Source: an uncultured Spirochaetia bacterium | GTDB taxonomy: Bacteria > Oederibacteriota > PGYV01 > Palsa-1178 | NCBI GenBank assembly: GCA_964443355.1 | Contig: CAYUDX010000014.1 | Location: 17,992-81,991 of the forward strand | Length of the DNA: 64,000 nucleotides | Reading direction: 5' to 3' | Part shown: piece after piece, positions 1 to 64,000 of the stretch | How positions within the stretch are numbered: position 1 is the first letter of the stretch | Layout of the letters: each line of letters begins with the position of its first letter | Notes under the pieces: model-generated | The model's database searches: none | Told to the model about the DNA's origin: nothing | Seen by the model: the letters and a program-made list of their open reading frames with translations, nothing else | Position numbers and translations under genes: made by a program

Positions 1-3000
1 GGCCGCGACAACGATTTTATTATTTGCGTCAAAAGCCAAATTGCATCCGCCGAGACCAGTTATCTGGAATATGCCGCTGCCGTTGAATGTGGTGTCAGGC
101 GTCCCATTGGTGTTATATCTGAACACAAAACTGGCCTGTCCTCCTGGATGGGATGTGTACCCCGTCGTCACAATTTGCCCGTTCGAGTCGATTTTGACAG
201 CCCTTCCGGAGAATGTATATGACCCCTGGGCAACTATCCCGCCGCTGCCAAACGAAGTATTAAGCGTTCCGTCCGGATTGTATTTCCAGATTATCATGTC
301 GGTCCAGCCATTGGATGTATCGCTCTGACCGACAATATATATATTTCCAGATCCATCGGTGCACGTGCCGTATCCGTAGTCATTACCGTTCCCGCCGCCC
401 GCGTTGTTATTTGTGACATATCCTATTGAATTAAAGGTCGTATCCGGCGTTACGCAGATAGCCGGCGTTGGCGTCGGCGTCATTGTCGCGACCATGCAAT
501 TATCCACATAAGACCATACGGCCATGTCAAAATTTGCGCCATTCATGTGCTCGCCGGCGACGTAAATTGTCCCAGCCTGATTTATTGCCAGGCCAAATCC
601 CATATCCGGATTATATGCAGCCCGTGCGCCCGTAATATATCCGGCAGGACTGAATGTATGGTCTATTGTCCCGGCCTGCGTATATCTCCACAGCGCCATA
701 TCGGTATGTGTGCCTCCTCTTAATGCCCCGGCAATGACAAGATTTCCGGACACGTCAAAGCTAACGTCGCTTCCGTAGGAATTCGCCCCTGTTCCGTTAA
801 ATGCAACCGTTCCGTTTATCCCAAAAGATGTATTCAAGCAATAGCCGCGCATATCAAATTCTGAAATGAACATTGTTGTATCATTTCCCAGCGTGGATGT
901 CCCGACAACGTATGAATACATCCCCGCCCCGTTCAGATAAACAAATGCGTTTCCTTTATCCACAGACCCTGTGCCTAAAATATTATATGGCGATGTATAT
1001 TGCCAGTCGTTTGTTCCGTCCGGGAAGAAGCACCATAAGGCAAGATGCCCATTGTTGGTGTCCGTAACATATATCCCTCCGTTACAGTCCGTGCCAATTC
1101 CCATCTTGGAATTATCACTGCTTCCGCCGGCAAAATTAATATATCCGGCTCCGCCCCCAAAATTTCCGTCGAACGTCCCGTTGACATTCAATTTCATTAT
1201 TTGCAGCGTTGAGTTGTTTACCCTGGATGCGACAATTATTCTCTGGTTTGTGTCAAAAGTTATTCCGCATCCACCCACTCCTGAAACTTGAACTATCGCT
1301 CCGTTAGCGAAGGAAGAATCAATGACTCCCGTTTTGGTAAATCTTGCCACGAAAGTAAACTCGCCGTTTGGCTGATACATAACGCCCGTCACAACAAGAT
1401 TGCCGTTTTGATCCAGCTTTAAAGCCCTTGCCGATGTGGCCATGCCGCTTCCGTTCAAATTGACGATGCCGCCGCTGCCGAATGATGCGTCCAAGGTGCC
1501 GTTGGGCTTGTATTTCCATATTATCATGTTATATTCGCCGTCGGCGGCGTCGCTCTGGCCCGCCACAAAAACGCTGCCGTCGGGGGCTATTGTCGTCGCA
1601 TAACCGTAATCGTTGCCGTTGCCTCCTGCGGCGTTATCATTGGAAACAAATCCGGAGCTTCCGAATCCGGTATTCGAAGTAACACATGAAGTTGGCGTGC
1701 TGGTGGTGGTAAAAGTCGATGTGGCGGTATAGCTCGGTGTTGTCGTCAACGTATATGTCAATGTATATGTCGGGCTCGTCGTCGGGGTCCTTGTAAATGT
1801 CACGGAGACTGTCGGCGTGGCGGACCTGGTCCATGTCATGGTAATGGTCGCGGTCTTTGTGAAAGTCCCTGTGTTAGTGAACGTCGGCGACTTTGTTGAT
1901 GTCATTGTAATTGTCGGGGTTTTTGTCTTTGTTCCCGTAGCCGAAGCCGTCCAAGACTTTGTGGCCGTCGGTGTTATGGTCGGCGTCTTTGTGCGCGTGG
2001 AAGTCGGCGTGGCGGTAAATGTCGAAGTCCCTGTCCGGGTTATTGTAAAGGTAGGCGTTTTTGTCGACGTGCTTGTTATCGTAAAAGTCGACGTCGCCGT
2101 TCTTGTGGCTGTAATGGTCGGAGTATTGGTCGGTGTCACGGTATAAGTCGATGTCGGCGTTGCCGTGCTTGTGGCCGTTATTGTCCCCGTCGCCGTAAAT
2201 GTGGGGGTATTGGTTGTGGTTGGAGGCGTGCCTGTTACGGTCGAGGTGAACGTGTAGGATGGCGTCTCCAGCGCGAAAGTAAATCCCGGTGTTGGATTCA
2301 TCATTGTTACATAATAATTTGAATCCGTATGTCTTTCAAGAAACGCCAATTGCCAGTAATTTGAAGCATCAATAACAGCCGGTATTTGTGGATATGTTAT
2401 TGGATTCATAGATGTTAGAGCCATAGCTGAAAATGGATGGGCCCATTGTGAAGACCACAATCCCTGCGTTGAGTCATATTTTATAAGGTAAAATCCCGTG
2501 ACATCAGAACCAGAATCAAAAACCTCATGAACCTGATAAACCAGATACAGGTCATTGCCCGAGGTGCTTATCTGCGGGCATGTTATGTCATCATCCGGCG
2601 TTACTGTCGTTCTGGGATCATCACTCACGAGAGCGTTTGCGTTCCAGCTGCCGCTGTTTTTATTGGCAAACCACACCGCATGCTTTGTGTCCCCGGTTTT
2701 TACCTGCTGCCAGACTATCTGCGGCCCGTTGCCGTTGGCCACAATTGACGGATTGTCAATTACATTGGTCGACGATGCCACAACCTGATATGACGTGTCA
2801 GGATTTGGATTTGTAATATAATTCCAATTTTTGTATCTGATATCATAGGTGATCCCGTCGGATTCAAGATCAATATATGCCAGGGATATATTGCCGCTCG
2901 TATCGATAAATGTCGAAAACGTTTTGTTGATCGGATCAACAACCGTAACAGGCGCGCTGAAAGAAAGCGGAGTGGGCGGGCTGGTAAGCGGCGGAGGAGT

Positions 3001-4041
3001 ACTGCAAACCGCATATTCAATAGAACCATAATATCCCGACTTGGTATTTTCCCACCACAACACTATCGGAAGCAATGATGAAATGCCGACATTTGGGAAC
3101 ATGGAATTATAGCTGTCAGTGGATACCTGGACGGGGGCCGCGCTCAATCCCTGGTCAAGGATCCCGTCGTTGCCCAAATGGTCGCCATAACCCCTGATGA
3201 ATATCTTTCTGTTGCCGCTTCCCGTCCCTTCCTCATATACAATAAAAACATCGCCCAACGAATTAACGGCGATCGAAGGATCATAATCCCCGTTGCCGCC
3301 GGTCGGCGCACCCACGGGCATTCCTGTCGTCTCAACCCATGTTGAATGAACACTGTCCCAGCTTGATATAGTAAGATATACGTTGTTGGCGTAAAAACTG
3401 CTCTTGCTTACCATGTAACATTTATTCCCGAGATATGCCATTTTTCTCTGGCTTGCGAAAGCATCGCTCTCGTTTGACCAAGTTGTTAAAATTGACTCAT
3501 TGCCATAATTCGTTGCAAGTATTGATGTGTTGCCCGTAACCCCCGTATTTATATTCGTATATTTCGCAGACAAGGTATATGAGCCTGTCTGAATCGAGCA
3601 AGTCCTATTGTCAACATAAGCAAGAAATGATTGTTTTAAATTGCTTCCGCCGCCGCCGTTGCAGGCTTCATAATTTATCATGGTATCCGTGCCATAGCAC
3701 GGAAAAGAAGTGATATTGGATGAAGCTATGATAGATTGATTGGACAATTCGTTCGGAAAATAAATCGTCATATTTACAGGATTGTCCCATGCGGTCGTAT
3801 CAATATAAGTATTACCGATGAACGGAAAATACGCGACAGGAAACGCTGAACCCGTGTTGTAATTTATATATTCTCCAAATGGATTGGCCTCGGAATATAT
3901 CTTATTAATAACAACGGTTCCCGACGGCAGCGGTGTTGCGTAACAATTCACCGGTGTTGGCGGCGGCGGAAGAATTGGTGTGGCCTGGATGGAAAAAGAT
4001 AGAACCGGCAAAAGCATGGATAACAATAAGATTTTTTTCAT
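1..4041 (-). CDS. Large secreted protein, 3'-partial (>1347 aa, runs off the window): signal peptide, uncharacterised N-terminal region, Thr/Pro stalk, delta-60-type beta-propeller repeats
   Basis: Not in the ORF track because there is no stop in the window. ATG at 4041 gives [22 protein letters not shown]. The frame was open in every segment I spot-checked, including nt 1-60 ([20 protein letters not shown]). It contains motifs such as [18 protein letters not shown] and [18 protein letters not shown], typical of delta-60 repeats. A consensus promoter lies upstream. Confidence 0.8.
1690..2265 (-). repeat. Thr/Pro/Ser-rich low-complexity stalk (TxTP/TxTx periodicity) inside the partial CDS
   Basis: Translates to [37 protein letters not shown]...; produces the Val-rich antisense ORF 1817..2146. 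Confidence 0.85.
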
Positions 4042-4129
4042 TTGGCACTCCCCTGTTTGTTTTGTCTTTCCCCTGTATATCTCGCTGTATGTCTTTGCCT
4101 CAAATATCACCCAAATTTAAATTATCGGG

Positions 4130-4158
4130 ATTATACACATTTGTCCATACATTGTCAA
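4130..4158 (-). promoter_or_regulatory. Perfect sigma-70 consensus promoter
   Basis: Minus strand reads TTGACA-N17(ATGTATGGACAAATGTG)-TATAAT, about 90 nt upstream of the ATG at 4041. Confidence 0.85.
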
Positions 4159-4237
4159 TAAAAATATCTCTCATTGGACGCACATAGGATATGGTGGCGA
4201 TCCGGGGAGTTTGGGGATATTATCTGAGCGGCGAAAT

Positions 4238-4269
4238 AAAAAGGGCCGCGTTTTCACGCGGCCCTTTTT
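4238..4269. terminator. Intrinsic terminator (bidirectional shape) downstream of the GH8 gene
   Basis: AAAAAGGGCCGCG-ttttca-CGCGGCCCTTTTT. Confidence 0.85.
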
Positions 4270-4283
4270 CCCGAAAGGCTATT

Positions 4284-7200
4284 TTATTGTATAACCACTT
4301 TTTCTATCGATGATTTTCCGACTTCCCCGCCCGTGCTTGTCGCGGTTATCACGAGGTAGTAAACCCCGCGCGCGAGGCCGGCGAAGTAGCTGGCCTGCAT
4401 CGTGGTGGCCACGGGACCTGCGGAATAGGTGTTGGTGTCCTCGAAGTAGCGCACCAGCCTGCCCGCCTTGGTGTATATCTTAACCTCTATCTTGTCTATG
4501 CTCTTGGAGACCCAGATGTATATGGTCCTGTTCGTCGGAACTCCGGGCGTCGGGTTCGGGTTCGGCCCGATGACGTATATCGGCGTCTGTCCCGGCATAG
4601 GCGTCGGCGTCCCAACCTTGAATATTGACATCGTGGGCGTCGGTTCGACGGTTATCGTCTGCGTTATTGTAAATGTCGGCGTTACCGGCACTGTCACTGT
4701 ATCGGTCGGCGTCGCGGTCATTGTCGGAGTCATGGCCCCTATGCTGAAGGGCATCGACGCCGGGCTTATCACGTCGTTCGCCGATACGTTGGTCCCCTGC
4801 GCGGCAGAGCTTATCGTGATCGAACCGCCTTTTGTGACGTTATAGATGTAAACCACGTCTGTTTCGGCGCCTATTGCAAGCGTTGCCGTTACCGCGGGCG
4901 AAGGCCCGGATACCAGCACGAGTGAATTCGACGGGTCTGTGACCGTGTAATTATTCGGCCCGACGTTCGTAAGCGGTGCCGTTCCGTTATTGGTTATCTT
5001 CAGCGTTATCGTCAACTGCTGGCCTTCGACTATTGTCGACGGGGCCGATATCGAGACCGAGAGCGACGGGCTCGTGGAATTCGTCGCAGTTGGCACGGGC
5101 GTGTAGGTATTTGTAGAGGTCAGCGTCGGGGTTATCGTGTATGTCAATGTCGGCGATGCTGTTATTGTCGCGGTATTTGCCTGCTGTGTCGGCGTATTTG
5201 TCGGAGTTCCGGCAGCCGGTGTGTTTGTCGCCACAATTGCGGTTGCCGTCGCCACGACTGGACAGCTCGGGCAGCCGTATATGTATATGTCGTCCACGGA
5301 CAGGTCAACCGCAGCCGGCGCTCCCGTAGCTCCGTTAAAGTTTGTCTGCCACTGTATCTCTTTGGCGTGCTGCAATACTGTCGCCAACGGCACTGCGTCC
5401 GTGGGTGACCACAGGAACTGCGCAAAAGTCGTAAAATCAAATTTATACTGGGTCCAGGCCGCCGTCGGAGTAAAAAGGACATGGTAATCATCGCTGCCCG
5501 TCAGGGTCTTGCCCGTGGTATCGCTTTCATACGGTATCTTTATCAGATACGACTGGTTGTTGCCTTTTGCGTAGAAACTGATTCCCGTGCAGGAACTTAA
5601 ATCGGTTGATGTAAAATTCGGCGAACCGGCCGTTGAATTCAATTGCGAGCCTATTCCAAGGCACGGATAATATCCGGTCGCCGCATCGGTGGCCCCGACC
5701 GTCCCCGTTATCCTCATGGAATATCCCGTTGTTATCGCCCCTCCGGCTGTCGGCGAGCAATAAGCGCCCTGGGCCGGCGCTATCCATGTATCGGTCGGAT
5801 AGGCGGGATCGCCCGATGCATAAGTATACCAGTATCCACCGTAATCATTGCTGTTGTTGCCGTCTTCAACATCGTCAAACAAGCATGTCAATCCCCCGTT
5901 GGGCGTATTAGTCGCCGTAGGTATGCCTGTCGTGGAAGTATATGTAACTGTTGCCGTGGGTATCGTCTGCGTATCCGTATACGTCGATGTCGCGCTCGGT
6001 ATGACTATGGTAAACGTCGAGGTCGGCGAATTCCCCGGAGTGGCCGTATAAGTCGATGTCGGCGAGTTGCCCGGCGTGTTTGTGTCTGTTATGGTCACGG
6101 TATACGTCCTTGTGGAAGTGTAAGAGGACGTCAGCGTAACCGTCGGCGTGTATGTCGGCGTGCGCGTATATGTCTGGGTGTCGGTCGGCGAATCCGTGGG
6201 TGAGCCGGCGTATTCCGTGTTCGTCGGCGTCACGGAGAATGTCGGCGAAACGGTATATGAAGGTGTCGCGGTCGCGGTGTAAGTCGACGTCGATGTGTCC
6301 GTCTTTGTCGCGGTATATGTCGGTGTAAAGGTCGGCGTGGAAGTATCCTTTGCCGTCCCAGTGAAAGTCGCCGTGGCCGTGGGTGTGGCAGTCGAAGTAT
6401 AGGTGTTCGAAGGCAGAGGCGTCCCCGTCGATGTGGCAGTCGGGGTTGCCGTCCTGGTTGAAGTCCCTGTATATGTGGGCGTGTAGGTGCTGCTCGGCAG
6501 AGCAGTGCCTGTGAATGTCGGTGACGGTGTCTTTGTGGGTGTTATTGTGGGGGTAAGCGACGGAGACGGCGTCGATGTCCATACAGTGCACGGGAACATG
6601 GAAACCTGGTCTATCTGTAGCAGAACAGTGCTCCAGGGCTGGCCAATGGTCTGCCAGTGTATGGCGTTAAGGTTGGTAAGAACCGATGCCATTGTCACTG
6701 CGGTGCCTGTCCCGGCCTGTTTAAAACTTGGCGTAGTGCCGGTAAAGAACAGCTGATATTGCGTCCATGTCGTCGGCGCGACAAAACTTGCCGAGTAATG
6801 GTCATTGCCGTCATTTATTGTAGCAGACGGCACAAGCTGGCAACTGTATATATTGCCGTCCCCTTTTGCCCAGAAAGTTATTCCGGTAAAGCCGGAACAA
6901 TTTACCGAACCTGTCGCAACTGACGAAGTGTTTGTCCCCATTCCTATAAAACCATATGTGTAAGCCGTGGTTACCACACCGGTCAACTGCGCGGCATAAG
7001 CCGTTAAATTGGCGCCCGGCGCAGTCACCGACATATATCCTACCGAAGTCCCGGAACTGGCGCTGTCGTTGTAGGAATACCAGCTTCCGCCCCATGAATT
7101 AATTGTCGTATCATTATCAAGATTACCCAGGGCAAGCTGACATGCAAATGTGGGTGTCAGGGTTGGTGTCTGGGTTATCGTTGATGTCAGGGTTGCCGAC

Positions 7201-9080
7201 GGCATAGGCGAAGGTGTCGGCGACCATAGGTATGGATAGAAAGCAACATTATCCAAACTCAAGTTAAATGTTATTTTCGTATTGTCGCCGTTCTGCCACT
7301 GCAATTTTTGCAAATGGGATGTAACCGTTGCTATAGGCACCACGACTGCCCAGCTTGGCTGGGTAAAGTCGGTGGCAAATGATAATTGATAATGTGTCCA
7401 GGTTGCCGGCGGGGTGAATGTGTACTGATAATATCCAGAATCTGATTGTAATGTTGAAGAATTCATTTCATTAAGGGCCACGGAATAAAGCGTTGCGCCG
7501 TCTCCCTTTGCGTCAAATACGATCCCTGTGAAAGGCATCACATTTACGCATCCTGAAACAGCAACGGCATTATATACAAGGTCCGTTCCAATTCCTACCG
7601 AGGGATAATTCGGCGCAACTGCCGCCGCCTTGGTACCAGTAACCTGCAGATACCATGTGGTGGCAGGCGCAGTATATGGAGGCGTGGTGGAAGTGGCGTT
7701 TGATCCGCCTGCTGTCATGGTGACAAAACCGCCCTGGATCGGATATACAGTGGCGCCAAGAGTCGCGGCGTTTGCCCATGTATACCAAAAACCGCCCCAG
7801 TTGTTTTGCGTGTTGTAATAAGGCATAAAATCCTCAAAATCATCCAGAAGCTGCGTTGACGGCGCCGGTGCCGGCGTATATGTCGGGACAGGTGCGCCTA
7901 TTTCCCTGAGGTCCTGAAAGTTTCCCGTCATGAGAAGAAGGGTTAAAAGTTCCAGCGTCCCATTATAATAAGAATCCGTTATCAAAAAACTCCTCGTCCT
8001 GTCATAATATGACTGCAGTTGCGTTGATGTTGTCGTGGAATACATTAAAGAGCATCCGGCAGGTCCGACAAAAGCCGCGTTGTTATATTGGCCCTGCGTC
8101 GAATTATTCGCTATGTAATACCCGTCCACTATGCTTGATGCGGATATTCCGCTGAAAAAAGAGGCGAACAGGCTTGTTTCCGTTGATGAAGGATTTGTAA
8201 CGGCCGCGCCCCACCACAGGTAATCCATTGCGTATCTGAAAGGAACACGGCAGGAATTATATGCATACTCCGTCCCGCTGCAACCGCCACTGCACGGATT
8301 GTCGGTCCTTCTCGACCCGTCGGAATTGCATATCTCGCCCACAAGGCCGCTGGTGGCATTCCTGTTTGTCGCAATGTTGTTGTAGCATTTTGCGATGGCG
8401 GCATTCCATGTGGCGGCATTACCCGCGTCGAACTTAGCGAATTCCCTTAAATACGCCGGGAAATAATATGAAGGATACGACCAGTCATCCCAGTTGTCGC
8501 CGGGTTTGATATGGTAATCGGTGGCGCTTATGTCATAAGAACGTATGCGTCCTATTTCCGTGGTGGCAAGCGTTGCGTAATTATACGTTCCTCCGCTTCC
8601 CCACTGTATGTCCGCCATAAGAAGCGCGAAAGCTATATCAAAATCCGCGTCTGAAGCCGAGTTGCTGTCCACGACCGTTCCGCCGGAACTGATGATCCAT
8701 GGCATGAGGTTTGACGCCTTACCCGCGGCGGTTGTGACGCTGACCTTGTAAGCCCATAAGTTATTAAATAACGTCTGGTCATCAAAATATATTGCGAGCA
8801 ACATTCCATATCCCTGGCCTTCCGATACGGTGCAATTATTCTGGCCATCTATGGTCTGAGGGCTTTGCACACGCTGTCCCACGGACGCCGTGGCCACATA
8901 AGTTGATTTCCATGTGGAATACATTGATTGCAAATCGGATATGCTGAAAGTGGTTATCCGGTTGCCGGCAACATAGTTCATGTTTATCGGGAACGGATAT
9001 TTGGTCGCCGCGAAAATCGCAGAACCTGACAGAATAGTTATCAAAGCGTTTAAACTGATCAGCAATAAAAATTTACGCAT
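4284..9080 (-). CDS. Modular glycoside hydrolase family 8: GH8 + three CBM11/CIA30-like domains + Thr/Pro linkers + Ig-like domain + T9SS/FlgD-like C-terminal sorting domain (1598 aa)
   Basis: Signal peptide; GH8 motifs TVSEGQGYGML and SASDADFDIAFALLMA; three modules starting LLDDFED..WGGFWY, LDNDTTINSWGGSWY and LFDDVEDG..YGGYWY; C-terminus PNPNP..KIYTKAGRLV..LARGVYY..EKVVIQ. Confidence 0.85.
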   Translation of the reverse strand: MRKFLLLISLNALITILSGSAIFAATKYPFPINMNYVAGNRITTFSISDLQSMYSTWKSTYVATASVGQRVQSPQTIDGQNNCTVSEGQGYGMLLAIYFDDQTLFNNLWAYKVSVTTAAGKASNLMPWIISSGGTVVDSNSASDADFDIAFALLMADIQWGSGGTYNYATLATTEIGRIRSYDISATDYHIKPGDNWDDWSYPSYYFPAYLREFAKFDAGNAATWNAAIAKCYNNIATNRNATSGLVGEICNSDGSRRTDNPCSGGCSGTEYAYNSCRVPFRYAMDYLWWGAAVTNPSSTETSLFASFFSGISASSIVDGYYIANNSTQGQYNNAAFVGPAGCSLMYSTTTSTQLQSYYDRTRSFLITDSYYNGTLELLTLLLMTGNFQDLREIGAPVPTYTPAPAPSTQLLDDFEDFMPYYNTQNNWGGFWYTWANAATLGATVYPIQGGFVTMTAGGSNATSTTPPYTAPATTWYLQVTGTKAAAVAPNYPSVGIGTDLVYNAVAVSGCVNVMPFTGIVFDAKGDGATLYSVALNEMNSSTLQSDSGYYQYTFTPPATWTHYQLSFATDFTQPSWAVVVPIATVTSHLQKLQWQNGDNTKITFNLSLDNVAFYPYLWSPTPSPMPSATLTSTITQTPTLTPTFACQLALGNLDNDTTINSWGGSWYSYNDSASSGTSVGYMSVTAPGANLTAYAAQLTGVVTTAYTYGFIGMGTNTSSVATGSVNCSGFTGITFWAKGDGNIYSCQLVPSATINDGNDHYSASFVAPTTWTQYQLFFTGTTPSFKQAGTGTAVTMASVLTNLNAIHWQTIGQPWSTVLLQIDQVSMFPCTVWTSTPSPSLTPTITPTKTPSPTFTGTALPSSTYTPTYTGTSTRTATPTATSTGTPLPSNTYTSTATPTATATFTGTAKDTSTPTFTPTYTATKTDTSTSTYTATATPSYTVSPTFSVTPTNTEYAGSPTDSPTDTQTYTRTPTYTPTVTLTSSYTSTRTYTVTITDTNTPGNSPTSTYTATPGNSPTSTFTIVIPSATSTYTDTQTIPTATVTYTSTTGIPTATNTPNGGLTCLFDDVEDGNNSNDYGGYWYTYASGDPAYPTDTWIAPAQGAYCSPTAGGAITTGYSMRITGTVGATDAATGYYPCLGIGSQLNSTAGSPNFTSTDLSSCTGISFYAKGNNQSYLIKIPYESDTTGKTLTGSDDYHVLFTPTAAWTQYKFDFTTFAQFLWSPTDAVPLATVLQHAKEIQWQTNFNGATGAPAAVDLSVDDIYIYGCPSCPVVATATAIVATNTPAAGTPTNTPTQQANTATITASPTLTYTITPTLTSTNTYTPVPTATNSTSPSLSVSISAPSTIVEGQQLTITLKITNNGTAPLTNVGPNNYTVTDPSNSLVLVSGPSPAVTATLAIGAETDVVYIYNVTKGGSITISSAAQGTNVSANDVISPASMPFSIGAMTPTMTATPTDTVTVPVTPTFTITQTITVEPTPTMSIFKVGTPTPMPGQTPIYVIGPNPNPTPGVPTNRTIYIWVSKSIDKIEVKIYTKAGRLVRYFEDTNTYSAGPVATTMQASYFAGLARGVYYLVITATSTGGEVGKSSIEKVVIQ
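5905..6580 (-). repeat. Thr/Pro-rich linker of the GH8 protein
   Basis: About 225 aa of TPT/TYT/TAT repeats between the second and third CBM-like domains. Confidence 0.85.
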
Positions 9081-9158
9081 TTAATTACCTCTTGAATCAT
9101 TGGCGCGTGAAACCAAACGCCAGATTTGTGGATGTCTTTAATAAGCGTCGCTCTTACT

Positions 9159-9187
9159 ATGATAGCAAATTTTAAAAACCCTGTCCA
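9159..9187 (-). promoter_or_regulatory. Sigma-70 promoter with extended -10 for the GH8 gene
   Basis: TGGACA-N17-TATCAT with TGn before the -10. Confidence 0.6.
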
Positions 9188-9229
9188 CAAAGTAAAACCG
9201 AAAACATCAAAAACTGCTTAACCTGTTTA

Positions 9230-10243
9230 TCACTTTGTGACTATAATGAACTTTTTGGCGACGCTGAGCCCGGCCTGTATGTATACGGGATAAACTCCCT
9301 GCGAAACAACTGCTCCCGCGGCGTTCTGGCCGCACCATGTGGTTTCCCATGTGCCCGTGTCTTTTGACTCATTTAACAGGACCGCCACGACCCTGGCCGC
9401 CTTGTCGTAAATTATTATTTTGACCGTCTCGGGCTGTGCCACCTGCACGCGTATCTTTGCGCACTGGCCTTTGTTTGGATTTATAAGATTGTCGGCGACC
9501 ACGCCTATATCAGTCATTACAACAGTGGGTGTCGCCGTTATTTTATCCGCGTCGGCATCATGTATGGAATTCACGGGCGCCGCCGCTCCTGATATCATAT
9601 TGCCGTTTTCAACCTGGTTTGACGCCGCCGCTGTTTTCGGGGCCTGGCTGTTGGTAATTGCCGGAGCCGCGGAAGCGTAAGAGACTCCGGGAGCTGGCGC
9701 CGGGGCCGCAGCCACAACCGGCGCTGAAACCGCAGGCTGTATCTGTTGCACTGACGCTGCCCGAACTGCGGGCGCGCTTTCTGTCCTTGGCGAGGCGGCC
9801 ACAACCGCAGGTTTTACCGCCTGTTTTGCGTATTTAACCTCAACAGGGGCTTTTGCGGTCATGACGTGTTTTACCGCCGGAACCGGCGCCATTGCAATGT
9901 CTTTTACAGCGCTGGTCGGCCTGTTATATATAATGAAGACGGAAACGAATAATACGAGGGCGAATGACGCGGCATAAGTGAATAAGGGGGCCAGATTCCT
10001 GGATATTTTTACTTTTTGGCCGGAAATCACGGCCATTACCCTTGTTTCAAGGTAATCAGGCGCTTCAACTTTCATCAAAGAGGCCAGTGAGGCCATTTTT
10101 TCAAGGTCAGCGTCATATTGCGCGCATTCGGCGCATGAAGCAATGTGTTCCGCAGCCTTTTTGGCCGTTTCAGCGGAAGCTTCGCCGTCCCTTGTTTCCA
10201 TTATCATCTCTTTGAATTTTTGGCAATCCTTGTGGCCCTTCAT
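9230..10243 (-). CDS. ZAS-type (zf-HC2) membrane anti-sigma factor with Ala/Pro linker and C-terminal FlgD-Ig/T9SS-CTD-like domain
   Basis: HxxxCxxC motif (EHIASCAEC); one TM segment (LFTYAASFALVLFVSVFII); C-terminal IIIYDKAARVV..WCGQNAAGAVVSQGVYPVY..KKFIIVTK. Directly downstream of the ECF sigma gene. ATG 10243 preferred over GTG 10252 from RBS spacing. Confidence 0.8.
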   Translation of the reverse strand: MKGHKDCQKFKEMIMETRDGEASAETAKKAAEHIASCAECAQYDADLEKMASLASLMKVEAPDYLETRVMAVISGQKVKISRNLAPLFTYAASFALVLFVSVFIIYNRPTSAVKDIAMAPVPAVKHVMTAKAPVEVKYAKQAVKPAVVAASPRTESAPAVRAASVQQIQPAVSAPVVAAAPAPAPGVSYASAAPAITNSQAPKTAAASNQVENGNMISGAAAPVNSIHDADADKITATPTVVMTDIGVVADNLINPNKGQCAKIRVQVAQPETVKIIIYDKAARVVAVLLNESKDTGTWETTWCGQNAAGAVVSQGVYPVYIQAGLSVAKKFIIVTK

Positions 10244-10269
10244 TTTTAGCACCTTCCTTTATCGAATAT

Positions 10270-10297
10270 ATAGACAATCCCGGTATTAAAAAGTTTC
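10270..10297 (-). promoter_or_regulatory. ECF (sigmaE/sigmaW-like) promoter between the sigma and anti-sigma genes
   Basis: Minus strand reads GAAACT-N16-GTCTAT, matching the GAACTT/GAAAC-N16-GTCTnn ECF pattern. Confidence 0.6.
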
Positions 10298-10307
10298 GGT
10301 ATATATA

Positions 10308-10889
10308 TCACAGGATGTCGTCCTTTTGCAGTTTTTCACGCAGGTTTTCCCGCGCCCTGAAGAGCTTTGATTTCACGGCCGAGACCGATATCCTGAGCAC
10401 CTGGCCTATTTCCTCGTATGAGAGCCCCTCGACGTCCCGCATCATGATTACCTGCCTCTGTTCGCCGGTCAGCTCGTCTATCCTTTTATACACGGTCTTT
10501 CTCACCTCTTCAGAGGCGTATGATTTATCCGGCTCTTTTTCCTCTTTTTCCTTTAGCCCGTCGACCAGCGAGGGCTTTTCCTCGGCGCCTTCCTCGTAGC
10601 TCTCCTCGGCCATCTGCCCCCTGGCGCGCTGGAGCTGTTTGAGCCTGTTCTTGCACGTGTTAACGGTTATCCTGTATATCCACGTGGAGAGCTTGGAATC
10701 CCCGCGGAAATTTTTCAGGTTGTTGTAAACGGAGACGAATATCTCCTGTGCGGCGTCCTCGGCCTCTTCCTTGTTGCGCAAAAAATTATAGGCGTGGCCG
10801 AACACCACTTTCTTGTATTTCGTGATTATCTCCGCGAAATATTTCGACTCGCCCCTCTTTACCTTTTCTATTATCTCCAGCTCGTCCAT
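10308..10889 (-). CDS. ECF RNA polymerase sigma factor (RpoE/SigW-like)
   Basis: Region 2 EEAEDAAQEIF..FRGDSKLSTWIYRITVN; region 4 EGLSYEEIGQVL..VKSKLFRAR. Confidence 0.93.
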   Translation of the reverse strand: MDELEIIEKVKRGESKYFAEIITKYKKVVFGHAYNFLRNKEEAEDAAQEIFVSVYNNLKNFRGDSKLSTWIYRITVNTCKNRLKQLQRARGQMAEESYEEGAEEKPSLVDGLKEKEEKEPDKSYASEEVRKTVYKRIDELTGEQRQVIMMRDVEGLSYEEIGQVLRISVSAVKSKLFRARENLREKLQKDDIL

Positions 10890-10899
10890 GCTTGCCCGC

Positions 10900-11835
10900 C
10901 TAAAAAACGTATTTGATGGTTATCCTGTGCGCGTTGTCCGAAATAAAATAAGGCACGAATGCGTAGTCGATGTAAAGGTCGCTTATCCTGACCCCGGCGC
11001 CGACGGAAACCTCCCCCGCGTCCTGCCCGAAAATGTAGCCGTACCTGAAAACAAAGAATTTCTTGTAATAAGCCTCCATGCCCACGGAGGTCTGCGAGCT
11101 GTCCAGCTCGTTTATGTAATAACGCTCCTCCACATAGACGGAGATCTTGTATTCATCCTCGTAATGAAAAACTTCCGTCCCGTAGCCGCCGCGCACTATC
11201 ATCGGGTAAAGCGACCTGTCCAAAAAATAATCCGTTGATATACCCATGTTCTCGACGTCGAGCCCGAGGGTGTATTTGTTCACGTAGTTGCGGTAAAGCA
11301 CTCCCAGGTTCCCCGAGACGCCCCACGTGGCGTTGTTGTAAACCTTGCTGGAAACCAGACGCAAGTTCGCGCCCACGTTGTATTCCTCGTTGATGGCCCT
11401 CGAGTAGACAACCCCGAGGTAGGAATCGTAGTTGTCTATCTTTTCCACCGGCACGCCGTTGTCGTCGGTGCGGTAAAGGTCGTCGTTGGCCGAATACATG
11501 AAGAAAATCCCGGCGCACGACGAGACGTCCATCGGGTGGTAATATTCCCCCTGCTCATAATGATACGAGAAAACCGAGGTGTAGTGGGAAAATATCAGGT
11601 AATTCGTGTTTATCCCCTGGAGCGTCGCGGGATTCACCGGCGAGGCGTCCGGCCTGGCGTAAAACGGGGAGTATATGGATCCCAGCGCGACTTCCCTTGC
11701 CGGTATGTCCACCAGGAGAAAATCCCCGGTCACCGTGCCAGCCGCGCGCGATGCCGCCGGGCAAAACAAAAAAAATGCCGCCGTCAGGGCCGCGAACCTG
11801 ATGATATTTTTAATCGAAAATATCCCGGTGCTCAT
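10900..11835 (-). CDS. PorV/PorQ-family outer-membrane beta-barrel
   Basis: Signal peptide; N-terminal FLLVDIPAREVALG..NPATL; amphipathic strands; C-terminal DYAFVPY..HRITIKYVF. Confidence 0.75.
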   Translation of the reverse strand: MSTGIFSIKNIIRFAALTAAFFLFCPAASRAAGTVTGDFLLVDIPAREVALGSIYSPFYARPDASPVNPATLQGINTNYLIFSHYTSVFSYHYEQGEYYHPMDVSSCAGIFFMYSANDDLYRTDDNGVPVEKIDNYDSYLGVVYSRAINEEYNVGANLRLVSSKVYNNATWGVSGNLGVLYRNYVNKYTLGLDVENMGISTDYFLDRSLYPMIVRGGYGTEVFHYEDEYKISVYVEERYYINELDSSQTSVGMEAYYKKFFVFRYGYIFGQDAGEVSVGAGVRISDLYIDYAFVPYFISDNAHRITIKYVF

Positions 11836-11841
11836 CTAAAT

Positions 11842-12837
11842 TTATACGGAATCTCTTATTATGAGTTCCGGTTCAAAGCTTATTATTTTGCTCTCGTAGG
11901 GTATGGACCCGTCGATCATCCCCATCATCACGTCGAAGGCCTGCATTCCCATCTGCGCGATGGGCTGGCGCACGGTGGTCAGCCCGGGCGAGGTGAGGTT
12001 GGATATGTAGATGTCGTCGTAACCTATGACCGCCATGTCCGAGGGTATCTTTATCCCCATGTCCTTTGCCTGGTCGAGCACTCCTATGGCCGTCACGTCG
12101 CCGGCGGCGCAAAAGACCGAATCCACGTGCGGGCTTTTTTTCAGCAGCAACTTGAGGGATTTTTCGCCCTCCTCGAAATTATAATTCGTGACCCTGATTA
12201 TCTTGTTCTCGTCGTATGGTATGCCGAAATCATTGAGCGCGTCCCTGTAGCCTTTCATGCGCTCCTCGGCGTTGAGCCCCGAGTCTCCTATTATTAGGCC
12301 TATGCTCTTCCTCTTGTTCTTGATGAGGTATTCGGTGGCCATGTAGGCCCCCTTGATGTTCTTGAATTTTACCGTCGGGGCCCCTTCCAGGACCTCTTCA
12401 AGGAACACGACGGGCACGCCTTCCTTTTTGAATTCGGCAAGGAGCTCCCTGTCCATGCGCAGTGATATCACTATGATGCCGTCGGCCCTGCGCTCGTAAA
12501 ATATCCTCTCGAGCATTTCGCGCTCGTTCTCCTCGATGCCCCTCGTGGAATACAATATCAGGTTATACTGGGTGTTCCTCAGGTTGGCCTCGATGCCCTT
12601 GACGGATTCCAGGGCGAAAAGCGAAGCGAAAAACGAGGCGACGACCGCGATGTTGTTGGTCTTGCCCTTCACAAGGCTCCTGCCTATGTAATTCGGATGG
12701 TAGTTCATCTCTTTTATGGCGGCCATGACCAGCTCTTTTGTCTTCTGGGATATCTTCGGGCTGTTGTTGATGACCATGGATACGGTCGCCGGGGTCACCC
12801 CGACCTTTTTCGCGATGTCCTTTATTGTTACTCTCAT
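11842..12837 (-). CDS. LacI-family transcriptional regulator
   Basis: VTIKDIAKKVGVTPATVSMVIN HTH, MNYHPNYIGRSL hinge, periplasmic-binding-protein-like effector domain. Confidence 0.95.
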   Translation of the reverse strand: MRVTIKDIAKKVGVTPATVSMVINNSPKISQKTKELVMAAIKEMNYHPNYIGRSLVKGKTNNIAVVASFFASLFALESVKGIEANLRNTQYNLILYSTRGIEENEREMLERIFYERRADGIIVISLRMDRELLAEFKKEGVPVVFLEEVLEGAPTVKFKNIKGAYMATEYLIKNKRKSIGLIIGDSGLNAEERMKGYRDALNDFGIPYDENKIIRVTNYNFEEGEKSLKLLLKKSPHVDSVFCAAGDVTAIGVLDQAKDMGIKIPSDMAVIGYDDIYISNLTSPGLTTVRQPIAQMGMQAFDVMMGMIDGSIPYESKIISFEPELIIRDSV

Positions 12838-12877
12838 TTTTTCTCCTTTACTTCGGCGTCGTTAAGCCGCCCAAAAA

Positions 12878-14197
12878 TCAACGGGCCTCGGGCAAATTCT
12901 GCATGGACTGGTTCTGGTCAAGCCACGCTTTAAGCTTGGCGTTTCCGGGGTCGAGCTCAAGGGCCTTTGAGTAAGCCCTGTAAGCAAGCTCCCTCCTGCC
13001 GGTATTAAGGAAACATGCGCCCAGCCCCATGTAAGCGGGGGCGTATCCCCTGTATTTTTTTACGCATTCGGCAAATTCCGGGATGGCTTTCCCGAAATCC
13101 AGCTTGTACAGGTAATCATAACCGCGTTTATACGCCTCGATGCCCGCTTTTTTGTCCTCAAAAAAGTGCTTCTCCGACGTCCCCGCGAATTTCCCGGTTA
13201 TGGATATCCTGTTCGAGACGCCGAGGTCGGCGTAAGGCACCATCACGTAATCCAGTTCTATGTTAAGGTCCTTCGACGCGGTCAGCCTGTATCCAAGCCC
13301 GGCCGTGAGCCCTGCCAGCGCGCCAAGGTCCTCGCCGAACTTGTAACCAAGCCTAACCGCTATCGAGTGGTATTTGTTCAGCGTCCAGTATTTCTCGGCC
13401 CCGAGGTGGACGCTCGCAGATTGTTCTATGGGATAATAAAGGATGTCAAGGGCCGCGGTGGTGTCGTTCTCGTTGTAAACAAAGGTCCCTTCATCTGAGA
13501 AAGGAAGCATCAGGTTCTCCATGGAGAACCTGTAACCGAACCCGAGCTTCAGGTCGACCGGAAGCGATGGCCTGTTATTGGCAACCCCGAGGTTCTCGGC
13601 AACAAAGCCGACGGAATAATTTTCATACCTTGGATAAAAAAACGAGCCGATATTGAACCCGAACCCGCCGCCGCCGTCGGAGACTATCTTTTCGGATATA
13701 AGGTTTGCCGACAGCCCGAAGGAGAGGTCGGATACCGCGCTGTCATTGCCAATGATGTCGGATAATTTCTTGGCGTATGCAAGCGTTATGTCAAGGTCGC
13801 TCGCGGTCACGGAATTCGTGGTCAGTTCATAGTCCCCTGTGCCGGGGGCTTCTATTGTCTGGGTAAGGCTGCCGCCGTTGACAAAAACGCTGTAGGCCGC
13901 AAGCGTGCCGAAGCCCTGGATGGGCAGGGCGTAGGCCAGGTATTCATAATTGACGTCAAGCAGCCAGGCGGAATGCATGAGGCATATCTGGTTGCGGGTG
14001 AGCTGTGAGAGGCCCGCCGGGTTCCAGTAAACGGCATTGACGTCGTCGGCCACTCCCACGAACGCCTCGCCCATTCCCGCGGGCCTTGCGCCCTCGGAAA
14101 GCTTGAGGAAATTGGCGGAGGTCTCGCCCGCGCCAAGGACCGTGGAATAAACCGCGAATAAAACAAACGCGGCGAATAAAATGGCTTTTTTTCGCAT
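12878..14197 (-). CDS. PorV/PorQ-family beta-barrel with C-terminal TPR extension (439 aa; start corrected from 14410)
   Basis: AGGAG RBS before MRKKAILFAAF; canonical FLKLSEGARPAGMGEAF..DDVNAVYWNPAGL; barrel ends near ISITGKF, followed by TPR (AYMGLGACF..AYSKALELDP). Confidence 0.8.
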   Translation of the reverse strand: MRKKAILFAAFVLFAVYSTVLGAGETSANFLKLSEGARPAGMGEAFVGVADDVNAVYWNPAGLSQLTRNQICLMHSAWLLDVNYEYLAYALPIQGFGTLAAYSVFVNGGSLTQTIEAPGTGDYELTTNSVTASDLDITLAYAKKLSDIIGNDSAVSDLSFGLSANLISEKIVSDGGGGFGFNIGSFFYPRYENYSVGFVAENLGVANNRPSLPVDLKLGFGYRFSMENLMLPFSDEGTFVYNENDTTAALDILYYPIEQSASVHLGAEKYWTLNKYHSIAVRLGYKFGEDLGALAGLTAGLGYRLTASKDLNIELDYVMVPYADLGVSNRISITGKFAGTSEKHFFEDKKAGIEAYKRGYDYLYKLDFGKAIPEFAECVKKYRGYAPAYMGLGACFLNTGRRELAYRAYSKALELDPGNAKLKAWLDQNQSMQNLPEAR

Positions 14198-14231
14198 CAA
14201 CCCGTTTTCTCCTGATTTGATTTTATGCTTT

Positions 14232-14260
14232 ATCTTACCAGTAAAAAAACCTAAAATCAA
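14232..14260 (-). promoter_or_regulatory. Sigma-70 promoter of the PorV-TPR/LacI/PorV/ECF cluster
   Basis: TTGATT-N17-TAAGAT; the -35 overlaps an inverted repeat TAAAATC-aattg-GATTTTA (14252-14270). Confidence 0.5.
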
Positions 14261-14304
14261 TTGGATTTTAACCGCTGGATCAAACACATACCCCGCCGGG
14301 GTTT

Positions 14305-14823
14305 TTAATAATGTATTACCGAAAATATTTTGTTGGGGGAGAGTTTTTCCCTGCCCTTTAAAAAATCCAGCTCTATTACGAACGCCAGCTCGCTTATTGC
14401 GGCGCCGCATTTTTCAACGAGTTTTACAACGGCCTGCGCAGTGCCGCCGGTGGCCAGGACGTCGTCTATTATAAGCACATTGTCCCCTTTTGAAAGGGCG
14501 TCGGCGTGTATCTCAAGCGAGTCCGTGCCGTATTCAAGGGCGTATTCCTGGGAATAAACCTTCCTGGGCAGCTTGCCCGGCTTGCGCACCGGTATGAGTG
14601 AGGCCTTAAGCTTGTAGGCCAGCGGCGCGCCGAGAAGGAACCCGCGCGCTTCCATGCACACCACGGCGTCTATCTTTTTTCCCTTGTATCTTTTGGCGAG
14701 AGTGTCGATGAGCTCGGCAAAAAGCTTTTTATCCTTGAGCACCGGGGTAAAATCCTTGAAAATGACCCCTTTTTTCGGGAAATCAGGAACGTCCAGAACC
14801 GCTTTTTTCAATTCTTTTTCCAT
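14305..14823 (-). CDS. apt: Adenine phosphoribosyltransferase
   Basis: VPDFPKKGVIFKD, EARGF, VRKPGKLP, EYGTD, PRPP-binding IIDDVLATGGT. Confidence 0.97.
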   Translation of the reverse strand: MEKELKKAVLDVPDFPKKGVIFKDFTPVLKDKKLFAELIDTLAKRYKGKKIDAVVCMEARGFLLGAPLAYKLKASLIPVRKPGKLPRKVYSQEYALEYGTDSLEIHADALSKGDNVLIIDDVLATGGTAQAVVKLVEKCGAAISELAFVIELDFLKGREKLSPNKIFSVIHY

Positions 14824-14884
14824 ATCATCCGCCTCGTTATTATTTTATTTATTTCCTTTTGCGTTAGAATACAAAACCCGAAAA

Positions 14885-14972
14885 ATGCGGGCGTGTGAGA
14901 CTTTTTTAGAACCCCGAGCACATCTTTTAAATTCGGGCGCGGCCAGCCTAAAAAAGGCTCACACGCCCACAT
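14885..14972 (-). other. Long intergenic stem-loop (25-bp arms)
   Basis: atgcgggcgtgtgagacttttttag (14885-14909) is the reverse complement of 14948-14972 at 23/25 positions. Confidence 0.75.
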
Positions 14973-14983
14973 GCCTGAAAAAG

Positions 14984-16081
14984 CTACATGTTTTCCTTGT
15001 TCTTCATCAGGTAACGAAGTTTTTTTATGGCAATGGTCTCTATCTGTCTTATCCTTTCCCTGGTAAGCCTGAGCTTCAGCCCTATTTCCTCGAGGGTCAG
15101 GATATTGCGGTTGGAAAGGCCGAACCTGCTCATTATGACTTCCTGCTCCTTGGGTTTTAATTTCGCGATGAGCTCGAGCATTTTTTCCTTCTTGTCCTTT
15201 TCAAAAAATTCGTCGTCGGGTTTTACTATGGATTCGTCCTCGATGGTGTCCTTGAGCGTCCTTGCGGAATCAGAATCCTCGTTCTCGTATTCCAGGTCGA
15301 GCGACTTGGGCGCCTTTATGATGTTGAGTATCTCGTTGAGCTTCATCGGCTCGATCTTGAGCTTCCTGGCCATGTCGTCCCTTTCAGGGAAGCGGCCCTT
15401 GTCCTTCATCTCTTTTTCTATGAGCTTCAGGTACTTGTGGTAAATGTCAAGTATGTGCACCGGTATGCGTATGGTGTTTTTCTGGTTGGCTATGGCGCGG
15501 TTTATCGACTGCTTGATCCACCAGGTGCCGTAAGTGGAAAAACGGAAACCCAGCTCGGGCTTGAACTTCTCGACCGCCTTCATCAGGCCGATGTTGCCCT
15601 CCTCGATGAGGTCTATTATGGGAACGCCGAGATATTCATATTTTTTCGCCATCTTTACGACGAGCTTCAGGTTTGCCTTGATGATGCTGGCGCGCGCCGC
15701 CACATCGCCTTTCTTGGCCTTGCGCACGAGGTCCTTTTCCTCTTTTTCCGTGAGGATCTTTTCGTCCCTTATCTCGTCGAAATAAAGCATGAGGGAGTCT
15801 TTCGACGCGGAACCCCTGCCGTCGGCTCTGGAAGGCCTGGGCTTCTCGGCCTCGTCGGTGTCTCCCTCTTCCGCTCCGGCAAGTTCCTGCATTCCCTCGG
15901 GATCTTCGGCTTCTTCGCTTTCTTTTGCCGGCTTATCCGGCTGCCGGTCCTCGGCTTCCTCGGTCAGCGCCTCGGAAACCGGCCGCTTTACCCCGGCGTC
16001 CGCGGCCGGTGATGTTTTTTTCGCTGTTTTCCTGGCATTTTTTTTCGGTGCAAACTTTTTCCTGGATTTTTTCTTTTTCAT
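14984..16081 (-). CDS. Sigma-70 family factor (RpoD/RpoS-like; regions 1.2-4, no recognisable region 1.1)
   Basis: ANLKLVVKMAKKY, DLIEEGNIGLMKAVEKF, RFSTYGTWWIKQSINRAIA, TIRIPVH, LTLEEIG..TRERIRQIE. Confidence 0.9.
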   Translation of the reverse strand: MKKKKSRKKFAPKKNARKTAKKTSPAADAGVKRPVSEALTEEAEDRQPDKPAKESEEAEDPEGMQELAGAEEGDTDEAEKPRPSRADGRGSASKDSLMLYFDEIRDEKILTEKEEKDLVRKAKKGDVAARASIIKANLKLVVKMAKKYEYLGVPIIDLIEEGNIGLMKAVEKFKPELGFRFSTYGTWWIKQSINRAIANQKNTIRIPVHILDIYHKYLKLIEKEMKDKGRFPERDDMARKLKIEPMKLNEILNIIKAPKSLDLEYENEDSDSARTLKDTIEDESIVKPDDEFFEKDKKEKMLELIAKLKPKEQEVIMSRFGLSNRNILTLEEIGLKLRLTRERIRQIETIAIKKLRYLMKNKENM

Positions 16082-16093
16082 ATTTCCCCTCTG

Positions 16094-16381
16094 TTATCCC
16101 GGGTAATGAAGAATGTAAAAATCCCCGTATTTGTTCTCGTCCGGAATCGCGCTGCTTTTTACCGCCTCGACATTAAAAAAAACCCCGGGGCCGGTTATCT
16201 CTTCCGTAAATTTATCCATCGAAGCCCCGTCGCCGAAAATTTCCAGCTCCACGCCGCCGTCGGGCATGTTCATGACGTAGCCTCTGAGCCCGAGCGCGTG
16301 CGCTGCCCTGCTGCAGTAATACCTGTAGCCCACTCCCTGCACCATGCCCGTTACAATAATGCGGCGGCCGCTGTTTTCCAT
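16094..16381 (-). CDS. acyP: Acylphosphatase (95 aa; start corrected from 16495)
   Basis: VTGMVQGVGYRY and GLRGYVMNMPDGGVE signatures. Confidence 0.92.
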   Translation of the reverse strand: MENSGRRIIVTGMVQGVGYRYYCSRAAHALGLRGYVMNMPDGGVELEIFGDGASMDKFTEEITGPGVFFNVEAVKSSAIPDENKYGDFYILHYPG

Positions 16382-16385
16382 TATG

Positions 16386-17153
16386 TCACTGCAGGTATGA
16401 TATTCCAAAGACAAAATATGACTGCAGGAAATCCCCGATCTCCTCGCGCTGGAAGACATTTGAGATGTTGCGTATGTAAAATTCAACGTCCACATTATAG
16501 TTCAGGCTCATCTTTACGCCAACGTTGAACCTGTCCTCGTCATATTCCCCGACCAGCAGGACCGTGTCGGCCACGACCTTCGAAACATCCGCAACAAAAC
16601 CGGTGTAGTCGTGGCCAAGCGTTTTTTCGACGCCCATGCTGAAGCTCATGTCGGATATTTTTTTTGAGGCCACCGAGTAAAGCGCAAAATTCCCCCATGG
16701 CGACCTTTCGAACATGGATAGCGGGAATTTTTTCACCCCGACGGCCAGGCTCACAAAATATTCCTCTTCCTTTAGCGCCCGGCACTTAAAATCAAAATTT
16801 GTTGACTCGGAAATGGCGTCGCAAAAATTCACGAAAGAATTCCAGAAGCCCTGCACCGTCTCGGTGGTCTTATAGTGGTCCACCATGTCCGAGATCTGCC
16901 CGAAATTCACGACCGTCCCCGCTTCCATAAAATCAAGAAAACCGTAGTTGAACTTGAATATATAAGTGTCCATATGGAGCCCGAGCGTGAACTGTTTGTC
17001 GGCAAGAACGTACGCGGCGGGGTTGTCTATATATCCGCTGGTGCCCGAAGCCGTAGGCATAAGAAGAAAATGATTTACATCGACTGTTTCCGCGGATAAG
17101 ACGGAACAAAAAGCGGCCAAAACAAGGATGGTCAGTATTGCTTTTTTTCTCAC
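16386..17153 (-). CDS. YjbH-like outer-membrane beta-barrel protein (GTG start)
   Basis: AAGGAG RBS before GTG; signal peptide; MPTASGTSGYIDNPAAYVL N-terminal motif; amphipathic strands; C-terminal FGISYLQ. Confidence 0.55.
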   Translation of the reverse strand: MRKKAILTILVLAAFCSVLSAETVDVNHFLLMPTASGTSGYIDNPAAYVLADKQFTLGLHMDTYIFKFNYGFLDFMEAGTVVNFGQISDMVDHYKTTETVQGFWNSFVNFCDAISESTNFDFKCRALKEEEYFVSLAVGVKKFPLSMFERSPWGNFALYSVASKKISDMSFSMGVEKTLGHDYTGFVADVSKVVADTVLLVGEYDEDRFNVGVKMSLNYNVDVEFYIRNISNVFQREEIGDFLQSYFVFGISYLQ

Positions 17154-17264
17154 CGGCGGTTTCTCCTTTGAACTTTTGCGTTGCTTTTGTCCGGCTTCCG
17201 TCGATCTGCTCGTTTGTTGCTTAATCACAGACGTCCAAAAAATCTATAGCTTTTAAAATTTTTA

Positions 17265-17320
17265 TGGTCGGGACGACTGGGTTCGAACCAGCGGCCTCTC
17301 GCACCCCAAGCGAGTGCGCT
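17265..17320 (-). pseudogene. Truncated tRNA-Pro(GGG) copy: 3' 56 nt, D-stem 3' side to CCA
   Basis: Identical to 17445-17500; lacks the 5' acceptor strand and D-arm 5' half. Confidence 0.9.
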
Positions 17321-17444
17321 GACGGCGATGTCAATGCCCGGGCGTTTTACTTGCAATAATTGAATCGCCGGCGTCCGTGAAAACTCTAATTTCTTCCTTA
17401 ATTTCATTTTCACGGACTACCAAAAACATAACTTATACATTTTA

Positions 17445-17520
17445 TGGTCGGGACGACTGGGTTCGAACCAGCGGCCTCTCGCACCCCAAGCGAGTGCGCT
17501 ACCAACTGCGCTACGCCCCG
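17445..17520 (-). tRNA. tRNA-Pro(GGG)
   Basis: CGGGGCGTAGCGCAGTTGGTAGCGCACTCGCTTGGGGTGCGAGAGGCCGCTGGTTCGAACCCAGTCGTCCCGACCA; 76 nt cloverleaf, anticodon GGG, encoded CCA. Confidence 0.97.
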
Positions 17521-17671
17521 ACCTATCAATTTAACCTGTCGTCTTACTTCGCATCATGATGTCGGTAGTGTCCGTGGAAATCCTTATATTTTCCTTAATT
17601 TCATTTCCACGGGCTACGCCCCGACCTCATTAATGTATGTTTATTATTCTATGTCGGGGCGTGTCCGGAAA
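17496..17671. repeat. 176-bp direct repeat of 18122-18297 (tRNA 5' end plus upstream region)
   Basis: Offset 626 nt; only 2 mismatches (17635 and 17639). Confidence 0.9.
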
Positions 17672-17866
17672 AGACTTATAAATCTTCCTTAATTTCTTTT
17701 CCGGGCTACGCCCCGATAACGATTTTCCGTCCTTTGTCCTGTTCTAAGTCCTGTTCTAAAGAAAAAAAATGGTCGGGCTGACGGCGATGTCAAAATCCCG
17801 GCCGATTTACTTGCAATAATTAAAAAATCGCCGGCGTCCCGAAAATCTATAGCCCTTAAAATATTA

Positions 17867-17921
17867 TGGTCGGGGCGACTGGATTCGAACCAGCGGCCTC
17901 TTGGTCCCGAACCAAGCGCGC
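17867..17921 (-). pseudogene. Truncated tRNA-Pro(CGG) copy: 3' 55 nt
   Basis: Identical to 18071-18125; the 5' part is replaced by a hairpin unit. Confidence 0.9.
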
Positions 17922-18070
17922 CGCAAACAATGTCAATCCAACCAGTCGTTTTACTTCACATATCAAAATTGCTTGCGTCCGTGAAAATCCTGATATTTTC
18001 ATCTATCTATTTTTCACGGACTACCAACAACCTGGAGCGCGTACGTTTGTCTTTGCTTATCATAAAAAAA

Positions 18071-18146
18071 TGGTCGGGGCGACTGGATTCGAACCAGCGG
18101 CCTCTTGGTCCCGAACCAAGCGCGCTACCAACTGCGCTACGCCCCG
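18071..18146 (-). tRNA. tRNA-Pro(CGG)
   Basis: CGGGGCGTAGCGCAGTTGGTAGCGCGCTTGGTTCGGGACCAAGAGGCCGCTGGTTCGAATCCAGTCGCCCCGACCA; 76 nt, anticodon CGG. Confidence 0.97.
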
Positions 18147-18431
18147 ACCTATCAATTTAACCTGTCGTCTTACTTCGCATCATGATGTCGGTAGTGTCCG
18201 TGGAAATCCTTATATTTTCCTTAATTTCATTTCCACGGGCTACGCCCCGACCTCATTAATTTATATTTATTATTCTATGTCGGGGCGTGTCCGGAAAGAG
18301 TCTAATAGAATTTCCTCTATTTCTCTTTCCGGACTACGCCCACGGCCTTTATACTTTATTTTCTTAAAAACCCGCATTATTTTTAACGGAACAAAATTTT
18401 ACAGGAATACCCGCATATTTTCAAGTCTTTT

Positions 18432-18800
18432 TTACAACACAGCCTGGTTTTCAAGCAAATGCATTGCCTCGACTATCTCGTTCCTCACGTCTTTCAGCTT
18501 GTCCATGGTGAGCTTTTCCTCTATGCCGAAAAGTTCCATCTGTTCGCCGTCGATCTCCGCAAGGAGCTCCTTTAATTTTTTCTGGGCCCCGCTTATCTTA
18601 TATTCCTCGACATAAAGCAGTTTTTTTATGAGGAATATGACGTCGATATCCTTCTTGGTGTATTTGCGCTGGCCGACCCTGTTCTTTATGGGCTGTAACT
18701 CCTCGAAATTCTGCTCCCAGAACCTGATGACCGACTCCCTGACGCCCGTCAGCTGGGCCACTTCCCTTATCGGATAATACTTTTTCTCCCTGACATCCAT
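18432..18800 (-). CDS. MerR-family transcriptional regulator
   Basis: YYPIREVAQLTGVRESVIRFWEQNF..GQRKYTKKDI; position upstream of tRNA-Pro matches the common merR-tRNA-Pro synteny. Confidence 0.92.
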   Translation of the reverse strand: MDVREKKYYPIREVAQLTGVRESVIRFWEQNFEELQPIKNRVGQRKYTKKDIDVIFLIKKLLYVEEYKISGAQKKLKELLAEIDGEQMELFGIEEKLTMDKLKDVRNEIVEAMHLLENQAVL

Positions 18801-18812
18801 TTTTAGCCCCCT

Positions 18813-19817
18813 TTAATCCACAAATTCCTGCTCTGATTTCGCGGGCCTGTTCATAAGGTCCCTGACCGAATCACGCGGAGATTTGCCTTTATAGAGCGCC
18901 TCATACACTTCCCTGCATATGGGCATGTCCACCTTATATTTTTTCGCGAGGCTGTGGACAGAAAGGGTCGTTTTCACGCCTTCCGCCACCATTACCATGC
19001 CCCCGAGTATCTCTTCGATCTTCCTGCCGCGGCCGAGCTGTTCGCCGACGAACCTGTTGCGGCTGTGTTTTGATTCGCATGTCACCACAAGGTCCCCGAT
19101 GCCGGAGAGCCCGTAAAACGTGTCGCCGGATGCCCCCATGGCCACTCCGAGTCGCCTCATTTCGGCCATCCCCCTTGTGATAAGCGCGGCTTTTGTATTG
19201 TCCCCCATATCAAGCCCGTCAAGGATCCCGGCTGCTATGGCAATGACGTTCTTCACGCTTCCGCCGAGCTCGACCCCGATTATGTCCTGCCTGCTGTACG
19301 TCCTGAAATAATTTTTATTGAAGAACATGGACCGCACCGCCTCGGATAGGGCCGTGTCCTTTGAGGCCGCCACGACCGTCGTGGGCACTTTTCTCCCGAC
19401 TTCCTCGGCGTGGGACGGCCCGGAAAGAACAGCCACCTTCACCCTGCCAAGAACGTCCTTTATCACCTGCGACATCGTCATGAGGGTCTTCTGCTCGATG
19501 CCCTTTGTGACGCTTATGAATACCCTGGACCTGTAGTCCATTTTTTTTATCCTTAAAAGCAGGCTCCTCATAAAATGGGAAGGCTGCGCCAGCACTATGT
19601 ATGACGAGGCGTCCATGGCGGTTTTCAGGTCGGATGTTATAATTATTTCCTCGGGTATCTTCACGCCCTTCAGGAACTTTATATTTTCCCTTTTACTTTC
19701 CAGGACCCCGGCGTAATCCGCGAAAAATTCCCAGAGCGTCACCTCATGGCCCCGTTCGCTCAAAAGAATGGCAAGGGCCGTGCCCCAGCCTCCGGCCCCG
19801 AGTACCGTTACTTTCAT
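18813..19817 (-). CDS. gpsA: NAD(P)H-dependent glycerol-3-phosphate dehydrogenase
   Basis: VLGAGGWGTALA, LSGPSHAEEV, GGSVKNVIAIAAG, GIGDLVVTC, SRNR, AEGVKT. Confidence 0.97.
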   Translation of the reverse strand: MKVTVLGAGGWGTALAILLSERGHEVTLWEFFADYAGVLESKRENIKFLKGVKIPEEIIITSDLKTAMDASSYIVLAQPSHFMRSLLLRIKKMDYRSRVFISVTKGIEQKTLMTMSQVIKDVLGRVKVAVLSGPSHAEEVGRKVPTTVVAASKDTALSEAVRSMFFNKNYFRTYSRQDIIGVELGGSVKNVIAIAAGILDGLDMGDNTKAALITRGMAEMRRLGVAMGASGDTFYGLSGIGDLVVTCESKHSRNRFVGEQLGRGRKIEEILGGMVMVAEGVKTTLSVHSLAKKYKVDMPICREVYEALYKGKSPRDSVRDLMNRPAKSEQEFVD

Positions 19818-20473
19818 TTTTTTACCTCTTTCCGCGGCGCCGTCTCTTTCCCGTTATTTGACGCCCCGAATTCAAACTTATTCTCGGTGCCGTCAAGCAG
19901 CCTTTTTATATTGTCCTTGTGCTTGTATATGACGAAAGCCGCCACAATTATGGATGTTATCTGCACCAGGCCGAGAAAACCGCCCTCTCCGTAATTAAGG
20001 ACGAACACCGGCAGTAATATTGCGGCCAGCACAGAGCCGGCGGATATATACCTGAAAAACAGCACTGTGACGACAAAAACTATGAATGCGGTCGTGGTCG
20101 CGGCCGGTGACAGCGCGAGGAAAACCCCGAGAGCGGTGGCCACTCCCTTGCCTCCCTTGAACTTCAGGAATATGGTGAACGTGTGGCCAAGCACCGCGGC
20201 TATTCCCGCTATTACCCCCACCCACGGGAACTTTGCCCATAAAACCGAACCCAGCAGGAAAACAGGCACAAACCCCTTGAGCGCGTCAAGGACAAGCACG
20301 ATAACGAACCATTTCATCCCGAGGACCCTTTTTACGTTAGTCGCGCCGATATTGCCGCTTCCCACGGTGCGTATGTCGATATTCTTCCTTGATTTTACTA
20401 TGAGGTACCCGGTGGGTATGGCGCCGATAAAATAGGGAATTACAAGCGCCGATATCAGTGCCAGAATCCACAT
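19814..20473 (-). CDS. plsY: Glycerol-3-phosphate 1-O-acyltransferase
   Basis: DIRTVGSGNIGATN, LDALKG, GHTF..FKGGKGVAT, KHKDNIKRLLDGTE. Confidence 0.96.
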   Translation of the reverse strand: MWILALISALVIPYFIGAIPTGYLIVKSRKNIDIRTVGSGNIGATNVKRVLGMKWFVIVLVLDALKGFVPVFLLGSVLWAKFPWVGVIAGIAAVLGHTFTIFLKFKGGKGVATALGVFLALSPAATTTAFIVFVVTVLFFRYISAGSVLAAILLPVFVLNYGEGGFLGLVQITSIIVAAFVIYKHKDNIKRLLDGTENKFEFGASNNGKETAPRKEVKK

Positions 20474-20486
20474 GCAAATGGCCTCC

Positions 20487-21824
20487 TTATTTTTCTTCCT
20501 TCTGCTGCCTGGGCTTGATCTTTAACTTGAGCGGGGACCCCTCGAAACCGAAAGATTCCCTGAGCTTATTCTCAAGATAACGCATATATGAAACGTCCAA
20601 TTTTTCCTTTTTGTTCACAAATAAGGCGAAAGTCGGCGGGGCCGTTTCCACCTGCGAGATATAATATATCTTAACGTCCCCTCTTTTCGAAAAAACAGCC
20701 TTTTCATGGATCGCCTGCTGGAATACTTTATTGAGCAAAGAGGTCTTGATTCTGGAATTATACTGTTTTTCAACATAAAAAACAACATTTAATAATTCCT
20801 CGAGCCCCTTCGATTTAAGGGCCGAAACATAGACTATAGGCGCAAAGGCCACGAATTTTGCGATGTCCCTGATATATTCCGTGAACTGCAACTTGACCTC
20901 GTCCCGCCGGGATTGCTCAACCAGGTCCCATTTGTTCGCGACGATGACGACGGCCTTGAGGTTCTCAACTGCGTAGCCCAGGAGTTTCTTGTCCATCTCC
21001 ATGAGACCGTCGATGCAGTCCACCACAAGCAGGGCCATGTCTCCCCTCTTTATGTTCATAAAGGCGCGGCCGACGGAATACTCCTCGGCTTTCATTTTTA
21101 TGTTCTTCCTCTTCTTGACTCCGGCGGTGTCTATCAGAAGCAGTTTTTTACCCTCATACTCCACAAGGGTGTCGATTGAATCGCGCGTCGTGCCCGGTAT
21201 CTCGGTCACGATCGAGCGCTCTTCCCTGACCAGCGCGTTAAAAAGCGAGGACTTGCCGACGTTCTCCCTGCCGACGATGGCCACTTTTGTGACCGTGTCG
21301 TCTTCGGCCCCGGATTTTAACTCCTCTATGCCGCCGGTTATATAATCAAGCAGGTCGTCAAACCCGTATGAATGGGCCGCCGACACCGGGAACACCGTGT
21401 CGACTCCCAGGTTATGGAACTCGTAGGCGTTTATTTCCTTGGACGGCGTGTCGACCTTGTTGGCCACCACCACAAAAGGCGTCCCGCTTTTTTTTATGAA
21501 ATCAAAGACTTCCCTGTCCTCGGGCACAATGCCCGCCACGACATCAACGACAAAGAGCACGAGGTCCACTTCCTTGATGACGGCTTTCACTATCTTGACG
21601 ACCTCGTTCTTTATGCGGTCCTGCTCGTTGAAAAGAAGGCCGCCCGTGTCGATGAGCGTGAATTTCTTTCCCAGCCATTCCGCCTCGCCGTAGATCTTGT
21701 CCCGCGTCACCCCGGGGAAATCGTCGACAATTGATTTCTGCCTGTTGATGAGCTTGTTGAATATGGAGGATTTTCCGACATTTTCCCTGCCGGCGATAAG
21801 GACGGTGTATTCTGTGCTTTTCAT
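20487..21824 (-). CDS. der: Ribosome biogenesis GTPase Der/EngA (start corrected to ATG 21824)
   Basis: Two GTPase domains (GRENVGKSS twice, DTGG/DTAG, NKVD/NKWD) and a KH-like C-terminus (PPTF..GFEGSP). Confidence 0.96.
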   Translation of the reverse strand: MKSTEYTVLIAGRENVGKSSIFNKLINRQKSIVDDFPGVTRDKIYGEAEWLGKKFTLIDTGGLLFNEQDRIKNEVVKIVKAVIKEVDLVLFVVDVVAGIVPEDREVFDFIKKSGTPFVVVANKVDTPSKEINAYEFHNLGVDTVFPVSAAHSYGFDDLLDYITGGIEELKSGAEDDTVTKVAIVGRENVGKSSLFNALVREERSIVTEIPGTTRDSIDTLVEYEGKKLLLIDTAGVKKRKNIKMKAEEYSVGRAFMNIKRGDMALLVVDCIDGLMEMDKKLLGYAVENLKAVVIVANKWDLVEQSRRDEVKLQFTEYIRDIAKFVAFAPIVYVSALKSKGLEELLNVVFYVEKQYNSRIKTSLLNKVFQQAIHEKAVFSKRGDVKIYYISQVETAPPTFALFVNKKEKLDVSYMRYLENKLRESFGFEGSPLKLKIKPRQQKEEK

Positions 21825-21930
21825 TTTTTTCTCCAGCTGTTTAAAAAGTAAAAATTTAAAATTAATAACCAATAAGTAAAACAGGAACGCCCACTGGTCC
21901 CGACTTTTAACTTTTAAATTTTTTTAAAAC

Positions 21931-21972
21931 AAAGACGTGTCGGGCGTTTTGTTTCGCGCCCGACACGTCTTT
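21931..21972. terminator. Perfect 16-bp stem-loop upstream of der (terminator/attenuator-like)
   Basis: aaagacgtgtcgggcg / cgcccgacacgtcttt; on the minus strand the stem ends in TTT and is followed by GTTTT. Confidence 0.6.
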
Positions 21973-21981
21973 TATATTGAT

Positions 21982-22010
21982 ATTATATGGATTACCGCCC
22001 GATTTTGCAA
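21982..22010 (-). promoter_or_regulatory. Sigma-70 promoter upstream of der
   Basis: TTGCAA-N17-TATAAT. Confidence 0.7.
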
Positions 22011-22036
22011 TGCTTATTTGGCGGCTTTGCGTTGTT

Positions 22037-22387
22037 TTAATTAAGCAGGTTCAGGTACTCGCTCAATGTCTCGTTATCATGCGGTGAAAGTGAAATAAAA
22101 CTTATCCCCGCTATGTATCCGCCCGCGTCTTTCCTGCACCACTCCACCTCGCCGAAGGTGTTTATCTTCTTGCGGTCCTCTATTTCCAGGTCAAGCCTCA
22201 TGACATCGCCTTCCCTGATAAAACCCTCCACCTGAAGGCAGACTCCCCTTTTTGAAATATCCTTTGTCCTGGCTTTTTTGTACCTGAAAGAAAGCAGGTC
22301 AAAATCTTCGCCAAAGAGTTTGTATTCGGCGGTGAGATCATTTTTGAATCTTGTGTCAATTCGTCTTTCGGAGTAATCATCTTCCAT
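22037..22387 (-). CDS. Single-domain PilZ protein
   Basis: ERRIDTR (RxxxR) and DISKRG (DxSxxG) c-di-GMP-binding motifs; GGAGG RBS favours ATG 22387. Confidence 0.88.
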   Translation of the reverse strand: MEDDYSERRIDTRFKNDLTAEYKLFGEDFDLLSFRYKKARTKDISKRGVCLQVEGFIREGDVMRLDLEIEDRKKINTFGEVEWCRKDAGGYIAGISFISLSPHDNETLSEYLNLLN

Positions 22388-22423
22388 GCGCGCGACCTCC
22401 ACAAAAGAGTTTTTACATACTTA

Positions 22424-22452
22424 AGTTTAAACGATTAAGTTGATTTTGTCAA
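22424..22452 (-). promoter_or_regulatory. Sigma-70 promoter of the PilZ gene
   Basis: TTGACA-N17-TAAACT. Confidence 0.65.
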
Positions 22453-22521
22453 ATAATAATGAAATATTAATCAATAAATGAACCCTGTTTCAGCATAATT
22501 TTTCCTGAAAATCCCTTCTTT

Positions 22522-24468
22522 TTATGCATTATCCACCCTTTCCAGCGACCCTGATATCCCGCCGCCCCGGCCTGCCTCAAACCCGGTTAACCTGAAAATA
22601 TCGTGCATCAGGATGCTGTCGTTATCCATGCCGGTCAGCCGGGTTATATGCGTGATACGCCTGCTGCCGTCCCTGAACCTTGCCTGCTGGACAATTATGT
22701 TCACCGCCCCCTTTATCTGCTCCCGGAGAGCCTTCACCGGCAGTTCTATTCCCGCCATCAGCGCCATGACCTCGACCCTTGATACGGCGTCGCGCGGCGA
22801 ATTTGAATGGACCGTGGTCATGGAACCGTCGTGTCCCGTGTTCATTGCCTGGAGCATGTCAAGGGTCTCGCCCGCCCTGCATTCCCCCACGATTATCCTG
22901 TCCGGCCTCATCCTGAGGGAATTCTTCACAAGATCCCTTATGGTCACCGCGCCCGCCCCCTCCATATTGGCCGGCCTCGCCTCGAGCCTCACGACGTGTT
23001 CCTGGTCAAGCTTGAGTTCAGCGGAATCCTCTATGGTAATTATCCTCTCGTCCTCCGGGATAAAAGATGACAGGACATTGAGCAGGGTTGTTTTTCCGGA
23101 GCCTGTTCCGCCGGATATAAGGATGTTGTTCCTTCCAAGGACCGCGTCCCTGAGATAATCCGCCGCCGCCTGCGTCAGGCTGCCGCGGCCGACCAGGTCG
23201 GAAACGGACAGCTTGTTCTTTGAAAATTTCCTCACGGTCAGGACCGGCCCGTTCAGGGACAGCGGCGGTATTATGGCGTTCACCCTTGAGCCGTCCGGCA
23301 GGCGCGCGTCGACGTAAGGGGATGACTCGTCGATCCTCCTTCCCAGAGGGAAAACGATGCGCTCTATGGAGCGCATGACGCTCTGGTCGTCGGTGTAAGA
23401 GGCCCCGGTCCTGTAAAGCCGTCCGGAACTTTCCACGTATATTTCGTCACAGCCGTTTACCATGACCTCGCTGACATCCGGGTCGCCAAGGAACCGCTCG
23501 ATCGCGCCGAGCCCCGCAACCTCGTTGAATATTTCCCCTGTTACCAGCTCGCGCTCGCCTCCGGAATCCGGGGTGTCCGGCTCCTGGTCGAGGAGCCCGC
23601 GTATTTTTTTTCGGATGCCGTCGAATATCAGGGCTTTTTTCGCGGGATGCGTCAGCGCGTCCTTTTCCATATTATTGATATCAAGCTCGCCGAGCACCCT
23701 GAGGCGGACCCTCTTTTTTAACTCCTTAAAATCCCCTCCTGCGGCAAAACCCGGCATAACCGGCCCATGGCTGCCCGCCCGGGCCGTCTGCGGCAACTTT
23801 TTGTCGGCCGTTTTACCGGGGGTATCCATGAGTTTTTGCGCAAGTTCCCTTACAGCTGAAAGATATTTGTCCTTTTTTCCCCTCATGGCGCACATAGCCC
23901 CCCTGCCTGTCGCCTCTTTTATTTCTTCGCTGAAAGGTATGACCGACATTACGCGGGTATCATTGAATATGGCTGAAAGCTCCTCGCCGGAAAATCCCGG
24001 GGAATCGTTCATATTGACGGCCACGCCCATGCATGCGGAGGGATAATTCATTTCCCTGAGCATCGAGGCGAGATAATTCGCCCTCGTTATGTATTCCCTG
24101 CTGAAAAGCACGGGGATAAGGAATATGGAGGTCATGCCGAGAACTTCCCTTTGCGGCTCTCCGGAAGAATCGATGATAAAAATATCGGCATGCCCCTCAA
24201 AATCGCATATTGCCGCGCACGGGTCCTGCCCGCATGCCATGGCGAATCCCAGCCGTTCGTCAAAAAAACTTTCCGGTGTTTTCCCGGGAAGGAAAATGCC
24301 GCCTTCCCCCGCCCCGGTATATGCCCTGCCGTCGTAAACGCCGCTCCCCTGCTCGAATACCGCGGTTTTTATCCCCGATTCCCGGCTGAGGGCCGCGGCA
24401 AGCGACAGGCTAAGGGTCGTCCTGCCCGCGCCGTCCCTTAAGTTCATCAGTGTGATTATCTTTTTCAT
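22522..24468 (-). CDS. Fusion of a ParA/MinD-like (CpaE/TadZ-type) domain and a CpaF/TadA pilus ATPase
   Basis: N-terminal deviant P-loop MNLRDGAGRTTLSLSLA; C-terminal PYVDARLPDGSRVNAIIPP, Walker A GGTGSGKT, LRMRPDRIIVGE, MNTGHDGSMTTVH. Confidence 0.88.
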   Translation of the reverse strand: MKKIITLMNLRDGAGRTTLSLSLAAALSRESGIKTAVFEQGSGVYDGRAYTGAGEGGIFLPGKTPESFFDERLGFAMACGQDPCAAICDFEGHADIFIIDSSGEPQREVLGMTSIFLIPVLFSREYITRANYLASMLREMNYPSACMGVAVNMNDSPGFSGEELSAIFNDTRVMSVIPFSEEIKEATGRGAMCAMRGKKDKYLSAVRELAQKLMDTPGKTADKKLPQTARAGSHGPVMPGFAAGGDFKELKKRVRLRVLGELDINNMEKDALTHPAKKALIFDGIRKKIRGLLDQEPDTPDSGGERELVTGEIFNEVAGLGAIERFLGDPDVSEVMVNGCDEIYVESSGRLYRTGASYTDDQSVMRSIERIVFPLGRRIDESSPYVDARLPDGSRVNAIIPPLSLNGPVLTVRKFSKNKLSVSDLVGRGSLTQAAADYLRDAVLGRNNILISGGTGSGKTTLLNVLSSFIPEDERIITIEDSAELKLDQEHVVRLEARPANMEGAGAVTIRDLVKNSLRMRPDRIIVGECRAGETLDMLQAMNTGHDGSMTTVHSNSPRDAVSRVEVMALMAGIELPVKALREQIKGAVNIIVQQARFRDGSRRITHITRLTGMDNDSILMHDIFRLTGFEAGRGGGISGSLERVDNA

Positions 24469-25469
24469 TCGATATCGCTTCCCTGAAGCCCCGCCATCCT
24501 GGGCGTGACGAATATGACCAGCTCGCTCTTTTTGCCGCTGGAATTTGTCGTTTTGAACAATTCCCCGAGGAACGGGATCCCGGAGAGGACCGGCACGCCG
24601 GAAGCCGTCTTGTCCTGCTGGTCCTCTATGAGCCCGGCTATCACCACGGTATTGTCCGGGGCCACATTGATGTTGGTCTCTGCCCTGCGCGTCTTTATTG
24701 CCGGTATCTGCCCCTGGCCGTAATTGACTGCGTTGGTATAGTCAAGGTTCGAGACCTCGGCTTTTATGCGGGCCTCTATCGCCCCGTCTTTTGCCGTCTT
24801 CGGGTCGATCTCAAGGGTTACCCCGTAGGATTTCCATTGTACGCTCGCCTGCCCCTGTGTGTTGACGGTCACCACGGGCACCTCCCCGCCTGATAAAAAA
24901 CTTGCGGCTTTCCCGTTGGAGGCCATAAGCTTGGGTTTCGCGAGCACCCTTGCGTAATTATTTGTCACAAGAAAATCAAGGAGGATGTTTATCTTGCCCC
25001 GGGTAAAAGTCGTGCCCAGGGCGGAGAATGCCGGCGGAGACTGCTCGACGGCGTTAAGGCTCAAAAGCGGCAGACCGTTACTGGGCAGCGGGCCGTTTAT
25101 GAGTGCCGGCCAGTCTATGCCGCAACTGAACTGGTCTATCATGGATATCTCAAGTATCTGCACGTCTATCTCTATCATGGAATCGGCTTTTTCCGCCTTT
25201 ATAACATTGACCATAAGGCTTTCTTTCGAGCCGTTGCCGGCGATGTTTATGACCGTGGTCCCCGGCCTTTTGCCCTCAATTATTATTTCCTCGTCCGAAA
25301 GAATTGTGGCGGAGGCTATGGATTTGTCTATTGGTTCGGCTTCGGCGGCTTTTTCAAAACGGAGGACCTTTGACCCGCCTTCCCTGATGCTTATATTCTC
25401 CGAAGCGGCAAGAAGAAAAAACGGAAGAAATAAAAACAGTAAAATTACGCAAAAAAATCCCTTGTTCAT
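24465..25469 (-). CDS. CpaC/RcpA-like pilus secretin
   Basis: Signal peptide; N-terminal pilus-formation domain (GKRPGTTVI); secretin core LAKPKLMASNGKAASFLSGGEVP, GVPVLSGIPFLGELFK, ELVIFVTP. Confidence 0.88.
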   Translation of the reverse strand: MNKGFFCVILLFLFLPFFLLAASENISIREGGSKVLRFEKAAEAEPIDKSIASATILSDEEIIIEGKRPGTTVINIAGNGSKESLMVNVIKAEKADSMIEIDVQILEISMIDQFSCGIDWPALINGPLPSNGLPLLSLNAVEQSPPAFSALGTTFTRGKINILLDFLVTNNYARVLAKPKLMASNGKAASFLSGGEVPVVTVNTQGQASVQWKSYGVTLEIDPKTAKDGAIEARIKAEVSNLDYTNAVNYGQGQIPAIKTRRAETNINVAPDNTVVIAGLIEDQQDKTASGVPVLSGIPFLGELFKTTNSSGKKSELVIFVTPRMAGLQGSDIE

Positions 25470-25563
25470 ATTACCCCCCCTATATCTTACAGGTCATATT
25501 ATAAAGAAAAACACTACGGGAGGTATTGACAAATTGGAACGTTTTATACGGAAAAGGTATGCT

Positions 25564-26580
25564 CTAAGGCCGGCTTATGAACCTGGGTTTTTGATCTTTT
25601 TTTGCGGCAAATATGGAATCAAGGACTTCTTTGAATTTTTTATCCTTCATATGCCCGGCAAAATCCGACTTTGCGGCGTCAACCATGGCTGCCAGGGCCG
25701 CCGGGGCCGTGTTGTCCATCGTGAATGTTTTGGCCTGGCCGCTGCTCACAGCAGGCTCGAACCTTATATAATCATGGCGGCTGTCCTTTAGGAAACATTT
25801 TAACTCGTAATCGGCGGACCTTACCTGGCCGGAAAAAAACAGTGTCAAAAGGTCGGTTGACCAGCTGGCAAGCGAGGAATATTTTTTTTTGGACTTTAAA
25901 TTCTCGGAAAAACTTGCGATGGATACCACTTTTATCCTGGTCTTGCCGTCTTTCAGGAAATTCTTATACGCCTCGGCGAGCCCTACCATTGTGGGATTGT
26001 TCGCCCACGAGCCTCCGTCGACGTAGCCGCACTTTTCCCCGAAAGAGTCCATAAAATATTCCGGCATGTATGTCATGGCCGCGGACGAACATGCCACGGC
26101 CTTCCACAGCGGCACATCCCTGTGCTTCAAGGCGCCGGCGCTGTGCGGGGTCCTGAAAACAGTGGTCGCCCCGCGGGTCACGTTAAACGACGTCAGGCAA
26201 AGATAACATTTTTTTATGGATCCCATGTCGGCCTCTTCTCCGTAGAGGGTGCGGTAGGATTTCAGCAGCCTGTCGTTGGAAAATTTTGTCCCGCCTGCCA
26301 CCTGCCATACGGTCCTTATAAAATCCAGGAAAGTTCCCGCCCGGTTGTTGTAAAATATATGGGCGGCGTCGCGGGTGAAAAATGACAATATTTCCGACGG
26401 GGTCTTCCCCGAGGCAAGCGCCGCGGCTATTATGGACCCCGATGACGTCCCGGATATCAGGTCAAAATGGCCCGGTACGGGTTTTTTATAATGTTCCTCG
26501 ATGGCGGAAATAATGGCGGCGGAATATGTCCCGAGCATTCCCCCGCCGTCGATAGAAAGTATCCTGAATTCTTTTCCCAT
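25564..26580 (-). CDS. Patatin-like phospholipase
   Basis: ILSIDGGG, nucleophile GTSSG, catalytic DGG (YVDGGSWANNP). Confidence 0.92.
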   Translation of the reverse strand: MGKEFRILSIDGGGMLGTYSAAIISAIEEHYKKPVPGHFDLISGTSSGSIIAAALASGKTPSEILSFFTRDAAHIFYNNRAGTFLDFIRTVWQVAGGTKFSNDRLLKSYRTLYGEEADMGSIKKCYLCLTSFNVTRGATTVFRTPHSAGALKHRDVPLWKAVACSSAAMTYMPEYFMDSFGEKCGYVDGGSWANNPTMVGLAEAYKNFLKDGKTRIKVVSIASFSENLKSKKKYSSLASWSTDLLTLFFSGQVRSADYELKCFLKDSRHDYIRFEPAVSSGQAKTFTMDNTAPAALAAMVDAAKSDFAGHMKDKKFKEVLDSIFAAKKDQKPRFISRP

Positions 26581-26665
26581 TTCACCCTCGCTTTGTTTTA
26601 AATGCCACCGGCATTATAAAATATTATTGCCGCCTAATCAAGCCGAATAAAAATCCCCTCCGCAC

Positions 26666-26694
26666 TTGATTTTTGACGCGAATGCATATATCAT
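26666..26694 (+). promoter_or_regulatory. Sigma-70 promoter, probably giving a leaderless transcript
   Basis: TTGATT-N17-TATCAT ending 7 nt before the ATG at 26701; no SD sequence. Confidence 0.45.
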
Positions 26695-26700
26695 AATGGC

Positions 26701-27264
26701 ATGGAAAAACATATCATAAGAAAAATAATACGCGGAAAAAGGGATTCGATCCCTTCCGCCGAATTGAAGGAACTCTCTCGCAGGATATTGTCCAACTTCA
26801 GGAGGTCGTTTTATCCCGCGGTCTCCGGGGTCAAATGCGCAATGGCCTACACATCCACGCAAAGCGAGGCAAAGACCGCCGGCATAATAAACTTCCTTCT
26901 TTCGCGGGGAGTCAGGGTGTTTTTACCGTGTGTGCGCGGCGAAAATATAACCCCAAAAAGGTACAAAAAAGGATGCAGGATGGTAAAAGGGGCCTTCAAC
27001 ATAAAGGAACCCGCCGGAGACAACGGCTCCTGCAGGGCGGAAAGCATAGGGCTGGCCATAGTGCCCGGCGTGGCCTTTGACAGGAGCGGTAACAGGATAG
27101 GCTTCGGTAAAGGATTTTACGACAGGTTCTTAAAACAGCTGCCGAAAGGCGCAATAAAAGCCGGGATCTGCTTTGAAAAACAGCTTGTAAAAACCATACC
27201 AGAAGACAAGCACGACGTCAGGATGGATTACATAATAACCGAAAAAGAGGTCATAAGAACATGA
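26701..27264 (+). CDS. 5-formyltetrahydrofolate cyclo-ligase
   Basis: IVPGVAFDRSGNRIGFGKGFYDRFL and HDVRMDYIITE signatures. Confidence 0.95.
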   Translation: MEKHIIRKIIRGKRDSIPSAELKELSRRILSNFRRSFYPAVSGVKCAMAYTSTQSEAKTAGIINFLLSRGVRVFLPCVRGENITPKRYKKGCRMVKGAFNIKEPAGDNGSCRAESIGLAIVPGVAFDRSGNRIGFGKGFYDRFLKQLPKGAIKAGICFEKQLVKTIPEDKHDVRMDYIITEKEVIRT

Positions 27265-27821
27265 AGGCGAGGACGCTCTCGTCGGAGAGGGTTTATAAAG
27301 GCAAAATTTTCGAATTAAAAAGAGAGCGGATAATCCTTGACGGGGCGGAATTTACCAGGGATATAATGGTCCATCCGGGCTCGGCCGTCATGGTCCCGGT
27401 TCTGGACGCAAAAAAAGGGATCATCATCATGATACGGCAATACCGCCACGCAACGGGCGGGATGCTCGTGGAATTCCCAGCGGGTACAAAGGACGTGGGC
27501 GAATCATACAGGCAATGCGCAAAACGCGAGCTCACAGAGGAGACCGGATATTCGGCAGGCAGGGTTGCGCAGGCGCTGAAGTTTTTCCTTGCACCCGGCA
27601 CGACGACCGAATCCATGGCCCTTTTTATCTGCTCAAAACTTTCCATGGGCCGGCAAAAACCGGAAGAGGACGAAAAGATCGGTGTTTTTAAAACAACGTT
27701 AAAAAAAGCGGTTGCAATGGTTTGTTCCGGTGCGATAAAGGACGCCAAAACCATCGCCGGTGTTATGTTCCTGGAGCACGTGTATTCCGATAAAAAATTA
27801 TATAAAAAATATCTCGCCTGA
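27261..27821 (+). CDS. NUDIX hydrolase (ADP-ribose pyrophosphatase-like)
   Basis: RQYRHA..EFPAG..CAKRELTEETGY Nudix box; DAKT. Confidence 0.93.
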   Translation: MKARTLSSERVYKGKIFELKRERIILDGAEFTRDIMVHPGSAVMVPVLDAKKGIIIMIRQYRHATGGMLVEFPAGTKDVGESYRQCAKRELTEETGYSAGRVAQALKFFLAPGTTTESMALFICSKLSMGRQKPEEDEKIGVFKTTLKKAVAMVCSGAIKDAKTIAGVMFLEHVYSDKKLYKKYLA

Positions 27822-28535
27822 GAGCAGACGCTGTTTTCCCGAAGAGTCTTTAACCTTTAAGCTCCCGTTGTTCATGGTCTTTACGACCCGGAAGGCATTC
27901 TTTTTGCCGCCCTTATTTACCATAATCTGCTTTCCTTCTATGGCTCCCTGGAATTTTATCCACGAGGCTATCAACTTCTTTTTTTTCCCGGGCAGAGCAT
28001 TTATATACGAATCGATCCTTTTTATTACGGATATAAAAAGCCCTTCGATATCGTGTTTTTTTCCCAGCAGTTCCTTTAAGCTCACCGCATTTACCCCGGC
28101 GCCAGCGGGAACCCTGTTGTTGACATTAATGCCTATCCCCGTGACAAGCTTTGAGTTGTACGGGTCGTTCTCTATCAGCATTCCGCATATTTTTTTCCCG
28201 CCCGCAAGGATGTCGTTTGGCCACTTTATCACTGGGTTTATGCCCAGCTCCAGGAGCGCTTCACAGACCGCAACAGAAGAAAGTATGACGAATATATACG
28301 GGTCTTTTATCTTACCGTTGATCACGTAGGAAAACCATAACCCGCCGGGGGCCGAATCCCACGCGGCGCCGTGTTTTCCCCTTCCGTGCGTCTGCGTGCC
28401 GGATACGGCTATGGTGCCCGAGGAAAAATCATTTTCCTTGAGATACTGGTTGGTGGAGTTTATCGAACCGAAGGATACGGCCGAGCGCAATATCCTGTTT
28501 TTTTTGAGGACGGCCTTTACACGGGAAAGGTTCAT
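27798..28535 (-). CDS. birA: Biotin--[acetyl-CoA carboxylase] ligase without an N-terminal HTH
   Basis: INSTN, QTHGRGK..W, IKWPNDILAGGKKICGML, GIGINV. Confidence 0.93.
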   Translation of the reverse strand: MNLSRVKAVLKKNRILRSAVSFGSINSTNQYLKENDFSSGTIAVSGTQTHGRGKHGAAWDSAPGGLWFSYVINGKIKDPYIFVILSSVAVCEALLELGINPVIKWPNDILAGGKKICGMLIENDPYNSKLVTGIGINVNNRVPAGAGVNAVSLKELLGKKHDIEGLFISVIKRIDSYINALPGKKKKLIASWIKFQGAIEGKQIMVNKGGKKNAFRVVKTMNNGSLKVKDSSGKQRLLSGEIFFI

Positions 28536-29386
28536 TTTGAAAGCTGTAAACTTATGTCCAGGGCCTGCGGCGAGTGCGTTATCGAGCCTATGGAAATATA
28601 ATCGACGCGGCGCCTGGCTATCTCACCGACATTGTGCATGTTCACTCCGCCGGAAACCTCGACTTTGGCCCTGCATCCGTGCTTTTTCATCATCGCCAGC
28701 GCCTTGTCCATCATCTCAAAATCCATGTTGTCCAGCATTATTATGTCCGGTTCGGCTTTCATCGCCGGCTCCAGCATCTCAAGGTTGTCCACCTCGACCT
28801 CGATCTTCATGCCGCGCGGGATATAACGCCTGCAGTCCATCACGGCTTTCTGCAGGTCGATAAAATCAAGGTGATTGTCCTTTATGAGCACCATGTCGTA
28901 AAGCCCCATCCTGTGGTTGGACGCGCCGCCGGTCTTGACGGCGTATTTTTCAAGGAGGCGCAGAGTGGGAGTGGTCTTGCGTGTGTCAAGTATGGTCACC
29001 CCGTAAGGCCTGGCGATCGACTGGAATTTATCCGCGGAAGTGGCTATCCCCGACAGAAGCTGAAGAAGGTTCAACGCAAGCCTTTCGCCCATCAATATCG
29101 CCTTTGCCTTGCCTTTTATTGTGGCGATTATCTCCTCTTTTTTTACCTTATCCCCGTCTTTTTTCCTGACGGATATTTTAACTGACGGGTCCAGCTTTAA
29201 GAATACCTTTTTCATGAGCGGGACGCCGCAGACAACGCCGTCATCCTTGGCCCTGAAAACGCCCTTAAGCACCGCGGTCCCGGGTATGATTATATCAGTT
29301 GTCACATCACCCGGCCCTATGTCTTCCTTGAGCCCCTGGTCTATTATCCTGTCTATGTATTTTTCGTTCTTTTTAAGCCAGTCCAT
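28532..29386 (-). CDS. nadC: Nicotinate-nucleotide diphosphorylase (carboxylating)
   Basis: EDIGPGDVTT, GERLALN, LDTRKTTP, HRMGLYD, LIKDNH, IMLDNM, SGG. Confidence 0.97.
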   Translation of the reverse strand: MDWLKKNEKYIDRIIDQGLKEDIGPGDVTTDIIIPGTAVLKGVFRAKDDGVVCGVPLMKKVFLKLDPSVKISVRKKDGDKVKKEEIIATIKGKAKAILMGERLALNLLQLLSGIATSADKFQSIARPYGVTILDTRKTTPTLRLLEKYAVKTGGASNHRMGLYDMVLIKDNHLDFIDLQKAVMDCRRYIPRGMKIEVEVDNLEMLEPAMKAEPDIIMLDNMDFEMMDKALAMMKKHGCRAKVEVSGGVNMHNVGEIARRRVDYISIGSITHSPQALDISLQLSK

Positions 29387-29398
29387 CGTTTACCTTCC

Positions 29399-32053
29399 TT
29401 ATTTTTTCAGGTCGCTGATGAATTCCTGAAGCGCCTTTTTTTCCGATTCATAAACCGCCAGCTTCGCCTTTTCCTCTTCAACCGCTTTTTTCATGGCGTT
29501 ATTGACGAAATTCGGGTTGTTTAGCTTGTTCGACGCCGAAACAACGGCTTTTTCCACATCAAGCAGGCGTTTTTCCCTGCTTGCTATGACCTTTGCCCTG
29601 TCTGTTATGGCGTTCCTGTCTATCCCGGCGCTTCCTATGACCGCGGCCCCTGCCGAAACCACTGGCCTAATTATGAATGAAGCGCCCGCCTCTTCCAGGA
29701 TGTTATTTACCTTGCCCAGGGTCTTTATTATATCTGCGTATTCTTTTATAACCCGGCCGTTGCTTTCGAGCTTCAGGAAAACGTCCACTTTTACCGCCGG
29801 CGAAAAATCAAGCTCGCCCCTTAAGTTCCGGACCGTATAAATTACTTTCATAAGGTCGTCCATGTCGGCCAGCCCTTTTTTGTCGAAATTAAATTCCGCC
29901 CGGGCCGCGGGCCATGTCTCAAGCATTATGGACCCCTTTTTCGCGGCGTCCGGTATGTTGGAATATATCTCCTCAGTGATAAAAGGTATGAACGGGTGCA
30001 TGACGACAAGGCTGTCCTTTAAAACCTTAAAAAGTACGTTTTTTACGGTATTTGCGTATTCTGCGTTGTCCGGTTTCGCCAGTTCTATCTTGGATATCTC
30101 GATATACCAGTCGCAGAAGGTGTGCCAGAAAAATTCATAGATATAAAGCGCGGTCTCCGAGAACCTGTATTTTTCGAGTCCGTCTTCTATGGACCTGATA
30201 AAGTCGTTGAGCGCGGAAAGCATCCATTTCTCCGGGAGTTTCAGGGATGCCGCCTTTGCCCCAAGGTCGACGGGCGAAAACCCCTCGATGTTCGACATGG
30301 TGAATTTGGATGCGTTGAATATCTTGTTCATAAAAGCGGCGTACCCTTTCGCGCGCTCCTCGGAGAAGGCTATGTGCCTGGACTGCGTCTCAAGCGAGGC
30401 CATGGTAAAACGCAGCGCGTCGGCGGAATACAATTTCATGAGCTCGAGCGGGTCGACCACGTTGCCGCGGGACTTGCTCATCTTTTTGCCCTCGGAATCG
30501 GTGACGAGCGAATTTATAACCACATGCGAAAACGGCACGCGGCCCATGAATTTGAGCCCCATCATTATCATCCTTGCAACCCAGAAAAAGAGTATGTCCC
30601 AGCTGGTGACAAGCACCGTGGTCGGATAAAACACCTCCAGGTCCTTTGTCTTTTCCGGCCAGCCAAGGGTCGAGAATGGCCAGAGCCCGGAGGAAAACCA
30701 GGTGTCAAGCACGTCGTTGTCCTGGTGTATCTTTGTTCCGCCGCATTTCTCGCATTTTACCGGCGTTTCTTTTGAAACTGTTATGTGTTTGCAGTCGTCG
30801 CAGTACCACGCCGGGATCCTGTGGCCCCACCACAACTGCCTTGATATGCACCAGTCCCTTATATTGTGCATCCACTCGAAGTAAACCTTCTTCCACATGT
30901 CGGGGACGAATTTTATCTCGTCCTTTTCCACGGCCTCGATGGCTTTTTCCGCCAGGGGCTTTATTTTGACGTACCACTGGGTCGAAACAAAAGGTTCGAC
31001 CACGGTGTCGCACCTGTAGCAGTGGCCGACGGCGTGCTTGTGGTCCTCTATTTTTACCAGGTAGCCCTGCTCTTTCAGTGTCTCTACTATTTTCTTCCTG
31101 GCCTCGAACCTGTCCATGCCGCTGTATTTGCCGTTCTCCCCGGCCCTGTCGTTCATTTTCCCGTTTTCCGTCATGACGTTGATGATGGGCAGTTTGTGCC
31201 TTATCCCCACCTCAAAGTCGTTGGGGTCGTGCGCCGGTGTTATTTTTACGGCGCCCGTGCCGAATTCCCTGTCGACGTATGAATCCTTAATGACAGGGAT
31301 GCGCCTTCCGGTCTCGGGAAGGATGAGCATCGTGCCTTCCTTGATGTCCTTATACCTCGGGTCGTCCGGGTTTACAGCCACAGCCGTGTCGCCCAGCATG
31401 GTCTCGGGCCTTGTCGTGGCGACTTCAATGAAACCGGAGCCGTCCGCGTAAGGGTATTTTATGTGGTAAAAATGTCCCGCTATTTCCTTGTGCTGGACCT
31501 CGATGTCGGATATGGCCGTCAGGCACCTGGGGCACCAGTTGACTATGTAATCGCCCCTGTAAATCAGGCCGTCCTTATAAAGCCTGACGAATACTTCCTT
31601 TACGGCCTCGGATAGCCCCTCGTCCATGGTAAAACGCTCGCGGCTCCAGTCGCATGACGAGCCCAGTTTGCGCAGCTGCATCATTATTGTTTTGCCGTAT
31701 TTGTCCTTCCAGGACCATACGCGCTTTAAAAATTCCTCGCGCCCTATGTCGTTCTTTTTCAGCCCCTCTTTTTTCAGCTCGCGCTCCACAACGTTCTGCG
31801 TGGCTATCCCGGCGTGGTCGCAGCCCGGCACCCAGAGCACGTTGAAACCTTTCGCCCTTTTGTAGCGCGCAAGTATGTCCTGAAGGGTGTTATTAAGGGC
31901 GTGTCCCATGTGCAGTGAACCCGTGACGTTGGGCGGCGGGATGACTATGGAAAAAGGGGGCTTTGTGGAATTGTTGTCGGCCTTAAAATAGCCGTTGCTC
32001 ATCCAGAATTCGTACCACTTATCCTCAATTTCAGAGGGTATGTATTTATCCAA
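29399..32053 (-). CDS. valS: Valyl-tRNA synthetase (probable TTG start at 32053; ORF track start 32086)
   Basis: PPPNVTGSLHMGH (HIGH), WCISRQLWWGHRIP, KMSKS; GGAGG 7 nt before the TTG. Confidence 0.97.
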   Translation of the reverse strand: MDKYIPSEIEDKWYEFWMSNGYFKADNNSTKPPFSIVIPPPNVTGSLHMGHALNNTLQDILARYKRAKGFNVLWVPGCDHAGIATQNVVERELKKEGLKKNDIGREEFLKRVWSWKDKYGKTIMMQLRKLGSSCDWSRERFTMDEGLSEAVKEVFVRLYKDGLIYRGDYIVNWCPRCLTAISDIEVQHKEIAGHFYHIKYPYADGSGFIEVATTRPETMLGDTAVAVNPDDPRYKDIKEGTMLILPETGRRIPVIKDSYVDREFGTGAVKITPAHDPNDFEVGIRHKLPIINVMTENGKMNDRAGENGKYSGMDRFEARKKIVETLKEQGYLVKIEDHKHAVGHCYRCDTVVEPFVSTQWYVKIKPLAEKAIEAVEKDEIKFVPDMWKKVYFEWMHNIRDWCISRQLWWGHRIPAWYCDDCKHITVSKETPVKCEKCGGTKIHQDNDVLDTWFSSGLWPFSTLGWPEKTKDLEVFYPTTVLVTSWDILFFWVARMIMMGLKFMGRVPFSHVVINSLVTDSEGKKMSKSRGNVVDPLELMKLYSADALRFTMASLETQSRHIAFSEERAKGYAAFMNKIFNASKFTMSNIEGFSPVDLGAKAASLKLPEKWMLSALNDFIRSIEDGLEKYRFSETALYIYEFFWHTFCDWYIEISKIELAKPDNAEYANTVKNVLFKVLKDSLVVMHPFIPFITEEIYSNIPDAAKKGSIMLETWPAARAEFNFDKKGLADMDDLMKVIYTVRNLRGELDFSPAVKVDVFLKLESNGRVIKEYADIIKTLGKVNNILEEAGASFIIRPVVSAGAAVIGSAGIDRNAITDRAKVIASREKRLLDVEKAVVSASNKLNNPNFVNNAMKKAVEEEKAKLAVYESEKKALQEFISDLKK

Positions 32054-32123
32054 TTTATTGCCTCCGGTTATGGTTGAAATATCCATTCAAAAAGCGGAAG
32101 GAACCGTCTGTATATTGTCATAC

Positions 32124-32152
32124 AATTTATCATTTTTACCGGGGTTTGTCAA
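32124..32152 (-). promoter_or_regulatory. Sigma-70 promoter of valS with extended -10
   Basis: TTGACA-N17-TAAATT with TGn. Confidence 0.7.
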
Positions 32153-32194
32153 AAATTATCGTATCCTTGCTTGTTGGTCATAAATTTTAACTTT

Positions 32195-34297
32195 TTACTT
32201 TATTACCAGCTTTCCGTTTTCCGCGGTTATCCGGCCGAATACAACCTTTATGGGGGAATTTGACTTGTTGAGCAGCGGGTTGTAATCTTTGAGCGCGAAG
32301 TTAACGAGCCCGGCTGGCAGGCCAAGCCATCCGGCCTTAAGCCTTACGACCTTAAAGACAATGTCGGATCCGGCCGTTCCCGGGTTCGGGTTGCTCAATG
32401 TGAATGCCGCGTCCACGCCCATCTTTGAATAACTCCCCTTTATCTCTATAATTCCCCTGTCGATCGAGACCGAAGTTATGCTGAATTTTCCGGCGTAAAT
32501 TTTGAGCAGGTCGGCCAGATCGCCCTCACTGACGGTAAGCGAATCAATATGTATGGTCCCTATGGAAAGTATCTTCAACCCCTGCTGGCCTTCCGGATAC
32601 GGGGCGGTCCTTAACCCGTCTATGGATATTGCGGCGTCGCGCACAATAAGCCCGGCATTCTTATGCTTGAAATCCCCCACGACCCCTTTTTTGAAAGATA
32701 TCCTGAGCTCCTCGCCGGAGCCTTTCATATCCGCCTTGAAAGAAAATTTTTCCATGCCGCGCACGTAAAGAGGCAGCTCCGACATAATGCCGGAATTTGC
32801 CCCTTCGGTATCGTTTTTCCCGCCGGTTGCCGCGGGGTCTTTTCTTTTAAAAAGCATGCCCTTTGAGCCGTCCGGAAGCGGCGCCTCGTATACCATGGAA
32901 TAAAGCCTGCTTACCTCGCTTTTCGGGTCAAGTGCATCTTTTAATATTTCCCTTCGTTTTTCTCCGCCGGAAAACTCGGGCCCCAGGTCGCCGGTCTTGG
33001 CCAGAAAATAATCCGTGAACATGGGAAAATTGAAAATACCGGTCACCCTTACCCCGGGATAAAAATTCCTGGCCGTCTCGGCATAGGCGGAATTATTCAT
33101 GTACATAAAATCCGGGACAATGGCAAGGGTGGAGCCCGGGGATACCCTGGACATAAAATCCTCGACGTGCCATGAAGCTTTTGACGGCCTGGAACTTCCC
33201 GGCCACGGGAACGGCAGGTCGTTGACGGAGAATGTAAATGAAAGCAGGGCGAATACGGCGGCAAGCGCCGCCAGCGCAACGGCCGGCTTTTTGCCCCTCA
33301 AAAATCCAGCGGCGTAAACCGATATGACCGAAAAAACCGGCAAAAGCGGCATAAGGTACCTGTCTTTTTTATTGGGTATAAGTATCAGCAATATTAATCC
33401 CGCAAAGGCGGTCGCGGCCAGCTTTCTTCCCTCTTTTGAGAACAATGCGGATGCCGCGCCGGCCAGAAGCAGCGCCAGAAGCGGCCAGGAAATTATGCCG
33501 GGCATCAGGCCAAAATACATGGCGAATGAATCGGCGGAAAAAACAGCCGGCAGCCCTTCCACGGACCTCCTGTGCACCACATTTTTTATGAGATTCATGA
33601 TTATCGGCACGCTGTTGCAGGCATACCACGGCGCGGCGGTAATCAGGAAAACCACGGCGGCCGGCATGAGCCCCGCCCTTCTCCGGCTTTTTTTGTCAGG
33701 GCCGAAAAACTCGAGGGCCGCGGGCATCAGCATGTAGACAAAAAACGTCCATTTGACAAGCATTCCAAGGCCGCAGGCGAATCCGAAAAGCGCGGAAAAT
33801 TTTATGTCGGTGAATGAAGCTGTTTTTTCCAGCAGATAAAGCGAAGCTATGAAGAAAAAAGTCAGGGGCAAATCGAACATAAAAAAATGGCTTTCCCTTA
33901 TGACAAGCGGATACGCGGCAAATACGGCGCATGCGGCCATTGCCTGAAGGACCCCTGTCCTGCCGCGGGCGTACAGAAAAATGAAGATCACGCAGCCGCA
34001 CAGAAAAAGGGCCATGATGGCCGTGAAGTTGTCCTGTGAAGGGTTTGCCAATCCGAAAAAAGATGCCAGAAAAGGGACGAGCGGCGGATAGTATGATTCC
34101 TGCGACAAAAAAGAGCCAAATATTGAAAGCGGATTTTTCTGGATGGTTTCCTTAAACCCGCTGGACGCCCCGAGATGTATGGATTCGTCCCATCTCTGCG
34201 GGGTATTGTCCGTTGCAAGCCAGTTTAATTGGGAGAAACCGAGGTAAAGGCACAACAGGATGATGAAAGCGGCGCTTATTCTTCCGGTGCGCATCAT
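32195..34297 (-). CDS. ArnT/PMT-like (GT-C) polytopic glycosyltransferase with a C-terminal soluble extension
   Basis: WDESIH and YYPPL motifs, FDLPLTFF, GLGMLVKWT, KKDRYLMPLLP; many TM helices; C-terminal beta-rich DUF2993/LmeA-like region (tentative). Confidence 0.75.
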   Translation of the reverse strand: MMRTGRISAAFIILLCLYLGFSQLNWLATDNTPQRWDESIHLGASSGFKETIQKNPLSIFGSFLSQESYYPPLVPFLASFFGLANPSQDNFTAIMALFLCGCVIFIFLYARGRTGVLQAMAACAVFAAYPLVIRESHFFMFDLPLTFFFIASLYLLEKTASFTDIKFSALFGFACGLGMLVKWTFFVYMLMPAALEFFGPDKKSRRRAGLMPAAVVFLITAAPWYACNSVPIIMNLIKNVVHRRSVEGLPAVFSADSFAMYFGLMPGIISWPLLALLLAGAASALFSKEGRKLAATAFAGLILLILIPNKKDRYLMPLLPVFSVISVYAAGFLRGKKPAVALAALAAVFALLSFTFSVNDLPFPWPGSSRPSKASWHVEDFMSRVSPGSTLAIVPDFMYMNNSAYAETARNFYPGVRVTGIFNFPMFTDYFLAKTGDLGPEFSGGEKRREILKDALDPKSEVSRLYSMVYEAPLPDGSKGMLFKRKDPAATGGKNDTEGANSGIMSELPLYVRGMEKFSFKADMKGSGEELRISFKKGVVGDFKHKNAGLIVRDAAISIDGLRTAPYPEGQQGLKILSIGTIHIDSLTVSEGDLADLLKIYAGKFSITSVSIDRGIIEIKGSYSKMGVDAAFTLSNPNPGTAGSDIVFKVVRLKAGWLGLPAGLVNFALKDYNPLLNKSNSPIKVVFGRITAENGKLVIK

Positions 34298-34914
34298 AAC
34301 TTTACTGACGAAAGGTCCATATCCGGCCTGAATACTTCCCCGAGGCTGATGTTCCCGGCCATATCCTGCTTTTCCGCCCCGTCAATAAGGAACCTGACTC
34401 CCTTTACCCACTGAAAATTGTAAAATATCGTGTCCACGATGGAATATACGGCCAGGTTTTCGGAAGTGATGCCTGGCTTGCAGTTCTTTGAAAATTCCCG
34501 GGAAAGGTCCAGGTAAAGTATGCCGTCCTTGTCCTGGTAAACTTCCCTGAGCCTGGTCTGGTCCGGCAATACCTTTATATAAGCTCCGGCCGCCGGAATT
34601 TCCGCGAACATCTTCAGCAGCACCTGTTTGACCCGGTTTATCGGCTCGGCAGACTCGTATATGACATCCTGGGCGGCCTTGAGGCCGTCGGATTCCGCGT
34701 CGCCGAAAAATATGACGACTTTTATCTTTCTTTCGGTTTTTGTGAACAGCTTATACTCGGAAGGATTAACAACAGGGGTCTTCGGCCCGGATGAAAAAAT
34801 GCCGAACCGCGCGGCGGCGTAATACAGCCCGGCAACGGCCACGGCCGCCAGCAGAGCGTATAAATATTGTTTTCTTACTATGGGTTTATTTCCTGTATGT
34901 TCCTTTTTTTCCAT
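34294..34914 (-). CDS. GerMN-domain membrane-anchored protein
   Basis: N-terminal TM; LPDQTRLREVY..GILYLDLSREF..ENLAVYSIVDTI..VKGVRFLIDG. Confidence 0.85.
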   Translation of the reverse strand: MEKKEHTGNKPIVRKQYLYALLAAVAVAGLYYAAARFGIFSSGPKTPVVNPSEYKLFTKTERKIKVVIFFGDAESDGLKAAQDVIYESAEPINRVKQVLLKMFAEIPAAGAYIKVLPDQTRLREVYQDKDGILYLDLSREFSKNCKPGITSENLAVYSIVDTIFYNFQWVKGVRFLIDGAEKQDMAGNISLGEVFRPDMDLSSVKL

Positions 34915-34939
34915 TTATCCTCGAGCCTTTCCGCTTTTT

Positions 34940-35701
34940 TTACTGCTGTTGAGCCGATTTGCTTTTTAAAAAATTAACTATCGCTTCCTCAATATGGTAG
35001 GCTATTTTCCCCAGCATTTTGTCGTCCCTTAAATACCCCGCGTCCACGGCGTTGTTCAGGTTCCCCAGCTCGACGACCACGGCGGCCATATTCACCCCGT
35101 AGAGGCTCAGCAAAGCGGCCTGCGATACCCCGCGGGAAGCCAGGGGAAGGGTGTCGTTGGCTTCCTGGCCCGATGCAGGCTGTGCGATAAGCGGTGAAAG
35201 CATGTACTGGTTTATCAGTGCGGCCAGCCTGGCCGAATCATTAAGATGGTAAAGCTGGACTTTTTCCCATTCCGCCGACGAAACCTGCCCTGACAGGGGC
35301 TCGCCGGTGAAATAATATACCTTGAATCCCTCGGTCTTTTCCGAAGGGACCCAGTCGCAGTGCAGGGAAATGAATACCATCCCGTTCCTTGAATTTGCGG
35401 ATCCCGCCCTGTCTTCCGGTTTCATGTTATTGTCAGTTTCGCGCGTCAAAAATACGGCGATATCACCGGATGCGCTTTCAAGTTTTTGCTTGAGTATCCT
35501 GGCAGCCTTGAGGGTTATGTCCTTTTCAAGGATGCCGTGTCCGGACGCGCCCCAGTCGCCGCCGCCGTGCGCCGGGTCTATTATTACGGTCATTTTTGCG
35601 GAGGAAGCAAGGTCCACTTCCGGAGGCACGGTGTTTATTGCCGAAAACGCAAATGAGGCCGCAAAAAACAGCGCCAGCGCCAAGGCGATGCGCTTACACA
35701 T
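34940..35701 (-). CDS. N-acetylmuramoyl-L-alanine amidase (Amidase_3; start corrected to 35701)
   Basis: IIDPAHGGGDWGA, EKDITL, FISLHCD and AVVVELGNL zinc-ligand motifs; signal peptide. Confidence 0.9.
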   Translation of the reverse strand: MCKRIALALALFFAASFAFSAINTVPPEVDLASSAKMTVIIDPAHGGGDWGASGHGILEKDITLKAARILKQKLESASGDIAVFLTRETDNNMKPEDRAGSANSRNGMVFISLHCDWVPSEKTEGFKVYYFTGEPLSGQVSSAEWEKVQLYHLNDSARLAALINQYMLSPLIAQPASGQEANDTLPLASRGVSQAALLSLYGVNMAAVVVELGNLNNAVDAGYLRDDKMLGKIAYHIEEAIVNFLKSKSAQQQ

Positions 35702-36680
35702 TTGAGGGCTCCGTAACAACGGTGAATACGCCCATCGACCTGAATTTTTCATACCGTTTTTCCAGGAGTTCCCCGAGCGGAAGCTTCATGAGCGAATCCA
35801 GGCGCGTCGATATCGCGGCCTTAAGGTTCGCCGCGGCTGTTTCAGGGTCCATGTGCGCGCCCTCGAGGGGTTCCTCTATTATCTCATCGATCACTTTCAG
35901 CTCAAAAAGGTCCTTTGCCGTGGGTTTCAGCACTTTTGCGGCCTCGGACGCCTTGGTCGGGTCAGACCATAATATCGACGCACAGCCCTCGAAGGAGATC
36001 ACGCTGTAGGTGGCGTACTTGAACATCAGGACCGCGTCGCCGACGCCTATGCCCAGAGCGCCGCCGCTGCCCCCCTCGCCTATCACATTGACAATTATCG
36101 GGACCTTCAAGTGGGACATTTCCAGCAGGTTCCTGGCGATGGCCTCGGCCACTCCGCGTTCCTCACCCTCAAGCCCGGGAAAAGCTCCGTTGGTGTCGAT
36201 GAACGTGATGACCGGCATATGGAATTTTTCCGCGTATTTCATGAGCCTCAGCGCCTTCCTGTAGCCTTCCGGCAGTCCGCAGCCGAAATTCCTCAGAATA
36301 TTCTCTTTCGTATCCTTGCCCTTCTGAATGCCCACGAGCATCACCGGGACTCCGTCAAGCTTTGCCGTGCCGCCCACAACGGCCTTATCGTCGCCGAACG
36401 AGCGGTCCCCGTGCATTTCCATGAAATCGGTAAATATCATCCTGATATAATCCAGCGTCTTCGGCCTTTTCTGGTGCCTCATGATCTGGACTATCTGCCA
36501 GGGGTTCAGGTTCCTGTATATTTCCGCGCGCAGGGACGCAACCTTATCCTCCAGCGCCTTTACCTCGGCGTCGACGTTGAAATTTTTTTCCCTGGCGGAG
36601 TGCTTCAACTCCTCGATCTTTTTCTTGAGTTCATAGATGGGTTTTTCAAACTCAAGTATCTGATAATGTTCGTCGGCCAT
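35694..36680 (-). CDS. accA: Acetyl-CoA carboxylase carboxyltransferase alpha subunit
   Basis: LEFEKPI, RHQKRP, HGDRSFGDD, PEGYRKALR, IGEGGSGGALGIG. Confidence 0.97.
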   Translation of the reverse strand: MADEHYQILEFEKPIYELKKKIEELKHSAREKNFNVDAEVKALEDKVASLRAEIYRNLNPWQIVQIMRHQKRPKTLDYIRMIFTDFMEMHGDRSFGDDKAVVGGTAKLDGVPVMLVGIQKGKDTKENILRNFGCGLPEGYRKALRLMKYAEKFHMPVITFIDTNGAFPGLEGEERGVAEAIARNLLEMSHLKVPIIVNVIGEGGSGGALGIGVGDAVLMFKYATYSVISFEGCASILWSDPTKASEAAKVLKPTAKDLFELKVIDEIIEEPLEGAHMDPETAAANLKAAISTRLDSLMKLPLGELLEKRYEKFRSMGVFTVVTEPSNV

Positions 36681-36706
36681 TTTCGCTCCTTATCATCCTT
36701 TAATTT

Positions 36707-37411
36707 TTAAAAATAGGTCACGTAAGTGATCCGCAGAACCCTTGAGAGCGTGTAATCGGAAAAACCCACGTCCCGGCCCTTGTTGCCGTAGCCGTACCTT
36801 ATCCCGACGTCTATCTGTATGGGATCGAAAAAATATCCTATCAGGCCGTTTATATGCTTCGAGTCGGCCGAACCGAATATGCCGTCGAACTCCGCGCCCA
36901 TAGTGAATTCCTTTGTTATGGCGAATTCAACGCCGGCGCCGGCGTCAATGTTGTTTCCCAGGTACGTAAAATCGGTCTTATATACCGTCCCGGTCACCTG
37001 GGCGAAAGCCGTTCCCATGCTTATCTCTTTCGTTACCGCCAGATAAGCGCCTTTCTGCGGCACGTCGGAATATCCCGCGCCTTCATATCCTATCGCGATG
37101 GCCGGCATCGATCCGTCGTCGTCGGTCAGCCTGATCTTTGCCAGAAACCCCGGCAGGTTCATGGTGACGTTTCCGGTGCCTATAATATTGTCAACCGCAG
37201 CGGCCCCGCCTATAAACAGCCTGTCGAATAGCCCCACAAATATCCTGTTGTAAATACCGCCGCCCGGATAGAACTTGAAATCACCGCGGATCTCCCCCTT
37301 GATGAGGGTATTGGCCGTCGGCAAATCCATTATCTCTATGTTCTCGGCCTGTATCCCGAACAAAAACGCCGGAATAACCGCCAGAAAAACCAGTAATGCC
37401 GTTTTTTTCAA
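36707..37411 (-). CDS. YjbH-like outer-membrane beta-barrel protein
   Basis: Signal peptide; DLPTANTL motif; alternating beta-strands; C-terminal RITYVTYF. Confidence 0.55.
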   Translation of the reverse strand: MKKTALLVFLAVIPAFLFGIQAENIEIMDLPTANTLIKGEIRGDFKFYPGGGIYNRIFVGLFDRLFIGGAAAVDNIIGTGNVTMNLPGFLAKIRLTDDDGSMPAIAIGYEGAGYSDVPQKGAYLAVTKEISMGTAFAQVTGTVYKTDFTYLGNNIDAGAGVEFAITKEFTMGAEFDGIFGSADSKHINGLIGYFFDPIQIDVGIRYGYGNKGRDVGFSDYTLSRVLRITYVTYF

Positions 37412-37485
37412 CCATTCCTCCGCTTATACGGTAATCCACCGGAACATGATATTATATTTCCGGCTGATTGTAAAACACTTTTACC

Positions 37486-37950
37486 CTACGGTTCCTTCTT
37501 GTCCGTCAGGAATTTCTGCAGTTCCTTGGTGAACGCGTTTATGTCCTTGAACTGCCTGTAAACCGAGGCGAACCTTACATAAGCCACTTCGTCGAGTTTG
37601 GCGAGTTTTTCCATGAGCATTTCGCCTATTATATTGGAAGCCACTTCCTTTTCCATCCTTGAATAAAGCTGTTTTTCTATGTCGTCTATGACCTCGTAAA
37701 GTTTTTCAACCGATATCGGCCTTTTCTCGCAGGCCTTTGTAAGCCCGGAAAGTATCTTGTTCCTGTCGAACGACTCGCGCCTGCCGTCCTTTTTTATGAC
37801 CATGGGCAGGGCGTGTTCCACCTGCTCGTATGTCGTGAACCTTTTGGCGCATTTAAGGCATTCGCGCCTTCTCCTAATGGCTTCGCCGTCGCGGCTCTCG
37901 CGGGAATCGACGACCTTGTCTTTTTTATGGCCGCAGTAAGGGCACTTCAT
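37486..37950 (-). CDS. nrdR: Transcriptional repressor NrdR
   Basis: [29 protein letters not shown] zinc ribbon; ATP cone; [12 protein letters not shown]. Confidence 0.98.
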
Positions 37951-40220
37951 ATCTTTCCCCTCTTCCTCAGGGCGTCAAGCTGAAGGGTCGCCCTTGTGTC
38001 CGAAGGGTTTATCTTGAGCACTTCGTTATAGGAATCCGCGGCTTTGCCGTAGGCTCCGGTCATTTCATACAGGCGCGCCAGGTTGAGCCATCCCTCGGCG
38101 TAATCCGGTTTTATGTCCACGACCCTGGTAAACATGTCTATAGCCTTGTCGAATTTATTGATATTGACGTAAATTATGCCCATATTGGAATAGGTTGAAA
38201 GCTGGGTGGTGGTGTCCCTGTACCACTGCTTTTTCGGGTCCACGGCCTGTTCGTAAAAATAAAGGGTGTCGTTGATGCGTTCCTTGCCCTGGAGCATTAG
38301 CATGTAACCCATATAGCTGTAGGGAACCGCAAAATCAGGATACATTTTTATGTATCCCTGGCAGATGTCGGCCGCTTTCTGCCATTCCTTCCTGTTCATA
38401 TAGACGGTTGCCAGGTCCAGCCCGAAATAGGCGTTGTTTGGGTCGCGTTTTATGGCTTCATCGTAATATCTTATGGCCGTGTCGTTCTTGGACGGGTCTA
38501 TGGTTTCCCCGAAATGTTTGTAAACCCTGGCAAGGTTGTTGTAATTGTAGCCGTTCATTGGGTTCATCTCGATGGTATGCTCGTGAATGGACGCGGCTTT
38601 GTTGATAAAGTAAAGCTTCTTGTCCCGGTCCGTTTCCTGGTGCATGAGCTTCTCGTAGGATATCCCGTATTTAACCCAGTATATCTCGCTATTCGGGTTA
38701 AGGCCGACCGCCTCCTGGAAATATGAGACCGCGACCGCGTCCTTGTCCGAGACGCTGGCGATATTGCCTATCTTATAATACATGTCCCCCATCCATTCCC
38801 TTATAAGCCCGACGGACATTAACATCAGTATTATAACAACTACGGAATAAACGAGCCCCTTGTTGCGGGATATGAACGATGAAAATCCGCCGGAGAACTG
38901 GGCCGAATAGAACTTTTTGGAGGAGGTGTCCAGTGAAATTATGAGCCCGAGCGCCATCCAGAAGAACAGGCCGTAGGCAACGACGGTGTAATTGAAGAGC
39001 CCCTGTATAAGGTAACCGATGGTCCCCATCAGTATTGCGAACGACATGTAACGCCTGTGGGAATTCTTCTCCCCCAGGACAAGGTTAAGGGCCTTTTTGA
39101 AGAACGCGGTCAAAAGCAGCAGGTAAAACGACATGCCGACTATCCCCTGCGTGGCCAGCACCTGCAGGAAAATATTGTGCGTTTTTTCGGGAGTGCCGTT
39201 CCATTCGAGCTGCCAATATATCGGGAACCTGTAGTACGGGAACATGACCTGGAATGTGTCCAGCCCGGTCCCGAGGACCGGATAATCACGGAACATCATG
39301 AAAGCGCTTTTCCAGATGTAAACCCTGGGGGTCAGCGTGATGCCGTGGAAAGAAAAAAGGTTTTTTGAACGGCTCCATATCATTGCGAGGGCTTCCTGCA
39401 CCTTTGGCACAAAGAACATCACCAGGGCCATTATCCCGAACATTATGAACCACGTCTTGTTCATGTCAAAAAGTTCCTTCTCGCCTTTTCTCGCGTCGTA
39501 AACGGTGTAAACCGCTATAAGGACGACAGTGGTGATAAAACTGAGCATCCCTGCCCTTGATTTTGTCAAAAAGAGCACTATGGCCGCGATTAGCAGGACC
39601 GCCAGGATCATTATTTTTTTGTTCATCTTATGCGTGATGAAGAACATGATAAAAAGAACCGGGATGGTCTCCACAAGGTAGGCGGCAAGGAAATTCGGGT
39701 TGCCCAGGGTGGAAAAAAACCTGTCAGGGCTGTAGGTGTCCGGGTTCCACATAACGAAATCAAAACCGAAATTCTGGGCCAGGCCGTAGCCGCTTATCAC
39801 AAGCGTGGATATGAGCATCGCCGTCAGGAGCTTGTATATGGTCTCCGTTTTCCTGGCGAAATTCACCGTCACAAAATAGAGAAGGAAATAAAAAAGCATG
39901 GTAAGTATCCCCTCAAAATCCTCGTAAACGCCGAACACCGAAAGGAAAAAATTGCGCGTGACAAAAGTCGTGATAACGCAGGCCGCAATATAGCCCAGAA
40001 CGGGAAAGTCGAAATCAGTGCGCGCCAGGACCACCTTTTTATCCATGAGCACCATGATGAGCCATGAAGCCGCTATCACAAGCAGGAATATCTTAAAGAC
40101 CAGGAGCTTGTTTATCTCGAACACGTCGTTGGTCCTGGTATAAAATATCACCGGCACCAGTATGGTGACGGCGAGCAGGCTCAGCTCGATCATTTTCTCA
40201 AGATATTTCTTTGCCGCCAT
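37947..40220 (-). CDS. O-antigen-ligase/O-OTase-like membrane protein with C-terminal TPR repeats
   Basis: [49 protein letters not shown] (Wzy_C-like); C-terminal TPRs. Confidence 0.85.
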
Positions 40221-40251
40221 TGCATTACCCCTCGGTTATTTTTATGGCCCC

Positions 40252-41499
40252 TTATTTATTGTAAACGGGAAACCTGGAACAAAGTTTTTTAACCTTTTCC
40301 CTGACGCCTTTTATGACGGCCTCGCTGCCAATGTTCTTCAGCACTTCATCGATCCAGCCCGCGATTGCCTCCGTCTCTTTTTCCTTCATGCCGCGCGAAG
40401 ATATCGCCGGCGTCCCGATCCTGATGCCGCTGGTTATGAACGGGTTCTGGGTGTCAAAAGGCACGCCGTTCTTATTCAGGGTTATGCCCGCTTTTTCAAG
40501 GGCAAGCGCCGCGTCTTTACCGGTCAGGTTGTTGACCCTTAAGTCAACAAGTATGAGATGGCAGTCCGTGCCGCCGGTGAGCACCTTGTAGCCTTTTTTT
40601 ATTAGCTCCTGCGCCAGCACCTGCGCGTTCTTTATGACCTGCTCCTGGTACGCAGTAAACGACGGTTTCATCGCCTCGCCGAAACAGATGGCCTTTGCCG
40701 CGATCACGTGCATGAGCGGCCCGCCCTGCAGGCCTGGAAATACAGCCAAATTTATCGCCTTGGCGTACTTTTCCCTGCATAATATAAGACCTCCGCGGGG
40801 TCCCCTTAGCGTTTTGTGCGTGGTCGTGGTGACAAAGTCGCAATACGGCACCGGGTCCGGATAAAGCTTTGTCGCGACAAGCCCTGCGTAATGCGCCATG
40901 TCGGCCAGCAGAAGGGCTCCCACCGAATCAGCTATCTCCCTGAACTTCTTAAAATCTATCTTTCTCGGGTATGCGCTTGCGCCCGCTACGATTATTTTCG
41001 GCCTTACTTCCTGCGCCGTCCTTGCTATCTCGTCGTAATCCAGCAGAAAAGTGTCCTTATTGACCCCGTATGAATGCGCCTTGTAAAGTTTGCCGGAAGA
41101 CGACGCCGGCGCGCCGTGCGTCAAATGCCCTCCGGCCGCAAGGTTCATGCCGAGTATCGGGTCGCCGGGCTGCAGCATAGCAAGATAAACCGCCTGGTTC
41201 GTCTGGGAACCGGAATGGGGCTGCACGTTGGCGTGTTCGGCGCCGAATAATTTTTTCGCCCTGTCGATGGCAAGCTGCTCGATGGAATCGGAATTTTCCA
41301 CCCCCTGATAAAAACGTTTTGCCGGGTATCCCTCGGCGTATTTGTTGGTAAAAACGGAACCCTGCGCCTGCAGAATGGCCTCATCCGCGTAATTCTCCGA
41401 GGCTATCATCAACAGGGTCTCCCTGTTCCTTTTTACCTCAAGCTTTATTATCTCGGCGACTTCTTTGTCCACTTTTTCGATATACTTCGTAAAATCCAT
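40252..41499 (-). CDS. glyA: Serine hydroxymethyltransferase
   Basis: [43 protein letters not shown]. Confidence 0.98.
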
Positions 41500-41521
41500 G
41501 GCATCACCTCTGCAAAATATT

Positions 41522-41968
41522 TTATAGGTTCCTGGCTTCGATAGCTTTTATCTTGTCGATCCTTTTATCGTGCCTGGCGCCCTCGTATTCGGTGGCCAGC
41601 CATATCTTCACTATTTCGTCGGCCAGGTTTTTCGCTATCATCCTGCCCGGTAGCACCAGTACGTTGGAATTATTGTGTTTCCTGGCAAAAACCGCGGTGT
41701 ATGTGTTGTCGACCAGCGCGGCGTAAATGCCCTTTATCTTGTTGGCCGCAATCGACATGCCTATGCCCGTGCCGCATATCAGGATGCCGCGGTCATATTT
41801 TCCGGAAAGCACGGCCTCGCCGACTTTTTCGGTATAGTCCGGATAGTCGACCGACTCCTCGTTATAAGGGCCGAAATCCTTGTACTCGGTCTTCTGCGTG
41901 CTCAGGTATTTTTTTATCTCTTCCTTGAGTTCCCATCCGGCGTGGTCGCTCCCCAGCGCAATTTTCAT
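41522..41968 (-). CDS. rpiB: Ribose-5-phosphate isomerase B
   Basis: [45 protein letters not shown]. Confidence 0.96.
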
Positions 41969-42690
41969 TTCGATTCTCCTTTGGTTTTTTCAGCCGGTGC
42001 CGAAGTTGCGGTCACCGCCGTTGGTACTGCATCGGTTGCGGTCCCGGTAACAGGCCCGCCCGCCGCAGCCGTGGCGGTTACCGACGCCGCCTCGCTTTTT
42101 GCCTCGTCTATCAAAAATTTGTGCGATGAATTGTAATCGGAAACCGCGCATTTCGCCGTAAATACGTCCCACAGCCAGGAAGCCGCGAACATCGTCAGGC
42201 CGCTGAAAAAAACTATCCTTGAAACGTTAAGGCTGTCGCCCTGGTCGTTGGGCCCGAGCACCTCGTTCAGGCTTATGCCCATGATTATCACCGAAACAAT
42301 CTCGGCGCTCAACAGGGACATTCCCATGTTCTGGTTCTTCGCGTAAAACTGCCCGGCGCCGTGCATTATAAACCCCGGAAAAAATGCCTTCTGGAGCCCG
42401 GTGTTCTCGTCCAGCGGGACCACAAGGCTGTTCACTTCAGCGTCCTCTTTGGTTATGTAAGTCTCTTCGAGCCAGGACGAACCCGTCGTCGTATGCTTGA
42501 TGAGCCTGACTTCGTTCCACGGTATGGCCAGCGGCGTTCCCGAAGAAAGCAGCACGTTCAAATAATAGGCGTCAAAATTTTTCACATCGGCGGAAAACTG
42601 CTGGTCATCCTTCAGGACTATCAAATCCGCAAAAACCGGCGCGCATAAAAGAAACGCGGCCACCGTTAAAGCCGTTATTTTTTTCAGCAT
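41965..42690 (-). CDS. Hypothetical exported membrane protein with an Ala/Thr-rich tail
   Basis: Signal peptide; PGFIMHGAGQFY followed by two TM segments; low-complexity C-terminus; translationally coupled to rpiB. Confidence 0.65.
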   Translation of the reverse strand: MLKKITALTVAAFLLCAPVFADLIVLKDDQQFSADVKNFDAYYLNVLLSSGTPLAIPWNEVRLIKHTTTGSSWLEETYITKEDAEVNSLVVPLDENTGLQKAFFPGFIMHGAGQFYAKNQNMGMSLLSAEIVSVIIMGISLNEVLGPNDQGDSLNVSRIVFFSGLTMFAASWLWDVFTAKCAVSDYNSSHKFLIDEAKSEAASVTATAAAGGPVTGTATDAVPTAVTATSAPAEKTKGESK

Positions 42691-42838
42691 TGTATTCCCG
42701 CCTTTTTAAGGATGCCGGCACTTTCACGAAGCCGGCCTTTATCCTGTTTTTATCCTTATCTTTTAAGGTTTTTCTTTAAGCATGCGAATATGGAAAAACC
42801 CGCCGGCAAACGGCCGGAGCCATTTTTCTTCAAGGATG

Positions 42839-42867
42839 ATTATATATTAATGAGGTAAAAAGGTCAA
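42839..42867 (-). promoter_or_regulatory. Sigma-70 promoter of the hypothetical-rpiB-glyA operon
   Basis: TTGACC-N17-TATAAT. Confidence 0.75.
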
Positions 42868-42885
42868 CAATGGGTTTTTAACGTT

Positions 42886-43158
42886 TTATTTGAGCTGGGG
42901 TATTATTACGAATTTCATGGCGCTTTTCTGCTCGCCGTCCAGCTCCAGATGGGTGAATTCCGGCCTTATAAGTATTTCGACACCCTCGGGGCCTATGTAA
43001 TCCCTGGCTATGGTTATGGCTTTCATGGCCTGATTTACCGCAGCCGGCCCCATTACGACTATTTCAACGTCTTTTTTTTCCCTTATATTGTTCACGATCG
43101 ATCCCGCCACCGACTTGGGATTGCTGCCTGCCGCCACTTTCAGCCTTATGAGTTCCAT
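42886..43158 (-). CDS. spoVS: SpoVS-family (Alba-like) protein
   Basis: LKVAAGSNPKSVAGSI..GPAAVNQAMKAITIAR..P.F signature. Confidence 0.9.
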   Translation of the reverse strand: MELIRLKVAAGSNPKSVAGSIVNNIREKKDVEIVVMGPAAVNQAMKAITIARDYIGPEGVEILIRPEFTHLELDGEQKSAMKFVIIPQLK

Positions 43159-43169
43159 TTTATCTCCTT

Positions 43170-43997
43170 TTACAGGTCCAGGGAGACCCTGTATGCTTCA
43201 TTTTTGCTGATATGCAAGGACCCTGCCGCTTCCCTGACGGCGTCCCTTTTTGTCGCTCCCGCCGCGATCAACCTGCGCAGCTCCTGTTCTATGGTTTTTT
43301 CGTCCACCACGGCTTCAGCCCGCATGCCGGGCCCGATCACTATGACAAATTCCCCCCTGAGGTTTTCCTCGTTCAATTCCAGCGCAACCTCAGCCGGGCC
43401 GCCCCTGAAGACGGTTTCATGTATCTTCGTGAGCTCCTTTACCACCGCTGTTTCCCTGCCCGGGAGCAGTTCGGATATCATTGCGAGGGTGTCTTTCACC
43501 CTGTGGGGCGACTCAAGGATGACGCACGGCATCATATATCCCGCCATCTCCCTCAGCTCTTCGGATTTTGCCCTTCCCTTTTTCTCGAGAAAACCGTAAA
43601 AGACAAAGCGCGACGGGTCGAATCCCGAAAGTATCACAGCGCTGAGCACCGATGACGCGCCGGGTATTGCCCGCACCTGTATCCCTTCCTTTATGCACGC
43701 GTCAACGACAATAAAGCCGGGATCGGAAATAAGGGGGGTGCCTGCGTCCGAAACCATGGATATGTCAATCCCCGATTTCAGGAGTTTTATTATTTCTCCG
43801 GTGCGTGACTTCTCGTTGTGCTCGTGGTATGAAATCAGCTTTGACGGGATATCAAAATGGTTCAGGAGTTTGCCGGTGACCCTTGTGTCCTCCGCGATTA
43901 TATACGGGGTCATTTTCATGGTTTCCACGGCCCTGTAAGTCATGTCATTTAAGTTCCCTATAGGGGTTGAGACTACGTAAAGTGTTCCTGTTGTCAT
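43170..43997 (-). CDS. rsmI: 16S rRNA (cytidine1402-2'-O)-methyltransferase
   Basis: LYVVSTPIGNLNDMTYRA, AEDTR, SYHEHNE, VSDAGTPLISDPG, ESPHRV, KELTKIHE, RGEFV. Confidence 0.97.
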   Translation of the reverse strand: MTTGTLYVVSTPIGNLNDMTYRAVETMKMTPYIIAEDTRVTGKLLNHFDIPSKLISYHEHNEKSRTGEIIKLLKSGIDISMVSDAGTPLISDPGFIVVDACIKEGIQVRAIPGASSVLSAVILSGFDPSRFVFYGFLEKKGRAKSEELREMAGYMMPCVILESPHRVKDTLAMISELLPGRETAVVKELTKIHETVFRGGPAEVALELNEENLRGEFVIVIGPGMRAEAVVDEKTIEQELRRLIAAGATKRDAVREAAGSLHISKNEAYRVSLDL

Positions 43998-44029
43998 ATG
44001 CGTCGGTCCCCTTTTAAAAAGGTCCTGCG

Positions 44030-44473
44030 TTAAAAATATTTCTTGTATTCCTTTATTTTCTCCATTATGGAATGATTCTCCGCATTCAATGCGGTAATCT
44101 CGTTCCTCAGGGTTTCCGTTTCCTTTTTCTTGTAATTTGCGACCACGACAAGTTTGTGTTTTTCCTCCCTGTAGCCGGTCTCATAAAGGCCCAGCACGAG
44201 CGACACGGCGAATATTATCGCGTTCTCCGCGATGAGCTGGTGCGTCTGGCCTATGACCTCATAAAATGCCAGGCCCCATATAACCGCGGACACGAGCATC
44301 ACTATTATGATTATGTCCTTCATCTGCATGTGTATGGAAAGCAATATTACCGAAATGACTATCATCTGGAAAGGCGCGTGCATAAACTCGTTCTCCGGAA
44401 GAAAAGCCGTCAGGGCTATGGCTATCGCGATCAACAGCAGTGAAAATACAAGTATCAGTTTTTTATCAGACAT
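44030..44473 (-). CDS. Hypothetical membrane protein (about 4 TM plus C-terminal coiled coil)
   Basis: Hydrophobic N-terminal two-thirds and charged heptad-like tail; start overlaps the upstream stop. Confidence 0.7.
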   Translation of the reverse strand: MSDKKLILVFSLLLIAIAIALTAFLPENEFMHAPFQMIVISVILLSIHMQMKDIIIIVMLVSAVIWGLAFYEVIGQTHQLIAENAIIFAVSLVLGLYETGYREEKHKLVVVANYKKKETETLRNEITALNAENHSIMEKIKEYKKYF

Positions 44474-45377
44474 ATTTTTCCTCCGCCAGGACCCTGGCCA
44501 GCATCGAGCCTATAATATCAAGGAAACGCAGGTCCTCCTGGTTGAAACACCCTGGCTGGTCCGAATTTACCCTTAATATACCGACGACCGCGTCCTTAAC
44601 GAATACCGGGACCGAGATAAGCGACCTGATGTTGTCCTCGCCGTCGGATTTAAAGCGGATCTCCTTGTCCATGTCGGTTATTATTATCGACTTCTTGTTG
44701 TGAAGTATGAATTCGTCAAAATTTTTCAGGTAAAGGCTTTCCACGTCCGGCTCTCCGGTCAGCAGGTCGTCCTTTTTATCCGCCATTATTTTCATGACCT
44801 TGTCCGATCTTGTCAGAAAAAGCGATATTGACTTTTCCTGATGGAAAATATCTATGACGTTGCGCAGGACATGGCGCATTTTCGATGAAAAATCGGTCTG
44901 GGAAGAAAGGCTGTCGTATATTTCCTTGAGCTTTACATATTTTTCAAGCTTGGCGCTGTTGGCTTCCATGCCGGTCACGAGATTTTTCTTCTCGATTATC
45001 ATGGCCGCATAGTCACCCTCGAGCCCTTTTAGCTGGTCCTGCGTGGATGAAAGCATAAAGGCGCTCGTATCCCCGAGTTTTTTGACGATAAAAAAGGATA
45101 CGTAAAGTATCAACAGGCCGGCTATCACCGGGACCATCTGTGCCTCGCCCGAAATGGACTTGAAAATGGCGAGCACATAAAGCACCGTGCTGAATATAAG
45201 GAATATGGTGCCCGCCATCGAGCCAAGGAGAAGGTAACCCCCGACCACTATAAAGGTCGAGGCAAAAAGCGCGGGCTGCCACCATGAATGGCTGGGAAGC
45301 ACAAAGATCGATGCCGCCATAGCGATTGCGGTCAGGAAGATCAATACTCTCGTCAGGTTTTCAAGCGCTTTCTTCAT
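44466..45377 (-). CDS. Membrane protein with coiled coil and C-terminal GAF domain (start corrected to 45377)
   Basis: About 4 TM segments, then IRSLISVPV..VVGILRVNSDQPGCFNQEDLRFLDIIG (GAF). Confidence 0.8.
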   Translation of the reverse strand: MKKALENLTRVLIFLTAIAMAASIFVLPSHSWWQPALFASTFIVVGGYLLLGSMAGTIFLIFSTVLYVLAIFKSISGEAQMVPVIAGLLILYVSFFIVKKLGDTSAFMLSSTQDQLKGLEGDYAAMIIEKKNLVTGMEANSAKLEKYVKLKEIYDSLSSQTDFSSKMRHVLRNVIDIFHQEKSISLFLTRSDKVMKIMADKKDDLLTGEPDVESLYLKNFDEFILHNKKSIIITDMDKEIRFKSDGEDNIRSLISVPVFVKDAVVGILRVNSDQPGCFNQEDLRFLDIIGSMLARVLAEEKYV

Positions 45378-45429
45378 TTTGTCAGCTCCATAGTCGGTAT
45401 GTGTTGTAATGTAAAAAGTTGCGCTTATT

Positions 45430-46278
45430 TCATTCGCCCATCGAATCAAGGGTCTTTAAGTTCGTCTTTGCGGTGTCGTCCGTCGGGTTTATCTGCAGGG
45501 ACCTTGCCCACTGCACCCTGGCGTTCTTATAATCCTTTTTCTGGTAATAGGCGTTGCCCATGTTGTTGTATATGGGTGACTTCGTCGAGTCCAGTTTAAG
45601 GGCCTGTTCCAGGATATTTATCGCGTCCTGTACCCTGTTGACCTTGAGATATATCGATCCCAGGTTGTTGTATGCCATGGCGTCCGTGGGTTTGAGCCGC
45701 ACAAGGGATTCGAACGCCTTTACAGCCGCGTCAAAATTTCCTTTTTCAAAATAAGCCATGCCGAGTTTTTTATAAACAAGGTCGTCGTTGGGATTTTTTG
45801 ATATTACGAATTCAAGCTCGGGGATGGCGTTTCCGTTGTCTTTTTTAAGGAGGTAATCGAGCCCGAGCCTTTTATGCGCCTCGAGGTTGTCCGGGTTGAG
45901 CTGGATTATCTTTCTCCATATCTCCATCGCCTCGTCTATCCTGCCCTTGTCGTGTTCCTCGTTGCCGAGCGACAGGTATGAAGTCTCCAGTTTTCCCTTT
46001 AACTCTTCAAGGGCGGGCCTGAGCTTTAGCGCGACCTCCCATTCGGTTATCGCCTCTAGCAACATGCCTTTGTCGGCAAAAACATCGCCAAGGGACTTGT
46101 GCACGATCGGGTCGGATGGATTTATAGCTATGGACGACTGGAGTTCCTCTATGGCGTCGTCAAGCTTGCCGCTTTCGTAATACTGCATTCCGAGCTCATA
46201 GTGGGTAAGTGTGGATGCGCAGCCGACCAGAAAGATCATCAGGAACGCGGCCAAAAAGTATTTAATTTTCATCAACAT
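45430..46278 (-). CDS. TPR-repeat lipoprotein
   Basis: Lipobox LVGC; about 7 TPRs (AYNNLGSIY, IYNNMGNAY). Confidence 0.88.
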   Translation of the reverse strand: MLMKIKYFLAAFLMIFLVGCASTLTHYELGMQYYESGKLDDAIEELQSSIAINPSDPIVHKSLGDVFADKGMLLEAITEWEVALKLRPALEELKGKLETSYLSLGNEEHDKGRIDEAMEIWRKIIQLNPDNLEAHKRLGLDYLLKKDNGNAIPELEFVISKNPNDDLVYKKLGMAYFEKGNFDAAVKAFESLVRLKPTDAMAYNNLGSIYLKVNRVQDAINILEQALKLDSTKSPIYNNMGNAYYQKKDYKNARVQWARSLQINPTDDTAKTNLKTLDSMGE

Positions 46279-46360
46279 ACCTCCCGATTTGCATATATAA
46301 ATATGGATGAAATTATATTAACACATATTTTGGATTTGTCAATAATATTGGTTTTACCTT

Positions 46361-46389
46361 TTGACTTTTTACTTTAATTATGTTATATT
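46361..46389 (+). promoter_or_regulatory. Sigma-70 promoter of rpmB with extended -10
   Basis: TTGACT-N17-TATATT with TGn; a divergent TTGACA is present on the minus strand at 46337-46342. Confidence 0.65.
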
Positions 46390-46427
46390 TTTACCCTGAT
46401 TAAGAAAATTCAAGGAGGCTTAAAAAA

Positions 46428-46619
46428 ATGGCAAGATCATGTGTAATTTGCGATAAAAAGCCGGTTACGGCAAACAACGTATCGCACGCAAGGAACAGGA
46501 CCAAAACACGGAACAAACCCAATTTACAGCCCGTTAAGATACTTTTGAACGGCAAGGTACAGAGGGCGCTGGTATGTACGCGTTGTTTGAGGTCCGGGAA
46601 AGTCAAAAAAGTCGCCTAA
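46428..46619 (+). CDS. rpmB: 50S ribosomal protein L28 (Cys-containing form)
   Basis: MARSCVICDK..NNVSHA..KPNLQ..VCTRCLRSGKV; GGAGG RBS. Confidence 0.96.
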   Translation: MARSCVICDKKPVTANNVSHARNRTKTRNKPNLQPVKILLNGKVQRALVCTRCLRSGKVKKVA

Positions 46620-46638
46620 ACAGGCAATTAACATTGAT

Positions 46639-46667
46639 AAAAAAACCGCGGTCAACGCGGTTTTTTT
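46639..46667. terminator. Bidirectional terminator between convergent rpmB and rel
   Basis: AAAAAAACCGCG-gtcaa-CGCGGTTTTTTT. Confidence 0.85.
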
Positions 46668-46673
46668 GTTTTT

Positions 46674-48830
46674 TTAGTCCACCCTTTCGACGGTCAGGAC
46701 GTTCTTAACCTTCCTTAACGCGGCCATCAATTCGTTCAGGTGCTGCTGGCTTTTTATGCTGACGGCCAGGTCGGCCTGCAAATGGTTCTCGTAGGCGAGG
46801 TTGGAATTAAAGGAATTTATAAGGGCGTTGTTTTTGGACAGCGTCGTCAGGATGTCGCTCAAAAGCGAGTCCGTATTGCGCCCGGTCACCCTGAGCCTGC
46901 ACATATAAAAATTATCCGCTTTCTCGTTCCAGTTGACCTCCATTACAGGCGCGTTGATCTTTGAGAGCGCCAGGGTCGAGCAGCTCTTCCTGTGGACCGA
47001 TATCCCTTTTTTTGTGAAAATGCCTGTTATCTCGTCGCCGGGCACCGGGTTGCAGCAGCGTGCGAATTTATAGGCCACGTCCCCGAATTCCCCCTGGACT
47101 ATTATCTCGCCTTTGGCCGCGCCGTGCGTGATGTGCGGATGAACGGCCTTAAAATCCTCGCTCTCACGGACAAATTTCACTATATGATTGGCTATCTTGG
47201 AATCGGAAAATTCGCCGTAACCTATCCCGGCGAGGATGTCCTCTTTGTCCCTTATGTTATATTGTTCAAGCAGCGCGCCCCACGCCTCTTCCGGCACGCT
47301 CTCAAGCTTGATGTCGAACTTCCCGAACCTCTCGGAGAGCAGTGAACGGCCTTTCTCGATATTTTCCTTTATGTTCTGGTTCGTCCTGAGCCAGTGGCGT
47401 ATCCTGTTCTTGGCCTTGGCCGTTTTTACGACCTTGAGCCAGTCGACCACGGGATGCTGGTTCGGCCCCTTTAAAATATCAACCATGTCGCCGTTCTGCA
47501 TCTCGTATTTAAGCGTCACCCATTTGCCGTTGACCTTTGCGCCGATGCACTTGTCCCCCAGGTCCGAATGCACGCTGTATGCAAAATCAAGGACCGTGGC
47601 GCCCTTGATGAGTTCCTTGACCTCGCCCTTGGGAGTGAATACGAACACTTCCTCGTCAAAAAGATCCACCTTGAGTTCCTTGATGAATTCCTCGCTCTCG
47701 CGCACCGTGCCGTGCCATTCAAGCAGCTGGCGCACCCAGGCGAAAGCCGTGTCCGTCTTTTTGTCAAAAGCCTTCTCTTCCTTGTAATTCCAGTGGGCCG
47801 CGATGCCTTCCTCGGCCAGCTCGTCCATCTCATGCGTCCTTATCTGTATCTCCACGGGCCGGCCCGACTCGTCGAGTATCGTGGTGTGCAGGGACTGGTA
47901 CATGTTGGACTTCGGCATGGCTATGTAATCCTTGAACCTCCCGGGAAGCGGTTTTAAATAATTATGGATGATGCCGAGTATCGTGTAACAACTTGCCTTT
48001 GTGTCGGTTATGACCCTTAAGGCCAGCAGGTCGTAAATGTTCTCAAAACGCTTGTTGTCGCGCGTCATCTTCTGGTATATGGAATAAAAATGCTTGGGCC
48101 TGCCGACTATCTCGGCGGTCACACCCTGCTTTTTCAGCTCCTCGTCCAGCCTGGACTTGAGCGCCTCGACCCTTTTCTCACGCTCTTCCTTCCTTTCCGC
48201 TATTTTTTCAGCTATATCGCGGTAGGCCTCCTGGTTTATGACCGAGAAGGCGATGTCCTCAAGTTCGGATTTTACCTTTTCCATGCCGAGCCTGTGCGCC
48301 AACGGAGCGTAAATATTAAGGGTTTCCTGCGATATTATTTTTTGTTTTTCTGGGTCAAGAAATCTTATGGTCCTCATGTTATGAAGCCTGTCGGCAAGCT
48401 TTATGATTATGACCCTTATGTCCTTTGCCATTGCAAAGAACATTTTTTTCAGCGACTCGCTGAATATCTGGCCCCTGGTCTTGAATACCTTCGCGGTTAC
48501 ATGGCTTACGCCCTCCACAAGGAAGGCCACGTTCTCGCCCGATATTTTTTTTATATCCTCCACCGTAAATGACGTGTCCTCTATGACATCGTGAAGCAGC
48601 CCCGCCGCGATGGTAGAGGCGTCCATCTTCATTTCCTTCAATATGCGCGCCACTTCCACGGAATGGGAAATATACGGCTCTCCCGACATCCTTTTCTGGC
48701 CCTCATGGGCCTTGACGGCCATGTCAAAGGCGGTCATTATTACGTTGGAACCCTTCTCGTCAAAACCCTTTGCCACCTCCAGCATTTGAGCCCGGAATGC
48801 TTCCGTATTATCTCCCAAAATGAGCCTCAC
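46674..48830 (-). CDS. relA: Bifunctional (p)ppGpp synthetase/hydrolase (long RSH: HD, SYNTH, TGS, ZFD, ACT)
   Basis: HEGQKRMSGEPYISH, LLHDVIED, KLADRLHNMRT, GRPKH, YQSLHT, EIQIRT, VFTPKG (TGS), ARCCNPVPGD. Confidence 0.95.
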   Translation of the reverse strand: MRLILGDNTEAFRAQMLEVAKGFDEKGSNVIMTAFDMAVKAHEGQKRMSGEPYISHSVEVARILKEMKMDASTIAAGLLHDVIEDTSFTVEDIKKISGENVAFLVEGVSHVTAKVFKTRGQIFSESLKKMFFAMAKDIRVIIIKLADRLHNMRTIRFLDPEKQKIISQETLNIYAPLAHRLGMEKVKSELEDIAFSVINQEAYRDIAEKIAERKEEREKRVEALKSRLDEELKKQGVTAEIVGRPKHFYSIYQKMTRDNKRFENIYDLLALRVITDTKASCYTILGIIHNYLKPLPGRFKDYIAMPKSNMYQSLHTTILDESGRPVEIQIRTHEMDELAEEGIAAHWNYKEEKAFDKKTDTAFAWVRQLLEWHGTVRESEEFIKELKVDLFDEEVFVFTPKGEVKELIKGATVLDFAYSVHSDLGDKCIGAKVNGKWVTLKYEMQNGDMVDILKGPNQHPVVDWLKVVKTAKAKNRIRHWLRTNQNIKENIEKGRSLLSERFGKFDIKLESVPEEAWGALLEQYNIRDKEDILAGIGYGEFSDSKIANHIVKFVRESEDFKAVHPHITHGAAKGEIIVQGEFGDVAYKFARCCNPVPGDEITGIFTKKGISVHRKSCSTLALSKINAPVMEVNWNEKADNFYMCRLRVTGRNTDSLLSDILTTLSKNNALINSFNSNLAYENHLQADLAVSIKSQQHLNELMAALRKVKNVLTVERVD

Positions 48831-49467
48831 AGTCGGAGTTGAGCGTCTTCAGCTCCTGCTCGAGCTTTTTCCTGATATTTTCCGAATCCTCTTCGGGAAT
48901 TTCCGGGCCGACTTCGACCGGGGTGCCGAACTTGAAAACCCCTTTTGAGAAAGGCAGCGGCACCTGGAACCTGTCCCATGACGTAAGCCTTATCCTGTTT
49001 CCCCATGCGAACCCGAATGGCACAACGGCCAGACCCGTGAGCTTTGCAAGGTATATGGCCCCTTTGCCGACGCTTTCCGCCGGCCCGCGCGGCCCGTCCG
49101 TATTTATGGTTATGTCCCTTCCCTCTTCGGCCAGCTTTTTAAGCTCCATGAGCCCCTTTGCGGCGCCCCTGAATGAAGAACCCCTGGCTATCACAAATCC
49201 GAAACTCTGCGCGACGCGTGTGGCTATCTCCCCGTCCTTGCTCATGGAAACAAGCGAGACGATACCCATGTTCCTGTAATAGCAAACCGGCGCCAGCAGT
49301 ATTGAGTGCCAGAAAATATATATGTACCGCCTTTTCTTGTCCTGGTAAGGCGATATCCCGGCGCCGTTTAGCTCGCTGAAAGAAAATGTCAGCGAGAGTA
49401 GCTTTAGCAGGAATATTCCGGCCGGCAAAACCAGGTTAAACAGCATCCATTCCTTTATTTTTTTCAT
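48808..49467 (-). CDS. DUF374 / lysophospholipid acyltransferase family protein (start corrected to 49467)
   Basis: IFWHSILL, SMSKDGEIA, ARGSSFRG, TDGPRGP, WDRFQVPLPFSK. Confidence 0.85.
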   Translation of the reverse strand: MKKIKEWMLFNLVLPAGIFLLKLLSLTFSFSELNGAGISPYQDKKRRYIYIFWHSILLAPVCYYRNMGIVSLVSMSKDGEIATRVAQSFGFVIARGSSFRGAAKGLMELKKLAEEGRDITINTDGPRGPAESVGKGAIYLAKLTGLAVVPFGFAWGNRIRLTSWDRFQVPLPFSKGVFKFGTPVEVGPEIPEEDSENIRKKLEQELKTLNSDCEAHFGR

Positions 49468-49479
49468 TTTCACCTTTTT

Positions 49480-49515
49480 AAAAAAAAAGGCGCAGGATAA
49501 CCTGCGCCTTTTTTT
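49480..49515. terminator. Intrinsic terminator downstream of the LysM gene
   Basis: AAAAAAAAAGGCGCAGG-ataa-CCTGCGCCTTTTTTT. Confidence 0.85.
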
Positions 49516-49543
49516 CATTAACGCGCCGACAAAGGGCGCGCTT

Positions 49544-50290
49544 TTATCCCAGTATATTGTCCGACTTTTCCTCTTTTTCTTCCTCATCCTCTTCTTTTTT
49601 CTTGTTCCTTTGCGCTATAATGAAATAGATCACCACTGCGATCACGCCGAGCAATATGAGCAGAAGCGCTATCATATTCGGCCCGCTCTTTTTTGCCTTT
49701 TTTGACGGTTCCGGTATCGGAGTGGGCTGTTCTTCCGTCTGGGAAGATGCCGCTTCCGAAACCGCGGCTTCCTTTGCCGGGGCCGCGCTTGCGCGCGCCT
49801 TCACGTGTTTTACCGGGTTTATCCCGGCAACCGCGCCTTCCTGAACGTTCTCATCCGATTCCTTGCCGGCCGGTGCCTGCGCAGTCGCGCCGTTTTCAGC
49901 CGGAGGCCAGTTAAGTTCGGTCGCCTTTTGCTTTGCCTTTTCAATGTCCACGGCTGTAATGTTCCGCGGGATTATGAGCCTCTGCCCTTCGTTCACGGTC
50001 TTATAATCATCAATTATGTCCTTATTGGCGTCAAATATCACAGGCCACTGGTACTTGTTCCCGTAAATTTCCGGCTTCTCGGCTATCGAATAGAGAGTGT
50101 CGCCTTTTTCAACAAGGTATGTGTTCGGCAGTTCTTCTTTTGCCTTTTGTTTTGCCTCGTCCATTACCTGCCCTTCCTCATCGGCCGCGCTCTTGACCTT
50201 CTGGCCCTCGCTGCCGCCGCCGCAGCCCGTAATCAGCATTGTTCCGAAAGCAAAAACCACCATTAAGAACATAACAAGAAATTTCTTCAT
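49544..50290 (-). CDS. LysM-domain lipoprotein with Ala/Pro linker and C-terminal TM helix
   Basis: Lipobox ITGC; LysM YLVEKGDTLYSIA..YGNKYQWPVIFDANK..GQRLIIP; TM MIALLLILLGVIAVVIYFII followed by a charged tail. Confidence 0.85.
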   Translation of the reverse strand: MKKFLVMFLMVVFAFGTMLITGCGGGSEGQKVKSAADEEGQVMDEAKQKAKEELPNTYLVEKGDTLYSIAEKPEIYGNKYQWPVIFDANKDIIDDYKTVNEGQRLIIPRNITAVDIEKAKQKATELNWPPAENGATAQAPAGKESDENVQEGAVAGINPVKHVKARASAAPAKEAAVSEAASSQTEEQPTPIPEPSKKAKKSGPNMIALLLILLGVIAVVIYFIIAQRNKKKEEDEEEKEEKSDNILG

Positions 50291-50325
50291 CAGTTCCTCC
50301 TGTAATTAAATTAAATATATGGTAA

Positions 50326-50353
50326 ATTATATCATTTTCAGGTTTTCTGTCAA
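50326..50353 (-). promoter_or_regulatory. Sigma-70 promoter of the LysM gene
   Basis: TTGACA-N16-TATAAT. Confidence 0.75.
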
Positions 50354-50387
50354 GTTTTAAGGCCATGAAAAAGGAGCGGCTTTTTCC

Positions 50388-51392
50388 TTATATCCTGAAG
50401 TATAAACCTATCTTCTGGCTGCTTCCAAGCTCGCCATAGGGCGAATAAACGTAATCCAGGGAATACATTGTGGCCTGGCCGTTCCTTAACCCTATCCCGG
50501 CGCCCGCGGCCAATCCGCTGTAAAGCCTTGAAGACGGGTTAAAATCATATCCCGCCCTGAGAGCGATGTTAAAATCCCCGAAATTGTGCATGTATTCAAA
50601 TCCGGTCCTCAAATTGAACGAGTCGGCCACGGAAACGTCCGCATCCAGGCTGTAACGGAACCTGTTGGAAAGGCCGAAAATATTAAGCACCTGCGTAGAG
50701 GCGCCCGCGGCCACTATCATCGGTGTCAGACCCGACCCGAATCCGATCCCAAGGTTCCTTATGTCGAACCCCAGGGAAATCTTGTTCCATATGGTCTCGC
50801 CGCGGTTCTGCATAAAATCGGCCTCTTCCAGGACTATGTTGTATATGGCGCCTATATCCGCGGAGAGCGCCATGTCGCTGTAATCAGGCCCGAGGTTCTC
50901 GCCCGAAAATTTTACGGTAGCCCCCGCTTCGACATTTTTTGTAAAATCATTATAAAGCAGTTTTGATAATTTGACGCCGTAGCCGACACCGACAAGAAAA
51001 TCCGACGCGGATACCGTCGGCCCGGTGCCGTCGTATTGCCCCAGCGCGGTTTCATTGGTCCTCACCAGCGAGCCGCCGTTCAAATATTTCACAACCGCGC
51101 CCAGAGTCCCTATATCCGGGTTGCCGTGGGCGTAATAAAAAGAATCATAGAATATCCCCATCAAATAAAGGTCCTGGATGAAGAGCATATCGGTGTTCTC
51201 TATGGTGGACAGACCGGCGGGGTTCATGTCAAAGGCCTCAAGGTCGTCGCTTATTGAATTATACGCCCCGGCCATTGCCTGTGATTTTATGCCCGAGGGC
51301 ACTTTAAGCAGGTCGATGGCCCCCTGCCCAGCGTCCGCAAAAACCTGTGACACGGCGAAAAGCGCCGCGATAATCAATATGGCTTTTTTCAT
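50388..51392 (-). CDS. PorV/PorQ-family outer-membrane beta-barrel
   Basis: Signal peptide; LLKVPSGIKSQAMAGAY..DDLEAFDMNPAGL; C-terminal LDYVYSPYGELGSSQKIGLYFRI; starts 10 nt after the stop of the giant CTD protein. Confidence 0.8.
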   Translation of the reverse strand: MKKAILIIAALFAVSQVFADAGQGAIDLLKVPSGIKSQAMAGAYNSISDDLEAFDMNPAGLSTIENTDMLFIQDLYLMGIFYDSFYYAHGNPDIGTLGAVVKYLNGGSLVRTNETALGQYDGTGPTVSASDFLVGVGYGVKLSKLLYNDFTKNVEAGATVKFSGENLGPDYSDMALSADIGAIYNIVLEEADFMQNRGETIWNKISLGFDIRNLGIGFGSGLTPMIVAAGASTQVLNIFGLSNRFRYSLDADVSVADSFNLRTGFEYMHNFGDFNIALRAGYDFNPSSRLYSGLAAGAGIGLRNGQATMYSLDYVYSPYGELGSSQKIGLYFRI

Positions 51393-51402
51393 GTTTTGTC
51401 CT

Positions 51403-54400
51403 TTACTTGATTATGTATATCTTGCCCGTGTATTTTCCCGCTCCGGTGGTGACAATATACATGTAAATGCCCGCAGCGCATTTTTCTCCGTTCATGTTCG
51501 TGCCGTTCCATTCTATCCTGCCGGAGACACCGTCGAATTCCTTGACCTTATAACCCTGTATGTCGTATATTTCCACTGTGGAATTTGGCGGCATGAAGTC
51601 GAATTTCAGGGTGCCGTTGTAAGCCTTTGTGGGAGAATACGGGTTAGGGTAAACCGCTATCATATCCGGCGTCGGGGATGCGGTCGGCGTTATTGTGGAA
51701 GTCGTCGTTATCGTGGGCGTATTGGTGAAGGTCGGCGATGTCGTGTAAGTCGGCGATATTGTATGCGTCCTGGTGATGGTCGGCGTCTGGGTTATTGTGG
51801 CTGTTTCGGTTTCTGTGACCGTCTCGGTAACCGTGGGCGTGCCCGTCTTTGTGACGGATGGCGTGGCCGTGAATGTCGATGTGGCCGTATATGTGGGCGA
51901 TATGGTGTAGGTATTTGTGAAAGTGAACGTCGGCGTTATTGTGGGCGTCACCGTTGCCGTCCACGGCGGTGTTATCGTGGAAGTCGGAGTTACGGTCGGG
52001 GTATCCGTAAATGTCGGGCTGACCGAGAAGGTCGGGCTTATCGTGAAAGTCGGCGTCACGCTTGGCGTCGCCGTGAATGTCGGCGTCGCCGTGAATGTCG
52101 GCGTCGCAGTATAAGTGGGCGTGACCGTCTGCGTGACCGTCTTTGTGACCGTGAACGTATTGGTTGATGTTTCCGTAATTGTCGGGGTTACGGTCGGGGT
52201 CACGGTTTGCGTGTCTGTCGCCGTAATGGTCGGCGTGACCGTCTGCGTCACCGTCTCGGTGTCCGTCTGTGTAACTGTCTTGGTCACCGTCTGCGTGACC
52301 GTTATGGTTATAGTAGGCGTAACCGTTTGTGTCACCGTCTCGGTGTCCGTCTGCGTTACGGTCTTGGTTACCGTCTGCGTAACCGTTATGGTAATTGTCG
52401 GGGTAACAGTCTGCGTTACAGTCTGCGTCACGGTGGCGGTCACTGTCTTTGTTACCGTCGGAGTCACCGTCTGTGTCACTGTCGGCGTCACAGTCTGGGT
52501 AACCGTCTGCGTAACCGTCTGGGTAACCGTCTTTGTGACCGTGGGTGTTACCGTCTGCGTAACCGTCGGGGTTATCGTTTTTGTGACCGTGGGCGTGAAG
52601 GTAAATGTAAGCGGATCTCCCACGAGAGTATTATTGCTGACCCCGGTCTTTGTCGCATCGAGGGTGTCTTTAGCTGTTATATTCTGCAAACCGTCCGTTC
52701 CGTATTTGATCACTGTGAACTGGTGCACGCCGTTGTCTCCCGCCACAAAAGTATAATCGGACGGCAGTGTCGCAAGCGGGTCCGTAGATGTGAAATGGAC
52801 CGTCCCGGTGTAATTTGTCACCGTCTGGTTATAAGCGTCCTTTGCCCTCACTATTATTGTATAGAAGGTTATGTAAGTGCCCCATGACCTGAACGCCGTG
52901 GACGGTGCCGAAATGGCAAACGTTATTACAGGCTGTGACATTATTATGGCCGACGACGTCACTCCCGAGGGATTGGACATTGTCGCGGTGACTATATGGC
53001 CGATACCGGAGGATATCGAAAGCGTCAGTATTGTGCTCAACTGACCTGCCGCGTTGGAATATCCGCTGATAGGATTGACCGAGCCGTAATTTGAATCAAA
53101 AGATATTGGCACATTGGCTATGGCCTGCGCCGTGCCGTTCTGGTCCGTTATATATGCCATTACCGAATATGTTGATCCGGCAGGCGCGAAAATAGTGCCC
53201 GAAGATGCAGGCGGTGTTATGTGCAGGAAATATCCGGTAGTAACGTTAAGCGTCTCTGTAGCCGATGTGTACCCGGTTCCGGATATTACAAATGTATACG
53301 TGCCGGGTGTGTGTGATTTAATATAAATAAGGCAATAGCCGCTTGAATTTACAGTAAACGGCAATGCCGTATTCAGCCCGCTCCATGTCACCCCGTCAAG
53401 GGAGTACTGCACGTTTGCGTTTGCCGCAATTGTCAGCGAAGTATCACCTGATTTTGGCTGGGCATTGAAACCGCCCGCGTCCTGCAGATTAACGCCGAGG
53501 CTTCCTATAATATCCGCTCCCAGGGCCATCGGGTTAGGGTTCGGCACTATCTGCGTCGCTGTCCCTGATATATAAATAATTACCGTTGTGCCGAGAACCC
53601 CCGCCGAGTTGACCACGCAATAATTCATCTGGTCGGTAGAGGCTCCGGTCGTAAAAGTTGTCGTCACATGGCCGTTTGCGTCCGTATTGCCCGATGCCGG
53701 CGCCACAGTCGGAGCCCCGCCGCTTGCTTTCGGGACGAACGTTATCGCCGTGTTTGTTATAGGATTGCCGTAGGCATCGGTCAGGAGCGCGGTTATTGTA
53801 AGCGGCGTGCTTATAGGCGCCGAATATGCGCTTGCCGTGGCCGACAAAAGGGCCGCGACATTTGATATGGTGGTGGCGTATGCCTTGCCGTCCGTAAGGG
53901 CCGCCGCCGTATCATGCGCCGTAATTGTCACGCTGTTGCCGTTCTTGGTATCCATATAATAAAGCGTGGCCTTGCCGCTGGCAAGGGTTACGTTTACCGT
54001 AGTGAACCAGTTGTTCTGGTCGGTTGAGAACTGCATGGTTGCGGAAGCGGAAGAGAGCTTCACGACAGCGTTGGAATTGGCGCTGTTGCCCAGGCTGTCC
54101 TTGGCCTGCACTATTATGGTCGCGGTGTTTCCGGCCATATTTGTCTGCGTTGCCGGTATTATGGAAAGCGAGGAAGCGGGCGTATCGTTTACCGTGATGG
54201 CAGCCGTCCCCGTGGTAAGCCCGGTTACCGCGGCCGATACCGTCGAATTTCCATCCACTGAATCCCTTACAAGGATATTGTTGACCTGCGTTCCAGGCAG
54301 GTATACCGTTGTCAGCCATGTATTTCCATTATCCTGGCTGAACTGCATCGTTCCCGACGTGGATGTCATTGTTATATTCTGCGCATACGATATATTATTT

Positions 54401-57400
54401 CCGTTAACATCCTGTATGCTCACCTGTATCGACCCGGGCGAGTTGGATTGAAGGCTGAGATAGTTCGGTATTATGGTCACTTTGCTCGCGGCTGTTGCCG
54501 TAAAATTAACCGTCGTTATCCTGCTCATATGGCTCAAAGTAGCGGTTATCTGCGCCGAGCCTTCAAGGGTTGATTTTATTGTAGCCGAAGCATTTCCGTT
54601 AACATCAGTTACAGCCCTTGTGTTTCCCACCAGCAGATTTTGCGGGGTTATGATGTCGCCCGGACGGTTCGATGTAAAATCAATCAGGGCCCCGAAAACA
54701 GGGTTTCCGCCTGGGCTTGTCACATGCGCCGTTATTGTCGCCGTAGCCACACCGTTTGCCAGCACCGGAGAGCCCACGACGCTTAATGTCATATCCTTTA
54801 ATATAAAGACCCAGTTGTTCGTGGGGATTACGGTTCCGCCGATCCATGAAGCGCCCGCCCCTACAGTGGATGATACCGGGTTCGGAACCCAGCCGGTCAC
54901 TCCAAGAATATTATTGTTCATGAATATTGATTTTATGGTTGTGCCGCTTGAATTTGTAAACTGAATATTGTCATAAATGGCGTTGAATGTTCCCTGGTTG
55001 TTGGAAGGCGCGCCGTTCTGTCCGAGGTTTCCGGTATCCTGTGACAGGAAGAACTCCAGGGAATTATGGTTCGCAAGCCCTGCCGGCGAGAAATCAAATT
55101 TCCTGTGATACCACTGCCCTCTCGCGTAAGCGGATATGTCGGTCGACGGATGTATCCTTATATTATTCTGGTCCCTTATATAAGGAGTAAAATCCCTTAA
55201 TTGACCTCCCGGATTCCATGTCCCGTTATTTTCCACGGAGCAATAGAAATCAGCGCTGTAATCCGGTATAAATACGTCGAATTGAAGGAAAGAACTTGCC
55301 GGGACGGTAAATGCTATACCTGCGTTATTTGTAATGCTTATATAAGCGTAGCCGTACGCGTCCTGGGTCGGCAGATATGAAGTCAACAGGAGCGGCTGGC
55401 TGTATTGCGAAGCGCTGGAAGAGGCCACTATAGGTCCGCTTGTCCCGCTCTTTCCCGCGCCCGCGTCTGTGGCTGTAATGGTCCAGGTCCCGGCGGTGTT
55501 AAGGATAGCTGAAAGTATCCTGGTGCCGCCGTCCGTCAGCTGGAATGTATATGAAGCCGGAGCCATTGTCCCGGAATTGTCGGTGGTCGTTAAAGCGACG
55601 AGGTCGGTAAAATTACTTATGATATTGCCGTACTGGTCGACTGCCGTGACCGCGTAGTTGAAGCTTATGCCCGTGTTCGCGGTTGCAGGCGCCACAACCT
55701 GGAACGTGGATAACGCCCCCGCATTGACATTAATGCCGTTGCTGGTGCCTTTTATTGAAGGAGTCACGTCGTCATGGGCCGATATCGTTTGGATCCCTTC
55801 CGTCGTCAATGTTACATAAAAACTCCTTGTGCCGTTATTTGCAAGCGTAAAGGCCGTATCCGGCGGAAGGACCGTAAACGCACCGGTATCGGTGGATGTG
55901 AATCCGACGGTGCCTGCGTAAGTTGTTACCACATTATTATAAGAATCCTTTGCCGTTACGGTTATATATATATATTGTCCCGCCGAGCATGAAGCGGGCG
56001 CCTGTATGGTAAAGCTCACCGCGCTGCCCGTGGTAAGGTTTACCACCGCGGTCCCGGTCGCAAGAATGCCGGCGTCGTCCGTGGCTATGATGGCCTTTGA
56101 ACCCGTGTTATTGATCTGAACCGATACGGTCGTCACGCCGTTCTCCGCCCCGGTAAAGACATAAACGAGCGGTGTTATGGAATATGATGACGCGTTGGAA
56201 CTCATGTCAACCTGCCCGGTGTATCCGGTAAATACCAGATTGCCATATGAGAGCGGCTCCATTGCCTGAACCTGCGCGGTAAAAGGAACGCCCGCGACCT
56301 GGGCCGGGGCCGCTATTACCTGGAAGTGGTCCGCGTACGCCGTGGCCGTGACCGTCGGGGTCGCCGTCGGAGTGTCCGTTGGCGTTACCGTCTGCGTCAC
56401 CGTCTGCGTTGTGGATGCGGTCACCGTAGGCGTTGCCGTCTGTGTCACCGTAGGAGTCACCGTAGGCGTCACCGTCTGTGTATCAGTCTGGGTAACACTT
56501 GGCGTAACTGTAAATGTCGGCGTGTTCGTCGGGGTAAAAGTAGGCGTGTCGGTTGGAGTTACCGTCTGTGTCACCGTGGGCGTTACCGTCTGCGTTACTG
56601 TCTGCGTCACTGTTGGCGTCACTGTTGGCGTCACCGTCTGCGTCACCGTCTGCGTTACCGTCCGGGTAACAGTGGGCGTCACAGTGGGTGTCACCGTCTC
56701 GGTCACCGTGGGCGTAACTGTCTGTGTCACCGTCTGCGTCACTGTCTGCGTAACGCTCGGCGTTATCGTTGGAGTGACCGTCTCGGTCACCGTGGGCGTC
56801 ACCGTCTGTGTCACCGTCTGTGTTACTGTCTGTGTCACGCTCGGCGTTATTGTTGGAGTGACCGTCTGCGTTACCGTCTGTGTCACTGTAGGCGTCACTG
56901 TTTCCGTATCAGTCTGCGTCACAGTGGGCGTCACTGTCGGCGTCACCGTCTGAGTTACAGTCTTCGTAACCGTCGGCGTCCATGTCGGCGTGTCTGTCTG
57001 CGTCACAGTGAATGTCGGGGTGTTGGTCGGAGTGACCGTGGGCGTCGATGTCGGGGTCACAGTCTGCGTTACGGTCGGAGTCACCGTCTCCGTATCGGTC
57101 GGAGTCACCGACGGCGTGACGGTATAAGTCGGCGTCGCCGTGGAAGTCATTGTTATTGTCGGGGTGGCCGTGAATGTTTTTGTTATGGTGAACGTCGGGG
57201 TGACCGTAAAGGTCCACGCCGGGTTCCTTGTAAAATCTATCTGGAGGTTGGATACGTAAGGGGAAACAAAATTGTTGTAAGTGGTGAGTATTGCGCGCCA
57301 TAATATCTCGGTGCCGGTGTTTGCTATCCCGATGCCCGACGTCACAGGCGTCCATGTGGAGCCGTTCGTGGACAGGTAATAGGCAATCGATGTATTGGCC

Positions 57401-59574
57401 GGAAGGGTCGACGAATTGACCGTAAGCGTCACGTTGCCTGTATACCCGTATGTGTAGGTGTCTATTGCCGTCGACTGCCCGGTCTGGGGCGAATTAAACG
57501 AGGCGCCGTACCTGTTTATCTTCGCCAGGTCCCCGCACATGAGCCAGTAGCTGCCGTTATAAGCAACTGAATTTATCGCCCTGGCCCCCCAGTTCACCAG
57601 GTTGGTCGTCTGGTCCGTAAATGTCTCGGAGCCGCTCACGACGGAAGAATAAATGTAGCCAAGCCCCCCGCCCATGAACCACTGTGTCTGCGCCGAATTA
57701 TAATCGATGGAATAAATGCCGTTGGTGCCGAAATCCGTGACGTTGCCGGACTTGTTGGTCAGCGTGCCAAGCGAGTAATCGTAATCGGCCATTTTACCGC
57801 TGTCGCATCCGAGCCTTACCTTGTTGACCCCGTCCCATTTTATGGTATTGACCGAATATGTCCCGCCCAATTTTGATGTTAATGTTGCGTTCAATACGGT
57901 GGTCAGCGTGGAGTTTCCGTCATAAATGGCGAAAGAACCCGTGGTCCCGCCGAGGAACCATTCGTTCCAGGAAGCCATGTATTCGATGGCTTTCACTGTG
58001 TCCGTGGCCCCGAAAGAAGCCAGCACGCTTACATTCGTGAAAGTATTTCCGTCGGCCGATTTCGCGAGGTGCGCGTCGGTCCCGCCAAAAACCCACTGAT
58101 TGTTCGCCCATTTGATGGATGTTATGCTTTCCGTTCCCCAGTTGATATAGCTCGCGCCCGACCTCTGGGTAAATGTCGTCCCGTCGTATTTTGCCAGGTT
58201 TCCGGAGGCGCCTCCTATCATAAAGTAGCCGCCGGTGGGATTGTATGCCACGCAAAGGACGTTGGCCGCGCCCCAGTTAAGGCCGGTCCTTAAGTCCGTA
58301 AAAGTTGTCCCGTCGTATTTATTAATTGAGCCCTGTTCTCCCACAATTATCCAGTATGCTCCCGCGGGGTTGTAAACCGCCCCTTTGATATTATAAAAAC
58401 CGAAGTCCTTGATGCTCGTGCCCAGGTCGGTGTTCGTCGGGGAATTCACCCCGCCGGTCCTCTTCATAAGCCGGCCGTTCCTGCCTCCCAGAAGATTTGT
58501 CCCGCCCGCGGTCGCGGCTATCGCCCATATAGGGTCAACGTCGAATGTTCCGGTCATATTCGCCTGCGGATAAAAAGTCGTCCCGTCAAATGTATAAAGG
58601 CTGGTGCTTGAGCCGTTGTTGCCACCGATGAGCCAGTAAGAGCCGTTGTATTTTATTGACCATACCGTTGTGAATGAAACCGAAGCGGTCCTGTCGGTAA
58701 AAGTGGATCCGTTATACGTGGCCACTTTCCCGCCGCCTCCTCCTATCATCCAGTATGTCCCGTTCCAGTCGAGAGAATATATGTCGTATGTCCCGTTCCA
58801 TACCCCGGCCCCCGCAAGCGTCGCGGAAAGGTCCGTCCATGTGGATGCCCCGTCGTATTTGCAGATCTTGCCGTTGGTCCCAACGATGAGCCAGTAGGCC
58901 CCGTTCCATCCTATCGCCCTGACCTCGTCCGTGGTGGCAAAATTTCCGCCGCCGCTTCCGCCCGCCGTGGTCAATCCGGTCTTAAGGTCGGTGAAGGTCG
59001 TCCCGTCGTATTTATTGAGGGACGCGCTCGTGCCGCCGATGAGCCAGTAGGAAGGCGCGCCGCTCTTCCAGGCCATCGCCCTGACATTTCCGGTAAAATT
59101 TACCATGCTTGGTTTTTTATCGGTCCAGGTGCTTACTCCGTCCCACTGGTTAAGGCTCGGGCCGTCTCCGCCCACAAGCCAGTATGTGCCGTTGGCCTTT
59201 ACGGCCGAGACGCTGTTGGTTCCGAAATTAATAAGGGAAAGTGTAAGGTTGGTGAAAAAAGTCCCGTCGTATTTATTTATCTTGCCGCCGTCGCCGCCGA
59301 TTAGCCAGATGGCGTTTGCGTTGTCATAATCAATGCACCTGACCCCCCCGCCCCAGTCTATTACCCCGGTGGTTTCCGCAAATTGGTTGGCGGTCGTAAG
59401 GCCGAGCCTGTTGTTTATGGTATAATCCCAGTTCGCCGTGGTGGCTACCGTGTTTTCAAAGGTGTTCGTGGTAAAATTTTCGGTAAAGGTTACGGCTCCG
59501 GCCTGGACGGCCGCCAGGAATGTGAATAACGCCGATAGCATTAACACTGACAGGGTCTTTTTTGATATCACCAC
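51403..59574 (-). CDS. Giant surface protein/adhesin (about 2723 aa): signal peptide, 14 propeller-like repeats, Thr-rich stalk, multiple Ig-like domains and a jelly-roll-like domain, second stalk, T9SS/FlgD-like CTD
   Basis: AAGGAG RBS 6 nt before GTG 59574; repeats YW(L/M)IGG..(I/L)NKYDGTTFTD; Big-like repeats ITVTAKDSYNNVVTTYAGTVGFTSTD; CTD AVYPNPY..VEIYDIQGYKV..WNGTN..AAGIYMY..GKIYIIK. Confidence 0.88.
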   Translation of the reverse strand: MVISKKTLSVLMLSALFTFLAAVQAGAVTFTENFTTNTFENTVATTANWDYTINNRLGLTTANQFAETTGVIDWGGGVRCIDYDNANAIWLIGGDGGKINKYDGTFFTNLTLSLINFGTNSVSAVKANGTYWLVGGDGPSLNQWDGVSTWTDKKPSMVNFTGNVRAMAWKSGAPSYWLIGGTSASLNKYDGTTFTDLKTGLTTAGGSGGGNFATTDEVRAIGWNGAYWLIVGTNGKICKYDGASTWTDLSATLAGAGVWNGTYDIYSLDWNGTYWMIGGGGGKVATYNGSTFTDRTASVSFTTVWSIKYNGSYWLIGGNNGSSTSLYTFDGTTFYPQANMTGTFDVDPIWAIAATAGGTNLLGGRNGRLMKRTGGVNSPTNTDLGTSIKDFGFYNIKGAVYNPAGAYWIIVGEQGSINKYDGTTFTDLRTGLNWGAANVLCVAYNPTGGYFMIGGASGNLAKYDGTTFTQRSGASYINWGTESITSIKWANNQWVFGGTDAHLAKSADGNTFTNVSVLASFGATDTVKAIEYMASWNEWFLGGTTGSFAIYDGNSTLTTVLNATLTSKLGGTYSVNTIKWDGVNKVRLGCDSGKMADYDYSLGTLTNKSGNVTDFGTNGIYSIDYNSAQTQWFMGGGLGYIYSSVVSGSETFTDQTTNLVNWGARAINSVAYNGSYWLMCGDLAKINRYGASFNSPQTGQSTAIDTYTYGYTGNVTLTVNSSTLPANTSIAYYLSTNGSTWTPVTSGIGIANTGTEILWRAILTTYNNFVSPYVSNLQIDFTRNPAWTFTVTPTFTITKTFTATPTITMTSTATPTYTVTPSVTPTDTETVTPTVTQTVTPTSTPTVTPTNTPTFTVTQTDTPTWTPTVTKTVTQTVTPTVTPTVTQTDTETVTPTVTQTVTQTVTPTITPSVTQTVTQTVTQTVTPTVTETVTPTITPSVTQTVTQTVTQTVTPTVTETVTPTVTPTVTRTVTQTVTQTVTPTVTPTVTQTVTQTVTPTVTQTVTPTDTPTFTPTNTPTFTVTPSVTQTDTQTVTPTVTPTVTQTATPTVTASTTQTVTQTVTPTDTPTATPTVTATAYADHFQVIAAPAQVAGVPFTAQVQAMEPLSYGNLVFTGYTGQVDMSSNASSYSITPLVYVFTGAENGVTTVSVQINNTGSKAIIATDDAGILATGTAVVNLTTGSAVSFTIQAPASCSAGQYIYITVTAKDSYNNVVTTYAGTVGFTSTDTGAFTVLPPDTAFTLANNGTRSFYVTLTTEGIQTISAHDDVTPSIKGTSNGINVNAGALSTFQVVAPATANTGISFNYAVTAVDQYGNIISNFTDLVALTTTDNSGTMAPASYTFQLTDGGTRILSAILNTAGTWTITATDAGAGKSGTSGPIVASSSASQYSQPLLLTSYLPTQDAYGYAYISITNNAGIAFTVPASSFLQFDVFIPDYSADFYCSVENNGTWNPGGQLRDFTPYIRDQNNIRIHPSTDISAYARGQWYHRKFDFSPAGLANHNSLEFFLSQDTGNLGQNGAPSNNQGTFNAIYDNIQFTNSSGTTIKSIFMNNNILGVTGWVPNPVSSTVGAGASWIGGTVIPTNNWVFILKDMTLSVVGSPVLANGVATATITAHVTSPGGNPVFGALIDFTSNRPGDIITPQNLLVGNTRAVTDVNGNASATIKSTLEGSAQITATLSHMSRITTVNFTATAASKVTIIPNYLSLQSNSPGSIQVSIQDVNGNNISYAQNITMTSTSGTMQFSQDNGNTWLTTVYLPGTQVNNILVRDSVDGNSTVSAAVTGLTTGTAAITVNDTPASSLSIIPATQTNMAGNTATIIVQAKDSLGNSANSNAVVKLSSASATMQFSTDQNNWFTTVNVTLASGKATLYYMDTKNGNSVTITAHDTAAALTDGKAYATTISNVAALLSATASAYSAPISTPLTITALLTDAYGNPITNTAITFVPKASGGAPTVAPASGNTDANGHVTTTFTTGASTDQMNYCVVNSAGVLGTTVIIYISGTATQIVPNPNPMALGADIIGSLGVNLQDAGGFNAQPKSGDTSLTIAANANVQYSLDGVTWSGLNTALPFTVNSSGYCLIYIKSHTPGTYTFVISGTGYTSATETLNVTTGYFLHITPPASSGTIFAPAGSTYSVMAYITDQNGTAQAIANVPISFDSNYGSVNPISGYSNAAGQLSTILTLSISSGIGHIVTATMSNPSGVTSSAIIMSQPVITFAISAPSTAFRSWGTYITFYTIIVRAKDAYNQTVTNYTGTVHFTSTDPLATLPSDYTFVAGDNGVHQFTVIKYGTDGLQNITAKDTLDATKTGVSNNTLVGDPLTFTFTPTVTKTITPTVTQTVTPTVTKTVTQTVTQTVTQTVTPTVTQTVTPTVTKTVTATVTQTVTQTVTPTITITVTQTVTKTVTQTDTETVTQTVTPTITITVTQTVTKTVTQTDTETVTQTVTPTITATDTQTVTPTVTPTITETSTNTFTVTKTVTQTVTPTYTATPTFTATPTFTATPSVTPTFTISPTFSVSPTFTDTPTVTPTSTITPPWTATVTPTITPTFTFTNTYTISPTYTATSTFTATPSVTKTGTPTVTETVTETETATITQTPTITRTHTISPTYTTSPTFTNTPTITTTSTITPTASPTPDMIAVYPNPYSPTKAYNGTLKFDFMPPNSTVEIYDIQGYKVKEFDGVSGRIEWNGTNMNGEKCAAGIYMYIVTTGAGKYTGKIYIIK
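51665..52610 (-). repeat. Second Thr/Val/Pro/Gln stalk of the giant protein (12-nt TVTP/TVTQ units; includes a 28-aa higher-order duplication)
   Basis: TVTQTVTPTITITVTQTVTKTVTQTDTE occurs twice in tandem. Confidence 0.88.
56335..57220 (-). repeat. First Thr/Val/Pro/Gln stalk of the giant protein (includes a 28-aa higher-order duplication)
   Basis: TVTPTITPSVTQTVTQTVTQTVTPTVTE occurs twice in tandem; source of antisense ORFs 56326..57303 and 56342..56953. Confidence 0.88.
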
Positions 59575-59788
59575 AAGCGTCTCCTTGTAATTATTCCTCA
59601 CCTTTACAGTATTAATAGTATCACAAAATAAATCAAATTCAACCGATAAATGGGAGTATTTTCCAATATCACCTTATTATGTAGGTTTTAACGTATATAT
59701 GGGAATGCGCAAATTCCATTTTCACGCTATAATTTTAGGCTGTTTTTTATCATATGCCAATTGACATGGATGTCCGGGGACGTCTATA

Positions 59789-60979
59789 ATGTCTTTCATG
59801 GACAAAAAAAAGATGCTCGGACATTTTATACTTACAATATCGCTTTTTATGGCGGCTTCCGTGCTTTCAGACGCTTTTGTGAACATTTACCTGTGGCGGC
59901 TGAGGGCCGATTACCTGCCAATTACGATGTATATGCTGGCCTGCTACGCCACGGTCCCGGTGGTGTTTTACCTGTGCGGATATATAGGGATGAAAATAGA
60001 CCGCACCGCCATATATATAATAGGAATATTCTGCTACGTGGCGTTTTATTTTATGGTGCTGATATTCCGCGAGCACATTACGGATCACGTTTTGCTATGG
60101 GGATTTATCAAGGGGCTTGCAATGGGGTTTTACTGGTTCGGTTACCATATCCTGACCTTTGATTTCACCACGACACACGACAGGGACTCTTTTTACGCGA
60201 ATACTTCCATAATATCCGGCGCCTGCTCGCTGGCAGGCCCCATGCTTGCCGGCTTTATCATAACCGCCTTCCCGTCGTTCTCGGGATATTACATAATCTT
60301 CGCATGTTCCGCCGTGCTTTTCATATCCTCGGCGGTTCTTTCATATTCAATGAAATCCACCCCGATAAAAAAGGCCTACAAGATAGAGGATCTCATCTTT
60401 TCGTCGGACGTAAAATGGCGCGATACAATGATCGCCTATTTTTTTCTCTCGGGCAGGGACGCCATATCGATATTCCTCATCTCCATCCTGGTCTTTAAAT
60501 CCACAGGCAACGAGTTCACCCTGGGAAAATATTCGATGATAGTGGCACTGGCCACAGTCTCCACCGCCTACATACTGGGAAAATTTTCAAGGCCCTCCAC
60601 CAGGGACGGTTTTGTCCTGACCGGCGCCGTGATATCGTTCCTCATGTCCTTCCTGCTCATTTACAGGATAAACATTTACACGCTTCTGGCCTACGGCATA
60701 ATCGGCGCAGTCGCGGATTACCTGGTCAGGATACCGATATCCGCGCACGCTCTCGACGTCATCAGCCTTGACGCCAACGCCAGCGAGAGGAAGATGGAAT
60801 ACATAGTGGCCCGCGACGTGCCCGTGGCCATGGGAAGGATATCCATGCTCGCGGTATTCGTGATGTTCTTAAGGTACATGCCCGCGTCGGGCATAAAGGC
60901 CATAATACTCCTCATCTCGGCCTTTCCATTCGGCGTTTATTTTTTCATGAGGAACAAAAAAAACGCGGATAAAAAATAA
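59789..60979 (+). CDS. MFS transporter
   Basis: About 12 hydrophobic segments in two halves; GLAMGFYWFG..RDSFYA..LAGPMLAGFII motif. Confidence 0.85.
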   Translation: MSFMDKKKMLGHFILTISLFMAASVLSDAFVNIYLWRLRADYLPITMYMLACYATVPVVFYLCGYIGMKIDRTAIYIIGIFCYVAFYFMVLIFREHITDHVLLWGFIKGLAMGFYWFGYHILTFDFTTTHDRDSFYANTSIISGACSLAGPMLAGFIITAFPSFSGYYIIFACSAVLFISSAVLSYSMKSTPIKKAYKIEDLIFSSDVKWRDTMIAYFFLSGRDAISIFLISILVFKSTGNEFTLGKYSMIVALATVSTAYILGKFSRPSTRDGFVLTGAVISFLMSFLLIYRINIYTLLAYGIIGAVADYLVRIPISAHALDVISLDANASERKMEYIVARDVPVAMGRISMLAVFVMFLRYMPASGIKAIILLISAFPFGVYFFMRNKKNADKK

Positions 60980-60992
60980 CCGCCGGCCGTAT

Positions 60993-61029
60993 AAATAAAA
61001 AAGGGCGCCTAAGGCGCCCTTTTTTATTT
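60993..61029. terminator. Bidirectional terminator between convergent genes
   Basis: AAATAAAAAAGGGCGCC-taa-GGCGCCCTTTTTTATTT. Confidence 0.9.
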
Positions 61030-61056
61030 TAGATCCTGACAGTCGTTGTTTTCTAT

Positions 61057-62307
61057 TTAGTTATTTCCCCTGTTATGGCCCTGTTGAGGCTCCTGTGTCG
61101 AATTGCCGCTGTTGCCCGAAGAGTCCCCCGGAGAATGCGTCCCCGCCGAAGCAGCCGCGCTGTTACCCTCGCTGTCGCTCTTCGCGTTTTTGCTGTTGCC
61201 GGAAGGCGCAACCCTGGCGTTGCCCGTGTTGCCGGACGCCCCTGCCGCAGGCTGTTTTCCTTTGCCCTTAACCATACCTTTTGCCGTCTGCGTGGTTTTT
61301 GAGTAGGAGGCGTTGAGGCTGTTGCCCGCCTTATCCGTTTTCGCATTCGGGGTGACCGGAGCGAAAGATGCGTTCTTGCCCGGGTTATTGCCGCTTACCG
61401 GCTGTGCCGCGGCTGACGCAGCAGGATTGTTCGCCCTGTAACCAACCGCCATGGATGATTTATTCTGTTCCTGCGGGACCGCATTATTTGAAGTTTCGTT
61501 CGCTTTATTCATATCCTGCCCGCTCATGCCCCGGCTGTTTCCGCCATCGGCTGCGTTGCTCTGGTTTTTGCCGTTGTTCTGTCCGTTGCCGTTGTTGTTC
61601 CAGTTGCGGTTGTCGCCGTTGATCCTGTCGCCCTCATTGCCATGGTCCTTGTTATATTCCGGTATGTTACCGTACTGCCTCTTGAATTTTTTAGGGAAAG
61701 CCTCTTCCTTCTTGAACGTTCCCGTCTTTATCCTGGTATAATTCTCTTCCCTGTTTAGGTCGTCGAAATTCCATTCATTGTTGAAAACGAATTTTTTCTC
61801 CCGCTGGAATACGACGCGCTTCGCCCCTTTGGTGAAAACATTGTTCTCCATCAGCACGCCTTCGGCGTTAAACCTCTGCCAGGCGCCGTCTTTTATCCCG
61901 GCCCTGTAAAATCCCGACTCGAATATCCTGCCGCTGGGGTAATATGTCCTGTACATGCCTTCGCGCCTGTTGTTCCTGTACATTATTTCCGCGCCGATCT
62001 TTCCGGGCGCATAATACATCCTGACAAGGCCGTCTATGACCGCGCCTTTTTTGATGATGAGCCCGTCCCCGTTCATTATCCACACGGCCACCGGTTCGTT
62101 CATCCTGAAAAACACGAACCTGTTGTCGTAAACCTTCAGCGTGGTTTCCTCTTCCGGCGCAACATTGTTGACGGCGTAAGTCGTGTTGACAGCCAGCGCC
62201 GTAACCGGCGGGCCGCCCGCGGGATTGCCGTTTTCGACATAAACCGTGCACGAAGCAAAAAACAGCGGAGCAAGAAATAACGAGATCACAAACCCTTTGT
62301 TTCCCAT
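61057..62307 (-). CDS. Lipoprotein with MORN-variant (YwqK-like) repeats and a long Asn/Gly/Ser/Ala-rich tail (start corrected to 62307)
   Basis: GGAGG RBS; lipobox FASC; EGMYRTYYPSGRIFESGFY..KDGAWQRFNAEG. Confidence 0.75.
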   Translation of the reverse strand: MGNKGFVISLFLAPLFFASCTVYVENGNPAGGPPVTALAVNTTYAVNNVAPEEETTLKVYDNRFVFFRMNEPVAVWIMNGDGLIIKKGAVIDGLVRMYYAPGKIGAEIMYRNNRREGMYRTYYPSGRIFESGFYRAGIKDGAWQRFNAEGVLMENNVFTKGAKRVVFQREKKFVFNNEWNFDDLNREENYTRIKTGTFKKEEAFPKKFKRQYGNIPEYNKDHGNEGDRINGDNRNWNNNGNGQNNGKNQSNAADGGNSRGMSGQDMNKANETSNNAVPQEQNKSSMAVGYRANNPAASAAAQPVSGNNPGKNASFAPVTPNAKTDKAGNSLNASYSKTTQTAKGMVKGKGKQPAAGASGNTGNARVAPSGNSKNAKSDSEGNSAAASAGTHSPGDSSGNSGNSTQEPQQGHNRGNN

Positions 62308-62416
62308 ACCCACCTCCGGGATTAAAATAACTTTTATTTGTGTATCTTGGACGCGCAAACCACCCAAATGGTTTACATGCCGGATATTATAACATAAAAC
62401 GGCCGCAAACAGCGGC

Positions 62417-62445
62417 AAAAAAAAAGGCCCGGGTTTCCCCGGGCC
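62417..62445 (-). terminator. Intrinsic terminator after rplS
   Basis: Minus strand reads GGCCCGGG-GAAA-CCCGGGCC-T9. Confidence 0.9.
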
Positions 62446-62469
62446 TCGGATATTTTACCGTTGAACCTG

Positions 62470-62970
62470 TTATTTTTTCTTTCCGGCTTTCGCGTCGGCC
62501 TTTTTCTGTTCCGCGTGCTCGGCCTTCCTCTGCTCTTTCGACTTGGCCTTTTCCGCTTCGATCTCGGCGGCTTCCTTGTTGACCTCGACGGACTCCACGG
62601 ACAGGTTCTCCGCGCCGAATTTCTTCGCCTCTTTTTTGGCCTTTGCCCCGAAGGCGTTCCTCAGGTGGTAAAGTTTCGCCTTTTTCGAATCTCCCTGCGT
62701 GAGCACTGTGATGGATTCGATCATGGGAGAATGCAGCGGGAAGGTCCTCTCGACGCCTATGCCGCCGGCGGATATCTTCCTGACCGTGATCATTGCGTCC
62801 AGCTCGGTCCCCCTCTTTGCGATCAGGATCCCCTCGAAAGCCTGTATCCTTTCCTTTCCGCCCTCGAGTATCCTTGTGTTGACCTTGAGCGTAGAGCCCA
62901 CGGCCAGGCGGCTGTTGTCCCTTCCCTTTTTCTTGTATAATTTGTTGACAATTTCCTGGATATTAGCCAT
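62470..62970 (-). CDS. rplS: 50S ribosomal protein L19 with an Ala/Lys/Glu-rich C-terminal extension
   Basis: KERIQAFEGILIA, TVRKISAGGIGVERTFPLHSPMI, KAKLYHLR. Confidence 0.96.
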   Translation of the reverse strand: MANIQEIVNKLYKKKGRDNSRLAVGSTLKVNTRILEGGKERIQAFEGILIAKRGTELDAMITVRKISAGGIGVERTFPLHSPMIESITVLTQGDSKKAKLYHLRNAFGAKAKKEAKKFGAENLSVESVEVNKEAAEIEAEKAKSKEQRKAEHAEQKKADAKAGKKK

Positions 62971-62974
62971 TTTT

Positions 62975-63712
62975 TTAGCTCCTTTCGTTCTTCAATTCTT
63001 CCAGAAATATTTTCTCTTCCTTTGTAAGTTCCATGTTTTCGAGCAGGTCCGGCCTGTTCTCGAAAGTTTTTTTAAGGGCCTGTTTCCTGCGCCATTTTTT
63101 TATTTCGGCGTGGTTGCCCGATGTCAGGATCTCCGGCACGGAGAGCCCCAAAAATTCCCTGGGCCTTGTGTAGTGCGGGTAATCCAGTATGCCGTTGACG
63201 AAAGATTCGTTCTTTGCGGAATCCGCGTTCCCGAGCACTCCCGGCAGCAGCCTTATAACGCCTTCTATTATGGCCAGCGCGCCGAATTCACCGCCCGAGA
63301 GGACGTAGTCCCCTATGCATATTTCCTCGTCGACAAAATTCAGCACGCGCTCGTCGACCCCCTCGTATCTTCCGCAAACCAGCACGAGTTCGTCGAGCAG
63401 CGAATACTCCTCAAGCTTCTTCTGCGTCAGTTTCTTCCCCGACGCGCTTAAAAGAACCACCCTGCGTTTCCGCGGCCCGCTTTTTGCCTTCACGCTTTCA
63501 AGGGCCCTGTAAAGCGGCTCTATCTTCATCACCATGCCCTCGAGTCCGCCGAAAGGCACGTCGTCCGTCGTCTTATGCTTGTCCTCCGCGAAATCCCTGA
63601 TGTTCACCACGCTGAAAGCCGCGGCCCCGGATTCCCTGGCTATCTTGATCATCGAAAAATCCAGGGTCTTCTCAAAAACCTCGGGGAATATCGTGAGGAC
63701 CGTTACATCCAT
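62975..63712 (-). CDS. trmD: tRNA (guanine37-N1)-methyltransferase
   Basis: VLTIFPE, DDVPFGG..GMVMK, VCGRYEGVDER, ICIGDYVLSGGE, LDYPHYTRP, SGNHAEI. Confidence 0.98.
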   Translation of the reverse strand: MDVTVLTIFPEVFEKTLDFSMIKIARESGAAAFSVVNIRDFAEDKHKTTDDVPFGGLEGMVMKIEPLYRALESVKAKSGPRKRRVVLLSASGKKLTQKKLEEYSLLDELVLVCGRYEGVDERVLNFVDEEICIGDYVLSGGEFGALAIIEGVIRLLPGVLGNADSAKNESFVNGILDYPHYTRPREFLGLSVPEILTSGNHAEIKKWRRKQALKKTFENRPDLLENMELTKEEKIFLEELKNERS

Positions 63713-63954
63713 CCGTCTTCGTCAACTATCTCAACCGGGAGCTTCTTTTTTATCCCCCTGTTGATGGAAGCCATAGAGATAAGGCTCCGTATCGCCTTTA
63801 TCGTCTTGCCTTCGCGGCCTATTATGTTCTTGGTGTCGTTCTTCGAGACCTTAACGAGGTATTTCTTCATCATGCCGTCGTCAATCTCGCGCACGGCCAC
63901 CTTGTCCCTTTCGTTTACTATAAGCCCCGCCACATAACCAAGAAGTTCCTTCAT
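63703..63954 (-). CDS. khpA: KH-domain RNA-binding protein (KhpA/YlqC-like)
   Basis: MKELLGYVAGLIV..IIGREGKTIKAIRSL (GxxG loop); the 3' end overlaps the trmD start. Confidence 0.85.
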   Translation of the reverse strand: MKELLGYVAGLIVNERDKVAVREIDDGMMKKYLVKVSKNDTKNIIGREGKTIKAIRSLISMASINRGIKKKLPVEIVDEDGWM

Positions 63955-63958
63955 TCTT

Positions 63959-64000
63959 TTATTTCGCCTTTTTCTCTTTCTTGACTTTCGGTTTTTTTAC
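63959..64000 (-). CDS. C-terminal fragment (VKKPKVKKEKKAK*) of the upstream gene, probably rpsP with a Lys-rich tail
   Basis: Open frame to TAA at 63959-63961; the identity rests only on the conserved rpsP-khpA synteny. Confidence 0.4.
   Translation of the reverse strand, partial: VKKPKVKKEKKAK

Follow-up and report, generated by a model that had tools for sequence, protein, structure and literature searches.

A fragment of tRNA-Pro(CGG) fused to structurally constrained, leader-like hairpins in a tRNA-Pro array of candidate division FCPU426, and its possible role as a cis-acting RNA module

The window analysed here, a 64,000-nt stretch of DNA from an uncultured bacterium, carries an array of two tRNA-Pro units on its minus strand, in a neighbourhood of housekeeping genes (MerR, gpsA, plsY, der and an rpoD-like gene). 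In both units, leader modules precede an intact tRNA-Pro gene and a truncated copy of that gene follows it: the D module lies behind tRNA-Pro(CGG), and its sibling, the A module, behind tRNA-Pro(GGG) (Table 1). A 176-bp block is identical between the units, the module that precedes tRNA-Pro(GGG) has the same sequence as U1, and the truncated tRNAs in A and D each match their own neighbouring isoacceptor. The array is reproduced by two independent metagenome contigs, one of them 100% identical over 1338 nt (L070) and the other differing only by T7 versus T8 (L086), and is therefore not an assembly artefact. An Rfam scan of positions 14000-22000 (E<=1) returned only the two tRNAs, one partial tRNA match and one chance viral pseudoknot. 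Elsewhere in the genome, other tRNA genes (Val, Leu, Lys and Arg) likewise have partial self-copies.

Table 1. Features of the tRNA-Pro array, listed along the minus strand with positions in the window.
Feature	Positions	Strand	Description
Sigma-70-type promoter TTGAAA-17-TAAAAT	18396..18424	-	10/12 match (consensus scan); upstream of all modules
Leader module U2	18253..18347	-	copy of tRNA nt 1-10 (..GGGCGTAG), hairpin 1 TCCGGAAAGAG/CTCTTTCCGGA, CAC+GCCCCGAC
Leader module U1	18147..18252	-	GGTCGGGGCGTAG, hairpin 1 CCGTGGAAAT/ATTTCCACGG, ACA, CTACCGAC, then AAGTAAGACGACAGGTTAAATTGATA
Intact tRNA-Pro(CGG), encoded CCA, then T8 run	18071..18146	-	ARAGORN; Rfam tRNA 71.1 bits
Spacer and left flank of D module	18029..18070	-	T8, A-rich AAAGACAAA, CGTACGCGC; no 5' acceptor strand
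GTTGGTAG foot	18021..18028	-	identical to tRNA nt 15-22; its GTAG part is an invariant 5' foot shared by all hairpin-1 modules
Hairpin 1 of D	17978..18021	-	12-bp stem (G-C, U-A, then CCGTGAAAA/TTTTCACGG), 23-nt A/G-rich loop
Hairpin 2 of D	17923..17977	-	arms GCAAGCAAT (17977-17969) / ATTGTTTGC (17931-17923), one G.U pair
Copy of tRNA-Pro(CGG) nt 23-76	17867..17920	-	54/54 against the intact gene; partial Rfam tRNA match, 25.2 bits
C module	17770..17866	-	hairpin 1 collapsed; hairpin 2 intact (CGGCGAT/ATCGCCG); tRNA reduced to CCCGACCA, then T8
Second unit: U2', U1', intact tRNA-Pro(GGG)	17445..17718	-	tRNA calls; acceptor-stem G5.U68 pair in tRNA-Pro(GGG)
A module, sibling of D downstream of tRNA-Pro(GGG)	17265..17444	-	151.5 bits to covariance model R1

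A consensus scan of the array found only one strong promoter, at its upstream end, with none inside the modules and none separate for D; the same promoter precedes the tRNA-Pro genes of G001 and G002, two species of the same genus, and those of L073, L074 and L114. Candidate -35/-10 elements picked out by hand (GGACAC, and TTGACA beside the tRNA +1) were discarded, as their spacing is inconsistent across relatives. Leader module U2, which has homologues in relatives, is predicted to fold as a single hairpin of ~20 bp with a bulged A, the base of which mimics an acceptor stem (z = -8.4). A kink-turn at GTAG/ACAC was considered and rejected: the sequence does not fit, and the partner of ACAC is G-U-(A bulge)-G-U, which makes each U2-type module one long hairpin. 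In U1, CTACCGAC is complementary to the tRNA D-loop GTTGGTAG. The genome encodes a normal type-A RNase P RNA, which disposes of an unusual RNase P as an explanation.

The D module (minus strand, 17867-18028) is composed of a 100-nt block of two hairpins (18020->17921), with GTTGGTAG as its 5' neighbour (18028->18021), followed by nt 23-76 of tRNA-Pro(CGG) (17920->17867; the intact gene is at 18146->18071). This last part comprises the 3' strand of the D-stem, the anticodon arm, the variable loop, the T arm, the 3' acceptor strand and CCA. The A module runs through a spacer, GGTAG, hairpin 1, hairpin 2 (CGGCGAT/ATCGCCG) and tRNA-Pro(GGG) nt 23-76. A small peptide encoded by an 18-codon ORF from the spacer and left flank (18063->18007, MISKDKRTRSRLLVVREK) was rejected, as L073 does not conserve the frame: the ATG is missing there and indels are present.

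A reading made earlier from the sequence alone had recognised that the CGG copy and the GGG copy (17444->17265) share one junction, which lies at G22|C23, along with the loop motifs AAGTAAAACG and ATTGACAT; all of this holds, and the first of these motifs sits with ATTGAC in the hairpin-2 loop of D. What it called the first hairpin corresponds to our hairpin 2, with GCAAGCAAT/ATTGTTTGC here and CGGCGAT/ATCGCCG in the GGG copy. That stem does still pair, but to call it fully re-sequenced goes too far: 4/9 pairs are unchanged and 4/9 are changed on both sides, the ninth being a C.U mismatch in the GGG copy. One of the four doubly changed pairs is G.U here and A-U in contig L073, where the arm reads GCAAACAAT.

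The same reading had also seen a possible decayed 5' remnant of the tRNA upstream of the block. The foot does match tRNA nt 15-22 over 8 nt (p ~0.016 with the constant GTAG fixed) and CGTACGCGC in the flank could serve as the 5' strand of the D-stem, but the 5' acceptor strand is absent, with GACAAAC occupying the place of CGGGGCG. The case for a remnant is weak, and a leader copy in decay (AGGTtGttG-GTAG against AGGTCGGGGCGTAG) is an equally good reading of the flank. Because the 5' acceptor strand is absent, D cannot form an acceptor stem; its 3' acceptor strand has no true partner, and the best pairing on offer is 5 bp with AGGUUG. Could D nevertheless be an interrupted but functional gene, split or carrying an intron, that yields a second tRNA-Pro(CGG)? 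Pairing of the D-stem strands CGCGC...GCGC across the insert is possible, and anticodon arm, T arm and CCA are intact. As in the split tRNA genes of Nanoarchaeum, the archaeal genes with BHB introns and the bacterial ones with group I introns in anticodon loops, a tRNA would be broken by structured sequence, here ~100 nt in the D-arm region. Unlike these, D is bacterial, has neither a BHB nor a group I signature (no group I intron or other Rfam intron family matches at E<=1), lacks a 5' exon and lies beside an intact gene, 150 nt upstream of its tRNA fragment. Neither ARAGORN nor Rfam calls D as a full tRNA, the missing 5' strand refutes cis-splicing, and we give the idea next to no credence.

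The origin of the block is found upstream of the tRNA rather than in foreign DNA. The tRNA-Pro genes of one order in candidate division FCPU426 have 1-3 leader modules in front of them. Such a module comprises a copy of tRNA nt 1-10, with GTAG as its end; a hairpin of 10-12 bp whose loop is rich in purines; a strand that is complementary to a 5' section of the tRNA; and a tail in which AAGTAA...ATTGA is conserved. D, A and C align colinearly with U1+tRNA and with the leader+tRNA units of G001 and G002, from GTAG through hairpin 1, AC(A/G)C, AAGTAA and ATTGA(C/T) up to the anticodon arm, and the leader of L114 carries GGTTGGTTGGATTGATA, which resembles the hairpin-2 loop of D. A covariance model for which D, A and the D module of L073 were the sole input scores U1+tRNA at 91-93 bits and the relatives' leader+tRNA-Pro units at 30-77 bits. 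Judged by sequence comparison, then, the 'insert' is the structured leader of this clade's tRNA-Pro genes, joined to the final 54 nt of the tRNA. The CGG and GGG copies have derived characters in common (the hairpin-1 stem, ACGC, AAGTAAAACG, ATTGACAT and the junction), which fit a single origin that would have been followed by duplication of a ~626-bp unit and conversion of each tRNA part by its neighbour.

This homology bears on the proposal of a parallel insertion into the D-loops of two tRNA-Pro copies, a claim that is not supported, as the whole 100-nt block is homologous to the native 5' leader and is not dispersed. In its general form, the proposal holds that a small mobile element with a hairpin inserted independently 3' of GTAG in each copy; it could be of the REP/RAYT or IS200/IS605 type, or a miniature mobilised by an integrase. 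Indeed, the shared junction would follow from such an element, block length and organisation are equal in the two copies, and, as in REP/BIME sequences with their RAYTs and in IS200/IS605 ends, GTAG precedes an imperfect-palindrome hairpin whose stems covary between copies. GTAG stands directly before the stem in 24/24 distinct modules, but does so because it is merely tRNA nt 7-10 or 19-22. Unlike REPs, the block is confined to one locus: blastn of the 173-nt module against the whole 2.88-Mb assembly (E<=10) found only four related modules, all at this locus. Its excess of G.U over A.C (see below) follows the transcribed tRNA strand. No Y1 (HUH) transposase was matched by PF01797 in the genome, which is 98.6% complete, while control genomes gave matches; PF00589 matched only two Xer-like tyrosine recombinases on contigs C2 and C5, leaving no integrase on this contig; and phage and plasmid similarity searches found no match. 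REP/RAYT and IS200-like elements were rejected on the absence of dispersed copies and of a Y1 transposase. A mobile element would, moreover, require both targets to be extra tRNA copies that later lost the same 5' part, and would have to be reconciled with a leader inherited vertically across an order. We consider this explanation largely refuted and very improbable.

Partial tRNA genes in bacteria are usually read as the scars of integrated phages or genomic islands. The fragment described here belongs to a conserved, covarying family of structured modules made from the tRNA's own leader and acceptor strands. Integrated elements do leave partial tRNA genes, as displaced 3' fragments of the attR type (Williams 2002; Islander; PMC9897764), and the likeness is considerable: 54 nt from the 3' part of a tRNA are repeated in direct orientation, at 100% identity, behind the intact gene, and tandem arrays of ever shorter 3' ends are known in such cases as they are here in the C modules. 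The difference lies in what separates the copies. The interval between the full and the partial copy is ~150 nt of leader-like sequence, homologous to the region upstream of the tRNA itself and without a conserved ORF, rather than foreign DNA, and 5' tRNA fragments are present upstream as well. Together with the lack of an integrase on the contig and of any phage or plasmid match, this led us to reject an integration scar.

If the modules derive from leaders, are their structures maintained? Between A and D, the stems of hairpin 1 (TCCGTGAAAA/TTTTCACGGA) show 0/22 differences and the loop 11/24 (p = 2.4e-4), and in hairpin 2 four pairs show compensation, with no broken pair in D. Across the D/A-type sequences (n=3), pairing reaches 98.6% of cells, compared with 35-49% for slid partners, a value attained by 1/500 shuffles. 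Covariation statistics, suggested earlier as a check, now exist for hairpin 1 across 14 distinct arm pairs from 6 genera: pairing holds at 98.4% of positions, compared with 65% in shuffled sets (0/5000). In a model-fitted alignment, 92% of positions are paired, against <=46% with slid partners, and 23/25 pairs have changes on both sides. We do not rely on the helix-2 statistics (alignment A3), as the 3' arm was set at varying D-loop positions in the U-type rows. The constraint also has a strand: read on the tRNA strand, hairpin 1 contains 15 G.U cells, at least 7 of them independent, and 0 A.C (p ~0.016), the lone A.C mismatch being found in the leader:D-loop pairing of L073. Taken together, these sequence comparisons support a constraint on pairing rather than on sequence in the D hairpins, acting on the tRNA-sense strand. 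Selection of this kind had been proposed from the sequence alone, and compensated stems, loops that diverge without their stems, G.U far above A.C and hairpin-1 covariation across genera bear it out; the earlier observation is real and partly confirmed, and its interpretation partly supported.

Conservation in L073 is more delicate to read. The whole D module with its left flank is 93% identical there (the flank and spacer at 18029..18070 by ~85-90%), against 88% overall and 60% at 4-fold sites in the adjacent gene; the L073 contig is probably chimeric at the tRNA genes, and other contigs of this locus are collapsed or chimeric, so the comparison with 4-fold sites is only indicative. One stem position, in hairpin 2, differs between the two D modules (A-U against G.U), and the stems of hairpin 1 are identical, with 10 substitutions and 5 indel columns in ~110 nt of loops and flank, although this pair taken alone gives no significant difference between stems and loops (p = 0.29).

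Could the same patterns arise from DNA-level events, with D, A and C as non-functional debris? Here the palindromic leaders would provoke slippage, unequal crossing-over and template switching, leaving partial tRNA copies behind; the stems would be kept complementary by quasipalindrome correction and the tRNA parts by gene conversion from the neighbour. The array is certainly dynamic. The number of modules varies among close relatives, with 1-3 leaders and, in L073, three tandem C-type modules 3' of tRNA-Pro(GGG). Some modules of relatives are clearly decayed, such as one in L074 with the 3' arm of hairpin 1 deleted, which shows that maintenance does not extend to all copies. Collapsed hairpins and an 8-nt tRNA stub occur, the 176-bp block is shared by both units, the G5.U68 pair of tRNA-Pro(GGG) resembles a conversion scar, D has lost its 5' acceptor strand, and the partial self-copies at the Val, Leu, Lys and Arg genes may be counted in favour too. 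D-type copies are, moreover, confined to two lineages. A covariance-model search of 24 genomes of the order found no further ones, and pattern scans of GTDB genomes and JGI metagenomes, with neighbour-gene look-ups, found them only in this species (three contigs) and in L073. On the other hand, template-switch correction is strand-symmetric and leaves the preference for G.U over A.C unexplained. The A and D hairpins have no identical donor, and yet their hairpin-1 stems agree at 22/22 positions when the loops differ by 46%. The identity with L073, subject to its possible chimerism, points the same way. Debris is a possibility that we take seriously but consider less likely than not.

The reading that we prefer, at roughly even odds (a probability of about 0.5), is that D is a home-grown truncated duplicate of 'leader + tRNA-Pro(CGG)', retained as a structured part of the RNA made from the tRNA-Pro operon. 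D lies on the same strand as the tRNAs and downstream of the sole strong promoter of the array, from which we infer that it is most likely co-transcribed with them; the T8 run directly 3' of tRNA-Pro(CGG) could stop transcription before D is reached, and counts against this. On the transcript, D would form hairpins 1 and 2 and the anticodon and T arms, leaving its CCA-ended 3' strand unpaired. This is the architecture of an alternative, 'expanded tRNA' fold that is predicted for the genuine U1+tRNA precursor, where the leader's copy of the acceptor strand would take the place of the real 5' strand; for three U1+tRNA precursors, the alternative lies 5-9 kcal/mol below the enforced cloverleaf, in a prediction that ignores tRNA tertiary structure and modification. 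We posit that the leaders and the D, A and C modules would act in cis as RNA structure modules of a polycistronic pre-tRNA, shaping its folding and its processing by nucleases, perhaps as entry sites of the RNase P or RNase III type or as insulation, and that D would be a variant which has been kept and is held in the alternative fold. Such retention must be squared with the fact that D-type modules are known from this species and from one other contig only.

A bolder version would have this order of FCPU426 evolve a family of self-mimicking tRNA leaders. The acceptor-strand copies, with the D-loop-complementary strand of the U1 type, would push the precursor into the 'expanded tRNA' fold, making the maturation of tRNA-Pro, and perhaps of tRNA-Leu and others, switchable, perhaps under the control of factors that bind the conserved, purine-rich loop of the hairpin (AAGGAA/GGA). 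A CsrA gene is present in the genome. D, A and C would be dedicated, truncated derivatives, set free as tRNA-like RNAs that end in CCA and have their own function. We regard this as speculative and rather unlikely.

The sequence-only reading put forward a tRNA-mimic RNA that retains anticodon arm, T arm and CCA. In a trans-acting form of this idea, D would be released as a stable CCA-ended RNA and serve as a decoy or regulator for some factor that reads the anticodon and T arms of tRNA-Pro(CGG), for instance an enzyme of tRNA modification, an anticodon nuclease or a sensor of tRNA. Its appeal is plain: anticodon arm, T arm and CCA lie within the 54/54 match to the real tRNA, each truncated copy fits its own neighbouring isoacceptor, the D module is conserved in a related lineage, and the C-type modules, amplified threefold in L073, retain hairpin 2 and CCCCGACCA. 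The identity of the tRNA part is, however, explained equally well by gene conversion, and the absence of the module from G001 and G002, whose tRNAs are the same, speaks against a mimic as well. Without an acceptor stem, maturation by RNase P and aminoacylation are unlikely, and a T-box decoy was rejected, as the genome contains no T-box riboswitch to fool. Pairing in trans between the free 3' strand of D and the 'orphan' 5' strand of U1 was set aside as no more than a possibility on paper. Like the tRNA-like domain of tmRNA, mascRNA, viral TLS and YrlA, D keeps the T arm, 3' acceptor strand and CCA of a tRNA inside a larger predicted structure; these mimics keep the acceptor stem, and D, without the 5' strand but with a true anticodon arm, lacks the stem stacked on the T arm with a 3' (N)CCA by which a tRNA mimic is recognised. 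A trans-acting mimic therefore strikes us as improbable.

Regardless of which reading prevails, the locus has something to teach. If the modules do act at the RNA level, they would constitute a new kind of cis element for pre-tRNA folding or processing, in an uncultured peat-bog phylum, and the truncated copies would be candidate tRNA-derived RNAs that are encoded as such. If they do not, the array would be a clear example of how palindromic leaders generate arrays of tRNA pseudogenes, which can mislead both tRNA annotation and the detection of genomic islands.

Among known systems, a cis-acting module comes closest to the structured leaders of pre-tRNA and pre-rRNA, which guide processing by RNase III and RNase P, and in which pairing between leader and RCCA modulates RNase P (PMC9433436). 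Here too, the modules lie between promoter and tRNA, form long, stable helices with covariation and strand-specific wobble, and include a mimic of the acceptor stem; a GGU in the leader can likewise pair with the ACC of the 3' end. What sets the FCPU426 modules apart is that they contain literal copies of the tRNA's own acceptor strands and are modular and repeated, with no Rfam family of such self-copy leader modules to match them; that those of the U1 type carry a strand complementary to the D-loop and, in the predicted alternative fold, replace the real 5' strand; and that they recur downstream as a truncated leader joined to the 3' two-thirds of the tRNA.

Two intact tRNA genes, tRNA-Pro(GGG) and tRNA-Pro(CGG), stand at this locus (table). 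The element under study, here called D, consists of five parts in order: GTTGGTAG, hairpin 1 (stems TCCGTGAAAA/TTTTCACGGA), AC, hairpin 2 (arms GCAAGCAAT/ATTGTTTGC), and GG followed by a tRNA copy that comprises nt 23-76 including the CCA and is identical to tRNA-Pro(CGG) at 54 of 54 positions. An assembly artefact as the source of the array is ruled out by two matching metagenome contigs: one, from JGI, has 1338 nt and matches it at 100% identity, and the other, of 71.8 kb and from a different sample, differs solely in having T7 for T8. A run of 7-8 T directly after the encoded CCA recurs at many tRNA-Pro genes and modules of the genus (window 18063-18070 and 17762-17769; contigs L019, L073 and L087 in relatives), and could be a terminator-like signal with the tRNA as its hairpin, which would bear on whether D gets transcribed by read-through. 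An 18-codon ORF (MISKDKRTRSRLLVVREK; window 18004-18063, minus strand) overlaps both the spacer and hairpin 1's 5' arm; its conservation does not extend to the copy of D on L073, a contig of this locus from a related lineage.

Features of the tRNA-Pro array, in the order in which the minus strand is read
Feature	Position in the window	Strand	Detected by
Promoter	start of array, 5' of U2	minus	
Leader module U2	18347->18253	minus	
Leader module U1	18252->18147	minus	
tRNA-Pro(CGG), intact	18071-18146	minus	ARAGORN, Rfam
T8 run + 42-nt spacer	directly 3' of tRNA-Pro(CGG), before D	minus	
D	18028->17867	minus	
C module, more deleted than D	17866->17770	minus	
U2', U1'	between C and A	minus	
tRNA-Pro(GGG), intact	17445-17520	minus	ARAGORN, Rfam
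A, sibling of D	17444->17265	minus	
Outer-membrane-like ORF	3' of A, end of locus		

On sequence comparison, the apparent insert in D is the clade's own tRNA-Pro leader. Relatives carry tRNA-Pro(CGG) and tRNA-Pro(GGG) in tandem within an equivalent gene neighbourhood (MerR, the tRNAs, the outer-membrane-like gene, acylphosphatase, sigma-70), and upstream of their tRNA-Pro genes lie one to three leader modules of constant design: a part ending in GGGGCGTAG, equal to tRNA nt 1-10; a stem of 10-12 bp; a loop of some 22 nt rich in purines (..AAGGAAG..); ACAC; a strand resembling the tRNA 3' acceptor strand (GCCCCGAC), or one 4 nt shorter (CTACCGAC); and an AT-rich tail with AAGTAA and ATTGA(C/T)A, after which the tRNA follows. 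A pattern search of the phylum's genomes recovered modules from 9 of the order's genomes, in families f1, f6 and f10, and, in the rest of the phylum, only three matches, which belong to other families, are GC-rich and contain no module; family f5 carries a variant that the pattern misses. When aligned with MAFFT, D, A and C are colinear with U1 plus tRNA and with the leader-tRNA units of two species of the same genus (G001 and G002), D lacking about 16 nt that correspond to tRNA positions -3 to about 13. A covariance model built from three sequences only (D, A and the D-type copy of L073) scores U1 plus tRNA at 91-93 bits and the relatives' leader-tRNA-Pro units at 30-77 bits, and found no further D-type copies in 24 genomes of the order. 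The closest match to the loop of D's hairpin 2 is the leader end GGTTGGTTGGATTGATA of L114, a contig from the sample that also contains L073.

tRNA gene fragments are known to come from integrated elements and from CRISPR (PMC9897764), and neither source fits a 150-nt interval of leader-like sequence. A REP-like element, as the GTAG "foot" might suggest, was likewise rejected, GTAG being tRNA G7-U8-A9-G10 or G19-U20-A21-G22. The organism's own genome (98.6% complete) holds no module copies elsewhere, no Y1 transposase was found in it, and its only two tyrosine recombinases lie on contigs other than this one; phage and plasmid collections gave no match to the block or its flank, and Rfam returned no family except tRNA.

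The junction, the block of ~100 nt, the two differing hairpin-2 sequences and the shared loop motifs described for D and A in the sequence-only reading are all found. Its "fully re-sequenced" stem is too strong a term: four of the nine hairpin-2 pairs are the same in both copies, in four both sides have changed (C-G, G-C, G-C and G-C in A; A-U, A-U, G.U/A-U and A-U in D), and the ninth is a C.U mismatch in A and C-G in D. Hairpin 1, which it did not stress, is more telling, with 0/22 differences in the stems and 11 of 24 differing columns in the loop (Fisher p = 2.4e-4). The proposed decayed tRNA 5' remnant is weak: past the constant GTAG, GTTGGTAG matches in four more bases (p about 0.016); in this flank CGTACGCGC is able to pair as a D-stem strand, an A-rich stretch stands where the acceptor 5' strand should be, and a decayed copy of the leader is another possible reading of it (AGGTtGttG-GTAG against AGGTCGGGGCGTAG). 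As to parallel insertions, A and D share several states derived relative to U1 (the GTGAAAA stem, ACGC, AAGTAAAACG, ATTGACAT and the junction at nt 23), so that one origin with duplication of a ~626-bp unit is simpler. The simplest explanation for the match between each tRNA part and its own neighbour is local gene conversion, of which the locus shows independent signs: the two units are identical over U1 and tRNA nt 1-22 (window 17445-17626 and 18071-18252), and in tRNA-Pro(GGG) a 5' CGGGGCG faces a 3' CGTCCCG with a G5.U68 pair, as if gene conversion had replaced an original CGGGACG in the 5' strand. CGGGACG does occur in leader copies of L114.

Selection on structure, which had been suspected for the stems, is supported by hairpin 1, where pairing is kept across modules and wobble pairs are strand-asymmetric. 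In a set of 24 distinct modules from six genera, with 14 distinct arm pairs, each of the first nine positions shows two to four Watson-Crick pair types, and 98.4% of positions pair as against 65% after arm shuffling (0/5000). In an alignment of 31 sequences fitted to the model, which leans towards that model and whose helix-2 columns are unreliable for U-type rows, 92% of cells pair compared with at most 46% with slid partners, and 23 of 25 pairs are changed on both sides. On the tRNA strand hairpin 1 has G.U in 15 cells, at least seven of them independent, and A.C in none (p about 0.016); U.U occurs in a single genus, at one position. In hairpin 2 of D, G.U in its own genome corresponds to A-U in L073, and the U1 strand, CTACCGAC here and CTGCCGGC in contig L074, pairs with the D-loop GTTGGTAG with exchanges between A-U and G.U; a single A.C, in L073, is the exception to this pattern. 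Such asymmetry points to a single-stranded nucleic acid of tRNA sense - within a transcription unit, most simply RNA - and argues against a purely DNA-level palindrome correction. The hairpin-1 loops are purine-rich across families and nearly always contain GGA (AAGGAA, GAGGAA, CAGGA; for example window 17989-18010, 18187-18207 and 18301-18322), and CsrA is encoded in the same genome (G000:C12:63257-63415); a CsrA-type or SD-mimic interaction is conceivable.

The D module of L073, also 3' of tRNA-Pro(CGG), is 93% identical to its counterpart here, and the outer-membrane genes are 88% identical in nucleotides and 60% at 4-fold sites, a neutral yardstick that is only indicative because collapse or chimerism at the tRNA genes happens easily in contigs of this locus; comparisons across the tRNAs need care for the same reason. 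Indeed, contig L116 is collapsed across a 176-bp repeat, with the whole CGG unit missing, and both L120 and the G002-like left part of L073 are joined to other organisms at tRNA sequence. Between the two D copies, the hairpin-1 stems and the 54-nt tRNA part show 0 differences each and hairpin 2 one change that preserves pairing, whilst loops and flank, about 110 nt together, have 10 substitutions and 5 indel columns (stems and tRNA part against the rest, p = 0.012; stems alone, p = 0.29). L073 has three tandem C-type modules at the place of A, and in L074 half a hairpin is lost in some leader copies. The array is thus both constrained and in flux. That D is tolerated debris seems to us somewhat unlikely. 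In G002-like populations, an (AACAG)n microsatellite of variable length, absent from the own genome, separates the conserved promoter from the first leader module (L073:320-450; L076:1930-2000).

The sole strong promoter found stands 5' of U2, and relatives conserve it, so the modules probably belong to a polycistronic pre-tRNA. U2-type modules are predicted to form a single hairpin, some 20 bp long, in which one A is bulged and the base mimics the acceptor stem (z = -8.4). For the U1-tRNA precursor, the predicted minimum-energy fold is an "expanded tRNA" and not leader plus cloverleaf: the leader GGUCGGGGCG pairs with the tRNA 3' acceptor strand, hairpin 1 comes after GUAG, and a second hairpin of CUACCGAC and the D-loop GUUGGUAG is followed by the anticodon and T arms. 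In three species or units, this fold is predicted to lie below the enforced cloverleaf by 5-9 kcal/mol. On this modelling, D would be exactly the same architecture minus the looped-out real 5' part, the deletion of which makes it resemble a tRNA with a D-loop insertion. A conserved GGU before +1 is able to pair with the ACC of the tRNA 3' end, and leader-RCCA pairing hinders the RNase P catalytic complex (PMC9433436). The own genome has RNase P RNA of normal type A; the match, L102 (G000:C2:2179-2657; 195.7 bits to type A), is 479 nt long where the model has 367 positions, implying sizeable insertions. We give a probability of about one half to the reading in which the leader modules would act in cis, as RNA structures steering the folding and processing of the pre-tRNA-Pro transcript, with D as a truncated variant that has been retained.

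Other tRNA genes of this genome, for Leu, Val, Lys and Arg, also have partial self-copies (L103, G000:C19:55422-58545; G000:C13:~63750-64700; G000:C19:~60150-60630; G000:C32:~20200-20980). At tRNA-Leu(TAG) there are two 100-nt tandem units, each of tRNA nt 1-27 plus a hairpin; genomes of the same genus conserve this module at 88-89%, and the hairpin inside it is seen again in two other families. A 5' copy precedes tRNA-Val(GAC), and two 3' pseudo-copies, carrying inserts in the D-loop and T-loop, follow it. tRNA-Lys(CTT) has an upstream copy with the motif GCTCGC.ATAGCGCCTCAGAG common to the Val copies, and tRNA-Arg(ACG) a 3'-end copy behind a hairpin containing GTAG.

Set against known kinds of element, D shares a direct repeat of the tRNA 3' part with attR tRNA fragments and a GTAG-footed hairpin with REPs, but does not qualify as either by the test that defines it; the defining tests of intron-containing and split tRNA genes likewise speak against these. 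It resembles tRNA-like RNAs, but without the acceptor stem of known mimics, and a role of its own, as a decoy or tRNA-like RNA, strikes us as improbable. D also resembles structured leaders, and fits best among structured pre-tRNA leader or spacer elements, as a new variety of them; what distinguishes it is that it is made of the tRNA's own strands and that truncated tRNA paralogues arose from it.
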